This document shows positions 1 through 20,515 of a DNA stretch of 20,515 bases, in pieces. Below the pieces are notes generated by a model, which was given only the letters and a program-made list of their open reading frames with translations, searched no databases and was not told the origin of the DNA. This DNA comes from an uncultured bacterium (GTDB lineage: Bacteria > Chloroflexota > UBA5177 > JANWHV01): positions 1 through 20,515 of the forward strand of contig CAVSOU010000003.1 in assembly GCA_963729625.1 (NCBI GenBank). The letters run 5' to 3'. The number at the start of each line of letters is the position of its first letter. The first letter of the stretch is position 1. A program made the translations under genes and the position numbers.

Positions 1-2232
1 ATCGGCATATCCGTCAAGAAGGTCTCCTCCAATTCCGGCGTTGCTTTGCCGGCAGCGGCTCCGGCATTGGCGCCAAAACAGCTGGTGACTCACCTTGGTG
101 GCTAACGGCAGTAGCCGTGCCCGGCCAACCGGATGCCGTAACCAGTCGCGGAGCGGACTCAGCATATCCAGCCTACCCGGCAGTGGATGCGTGGACTCCA
201 CGCGCAATGACACCTGAAGGCGAATATCGCGCGAGGACGCGCCGACCAGGATGTCGAACATCTCGCTGGTGATGGTCCACGCCCCGGCCAGCGGATCGTA
301 GACGGCGAAATCCCGCCACTCCAGCTGGAACGACACCGCTGCTTCCACTCCCGGCTCCAGGGCAACCTTGGCGAATGCTCGCGATCTCGGTCGGGCGGCA
401 GGCGGGGGTGCTGCTCGTGCACATAGAGAGGGCCACTTCGCTGTCAGCGCGCCGACCCGTGTTGCGTATGCGCACCGACACCTGATTCGGTTCGTCGTCG
501 CTCATGACTGGCTTGTCGAGCGTGAGCTCCTCGTAGCTGAACGTCGTGTATGAGAGGCCGTGGCCAAACGAGAACAGCGGAGCCACGTGACGGGCATCGT
601 ACCAGCGGTAGCCAGTCAACAAGCCTTCTCCAAAGACGACGCTTCGGCTGCCGTCATGCGGAAAGCTCAGCAAGGCCGGAGTGTCCTCGATCCGTATAGG
701 GAACGTTTCCGCAAGCTTGCCGGAAGGATTGACATGGCCGATCAGCACTGCCGCGACGCCGGCGCCGCCAGCCTGGCCACCCAGGTATGCCTCGAGAATG
801 GCAGGAACGCGCGCCGCCCAGGGGAGGGCTACCGGCGCTCCGTTGGTCAGCACCACCACGGTACGCGGTTGCACGGCGCGCACTGCTTCCACGAGCGCGT
901 CGTGTGCCGGCGGCAGACGCAAGTCAGCGCGGTCTGCGCCCTCTAGCTCGTAGGATGGAGGCAACCAGACCATCACGACTGCCACGCGCGCGTGTGCCGC
1001 CGCGGCTCGGGCTTCGTCCAGCAGGGCCGCGTTGGAGGTCTCCCCGGTCTCGTCGTATCCTGCGGCGTATGTAACATGTCCCGAGGAGCCGATCAGCGCG
1101 ATAAGCTGTTCATGCACGGTGTCCACGGCGCGTGAAGGCACCACTTGCGAACTGCCCGCGCCCTGGTAGCGCGGCACCCGCGCAAAGGCGCCAATCAGCG
1201 CGACCTCGGCCAATGACTCACCTGCCAGCGGCAACAGATTCCCCTCGTTCTTCAGCAGCACAACGCTCGCCGCGGCCGCGCGGCGTGCCAGGGCGTGATG
1301 GGCAGCCATGTCGACCCTGATGCCGGGTCGGCGGGCAGCGTCTGCCCTGAGAATCATTCTGAGCAACGCACGGGCGATCTGGTCGAGACGAGTTTCTGCC
1401 AGCCGACCCTCGCGAACGGCCTGGACCACCGCCCCGACAGTTGGGCTGCCGGGCATTTGCAGGTGCATTCCCGCGTCCACCGCAGTCGCGCGGTTATTGA
1501 CGGCATACCAGTCGGATACAATGCAGCCGCGATAGCCCCAGTCCTGCTCGACGATCTCATGCAGCAGATGCGGATTCTCCGTGCAGTAGGCACCATTGAG
1601 TCGGTTGTACGCCGCCATCATCGTCCATGGCTGGCTTTCGGCAACGGCAATCTCGAACGGCCGCAGGTAGAGTTCGCGCAATACACGCTCCTCGACCCGC
1701 GAGTCGGTGATCATACGATTGGTCTCACACTCGTTGGCGACCAGGTGCTTGACCGAAGCGCCGACGCCATGTTCTTGCAGGCCGCCGACGAACGCCGCGG
1801 CCAACTTGCCGGTGAGCACGGGGTCCTCGGAGAAGTACTCGAAGTTGCGGCCGCACAGGGGAGAGCGCTTGAGGTTCACGCCGGGGCCGAGCACGATCTG
1901 CACGTCGTTAGCCTGAGCCTCGAGAGCAATGGCCGCGCCCACATCGTGAACAAGTGCAGTGTCCCAGGTCGCGCCCAGCGCCGACTCCGTAGGAAAGCAG
2001 GTCGCGGGGATGTTATGCCCGAGGCTCATGTCCATGCCGCCGCGTGCTTTGCGCAGTCCGGTCGGACCATCCGACAACCAGATGGAAGGGATGCCGAGCC
2101 GCTCGATAGGCTGCGTCGTCCAGACGTCGCGCCCTACGGTCAGGGACGCCTTCTCCTCCAGGGTCATCTGTACGAGCAGCGCTTCAACACGTTTGTTGAG
2201 TTCGTCCGACTAGTACTCCGTTGGTCTGCCAC
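1..2232 (-). pseudogene. GH3 beta-glucosidase with C-terminal fibronectin-III-like domain; frameshifted (pseudogene or sequencing indels); 3' end beyond the window
   Basis: ORF 173..2167 has GH3 motifs: SDGPTGLR, GPGVNLKRSPLCGRNFEYFSEDP, VKH, IVSDW (nucleophile), VLLKN, NPSGKL, GYRWYD, FGHGLSYT. The likely start is GTG at 2232 with AAGGAG upstream; one indel near 2209 joins MADQRSTS to DELNKRVEALLVQMTLEEK. The C-terminus continues in other frames: LYVHEQHPRLP (from ~427), RAFAKVALEPG...FDILVGASSRDIRL (from ~381) and FGANAGA...FLTDMP (from ~77). Confidence 0.92.
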
Positions 2233-2463
2233 GTCGTCCGCTCCTTCCCGATTCCGGTGGTCGTCACTTGTTGCTGTCACGCTCCGCAAATAGGCGTCGG
2301 CAGCAAACCTGCAACGGGCCGCGCGTAACGATGGCCGGCGTTGGCCGCTAGCGCTCAGTCTACCTCGTGGACGGCGGAGCAGATTGGCACAAGAGGTGTG
2401 GGCTCGGCCTCGAGTTGCAGCACGCTGGCTGAGCTTGTTCCTGCGGCGCGGGCAGGGGGAAAC

Positions 2464-2483
2464 GCCGCCCTTGCCGAGGCGGC
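2464..2483 (-). terminator. GC-rich hairpin, possible terminator of the minus-strand transcript from the 78-aa ORF / structured RNA
   Basis: GCCGCC(T)...(G)GGCGGC stem with a U-G pair on the minus strand, followed by GTTTCCC. The U-tract is weak. Confidence 0.35.
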
Positions 2484-2501
2484 CTTTACCGAACGGATTG
2501 G

Positions 2502-2626
2502 CATCGTAGAGCAGATCGGCCCCGAACTTCATGGCTTGGGTTGGCGTTGGACCTTTCCGGAGGGATACGCCAACAGAACCGAAAGCTCCATGGCGCGCGG
2601 GATAGGCCGACGCATCACTCACGATG
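2502..2626 (-). ncRNA. Candidate structured non-coding RNA (long imperfect hairpin), family unknown
   Basis: Nested colinear helices: 2502-2507/2621-2626, 2509-2513/2616-2620, 2516-2521/2605-2610, 2530-2534/2588-2592 and 2540-2547/2567-2574 (8 bp perfect). Several mismatches become G-U pairs only on the minus strand. No credible protein overlaps it. Confidence 0.45.
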
Positions 2627-2942
2627 AAGGGTCGTGCTTGTCCGGGCGCCTAGCCGCCGCCAGGCCAAACGTGTGGCGAGACATTCGTGGACCTGGATCT
2701 GGTCGCGCATCGCTGCGTTCTGAGCCACGGCATTGCTACGACCGGCGCCCTGGGCTTGCCGCGTGCCGCGTACAGCCGGAAGAAATCCCATCCATCGAAT
2801 TTTCTGTTCGGCACGCGAAACGGCCCCACCGCGATCCGCTGGGCACGCAGGCCAACGCCACGACTGCGAAGGCAACTCGCCCCGCGTCGACACTACCGAA
2901 CAGCCGCACGACTGCGTCGCGTGATGACGGCCTTCGATCCTC

Positions 2943-3179
2943 TCAGGCGAGTCGTGGCCGCAGGAGCGTCAGCCGGCGACGTTCATCCGGAGCGGTCCCC
3001 CGAGTCCAATCGCTTATCAGCTTTTCAAGAGCACCGGCCACCAAGGCGTAAGGCGGCCTCCGGTACTCATCGGCAATCTCCTGCAACAGAACTCGGTGGG
3101 CTGACGGTAGCGATTCGATGTAGCGGATTGTCGCTTGCCGCAGCTCCCGTTGCTCGATGGATTCATTAAATGCTGGCAA
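2943..3179 (-). CDS. Small hypothetical protein, possibly ribbon-helix-helix (CopG/Arc/MetJ-like) DNA-binding
   Basis: TTG start with GGAG 5 nt upstream and a good promoter ~60 nt upstream. LPSAHRVLLQEIADEYRRPPYALVAGALEKLI fits the helix A/helix B hydrophobic spacing of RHH proteins (judged by eye). Confidence 0.55.
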   Translation of the reverse strand: MPAFNESIEQRELRQATIRYIESLPSAHRVLLQEIADEYRRPPYALVAGALEKLISDWTRGTAPDERRRLTLLRPRLA

Positions 3180-3239
3180 GGTGTCTCCAAGGTGATCCTA
3201 TGTCCGTCCCATTCGGCCATCAGTTTCATGAACGGTGTG

Positions 3240-3269
3240 ATTCTAGCACACGAATTGCGGCTTTCGCAA
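3240..3269 (-). promoter_or_regulatory. Sigma70-type promoter with extended -10 for the 78-aa ORF
   Basis: Minus strand TTGCGA-N18-TAGAAT with TG one base upstream of the -10. Short inverted repeats overlap both boxes (TTGCG/CGCAA and GTGTG/CACAC). Confidence 0.6.
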
Positions 3270-3588
3270 GGGCATTCGGTGCGATTTGTACGATCCGAAA
3301 CGATCATGGCACAACCTTTGAGTGAGAATGACTCCGACGGATGGCGATCGCGCTGGGGCGACATACCCCAAGCTAGGCTGCTCTCAGCTATGTTAATACC
3401 AGCACGGGAATTGAGCGCCGACCCGAGCACACGGTACGTGCGAGCGCAAACGTCCGGCTGTGACAACCGACTGAGCGGGGCGCCGCACGAAGCCAGAAAC
3501 GTATTGCGCGTGGCAGGGGTGCGGCGTTGTGTTTGAGGCTGCAGGCTGGGGCTGGTTCATGCCAGCTGAATCGAAGGAGAGAGCAACT

Positions 3589-6500
3589 ATGATACGCCGT
3601 CCGGGTCGCGCTGCTCTCGCCAGCAGCGTGCTTTTGTTCCTGCTGCAAGTCCCGCCGATTCAGGATACGGCACGCGCGATCGCGGCGCAGCAGGCCATGG
3701 CCTCGTTCCTCCCTACGCTCAGCCCTGCCGTGGCTCAGGCTCTTTCGGGTCCGGCCACCGATCACGTCATCGTCACGCTGCGCGATCAGTATCCCGCCAC
3801 GAACTCCTCGTTGCGAAGCGAGCGGATTCCGGCGTCCCGGGCGGCTTTGTTGCGCGAGCTCAACGCGGTCGGGGCCAAGTCCTTGCATTCCTACAGGGTC
3901 GTTAATGCGGTAAGTGCCACGATTTCGATCGCAGAGGAGGCGCGGCTGCGCGGCGATCCGGCCGTGCTCAGCGTGGCGGCGGATCGCGTGATTCGTCTGC
4001 TTGCACCTGCGCCAATTGGGCACATCCCGGTGCCGGGTATCGGTAGCAACGACGCCTCTTCGCAGGCATCCGACCCGCTGACTCCTGCCTGCACGACGAG
4101 CAGGACGCCTTCTCTGGAGCCCGAAGCGCTTCAACTGACCGATACGGCCTTCTCCAACCCGAGCGTGGCGCAGGCGCAACGGCTCCGCTCCGGCACGGGC
4201 GCCCTGATCAACGGCCAGGGTGTGAAGGTTGCGTACATTGCCGACGGCGTCGATGTCCACAATCCGGACTTCATACGCAATGGCAAGTCGGTTTTCGTGG
4301 ACTACCAGGACTTCAGCGGGGACGGACCGAACGCGCCTACCGGAGGTGGGGAGGCATTTCTTGACGCGAGCTCCGTCGCGGCGCAGGGTCATCAGGTGTA
4401 TGACGTCAATGCGTGGCTCGTCAATAAGCTAGCCAAGCCGTGCCCGATCCGCATCCTCGGCATGGCGCCAGGCGCCGAGCTGGTCGGGCTCAAGGTGTTC
4501 GGGAGGACAGACGCGACGACCGAGTCGGCGTTCGTGCAGGCCATCGATTATGCTGTCTCCGTGGACAAAGTTGACGTACTCAATGAGTCGTTCGGGGGCA
4601 ACCCGTACCCCGATCTCGCGAATGACCCGATTAGCATGGCCAACAGCAACGCGGTGTCCGCCGGAGTGACCGTCACGGTGTCCAGCGGCGACGCGGGCGC
4701 GGCCAGCACTATTGGCTCACCGGGCACCGACCCGGGGGTGATTGCGGTGGGCGCCAGTACGCAGTTTCGTGCTTATACGGAGGCCGGAAACGACGGGATC
4801 ACCCTTGGCACCGGATACGTCGACAACAATATATCCTCGCTCAGCTCGGGCGGTTTCGCACAAACCGGACCCCGGACGGTCGACGTAGTGGCTCCGGGCG
4901 ATCTCGGTTGGGCCCTCTGTACAGCTACGCTGAAGGGGCCATCGCGCTACTCCGATTGCACCAACGCCAACCAAAAGAAGTCGTCGCCGATCCAATTGAG
5001 CGGGGGCACAAGTGAGGCGGCGCCGCTAACCGCAGGCGAGGCGGCCCTGGTCATCCAAGCGTATCGCAGCACGCATCACCACGCCTCACCCACTCCCGAT
5101 CTGGTGAAGCAAATCATCATGAGCACGGCGACAGACCTCGGCATATCCGCCACGCAGCAGGGTGCAGGGCTCATTGACAGCTACCGTGCAGTGCAAGCCG
5201 CGCTTTCGTACCGAGACTCGGTTGCAACGCCGTCGCCGCGCGCCGGGCGACTGCTGGTCAACGACACGACGGCATTTACGGCGACGGACAAGCCCAACAC
5301 GACTGAACGCCTCGCGTTCGACATTAGGAACGCGGGCAGCCAGGCGCAGCGCATCGCTCCGAAGCTGCTCGCGCTTGACAAGACGGTGTTCCGCGCGGAC
5401 TATGGTCTCCACCTCGACCCGCTTAGCGATCCGCTCACATTCGTCAATCAAGACGGCACGGATCGCGCGTTCGTTGCGCAAACGTTCAAGGTTCCGCCCG
5501 GCGTGCAGAGACTGAACGCATCCATCGCCTGGCTAGCACTGCAGGAGTCCTCGTCCGTAGTCGTTCTCAACTTGTTCGATCCCAGCGGCCGTCTGACTGC
5601 AGTGTCCGACCCACAGAACGCTGCGCCGGGGACCAGCAGTGGGTTCGGCCAGGTCGACGTGAGGACTCCCCGGGCCGGCATGTGGACCGCACTTATCTGG
5701 ACGCGAGCCAGAGCGGTCAGTACGTCGTACTACGGTGCCGTGCTGCTCTCAGTTAGTGGTTTTCGCTACGCGAGCGCCGGCACGGTGACTCCCGCCGAAG
5801 TAACGCTTCCGGCTGGCCATACCGCGACCTTCACCGCCATCACACGCTTGCCAGGCTCTCCCGGCGACCGCGTCGAAGAGATCGTCTTCCCGTCGCCGAG
5901 CGGATCGACGACGCTGATGGGCGCCATACCGGTGACCGAGCGCGCGCTGGTGCCGTTGACGCGCTCAGGCGGCTCATTCTCGGGCACGATTACCGGCGGG
6001 AATGGCCGCGGCGGATCGCCAGGACAGACGCTCAGCTACCAGTTCGACCTGCCGGCGGGGTTGCACAACCTCGGCCTGGGACTGCGCGTCGCCGATCCGA
6101 ACAATAATCTCGAGGCGGTTCTCGTGGATCCGACCGGACAGCCCGTGGACGTGCAGACGACGGCCGGGGCCATAGGCAATTCCGGCCTGCCAACGTACTA
6201 CACAGGGGCGATGCAATTCTACCGCCTCAACCCGATGGCGGGCCGATGGTTGTTCGTGCTGTTTGTCAACGACGCGGTGGGAGCCCTGGCCACGGCGCAG
6301 CCGTTCGAGGCGGTTATCGCCTTCACTGGCGTCCGCATGCTCACTCGCGGCATACCCGATAACGTGCACACACTGCTTCGAGCGGGAAAGGCGGTGAACG
6401 CGGCGGTTTTGGTCGAGAACACCGGGGTAACGGCGAAGGATGTGTTTCTCGACCCACGGCTGGCCGGTACGGCGCGCGTGCCGTTGCAGGCGCCCGATTC

Positions 6501-7086
6501 GTTCAGCTTGACGCTTCCGATCACAGGCAGCCAGTTGCCGGCATTCATCATCCCGCCAGAGGTGGGCAGCGTGACGTTCAACGCTCAGTCACCGACACCG
6601 ATGGCCTTTGCCGTTACGCCATTCAGCGGCACGCCGCCCTTCGGGGGTACGGGCAGCCCGGACACTTACCAATCCAGCGGCCCCAGCATCGATCGGGCCA
6701 CCGGCAATTACGTCGCGTCCCTTACCGTGCAGGCGCCGGAGTTGGCGTCCGGAGCCTGGCAAGCGGAGCCGGAGCAGGTAGGACCCTTCGGCAACGGCGG
6801 CGTAGGGCCGAGCACCTTTGACGTCTCGGCCACGGCTATAGGACAGCCGTTCGATCGCCAGGTGACTACCACAACGACGGACGACATCTGGTCGCCGTTC
6901 GCAACACGTTTCCGTACGATGGTGATTGGGCCGCTTCACGTTCGCGAGCTCGACCTGCGGATTACCCCGGCGGGGCCACCGGGCCACGTGGTGCGCGGAT
7001 ATATCTACCTGGACACGTTCAACCCTAACAGCATCAGTGGAGACGAGCTCGCGGCGATTCCATACGCCTATACGATAGGACGGTAG
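3589..7086 (+). CDS. Secreted subtilase-superfamily serine protease (S8-like architecture, S53-type Glu-Asp-Ser motifs) with I9-like propeptide and repeated C-terminal beta-domains
   Basis: ATG at 3589 with AAGGAG at 3574-3579. Signal peptide ends near TARA. Propeptide features include VIVTLRDQ and HSYRVVNAVSATIS. Catalytic-domain motifs: GQGVKVAYIADGVD, GGEAFLD, GMAPGAELVGLKVF, VDVLNESFG, SSGDAG, VIAVGAS, DVVAPG, SGGTSEAAP, QGAGLID. Confidence 0.92.
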   Translation: MIRRPGRAALASSVLLFLLQVPPIQDTARAIAAQQAMASFLPTLSPAVAQALSGPATDHVIVTLRDQYPATNSSLRSERIPASRAALLRELNAVGAKSLHSYRVVNAVSATISIAEEARLRGDPAVLSVAADRVIRLLAPAPIGHIPVPGIGSNDASSQASDPLTPACTTSRTPSLEPEALQLTDTAFSNPSVAQAQRLRSGTGALINGQGVKVAYIADGVDVHNPDFIRNGKSVFVDYQDFSGDGPNAPTGGGEAFLDASSVAAQGHQVYDVNAWLVNKLAKPCPIRILGMAPGAELVGLKVFGRTDATTESAFVQAIDYAVSVDKVDVLNESFGGNPYPDLANDPISMANSNAVSAGVTVTVSSGDAGAASTIGSPGTDPGVIAVGASTQFRAYTEAGNDGITLGTGYVDNNISSLSSGGFAQTGPRTVDVVAPGDLGWALCTATLKGPSRYSDCTNANQKKSSPIQLSGGTSEAAPLTAGEAALVIQAYRSTHHHASPTPDLVKQIIMSTATDLGISATQQGAGLIDSYRAVQAALSYRDSVATPSPRAGRLLVNDTTAFTATDKPNTTERLAFDIRNAGSQAQRIAPKLLALDKTVFRADYGLHLDPLSDPLTFVNQDGTDRAFVAQTFKVPPGVQRLNASIAWLALQESSSVVVLNLFDPSGRLTAVSDPQNAAPGTSSGFGQVDVRTPRAGMWTALIWTRARAVSTSYYGAVLLSVSGFRYASAGTVTPAEVTLPAGHTATFTAITRLPGSPGDRVEEIVFPSPSGSTTLMGAIPVTERALVPLTRSGGSFSGTITGGNGRGGSPGQTLSYQFDLPAGLHNLGLGLRVADPNNNLEAVLVDPTGQPVDVQTTAGAIGNSGLPTYYTGAMQFYRLNPMAGRWLFVLFVNDAVGALATAQPFEAVIAFTGVRMLTRGIPDNVHTLLRAGKAVNAAVLVENTGVTAKDVFLDPRLAGTARVPLQAPDSFSLTLPITGSQLPAFIIPPEVGSVTFNAQSPTPMAFAVTPFSGTPPFGGTGSPDTYQSSGPSIDRATGNYVASLTVQAPELASGAWQAEPEQVGPFGNGGVGPSTFDVSATAIGQPFDRQVTTTTTDDIWSPFATRFRTMVIGPLHVRELDLRITPAGPPGHVVRGYIYLDTFNPNSISGDELAAIPYAYTIGR

Positions 7087-7116
7087 GGCAGGGTGCTCGG
7101 CGTGGCCGTTGGGCTT

Positions 7117-7136
7117 AGCCCCGCCACGCTGGGGCT
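7117..7136 (+). terminator. Short hairpin after the protease gene
   Basis: AGCCCC-N8-GGGGCT, 30 nt after the stop. No U-tract. Confidence 0.25.
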
Positions 7137-7272
7137 CGGTCGCGATAGTTGTTCACAGCAGATGGAGCAGATGCGCTGGTTGCCGCTGCCCGCCTCAGGC
7201 TGAAGCCACCCAGCTCGCGGCAGTTAGGTGCTGTTGCGCCGCGTGGCTGACCATGACAGTTCGGAATTCGCG

Positions 7273-7300
7273 GTGTCATCAAGCGGGCCTCCTATACAAT
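7273..7300 (+). promoter_or_regulatory. Possible promoter for the P450 gene
   Basis: GTGTCA-N16-TACAAT, 60 nt upstream of the ATG at 7360. Confidence 0.3.
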
Positions 7301-7359
7301 GAGAAGCAGTGCCGCGCCCCTGCACGCGGCGGTGCTTGCCGCTTGGAGATTCGACGAAG

Positions 7360-8613
7360 ATGCCGTGCTCGCACATTTGCTCTGATCCGGACCTGGATGC
7401 GTGTCTGGTGTCGCCCGAGATCATGCTCGACCCGTACCCGATCTATCGCCGTCTGCGCGAGGAGGCGCCAATCTTCTGGAGCCAGAAGTGGAACGCCTGG
7501 GTTCTCAGCCGCTACGATGACGTGGCCGCCTCGTTACGGGACAATGAGAATCTGTCCAACGAAAACCGGCAGGCCCTGCTATTCAGCGAGTTGACTGAGA
7601 GCGAACGGCAGGACCTTGCGCCTCTGCAGCACTACTTTGCGCAGAAAGACGTGATTGGATCGGACCCGCCGGATCACACGCGAATGCGCGGGCTGGTGCA
7701 AAAAGCATTCACGCCAAAAGTGATCGCGTCGCTCGAGCCGCGGATCCGCAACCTGGCCCAAGACTTGTTGGAGCAAGCGATGCGGTCGGGGCCGAGTTTC
7801 GACTTCGTCGCACAGATCGCCCATCCAATGCCCGTCATTCTCATAGCCGAGCTTCTCGGCGCCCCGGCACAGGATCGCCCGTTGTTCAAGCGTTGGTCAG
7901 CCGACATTCTTGGGTTCCAGGGCACTGGCCGGACGACCTACACCGCGGCCGTGACGTCGCAGGCCAGCCTGCTAGCCATGTTCGCGTACATGAATCGACT
8001 GATCGATCGGCGGCGCGTCCAGCCGCAAGATGACCTGATCACTGCGCTTGCACAAGCGGAGGTCGGTGGCCAGCAGTTCACGCGCGCCGAGTTGCTGGCC
8101 ACCTGCAATACCATCCTGACGGCAGGACACGAGACGACCACAAACCTTCTTGGTAATCTCTTTCACCTGCTGATGGCACATTCGGCGCAGTGGGAGCACC
8201 TGCGTGCCGATCGCAGCCTCCTGCCCGGCGCAATCGAAGAAGCATTGCGTTTTGACGCGCCAAAGCAGCGGAACTTTCGCAGAGTGCGCCAGACACACGT
8301 CGTGGATGGAGTTACCTTCAGCGAGAACGAGATGGTGTTCCAATTGATCGGCGCCGCGAATCGCGATCCGCTGCAGTTCGCCCACGCCGATACGTTTGAT
8401 ATTACTCGCGGCCGGCAAAACAGCCATCTCTCATTCGGTGCAGGGATTCACTTCTGCTTGGGAGCACCCCTAGCGCGAACCGAAGCAACGGCGGTGCTTG
8501 AGGCCGTCCTCGAGCGCGTGCCCAGGGCCCGGCTGGGGCCCGGGTCGGTGCGCTGGCAGGCGCGCGTACAATTCCGGGGACCGGCGGAACTGTGGCTTGC
8601 GACCGGCGCGTGA
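7360..8613 (+). CDS. Cytochrome P450
   Basis: DPYPIYRRLREEAP, DPPDHTRMRGLVQKAFTP, I-helix AGHETT, ExxR (EEALR), AANRDP and heme motif HLSFGAGIHFCLG. Start placed at ATG 7360 (GGAG at 7345-7348). Confidence 0.97.
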   Translation: MPCSHICSDPDLDACLVSPEIMLDPYPIYRRLREEAPIFWSQKWNAWVLSRYDDVAASLRDNENLSNENRQALLFSELTESERQDLAPLQHYFAQKDVIGSDPPDHTRMRGLVQKAFTPKVIASLEPRIRNLAQDLLEQAMRSGPSFDFVAQIAHPMPVILIAELLGAPAQDRPLFKRWSADILGFQGTGRTTYTAAVTSQASLLAMFAYMNRLIDRRRVQPQDDLITALAQAEVGGQQFTRAELLATCNTILTAGHETTTNLLGNLFHLLMAHSAQWEHLRADRSLLPGAIEEALRFDAPKQRNFRRVRQTHVVDGVTFSENEMVFQLIGAANRDPLQFAHADTFDITRGRQNSHLSFGAGIHFCLGAPLARTEATAVLEAVLERVPRARLGPGSVRWQARVQFRGPAELWLATGA

Positions 8614-8756
8614 CCTGCGCAACTGGAGACCACGGCGGCCAGGTTGAAACCGCTGCCATGTTTCACAGTGGAACTCGGCGATGCAGACACGCCGGCGCGT
8701 AAGCCGGTACAGAGAAGACGGTGGTCTGCAAGGCCAGGAGCCAGGAGGGACTGGCG

Positions 8757-9341
8757 TTATTCCGGCGGCGCCAGCGGCACGTCAGTGCGACGGTACAGAG
8801 TCGCCACGGCAAGGCGCACGCCGAGACTCTCTAACTCCAGCTCGTGTTCCGGGCCGTAGAAACGGAATAGGCCCCAGCCGCTGGCCGTACGGCGGTATAC
8901 CTCGACGCGCTGATATCTCGTGCCTACGAGAACATACTCCTGCAGCGACGGGCACGTTCGATAGTCATCCCACTTACGACCGCGGTCCTTGTACTCCGTG
9001 CTGTCTGAGAGAACCTCGAAGACCACGCCGGGCTCAACGACTTCCATGTCGTGCCTGGTAGCCTGATCGCGTGCCGAACAAGTCACTACAACGTCGGCAT
9101 AGGTGTAGCGGCTTTCCGAGACACGCGTGGCGAGATCGGAACCATAGGCAATGCATGGTCCGTCGCCGAAGGCAGCGTTTAGCGTGCCGATGACATTGGC
9201 GGCTATGAGCGAGTGCGCCCGCGATCCTCCGGCCATGGCATAGATGCAGCCGTCGACGTACTCATGCTTCACGTCGCTTGCGCGCTCCAAGTCGCGCCAC
9301 TCCTGGACTGATATCCGCTTTGGTTTGTGGCTGGCAATCAT
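8757..9341 (-). CDS. Uma2 / DUF820 family PD-(D/E)xK-type putative endonuclease
   Basis: KHEYVDGCIYAMAGGSRAHSLIA, YTYADVVVTC, VVFEVLSDSTEYKDRGRKW, PSLQEYVLV. ATG at 9341 with GAGGAGG at 9349-9355 and a TACGAT -10-like box at 9363-9368. Confidence 0.93.
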   Translation of the reverse strand: MIASHKPKRISVQEWRDLERASDVKHEYVDGCIYAMAGGSRAHSLIAANVIGTLNAAFGDGPCIAYGSDLATRVSESRYTYADVVVTCSARDQATRHDMEVVEPGVVFEVLSDSTEYKDRGRKWDDYRTCPSLQEYVLVGTRYQRVEVYRRTASGWGLFRFYGPEHELELESLGVRLAVATLYRRTDVPLAPPE

Positions 9342-9451
9342 GGCGCGGCCTCCTCGTCCTCTATCGTACCGCGTTGCGGACATGCATCATGTGTCGGCGA
9401 GCATAGAGCTCTCGTCGTCAACGAAGCCGGTCGGCATAAGGAGCTCGTAGC

Positions 9452-9643
9452 ATGATCGAGCTGATGGGCAACATTGTGTTTACCAACGGCGCTCTGGCGG
9501 AGCCGGACGGCACACTCAAGCTCTACTATGGAGGCGCCGACACCTGCATGAATGTCGCCACCGCGAGGATCGACGATCTGATCGATCTGGCTCTGGACGA
9601 CGGCCCGGATGCCACAGTAAGGTACACGGGAGCAGTTGAGTAG
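9452..9643 (+). pseudogene. C-terminal fragment of a GH130 (mannoside phosphorylase/glycosidase) protein
   Basis: GNIVFTNGALAEPDGTLKLYYGGADTCMNVA matches the GH130 C-terminal NVVF..G....DG.L.IYYGAADT signature. Only 63 aa, against about 300 aa or more for the family. Confidence 0.75.
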
Positions 9644-9701
9644 TTACCCGGCGCTCGACCGGGCATGACGTTCGCATGCGATTATATCGGCGGAGAAGCG
9701 T

Positions 9702-10797
9702 ATGAATCACCTGCGGGTCGGCATCATCGGCACGGGCCGGAAGAAAGCACGACCGGACATCGAGGGCTACTTCATGGCCTATGCGCACGGGCGCGGCTAC
9801 CAGGCGCTGGCTGACCGCTGCGAACTGGTTGCCTGTGCAGACATCGTGCCCGAGCACGCCCAGGCATTCGCGGCGGCCTTTGGCATCAAAGCGGATGGCG
9901 TGTACACCGATCACCGCGCTATGCTGCGTCAGGCCAAGCTGGACATGGTGAGCATCTGCACGTGGCCGCATCTGCATGCAGCGATGGCCGTGGACTGTGC
10001 GCTGGCAGGCGCGCGGGCGGTGCACTGCGAGAAGCCGATGGCGACGACCTGGGGCGCGGCGCGACTGATGGCACAGGAGTGCGCGCGCCGCGACGCGCAG
10101 CTGACCTTCAACCATATGCGGCGCTTCGGCAAGCCGTTCACCATGGCACGCGACCTGCTCGGCGGCGGCGCGATCGGCGATCTGGAGCGTATCGAGCTGG
10201 GATTTCCAGGCGACGTGTACGACATTGGCTCGCACTGGATCGACCTGTGCGGCATGTTTGTGGGCGAGCAGCCGGCGGAATGGGTGATCGGGCAGGTCGA
10301 CTACCGGTTCGAGCGGCGCGTCTTCGGCGTGCCCTCCGAGGGCCAGGTGCTGGCGCACTGGCAGTACCCGAGCGGCATTACAGCCACGCTGCTGTCCGGC
10401 TTTGGTCACGACACGACGCGGTTCTGGCACCGGTTGGTGGGGACGGCCGGCACCGTCGAGATCGGCGTGCCCGACGAGCACAGCCTGCGGATCCGGCGTG
10501 ACGGCGATGCCTGGGAGACGCTCGATACACAGGGCGAGACGGTGCACGGCACGAGCGATGCCAACGGCACCGGCTATCATGAGCGGGCGGTTGCCGATGC
10601 AGTCGGCGCGCTGCTCGCGGGCCGCGAGCCCGAGCTGAGCGCGCGCGCGCGCGCTCAATGCTACCGAAATCGTTTTTGCGATTTACGAGAGCAGCCGACG
10701 GCGCGGCCGCGTGGATCTGCCGCTGACCATCGAGGACCACCCGCTGGTAAGCATGGTCGAGAACGGCGATCTCAGCCCGGTGACGAACAGCGCGTGA
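9702..10797 (+). CDS. Gfo/Idh/MocA family NAD(P)-dependent oxidoreductase, frameshifted near the C-terminus
   Basis: LRVGIIGTG, LVACADI, LDMVSICTWPHLH, CEKPMA, DIGSHWID. After the (GC)8 run, the family-like tail ALNATEIVFAIYESSRRRGRVDLPLTIEDHPL...* lies in the +1 frame (TGA at 10795-10797). Confidence 0.88.
10639..10654. repeat. (GC)8 dinucleotide run at the oxidoreductase frameshift
   Basis: gcgcgcgcgcgcgcgc read directly from the sequence. Confidence 0.9.
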
Positions 10798-10821
10798 GCG
10801 CGCGCCGCGAGACACAAAGAA

Positions 10822-11320
10822 TTGAAGGGAACGTCAGCGCAGATGTTTGGCCAATGGAGGCTCAGCGACTTCGCTCCCGGAGAGGGAACTCAGGCCGGCG
10901 CGCATTCTGAATCGTTTGACGATGCTGCCTGGATGCCCGTCGACGTACCCGGCGACGTGCAACCGCGCTGGTTGCCGCCGGGCGCCTGCCCGAGCACACA
11001 CTCACAAATCACTCCCTGGTAGCGGTGACGGTCGAGGCGGAGCAGTTCACCGGACACGACCTCCGTACGGCGCACGTACGACTGTGCGCCCCGGGAAATC
11101 CCTCCGCCTCGCCATCCGTGGTTGAACAGACTGTAGGGATGCACGGATTCGGCGCGGACTTGCGGGGCACAACGTACATTCGGGTGGAGAGCCCAAGGTT
11201 TTGGTGGACGCACGACCCTGGTGAACCCGCCCTCTAATCGCTGGAAGTCAGCTTGCGGCAACGCGGCAACGAGCTGGGTAAGGCGAACCAACCAATCGTC
11301 AGTCTGAAGACCAGTGAGGG
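10822..11320 (+). pseudogene. Remnant of a GH2 beta-mannosidase-like gene
   Basis: N-terminal GQWRLSDF...DDAAWMPVDVPGDV, then after a large internal deletion IRVESPRFWWTHDPGEPAL*SLEVSL. The family pattern is P.LWW..D.GEP.LY.L.V.L, with the Tyr codon replaced by TAA at 11235-11237. No catalytic barrel is present. Confidence 0.7.
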
Positions 11321-11336
11321 TGATAAGGCAATCGAT

Positions 11337-12272
11337 CTACCCCTTTTCCGCTCCGCTTAGGGTGCCTGCAATGACGAAGCGTTGCGCGAACACGAAGATG
11401 AGAGCGACGGGCAGCACCACGAAGAGCCCGGCGAGAGCAATCTCCGGCCGGTAGATGTTCAGCCCGGTTCCGGAGCCGACGGCAGGATTGAGAGCCGGGG
11501 TCGATTGGATCAACGACATCAACCCCACGGTCAACGGGTACTTGGTGTCGTCGGCCAGCATCACGTACGGCAGGTAGAAGTTCTGCCAGTTGAACGTGAA
11601 GGAGAAGAACGCCACCATCGAGACTATGGGCTTGGCCAGGGGCAGGGCGATCGACCAGAAGAGCCGCGCCTCGGAGCAGCCGTCGATGCGGCCTGAGGCC
11701 AGCAGCTCGGACGGCAGCTGCGTGGAGAAGTAGATGTAGGCGAGATAGACGCCGAAGGGATAGAAGGCCGACGGCAGGATCACGGACCACGCCGTGTTTT
11801 GCAGGTGGGCCGCGTTGATCTCCAGGAACACGGGCAGCACCAACGCCGCGGCCGGCATGATCATGGCGACCAAGGTAAGAAGGAGGAGCGTTGACCGGCC
11901 CCGGAACTTCACCGTACCGAGGGCGTAGCCCGCAGTCAGGCAGAGCGCCACCACCAATACCAGCGCACTGGCCGAGTAGACGAACGAGTTCTTCAGCCAG
12001 GTCAGCAACTCCCGGTCGTTGTAGCCCATCAGGTTCGACCAGGCCGTGCCGATATTGCTGAAGGAACCAAAGGAGATCGGGATCCAGTTGACAACCTGCG
12101 CGTCGGTCTTGGTGGGGGCCAGCAGCAACCAGAGCAACGGCAGCCCAAACATCACGGCAAAGGCCAGCAGAATCACAGCCCAGATCCCAGTCACCAGGAC
12201 CGACACTGGTGCCACACGGCGGCGCCGCCTCATCACGGCAGGCACAGACACGATCGGCGTACGGTGCAGCAT
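11337..12272 (-). CDS. Carbohydrate ABC transporter permease (MalG-like, CUT1)
   Basis: LKNSFVYS, AGYALG, EAA-like loop LPSELLASGRIDGCSEARLFWSIALPLAKP, WQNFYLP. Multiple TM segments; AAGGGAG RBS. Confidence 0.95.
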   Translation of the reverse strand: MLHRTPIVSVPAVMRRRRRVAPVSVLVTGIWAVILLAFAVMFGLPLLWLLLAPTKTDAQVVNWIPISFGSFSNIGTAWSNLMGYNDRELLTWLKNSFVYSASALVLVVALCLTAGYALGTVKFRGRSTLLLLTLVAMIMPAAALVLPVFLEINAAHLQNTAWSVILPSAFYPFGVYLAYIYFSTQLPSELLASGRIDGCSEARLFWSIALPLAKPIVSMVAFFSFTFNWQNFYLPYVMLADDTKYPLTVGLMSLIQSTPALNPAVGSGTGLNIYRPEIALAGLFVVLPVALIFVFAQRFVIAGTLSGAEKG

Positions 12273-12276
12273 CGGT

Positions 12277-13209
12277 TCAGCTCCCTTCGGCGTCGATGCG
12301 ATAGAAGCTGGTCTTGAAGATCACCAGTAGCGCGGCAACCAGGCCGACCACGAGCAGACCGACGGAGACTGCTGCCGACTTGCCGAAGTTGTCGTCGTTG
12401 AAGGCGTACGAGTACGCGAGCTGGTTGAGCGACCAGACCGGGCTGACCTGCTGCTGCGTGGCGCCCCACAGAATCTGCGGCTCGGCGAAGAGCTGGGTGC
12501 CGCCGGCAAAACTCAGGATGAAGATGAAGACGATGTAGCGGGCGAGATTAGGGAGCTTGATGAACAGGGCGACCTGGATCCGGTTGCACCCGTCGACCGT
12601 GGCGGCCTCGAGCATCTCGGTCGAGATACTATTGAGCCCGCCGTACATGATCACGACCCATCCGCCCACGGCAGCCATGAGCACCATGACCGCTATGGCC
12701 TGCGGCAGGTAGTTCGTCAGCACCGCGTCGCGCGTGGAGAGACCCAGCCCTCTGAGCAGCCAGGAGAACGGGCTTACGTCCGGAGAGAGCATGAACAGCC
12801 AGACAAGCGCGGCCGCGGCGCCCGTGACCGCCCCCGGCAGGTAGTAGATCATGCGCATCGCGGCGGAGTAACGGCCCGGGTGCGCGTGTAGCATCAAGGC
12901 CAGAAACAGCACCAGCACGATGAGCGTAGGCAAGCAGTACGCCATGTACGTCAGCACGTCCATGGCAGCGTCGCCCAGCCGGAAGTCGTTCCAAATGGCA
13001 GAGTAGTTGGCGCCGCCGGTGATCCTCACTCCGGGCGCGGTGGTATCAGTCACGCTGAGCCAGACGGCGTAGAGCGCAGGTCCCAGCCCGAAGGCGAGCA
13101 GGAACAACACGTACGGCGCGACGAAGGCATAGGCATGCCACGGCCAACGTCGGACAGGGGTCCGACGTGTTTGGCCCGCGTGCCTCTGGTCAAATCTCGT
13201 GATCCCCAT
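12277..13209 (-). CDS. Carbohydrate ABC transporter permease (MalF-like, CUT1)
   Basis: YAFVAPY, GGANY, YYLPG, EAA loop EMLEAATVDGCNRIQVALFIKLP, FGKSAAVS. GAGGGAG RBS. Confidence 0.95.
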   Translation of the reverse strand: MGITRFDQRHAGQTRRTPVRRWPWHAYAFVAPYVLFLLAFGLGPALYAVWLSVTDTTAPGVRITGGANYSAIWNDFRLGDAAMDVLTYMAYCLPTLIVLVLFLALMLHAHPGRYSAAMRMIYYLPGAVTGAAAALVWLFMLSPDVSPFSWLLRGLGLSTRDAVLTNYLPQAIAVMVLMAAVGGWVVIMYGGLNSISTEMLEAATVDGCNRIQVALFIKLPNLARYIVFIFILSFAGGTQLFAEPQILWGATQQQVSPVWSLNQLAYSYAFNDDNFGKSAAVSVGLLVVGLVAALLVIFKTSFYRIDAEGS

Positions 13210-13248
13210 GCGCTCCCTCGCGATCCACGTGCGGCGCCTACATGTTCA

Positions 13249-13288
13249 CGGCGGCACGCCAAGAGCGGATGGCCCTGGCGTGCCGCCG
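13249..13288 (-). other. 13-bp perfect stem-loop between the solute-binding protein and the first permease gene (mRNA stabiliser or partial terminator)
   Basis: CGGCGGCACGCCA (13249-13261) / TGGCGTGCCGCCG (13276-13288). Such elements commonly set the binding protein:permease ratio in ABC operons. Confidence 0.7.
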
Positions 13289-13300
13289 AACCATCGGTGC

Positions 13301-14614
13301 TTACTGGACGACGGTGTAGCCGTCGATCTTCGCTAGCTGCGTAAGCTTGCTCTGCAGCGCGGGGAACGTGGACTCGATGGTCTTGCCGGATTTAATCGGC
13401 GGGATCACAGTGTTGTCGAACGTCGTCTCGGTGTCGTACCGCACGTAGCCCCAGGTGGGCCCGATCTGACTGGCGGCAGCCGTCAACACGGGAACTGGGT
13501 TGGAGGCAAAGAACGGATCCTTGGCCACCGCGGCCAGCCAGAGCGGCTCGTCTGGCACGTAGGCCGGCAGGCCCGGGTCGATGGTGCTGTTGCCCTGGTA
13601 TGCAGTGCTAGTAGACATCCAGACGGCCACGTCGACGGCAGCCGCCATATTCTGGGAGTGGGACGACACGAAGTAGGCGCCACCGCCCTCGGCACCGGTG
13701 ACCGCCACTTTGTCCGCGGCCCACTTGAGCGGCGCCGCGGCGGCCAACTCGCCCTTAGGCGTGTTGTAGTTGGCCTTGGAATTGAACATGCCCTCGCCGA
13801 ACCAGGCGGCGCCCACGAACATCAGGATCTTGTCCGCCGCGCCAAGCTTGACGAACGCCGGATCAAACGGCTGCAGCTTCGACATGCTGCCGTCGGCGAC
13901 CAGCGGATCGATCAGTTGGGCCATTTTCGTACAGGCCGGCAGCGAGGTGTTGATACGCACGGTATCCAGGGCGGTAATCTGGTTGAGCGGGCAACCGGCA
14001 GGCCACAGATAGGCCCACATGCCGAACTTGTCGCCAAAGGAGCCAATAATGTAGCCCGGGTGTTCCTTGGCCACCTTCTGGCCGATCGCCTGGTACTGCT
14101 CCCAGGTCGTGGGCACCGCATAGCCGAACTGCTTCATCAGCTTGGCGTTATACCAGAGGACATTGGGTGCAATGTCGTTGCGCAGGCAGTAGAGCTTACC
14201 GCCGAAGACGCACTGGTTCAGCGGCGTTTGCGCGAAGTTCTTGAGCGTGGTCTTGGGGATCAGATTGGTGAGATCCGCGGTGAAGTGCAGCTGCGTGGTG
14301 CTCAAGTTGGCGACTTCCTGCGGATTCTGGTCGAAGACGACGTCAGGCCAGCCGCTGCCGGCGCGGTTCCACAGCGCCACGTTGGTCATAAGGTTATTGC
14401 CGATATAGCTATGGATGACGACGTTCACGTTCGGGTGGGTCTTTTGATAGAGCTGGAAGCCGGGCAGGCGGACGGCATCCGTCCAGACTGTCACGGTCGG
14501 CTTGTCGTTGGACCGGGTGGCATGCATGGGCTGTGGCGTCACATTGGCGCCCAACAGGATCAGTGCCGCGGCAATCGTGGCTCGGCCAGCCAGCCGCCGG
14601 AAACTACCCATCAT
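13301..14614 (-). CDS. Carbohydrate ABC transporter extracellular solute-binding protein (family 1)
   Basis: Signal peptide; TVTVW, WPDVVF, GKLYCLRND, VLWYNAKLMKQFGYAVPTTWEQY, GGGAYFV. Lies upstream of the two permeases. Confidence 0.95.
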   Translation of the reverse strand: MMGSFRRLAGRATIAAALILLGANVTPQPMHATRSNDKPTVTVWTDAVRLPGFQLYQKTHPNVNVVIHSYIGNNLMTNVALWNRAGSGWPDVVFDQNPQEVANLSTTQLHFTADLTNLIPKTTLKNFAQTPLNQCVFGGKLYCLRNDIAPNVLWYNAKLMKQFGYAVPTTWEQYQAIGQKVAKEHPGYIIGSFGDKFGMWAYLWPAGCPLNQITALDTVRINTSLPACTKMAQLIDPLVADGSMSKLQPFDPAFVKLGAADKILMFVGAAWFGEGMFNSKANYNTPKGELAAAAPLKWAADKVAVTGAEGGGAYFVSSHSQNMAAAVDVAVWMSTSTAYQGNSTIDPGLPAYVPDEPLWLAAVAKDPFFASNPVPVLTAAASQIGPTWGYVRYDTETTFDNTVIPPIKSGKTIESTFPALQSKLTQLAKIDGYTVVQ

Positions 14615-14771
14615 CGGTACCTTTCATCCTACGTCGAGCAAATCTGCGATCCGTGTGTAGCGTGCGGGCGAAACTATTACCAGTAGCGATGGACGAACTC
14701 GTGGACTTGGGCCTGGCCGGCCACCTCCCTTCCGGCCGCGAACTGCGCATCGCTTTGATCCCGATCGTGCG

Positions 14772-15824
14772 TCATCGATGCGCCATGGCCGCGCCGCAGG
14801 ATGCGCGCACCACCAGCTTGGTGGGCACGAGCTGAAGGATGGGCGCCAGGTCGGGGTTGTGAATGCGCTCGATCAGTCTGCGCACCGCCAGCGCGCCAAG
14901 CAGCTCTTTCGGGACGCCGATGGTTGTGAGGGCGGGGTCGAGATCGCGGGCGAACGGATCGTCGTTGAAGCCCGCGATAGCCAGATCGTCTGGCAGTCTG
15001 AGGCCCAGCGCCTTTGCCGCCCGGATCACGGCGATGGCCACCTGATCGCAGCCGCAGGCGACGGCGTCGAGGTCACGACCATGCTCGTGCAGCAGATCCA
15101 GGGCCACCGGATAGGCCTCGTCGAGCGTCCACGGGGTAGGCGGGCGCTTTTCGGCGGGTACCTCGATGCCGTGAAAGGCCAGGCGTTGAAAGTACGCATC
15201 AGCCCGTTGATTGCTCTCCGGGGTTGGTCCCAGGTACGCGAAGCGGCGACGGCCGAGGTTGATAAGGTGATCGACGAGGTCGTACGTGGCACGGCGCTCT
15301 TCCATGCCGATGTAGTCGTAGCGGAGGTCGCCGTTAGCCCAGACCGTTGAGCCTGAATCTATGGCCACTATCCTGCCGGCGCAGATGTCGTTCTCGAACG
15401 GCTGCGGGCGGCCGGCGAAGATGAGCCCGTCGACATACTTGCTGCTCACCAGTCGCCGCTTGTGATCGTGCCGCAGGTCTCCGGGTATGAAGGAAAAGAG
15501 CAGGTGGTAACGATGCTGAATCAGTTCCTGTTCGATCCCCGCAAGAACCCGGATCCAGAACGGCGAGGCGTAGAGGTCGTGAGCGTCGTCGAGGATCAGA
15601 CCCACGCACTGGTCCCGGTCCGGCTGCGGATCGCCGTCGCTTATCGCGCTGCGCGGCTCAGTCGTCACTTTGTAGCCGAGCAGCCGGACCGCGCCCCAGA
15701 TACGTTCGCGGGTGTCCTGCGCTACCTGATAGGCGACGCGGCCGTTAAGCGCCCGCGACGCCGTAGCGAGCGAAACGCCGGCCGATTCCGCGACATCGCG
15801 CAACGTCACTGCCATCTGTTTCAC
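14772..15824 (-). CDS. LacI/GalR family transcriptional regulator
   Basis: HTH VTLRDVAESAGVSLATASRALNG; VDGLI, HLINLGRRRFAYL, LPDDLAIAGFND, PALTTI, LVVRASC. The start may be ATG at 15815. Confidence 0.96.
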   Translation of the reverse strand: MKQMAVTLRDVAESAGVSLATASRALNGRVAYQVAQDTRERIWGAVRLLGYKVTTEPRSAISDGDPQPDRDQCVGLILDDAHDLYASPFWIRVLAGIEQELIQHRYHLLFSFIPGDLRHDHKRRLVSSKYVDGLIFAGRPQPFENDICAGRIVAIDSGSTVWANGDLRYDYIGMEERRATYDLVDHLINLGRRRFAYLGPTPESNQRADAYFQRLAFHGIEVPAEKRPPTPWTLDEAYPVALDLLHEHGRDLDAVACGCDQVAIAVIRAAKALGLRLPDDLAIAGFNDDPFARDLDPALTTIGVPKELLGALAVRRLIERIHNPDLAPILQLVPTKLVVRASCGAAMAHR

Positions 15825-15832
15825 AGTTCTTT

Positions 15833-15848
15833 CTGCAAGACTGCAAGA
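15833..15848. promoter_or_regulatory. Tandem direct repeat (CTGCAAGA)x2, candidate operator; third copy at 16011-16018
   Basis: Lies between the lacI promoter -10 box and the start codon. Contains a TGCAA LacI-type half-site. Confidence 0.5.
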
Positions 15849-15857
15849 GCCTAGCTG

Positions 15858-15886
15858 ATTCTACGCCGGATTTTCACTCGTGTCAA
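15858..15886 (-). promoter_or_regulatory. Near-consensus sigma70 promoter for the lacI-ABC cluster
   Basis: Minus strand TTGACA-N17-TAGAAT. Confidence 0.8.
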
Positions 15887-16398
15887 CAGGAGTTGCACAT
15901 CAGCGGCGTGCGGTTCGGTCAAACACCGCCCCGTGGCCATGGCCTCCTGGCAATGCTTATAATGACACGCATCTACAATCGAAGATCGGCGTACTGTTTT
16001 CATTTGTTTTCTGCAAGAAGTAAGCGATGGAGCGGAGCAACGTCAGGTGTTTCCCAACGTCGTGCTGAGCGTCGCGGCATAACGCCGCCCGTCAACTCGA
16101 CCATCCTGGAGACCTCGTGGGAGCAGGCAGACCGACTGGCAGGACGCACAGAGCCGGACCCCTCGCTGGCCTGGGTGTAACTGTCGACACTGGCGGAGAG
16201 AGCGTTCCCTGCACGGGTGCAACCTTGGTCACTCGGGCCATCCTGAACACGTACGCATAGCTGCGACGTGTGAAAGAACCCCGATTCCGGGCAACACGTC
16301 GAGGCTTCGAGGGTGTAGTACGAGCCCAATACCTTATGACGAGCGCGGCGTTCGATCAGGCCCGGGTACCTGCTCGCCCGCCTGGGAGCACGAAACAA

Positions 16399-16476
16399 TA
16401 TGTGGCCACTGGCCGCCAGATGGTGCTCCACGTGGGAACCGATGAAAGCCGATTCGCCGGTCACCAAGACCCGCAT
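16399..16476 (-). pseudogene. N-terminal stub of an NAD-dependent epimerase/dehydratase
   Basis: MRVLVTGESAFIGSHVEHHLAASGH is a degenerate MRVLVTGGAGFIGSH...L...GH Rossmann start, with a GGAAGG RBS. Similarity is lost after ~26 codons. Confidence 0.7.
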
Positions 16477-17495
16477 TTGCCTTCCTGCCCGTCGTTCCTA
16501 TGGTCCCCATCCAGCATGTCGCCAGTCCTGCGGCCAGGCGCTGGCACCTGCATGCCTTCCGTCATCTGCCCGAGCCCCAGAAGCTCGGGGTCGTGATCCG
16601 GTGACATGCAGTCCCGGTGACGCGCGCCATCGGATTCGGTCAGCTTGTACCAGGGCAATCGCTCGAGAGGAGCGTCGATCGCGACCTCGTTGGGACCCAC
16701 CAAGACGGAGCCATCGTCGCCCTCCCACATGCCGGCCGGGACCCTGATAGTACGTGTGACCGCTCCCTTCGTGAGCACCGGGGCTACAAGATAGCGGTCG
16801 CCAAGCATGTGCTGGTCGAGCACTGTTTCCATTCCGGCGTCAGGGAAGACGTAGGCCATGTGGCGAATAATCGGTTCTCCTGTCATGGCGGCATGCCGTG
16901 CCAAAGCGAGGATCGTGGGTCCCAGGCGGATTCTCAGCCTCACCATGATCATGCACAGCGCAAGGTGCTTCGCATCGAGCACGCGCACGGGAAGCAGCGA
17001 ATACTGGATGATGGGAAAGAACGTAGCCGCTTGCGCCCAGCGCACGAACAACTCCTGGTCGATCAGGCCCATCTCCGTCTCTTCGCCGCCGCCCACCATG
17101 TCCGGGCACGTATACGGATAGCCAACCAGACCCTGGGCCAACGCCGTCGGTACGACATCGGCAAGCCCGCCGCCGCCCCACTTGTGCCCTTCGTCACGCG
17201 CACGCTGGAGCAGATGCTGGCCGCCCAGCTTCCAGCACGCTCGATACTCTGCGATCGAGTACTTGAGCCCGACTCGCGCAAAGTCATCGCAATGTCCAAC
17301 GGGCGTGCGGGCGCAGTACGATCGATCGGTTGCCAAATAGCGGAAGGGATCGCCGCCGTCGAACTTGAAGCCGTCGATACCGTAGTCGTCGACCAGGCGA
17401 TCGAGCTCTCCTTGAAGCCAGGCCAAGGCCCCGGGATGCGGCGGGTGAGCAGCCTGACGGCGAAACGGTGCTTTTCCCCGGACTCCCCTGGGCAA
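16461..17495 (-). pseudogene. N-terminally truncated GH31 (MYORG/NET37-like) alpha-glycosidase
   Basis: YGIDGFKFDGGD (nucleophile), CPDMVGGG, DQELFVRWAQ, GEPIIRHM, MLGDRYLVAPVL, APLERLPWY. Family similarity begins at about 17445 and ends at about 16640, so the N-terminal part is absent or degenerate and the C-terminal ~60 aa look like read-through. Confidence 0.8.
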
Positions 17496-17777
17496 TCGAT
17501 ACCGATCGTCAGTGAGCTCAAATGGCTAAGAGCTCTTGGCGGGGTGCAGCCGGCACTGACTGCACATAGTCGATAGATCTGAGCGCTCCACCCCCAACCA
17601 TCCCCAGGCGCAGCATACCGGGCACCCTGACCAGCCACGGCGGAGATCTCGTTGTGCGCACAGGAGGCGCATCTGGTCGTTGTCGGCGATCACCACGGCC
17701 AGGGACGCTCTATGTCGGACACGTGCCGATCTCCGGCCTCTCCGCCAGCGCACCCCCAACTGCATGAAGCTAAGCGA

Positions 17778-17820
17778 GGCGTGGTCATGAGTGAGGAGGA
17801 ATGAGCGGGATGACCACGCC
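17778..17820. repeat. Perfect 11-bp inverted repeat enclosing GAGGAGG
   Basis: GGCGTGGTCAT (17778-17788) / ATGACCACGCC (17810-17820). Confidence 0.75.
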
Positions 17821-17921
17821 ACAGTGATCCGCTAACCTTGGGCTGCCGGGACCTGGATTGGCGCCGTCTGCGATTACCAGCGACATGCTTCACAGAGCAC
17901 ACGAGCAGAGCCAGCCGCATG

Positions 17922-17951
17922 TTGACATGAGGATTATGATCGAGGTGTAGT
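17922..17951 (+). promoter_or_regulatory. Probable sigma70 promoter upstream of the SGNH gene leader
   Basis: TTGACA-N18-TGTAGT. The -35 box sits within the small palindrome CATGT-TG-ACATG. Confidence 0.45.
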
Positions 17952-17957
17952 GGATGC

Positions 17958-18110
17958 GATGACCTGCCGTCCTAGAAAGGGTCCGACGCTAGCAACGAGA
18001 GTGACAAGATCACTCCCCTCCTACTGACGCCCGCTCTTGCCTGGCCACCCCTGGACTGCAGCGAGCAACTGGTGAACCCGGCCACGACGGCATGGTCGTG
18101 CGCCGGGTTC
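17958..18110 (+). promoter_or_regulatory. Structured 5' leader with alternative helices (riboswitch/attenuator candidate)
   Basis: Helix 17959-17971/18086-18099 (13 bp, one bulge) is incompatible with hairpin 18074-18088/18095-18110 (15 bp, one bulge). Internal hairpin at 17999-18015. Confidence 0.45.
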
Positions 18111-18146
18111 CGTGTGCCTGGCGCCGTGCAGGAAAGGAAGCGAGCG

Positions 18147-18938
18147 ATGTCAGGTCATTCACTCTGGTGGCAGTCAGCGGCTGCGGCCCTAGGCCTCACC
18201 GGACATGGGGCGCGGAAAGCGCAAGACAAGCACGGGGCCACGGCCAGGCTAGGCAGACGCGCGCTGCTTCTGATGGCGCTGTTGCTCCTACTGATAGGGT
18301 CCGGCGCGGTGCAGGCGAGAGCTGCCGGTGCCGGCGGGCGGGCCCAGCACCCCGTGCTGGTGATCATCGGCGATTCGTTGAGCGACGGGAACGGGCTGGA
18401 CCACCCGGAGACGCAATCATGGCCCGCAGTGCTCGTCCGCACGCACCCACGGCTCGGCCGCCTCGTCAATCTGTCAGAAGACGGGTATGCGTTTTTCCTG
18501 GAAGGTTTGACGTCGCCCGGCGGTCCGAGTCATGGCAGCCAGACGACGCAGGCTATCGCTGCTCACCCCACCCTCATCATCATCTGGCTGGGTGTCAACG
18601 ATGTTTTTGGGGGTAATCGGTCTGCCCGCGACACGGCCCACGATCTGGACCTGATGCTTGGCTACCTGGCGGCCACGCATGCGCGGATCTTCGTGATGAA
18701 CTACTTCGATGCCACGGCGTACGGCGTGCCTTACCTCGTCCCGCTTAATCGGGCGATAGTGCCCATCCTGGCCCGGCACCACGCACAGTTGATTGACCTC
18801 TACCCCAGCACGTACGCCATTTGGGACAATCCCGCTGACGTCCAGTCTGTACATATTGACCCCCACCCGACGGCCAAGGGCAGCGTGGCCATCGCCCAGG
18901 TCGTCTACGCCACACTGCACCGCGACGGGGTGTTGTAG
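18147..18938 (+). CDS. Secreted SGNH/GDSL hydrolase (esterase/deacetylase-like)
   Basis: Block I IIGDSLSDG, block II NLSEDG, block III WLGVND, block V DPHPTAKG. Signal peptide GRRALLLMALLLLLIGSGAVQARA (possible Tat). ATG at 18147 with AGGAAAGGA upstream. Confidence 0.9.
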   Translation: MSGHSLWWQSAAAALGLTGHGARKAQDKHGATARLGRRALLLMALLLLLIGSGAVQARAAGAGGRAQHPVLVIIGDSLSDGNGLDHPETQSWPAVLVRTHPRLGRLVNLSEDGYAFFLEGLTSPGGPSHGSQTTQAIAAHPTLIIIWLGVNDVFGGNRSARDTAHDLDLMLGYLAATHARIFVMNYFDATAYGVPYLVPLNRAIVPILARHHAQLIDLYPSTYAIWDNPADVQSVHIDPHPTAKGSVAIAQVVYATLHRDGVL

Positions 18939-18979
18939 TGCTCGCCGCTACGCAGCGTGTTTCTGGCGCTGCCGGCAGA

Positions 18980-19029
18980 CCGCCCCAGAGCCTCGCTGCA
19001 CCGCCTGCCGGTGCCGGGCCCTGGGGCGG
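18980..19029. terminator. Long GC-rich stem-loop between convergent genes
   Basis: CCGCCCCAG/CTGGGGCGG outer stem plus GCACCG/CGGTGC inner stem, ~40 nt after the SGNH stop. No U-tract. Confidence 0.4.
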
Positions 19030-19278
19030 GTCAGCCGGGAGAGTGCAAGCGATCATAGCGATGGCGGCCTTTTCGCTGTACAACGGTCAAGGCAGCCCGG
19101 CTACGGACGGTGCGTGCCCGGCAGCACGTCACCACAGGCGGGCGCTTCTCGCGCAGGTTGCCGGCTCAATCCGCGCAAAGGGCATCCGAATACCTGCCAT
19201 CCGCTCCTGGAGCCGAGCCAACAGTGCCCTGCTAGCGGCCCCATGCACACGTCGGCTGCACGGGCTCGGCATTCTCGG

Positions 19279-20136
19279 TCAAGAATGCACCGCACGCGCT
19301 TCGGCTCTGCCATCTGCCTTGGTTGCTCTCCACTCTTCTACCCGGTCCAGCCAGTCACCGGCCAGCGCCAGGCAGAGCTTCTGCCGTTCTCCCCACACCA
19401 TGTGGCCCGCGGTGTCGAGTACGGCGAAGGTGGCACGCGGATACTCCTCCACGATCTGCCACGCGCCCCGGTAGCCCACCCAGTGATCCTGCCGCCCCAG
19501 CACGAAGAGCGTGGGAGCTGGAAACGGCTCGGACAGCCGGTCCACATCGAACGAGAATCGGCCAGCGATCCGGCCGAGAAACGCCTCGTCCGCGACCGTG
19601 CCCTGCGCCACCCGAGCGTAGGCGAGCACGCCGGCATGCTCAACTACCGCGACCTCCTCCAGCCACGCCATGCCCTCTGCCCGCGCCTCTTCGATGATGG
19701 CCGGGTTCCGCACAAGCACCGCCCGCTGCGGAAGGTCGGTCGCCGAATCCGTGCCCATGCTTGAATGCGAGGGAGACACGTTCAGGAGCAGCCCATCGAT
19801 CTGTCCACCGCGGCGGTACACCAGCCCTCTGGCCAGATACGCACCATACGACGACCCCGCGAGAAGAAAGCGCTCGCCCGGCAGGATGGCATCGATGAAC
19901 GCCTCCAAGACGTCCAGCACCTGATCCTTCCCGGTCATCCAGTCGGCTCCTGGCGTCTTTCCGTGGCCGGGCAGGTCGACATAGATCCGCCTCCAGCCTT
20001 CTCGGCCGGCGAAAAGTGGTTCCAGTTCATAGATCGTCACCGTGTGGTCCAGGGGCGAGCCATGCAGCATGACAATCGGCACCCCGGCACCCATCGCCTC
20101 ATAATAGACGGTGATCCCGTCGAGTTCGCATTCCAT
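19279..20136 (-). CDS. Alpha/beta-fold hydrolase
   Basis: IVMLHG, YVDLPGHGKT, nucleophile elbow GSSYG, PTLFVLGRQD (Asp), AGH (His). GGAG RBS. Confidence 0.95.
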   Translation of the reverse strand: MECELDGITVYYEAMGAGVPIVMLHGSPLDHTVTIYELEPLFAGREGWRRIYVDLPGHGKTPGADWMTGKDQVLDVLEAFIDAILPGERFLLAGSSYGAYLARGLVYRRGGQIDGLLLNVSPSHSSMGTDSATDLPQRAVLVRNPAIIEEARAEGMAWLEEVAVVEHAGVLAYARVAQGTVADEAFLGRIAGRFSFDVDRLSEPFPAPTLFVLGRQDHWVGYRGAWQIVEEYPRATFAVLDTAGHMVWGERQKLCLALAGDWLDRVEEWRATKADGRAEARAVHS

Positions 20137-20515
20137 GGCTACTTCTCCACGCTACAACACACGTACTGTGCAAGCGCGGCAACGTCTGGCCTCGGCCTTG
20201 TGTACTACACTCCGATCATTGATTCGCGCGGGACCGCGCCCTGCCAAGAAGAGTCCCGCTGCCTAGCGCATGAGATCTGCGCCCCGACCTTGCGTGATGG
20301 TTCATGATATCGCGGACGCCCAGTGCCGGTACGCACGTAGTGCAGATCACGTCAAGCAGGTCGTTGCCCTGAGCCGCAGGACTTTGCCACAGCCAGTTGC
20401 GAAGCTCGCGCGCTTGAAGGACCCGCTGATCGATGGCGATGTCGATCAGGTCACCTCCCGAGCCAAGAACGCCGAATTGGAGACTGCCCCGGCGGCGATA
20501 CCCGCAGAGCCGGCT

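Follow-up and report, generated by a model that had tools for sequence, protein, structure and literature searches.

A short open reading frame (ORF) of 78 codons (2943..3179, minus strand) is followed on its own strand, in the window analyzed here (the whole stretch of 20,515 nt), by a long G+C-rich stretch and then by a GH3 gene (2167-173). The question raised by this arrangement is whether the ORF and the sequence downstream of it constitute one functional unit, in which a small protein is made together with a large structured RNA, as an initial annotation proposed, or whether they are merely neighbors. The reading that we regard as probable, and with good confidence, is that the locus consists of a stand-alone small regulator-like gene and an unconstrained spacer, and not of a protein-plus-ncRNA module.

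The small gene, its promoter and its family

Judged by comparison of sequences, the small ORF is, as originally claimed, a real gene, because a homologue (E 4.8e-18) in genome G002, another species of the same genus, is likewise 78 residues long, TTG-started and preceded by a ribosome-binding site (AGGAG), and because the differences between the two fall 15/15/38 on the first, second and third codon positions (61 codons), a third-position excess. In the window, GGAG (3188-3185) stands 5 nt before the TTG start, and an in-frame TAG lies upstream at 3200-3198. (A stable structure inside the coding sequence, at 3001-3125 with z -2.45, was set aside because the G002 orthologue, at z -0.13, does not share it.)

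Upstream on the same strand lies a promoter-like site of the sigma-70 type with an extended -10 element (3240..3269), comprising a -35 sequence TTGCGA (3269-3264), an 18-nt spacer and TG-c-TAGAAT (3248-3240). No other such site is returned for 2100-3600 by the consensus scan, which is blind to non-sigma-70 promoters and U-less terminators; shuffled sequences lead one to expect 0.2 +/- 0.5. The block TGTGCTA-A-TCAC..CGTTC is common to the window and to the region upstream of the G002 homologue, and this extended -10 block is the best-kept non-coding stretch upstream of the gene in that comparison. The promoter proposed in the initial annotation stands on these two grounds. It would drive a leader of ~54 nt (3180..3239, its start being placed from sequence) and the TTG-started ORF behind it.

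The short inverted repeats that were said to overlap this promoter stand only in part: arms GTGTG (3251-3247) and CACAC (3239-3235) do flank the -10 hexamer and can be thought of as a candidate operator, but at 5 nt each they are of chance-level length. They are also below the 6-nt seed of a repeat scan that returned no arm pair at the -10 hexamer (and, in this region, only the palindrome TTCATGAA at 3232-3225); in G002 the arms are reduced to GTG/CAC (3 nt). The 78-residue protein would act as a small regulator that binds DNA as a dimer, perhaps repressing the promoter of its own gene.

The family to which this protein belongs is very rare, with roughly twelve clusters recovered from billions of proteins. 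Its profile matches all four of the other genomes of the genus; of 1.84 billion representatives, 8 match it at E<=1e-3, including a repeat protein that is a spurious match; of 5.77 billion proteins, 9 match at E<=0.01; and a scan of metagenome contigs finds no relative. Within the sampled phylum the family is essentially restricted to the source genus. Weak single-genome tblastn matches (E 0.002-0.009) were left out, with the exception of the G281 ORF, which Pfam places in RHH_1. The lone contig match to a single protein (locus L016) was rejected as spurious, since it lies inside a 202-residue open frame of high GC3, which we take, reading it by eye, to be an ATP-synthase delta-subunit gene. 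A search of sequencing runs listed three, all DNA and none RNA, from one study, with word shares of 0.25, 0.08 and 0.00.

The stretch between the small gene and GH3

The 775 nt that separate the stop codon of the small gene from the start of GH3 (2167) would be an unconstrained spacer left by gene rearrangement, containing an imperfect palindrome and, on the opposite strand, what remains of the 3' end of an HTH-AAA-TPR regulator gene. The relic (2425..2565, plus strand) represents the 3'-most ~45 codons of a paralogue of the HTH-AAA_16-TPR regulator type: it resembles the C-terminal end of the protein encoded at G000:C11:682274-684832 (49% identity over 67 residues, E 7e-8; 56% identity, E 2.7e-9, in a further comparison), in which Pfam recognizes AAA_16 and TPR_12, and the same peptide is found within open frames of 1179 residues in G002 and 1201 residues in G004. 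Two longer ORFs of the spacer were rejected. The minus-strand frame of 152 codons (2164-2622) ends in a stop that shares ATGA with the GH3 start, and a 1-nt indel near 2208 abolishes the frame in both other copies of the locus; the plus-strand frame of 236 codons (2341-3051) shrinks to 104 in both, and only its residues 29-73, which are the relic, are protein-like.

Conservation was judged from three near-identical copies of the locus (the window, G000:C2 and G001:C2; the latter two are referred to below as the C2 and G001 copies) and one divergent homologue locus, that of G002. The three copies differ most in 2568..2867, where they carry indels of 1, 3 and 6 nt and where identity per 100 nt is 84-97% (falling to 75% when 2768-2867 is compared with the G001 copy), as would befit an unconstrained spacer; the adjoining 2868-3367 is 100% identical. 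The indels may in part be assembly errors, since the GH3 gene is frame-broken in the window and intact in the C2 copy. When the window is aligned with the G002 locus by blastn, the coding sequence alone aligns, every other match having E >= 0.5.

The first alternative to be weighed takes the spacer for a long unstructured 3' untranslated region or read-through leader, the small gene and GH3 forming one operon under the small gene's promoter. The two genes are on the same strand, an arrangement common to the C2 and G001 copies; the small gene's promoter-like site is the only one in 2100-3600, and the terminator scan of that interval returns no minus-strand site. On the other side of the balance are the 775-nt gap, the blindness of the scan already mentioned, and the failure of the two genes to stay together elsewhere: in G002 an ORF that, from its translation, we take to be prolyl-tRNA-synthetase-like comes ~270 nt after the homologous gene, and in G003 and G004 a TPR protein lies downstream of the homologue. 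(That TPR protein was considered as kin of the HTH-AAA-TPR paralogue and found to be unrelated, best E 0.30.) We consider such an operon improbable, if the least improbable of the alternatives to a stand-alone gene beside an unconstrained spacer.

Folding of the downstream stretch

The large structured ncRNAs of bacteria that have come from comparative genomics, such as OLE, GOLLD, HEARO and ROOL, are defined by conservation and covariation. The stretch 2455-2945 is like them in being several hundred nucleotides long, intergenic, G+C-rich and free of ORFs; it differs in having no conservation, no covariation, no excess folding energy and no Rfam match. It had been claimed to be a ~490-nt structured, unclassified RNA of the minus strand, co-transcribed with the small protein and ending at a hairpin at 2464-2483. 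That claim we now consider very improbable, although several of the claimed stems exist, two of them beat shuffled sequence at the coordinates set by the earlier reader, and no terminator-like site intervenes between the ORF and 2455-2945.

Folding energy was compared with that of dinucleotide shuffles. On the minus strand 2455-2945 folds at -213.1 kcal/mol, against -212.98 +/- 6.8 for the shuffles (z -0.02; 42 of 100 shuffles at least as stable), and on the plus strand at -199.6 kcal/mol against -199.67 +/- 6.27 (z +0.01; 55 of 100), so that on neither strand is the folding better than that of the controls. The folding advantage of the minus strand, which had been put down to G-U wobbles, is fully reproduced by the shuffles, and base composition is thus its source. 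When 125-nt windows were scanned without preset ends, none of the 14 inside 2455-2945 reached z <= -2, as compared with 8 of 278 over the entire contig. Rfam covariance models, to which the initial annotation had looked for a check, give no match at gathering score in the whole window and none even at E<=5 over 2100-3600.

The individual elements divide. The 10-bp helix 2894-2903/2804-2813 pairs as described (nine Watson-Crick pairs and one G-U), and the 125-nt rod (2502-2626), the hairpin at 2701-2744 and the 7-bp hairpin at 2464-2483 also fold as described; the bases given for the 6-bp helix 2933-2938/2793-2798 do not pair in that register, and form 5 bp when shifted by one base. Among these sub-elements only the rod and the 44-nt hairpin at 2701-2744 stand out against shuffles, in both cases at coordinates set by the earlier reader. 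The rod is an imperfect palindrome whose stability is the same on the two strands (z -2.65 on the minus strand and -2.56 on the plus strand, matched by 1 and 2 of 200 shuffles, with ends that the earlier reader had chosen). Its minus-strand energy, -49.3 kcal/mol in the window, weakens to -37.5 kcal/mol in the C2 copy, a value at the shuffle mean. Its plus-strand energy is held across the three copies (-47.9, -46.3 and -50.2 kcal/mol). The 44-nt hairpin (z -2.47, minus strand) goes from -19.5 kcal/mol to -13.4 and -9.7 in the two other copies. The G+C hairpin that was to end the RNA is not terminator-like: it has no U-run, the stem being followed by GUUUCCCCC, and the segment 2455-2500 that contains it has z -1.60 on the minus strand and -0.51 on the plus strand. 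The many "helices" of the spacer are a chance product of a sequence with 64-68% G+C.

The comparison of copies points the same way. Of the 171 minimum-free-energy pairs, 49 vary among the three copies. The C2 copy breaks 13 of them and the G001 copy 27, leaving 158/171 and 144/171, against 171/171 in the window itself. One pair is changed on both sides, as against 0.7 +/- 0.7 in shuffles, and the covariation score is 0.049 as against 0.051, these being tests of little power with only three near-copies and one divergent locus to draw on. The substitutions break pairs and do not compensate; the 10-bp helix, for example, has lost its 3' arm in G001 through a 6-nt deletion and substitutions, its 5' arm being unaltered. 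The proposed RNA coincides with the least conserved stretch among the copies, indels included, and no similarity to it is found downstream of the G002 homologue, so that conserved structure beside the protein homologues, for which the initial annotation had also called, is absent at that locus.

Three outcomes had been named in advance as speaking against the RNA, namely folding no better than shuffled controls, no conserved structure beside the homologues, and a region that is a decayed coding sequence. The first two are what was found outright and the third is found in part: 2425-2565 is indeed a coding-sequence fragment on the plus strand, opposite to the proposed RNA, whose 3' third is antisense to it, but it covers only part of the region. 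What this removes is a false lead, the supposed new class of large ncRNA being best regarded as G+C-rich spacer with gene debris.

The fold of the 78-residue protein

What remains, beside the spacer, is a small and rare family without a name, found in one genus of the phylum sample and with a core like that of ribbon-helix-helix (RHH) proteins. AlphaFold predicts three helices both for the window protein (pLDDT 80.6) and for P0008, a 57-residue member of the family (pLDDT 94.9). Among 48,161 chains, the best match to the first model is the RHH domain of PutA (Z 5.3, rmsd 1.2 A, 44/44 residues), which is the best match to the second as well (Z 6.1, rmsd 1.4 A, 44/44). We take the top 18 rows of both lists to be RHH-type regulators or antitoxins, except for StnY and TTHA0139, which we have left unplaced in the first list; weak Foldseek rows are of the same RHH kind. 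A two-helix core with RHH geometry is present, as seen in the superposition on PutA and in the predominance of RHH proteins in both lists. The models support the original suggestion that the product of the small ORF is RHH-like, a likeness that depends on modest Z, no higher than 6.1, for a model that is small and helical.

Sequence profiles are less generous. None of 9 family members matches any RHH family even at E<=10, a PDB profile search yields no match at E<=10, and sequence searches of Pfam, NCBIfam, PHROG and PDB do not support an RHH assignment (NCBIfam and PHROGs returning single weak, unrelated matches only). When the family profile is aligned by hhalign with the Pfam-confirmed RHH_1 protein of G281, P is 1.4e-4 and the probability 53% over 43 columns, in a single pairwise comparison whose partner was chosen after the fact from a weak match.

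Set beside the RHH class (CopG/Arc/MetJ; Pfam RHH_1, PF01402), the family is alike in size, in the length and packing of the C-terminal helix pair, in a Leu-Pro junction before the first of these two helices (in the hhalign register) and in having a small gene that stands alone under a promoter of its own. It differs in the want of a profile match just described, in ~16 extra conserved N-terminal residues, and in having a modeled helix at the place of the ribbon. Helices 2 and 3 of the model superpose on the RHH helix pair, and the N-terminal element occupies the place of the RHH ribbon, which in RHH dimers is built from the paired N-terminal beta-strands of the two subunits and reads the DNA. 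In both monomer models this segment, which the ~16 conserved residues precede, is an alpha-helix with pLDDT >90, and its conserved hydrophobic positions (L13, A16, T17, Y20, I21, L24) are spaced i, i+3, i+4, which is not the alternation of a strand.

The suggestion that the protein is an RHH-type antitoxin and the downstream stretch its decayed toxin gene draws on the many RHH type II antitoxins among the nearest solved folds (ParD, TacA, KacA, MazE6/9, VapB12 and CopA_SO, Z 4-6) and on the usual order of such genes, the antitoxin preceding the toxin, but it is far-fetched, in that the minus-strand ORFs of 2455-2945 have no Pfam match, no genomic paralogue and no frame conserved in the copies, the window has neither a toxin gene nor a relic of one downstream, no homologue locus has a toxin-like neighbor, PADLOC models match none of 14 family members, and the family has no C-terminal toxin-binding extension of a recognizable family.

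A stand-alone regulator-like gene leaves room for a more specific and distinctly tentative suggestion about its product, which we think rather unlikely on the present models: the family may be a natural helix-for-ribbon derivative of RHH proteins, in which the helix pair is kept and the beta-ribbon is replaced by a conserved amphipathic alpha-helix. Switch Arc, with which such a protein would invite comparison, is reportedly an engineered double mutant with short 3-10 helices. In this variant of Arc repressor (N11L/L12N) the N-terminal beta-sheet becomes helices, and the N-terminal element of Arc is described as able to switch between strand and helix states (PMC12120924, section 2.3). What that section describes is like the family in joining an RHH scaffold to a helical N-terminal element instead of a ribbon. 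It differs from the present case, which concerns a natural family and a long alpha-helix predicted from monomer models. If the suggestion were true, the family would be a natural counterpart of engineered switch Arc, with another mode of dimerizing or of reading DNA, and it is as a possible RHH protein with its ribbon turned helix that it has modest interest. In the ESM Atlas, hypothetical proteins make up 26 of the 30 nearest clusters, and a score of 0.90 is reached by three RHH_1 clusters, which is to be read as a lead only.

The small gene and its candidate promoter

The locus is an ordinary small gene, belonging to a rare ribbon-helix-helix (RHH)-like family that has no family name, followed by an unconstrained spacer that contains a gene relic. 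The source genome is environmental (5.4 Mb, 21 contigs, G+C about 63%), and the window is one entire contig of it (C3, 20,515 nt). The region lies in a 1.36-kb intergenic gap between a GH3 glycosidase gene (minus strand, 2167-173) and a plus-strand gene for an S8 protease, whose frame is open from 3529. The remaining genes of the contig are concerned with sugar use (P450, GFO oxidoreductase, ABC sugar transporter, LacI, GH31, GDSL and alpha/beta hydrolase).

The 78-aa ORF (3179-2943, minus strand) starts with TTG, with GGAG 5 nt before it; seven codons upstream of this TTG there is a TAG in frame. Its stop is separated from GH3 by 775 nt, through which transcription might run on into GH3; a look for sequencing runs with this sequence listed no RNA run. 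That it is a real gene, as the initial annotation held, is borne out by a homologue in another species of the genus (G002) and by the pattern of codon positions. The G002 homologue is likewise 78 aa long and TTG-started, and matches residues 7-67 with 56% identity (E 4.8e-18); over the 61 aligned core codons 34 residues are identical and differences number 15/15/38 at first, second and third positions. Judged from these alignments, the ORF is conserved and under purifying selection. When 401 genomes of the phylum are searched in six frames, the protein turns up in the source genome (twice), in its congener G001 and in G002, all other matches having E of at least 0.002. The family profile finds a match in all four other genomes of the genus and, among the other 396 genomes, a single one that is weak and has an internal TGA. 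Only 8 proteins reach E<=1e-3 among 1.84 billion representatives (seven of them small, 57-114 aa, the eighth a spurious repeat protein), and a profile run against 5.77 billion clusters returns 9, none with a Pfam domain. (The clusters are singletons apart from one of 9, and their members are nameless or labelled 'hypothetical protein'; the exact window protein is absent from the protein collection searched.) Gene neighbours differ at each homologue locus examined, so the small gene stands alone. The family members in congeners G004 (L020:1465-1794) and G003 (L021:1459-1770) are longer and more divergent (about 105-110 aa; profile E 4e-10 and 1e-8, respectively), and downstream of each lies a large TPR-containing ORF on the same strand, unrelated to the paralogue of the relic considered below.

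Upstream, a consensus scan of 2100-3600 finds one promoter-like site, at 3269-3240 on the minus strand (TTGCGA, 18 nt, TG-n-TAGAAT), exactly where an extended -10 promoter had been proposed; shuffled sequence yields 0.2 +/- 0.5 such sites. The inverted repeats said to overlap it do exist, with GTGTG on one side of the -10 hexamer and CACAC on the other, but at 5 nt each these arms are shorter than the 6-nt seed of the repeat scan and went unlisted by it. In G002, AGGAG precedes the TTG start and TG-c-TACACT lies upstream; of the non-coding DNA, the block surrounding the extended -10 aligns best between the window and G002. On the other side of the gap, within 3529-3600, the protease frame (S8, plus strand) has GTG at 3529 and, ~60 nt downstream, an ATG preceded by GGAGAG and followed by a signal-peptide-like segment (MIRRPGRAALASSVLLFLL), which looks like the true start. 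If that ATG is used, ~410 nt of divergent promoter region, of lower G+C (52-55%), would lie between the protease and the small gene.

Fold of the 78-aa protein

Sequence searches of Pfam, NCBIfam, PHROGs, PADLOC and PDB give nothing meaningful. AlphaFold (9-sequence alignment) predicts helices at 3-23, 26-39 and 43-59, with mean pLDDT 80.6 and values >90 for residues 11-50; the same three helices are predicted for P0008, a 57-aa family member (14 sequences, pLDDT 94.9). Foldseek has no match at E<=1e-3, its weak top rows being PutA, CopG, AmrZ and similar. In a Foldseek-independent search of 48,161 chains, both lists are led by RHH proteins, as we take most of the matched entries to be ('ribbon-helix-helix' stands in few entry titles). 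The best matches are ORF56 (Z 5.5) and the PutA RHH (Z 5.3, rmsd 1.2 A, 44/44 residues) for the window protein, and the PutA RHH (Z 6.1, rmsd 1.4 A, 44/44) and TacA1 (Z 6.0) for P0008, modest values of a kind that, as the search tool warns, can reflect a common arrangement; it is the consistency of the lists, rather than the Z scores, that supports the RHH-like reading. The family profile was also compared by hhalign with a protein from genome G281 that is RHH_1 by Pfam (25.6 bits against a cut-off of 20.5); the alignment covers 43 columns at P 1.4e-4 and brings together the Leu-Pro junctions of both, a result to be taken as supportive and nothing further, because this partner was picked from a weak match. 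The predicted core is RHH-like in both models.

The N-terminal element, at the place of the ribbon that defines RHH proteins, is predicted as a helix in both monomer models, and the conserved positions L13, A16, T17, Y20, I21 and L24 follow helical spacing, unlike the alternation of a strand. According to section 2.3 of PMC12120924, one or two substitutions can turn the same element of Arc from sheet into helices. Our best guess is that the protein, a candidate for RHH membership in the strict sense, acts like an RHH-type small regulator, which would dimerise, bind DNA and possibly repress its own gene through the short arms around the -10 hexamer.

The spacer and the proposed RNA

The initial annotation assigned 2455-2945 to a structured RNA of ~490 nt co-transcribed with the gene. 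The folding energy of this 491-nt stretch equals that of dinucleotide shuffles on the minus strand (-213.1 against -212.98 +/- 6.8 kcal/mol; z -0.02; 42/100 shuffles as good) as well as on the plus strand (-199.6 against -199.67 +/- 6.27; z +0.01; 55/100). G-U wobbles were thought to favour the minus strand; shuffles show the same 13-kcal minus-strand advantage, which therefore reflects base composition and not selected G-U pairs. The individual helices (a 10-bp helix, a rod at 2502-2626, hairpins) fold as described, except that the supposed 6-bp helix has 5 bp and is shifted by one base. With the ends chosen in the annotation, the rod has z -2.65 (minus) and -2.56 (plus) and the 44-nt hairpin -2.47 and -1.65; the junction domain 2793-2938 (-0.38 and -0.37), 2641-2790 (-0.18 and +0.13) and the terminal hairpin region (-1.60 and -0.51) are unremarkable. 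In an unbiased scan of positions 1-8281 (125-nt windows, 60-nt step, both strands, 40 shuffles each; mean z -0.01, sd 1.04), 8 of 278 windows have z <= -2 and 5 have z <= -2.5; none of the 14 inside 2455-2945 reaches -2, the lowest being -1.94, on the plus strand. Against Rfam, the whole window has no hit at gathering score, and 2100-3600 matches no known RNA family even at E<=5. A structured RNA partner of the small gene is not supported, and the proposed ncRNA is not a real feature. (Within the CDS, 3001-3125 on the minus strand forms a stable local mRNA fold, z -2.45, 5/200 shuffles as good; conserved structure there is rejected, the G002 orthologue having z -0.13.)

Among 41 related genomes searched at the DNA level, the source included, the gap is found solely in the source genome and G001, the second source copy, on contig C2, being 98% and the G001 copy 95% identical. 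The window contig (C3:1-8656) and C2 (8006-16672) overlap at their ends with 97.6% identity and 13 gaps; the assembly has probably kept two strain variants apart as the ends of different contigs. Compared in 100-nt windows, the three copies are 100% identical over 2868-3367, and of the 4.3 kb covered 2568-2867 varies most, with indels of 1, 3 and 6 nt and identities of 84-85% for 2568-2667 and, against G001, 75% for 2768-2867. The abruptness of this mosaic over 2568-3567, the 100% block directly adjoining the 75% block, suggests a recombination boundary ~75 nt below the stop codon of the small gene.

No ORF within 2455-2945 is preserved across the copies. When the window's MFE structure is laid on the three-way alignment, 49 of 171 pairs vary, 158 being kept in the C2 copy and 144 in G001. 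There is no compensatory excess downstream of the gene, at the low statistical power of three sequences: both-sided changes number 1 against 0.7 +/- 0.7 in shuffles (280/500 do as well), with a covariation score of 0.049 (0.051 in shuffles). In G001 the 10-bp helix has an intact 5' arm and has lost its 3' arm through a 6-nt deletion and substitutions; the hairpin at 2701-2744, with -19.5 kcal/mol in the window, has only -13.4 and -9.7 in the other copies; and the minus-strand energy of the rod is down to -37.5 in C2, its plus-strand energy being retained in all three. Nothing in these comparisons points to constraint on 2455-2945, three sequences having little power.

The relic and possible frame breaks elsewhere

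Part of the proposed RNA region turns out to be decayed coding sequence. When the six frames of 2100-3560 are searched against the organism's own genome, the sole significant match outside the duplicate contig links the plus-strand frame 2425-2613 to contig C11, where a large open frame has a similar C-terminus (E 7e-8, 49% identity over 67 aa). At the DNA level ~70 nt are alignable, and similarity stops at the end of the C11 gene. The C11 protein has AAA_16 and TPR_12 domains (Pfam) and, read by eye, a putative helix-turn-helix segment upstream. The 47-aa relic peptide matches inside open frames of G002 (1179 aa, E 4e-6) and G004 (1201 aa, E 3e-5), and has no match in G003. The upstream part of such a regulator gene cannot lie in the window, because GH3 holds that DNA on the other strand. 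By this homology, a regulator paralogue has left its 3' end stranded at 2425-2565, and the proposed RNA would be antisense to it; for 2566-2942, 'spacer' is the sole explanation found.

The C11 paralogue (L024, about 3030-3040, minus strand) itself has an in-frame TAG in an apparent P-loop (...LAG*PGVGKT...), which divides the HTH-like upstream part from an 853-aa open frame; a pseudogene and a sequencing error are among the possible explanations. In the window, the GH31-like frame (16464-17525, minus strand) is only 354 aa long, spanning 130-288 of the 328 positions of the TIM-barrel profile plus the C-terminal domain, and may be truncated or frame-broken. GH3 (1-2209, minus strand) is interrupted near 350-500, its Fn3-like C-terminal domain lying in a separate frame (ORF 1-348). 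On C2 the near-identical copy is a single open frame of 802 aa (7894-10299), and the break in the window is either a real frameshift or an indel introduced by assembly.
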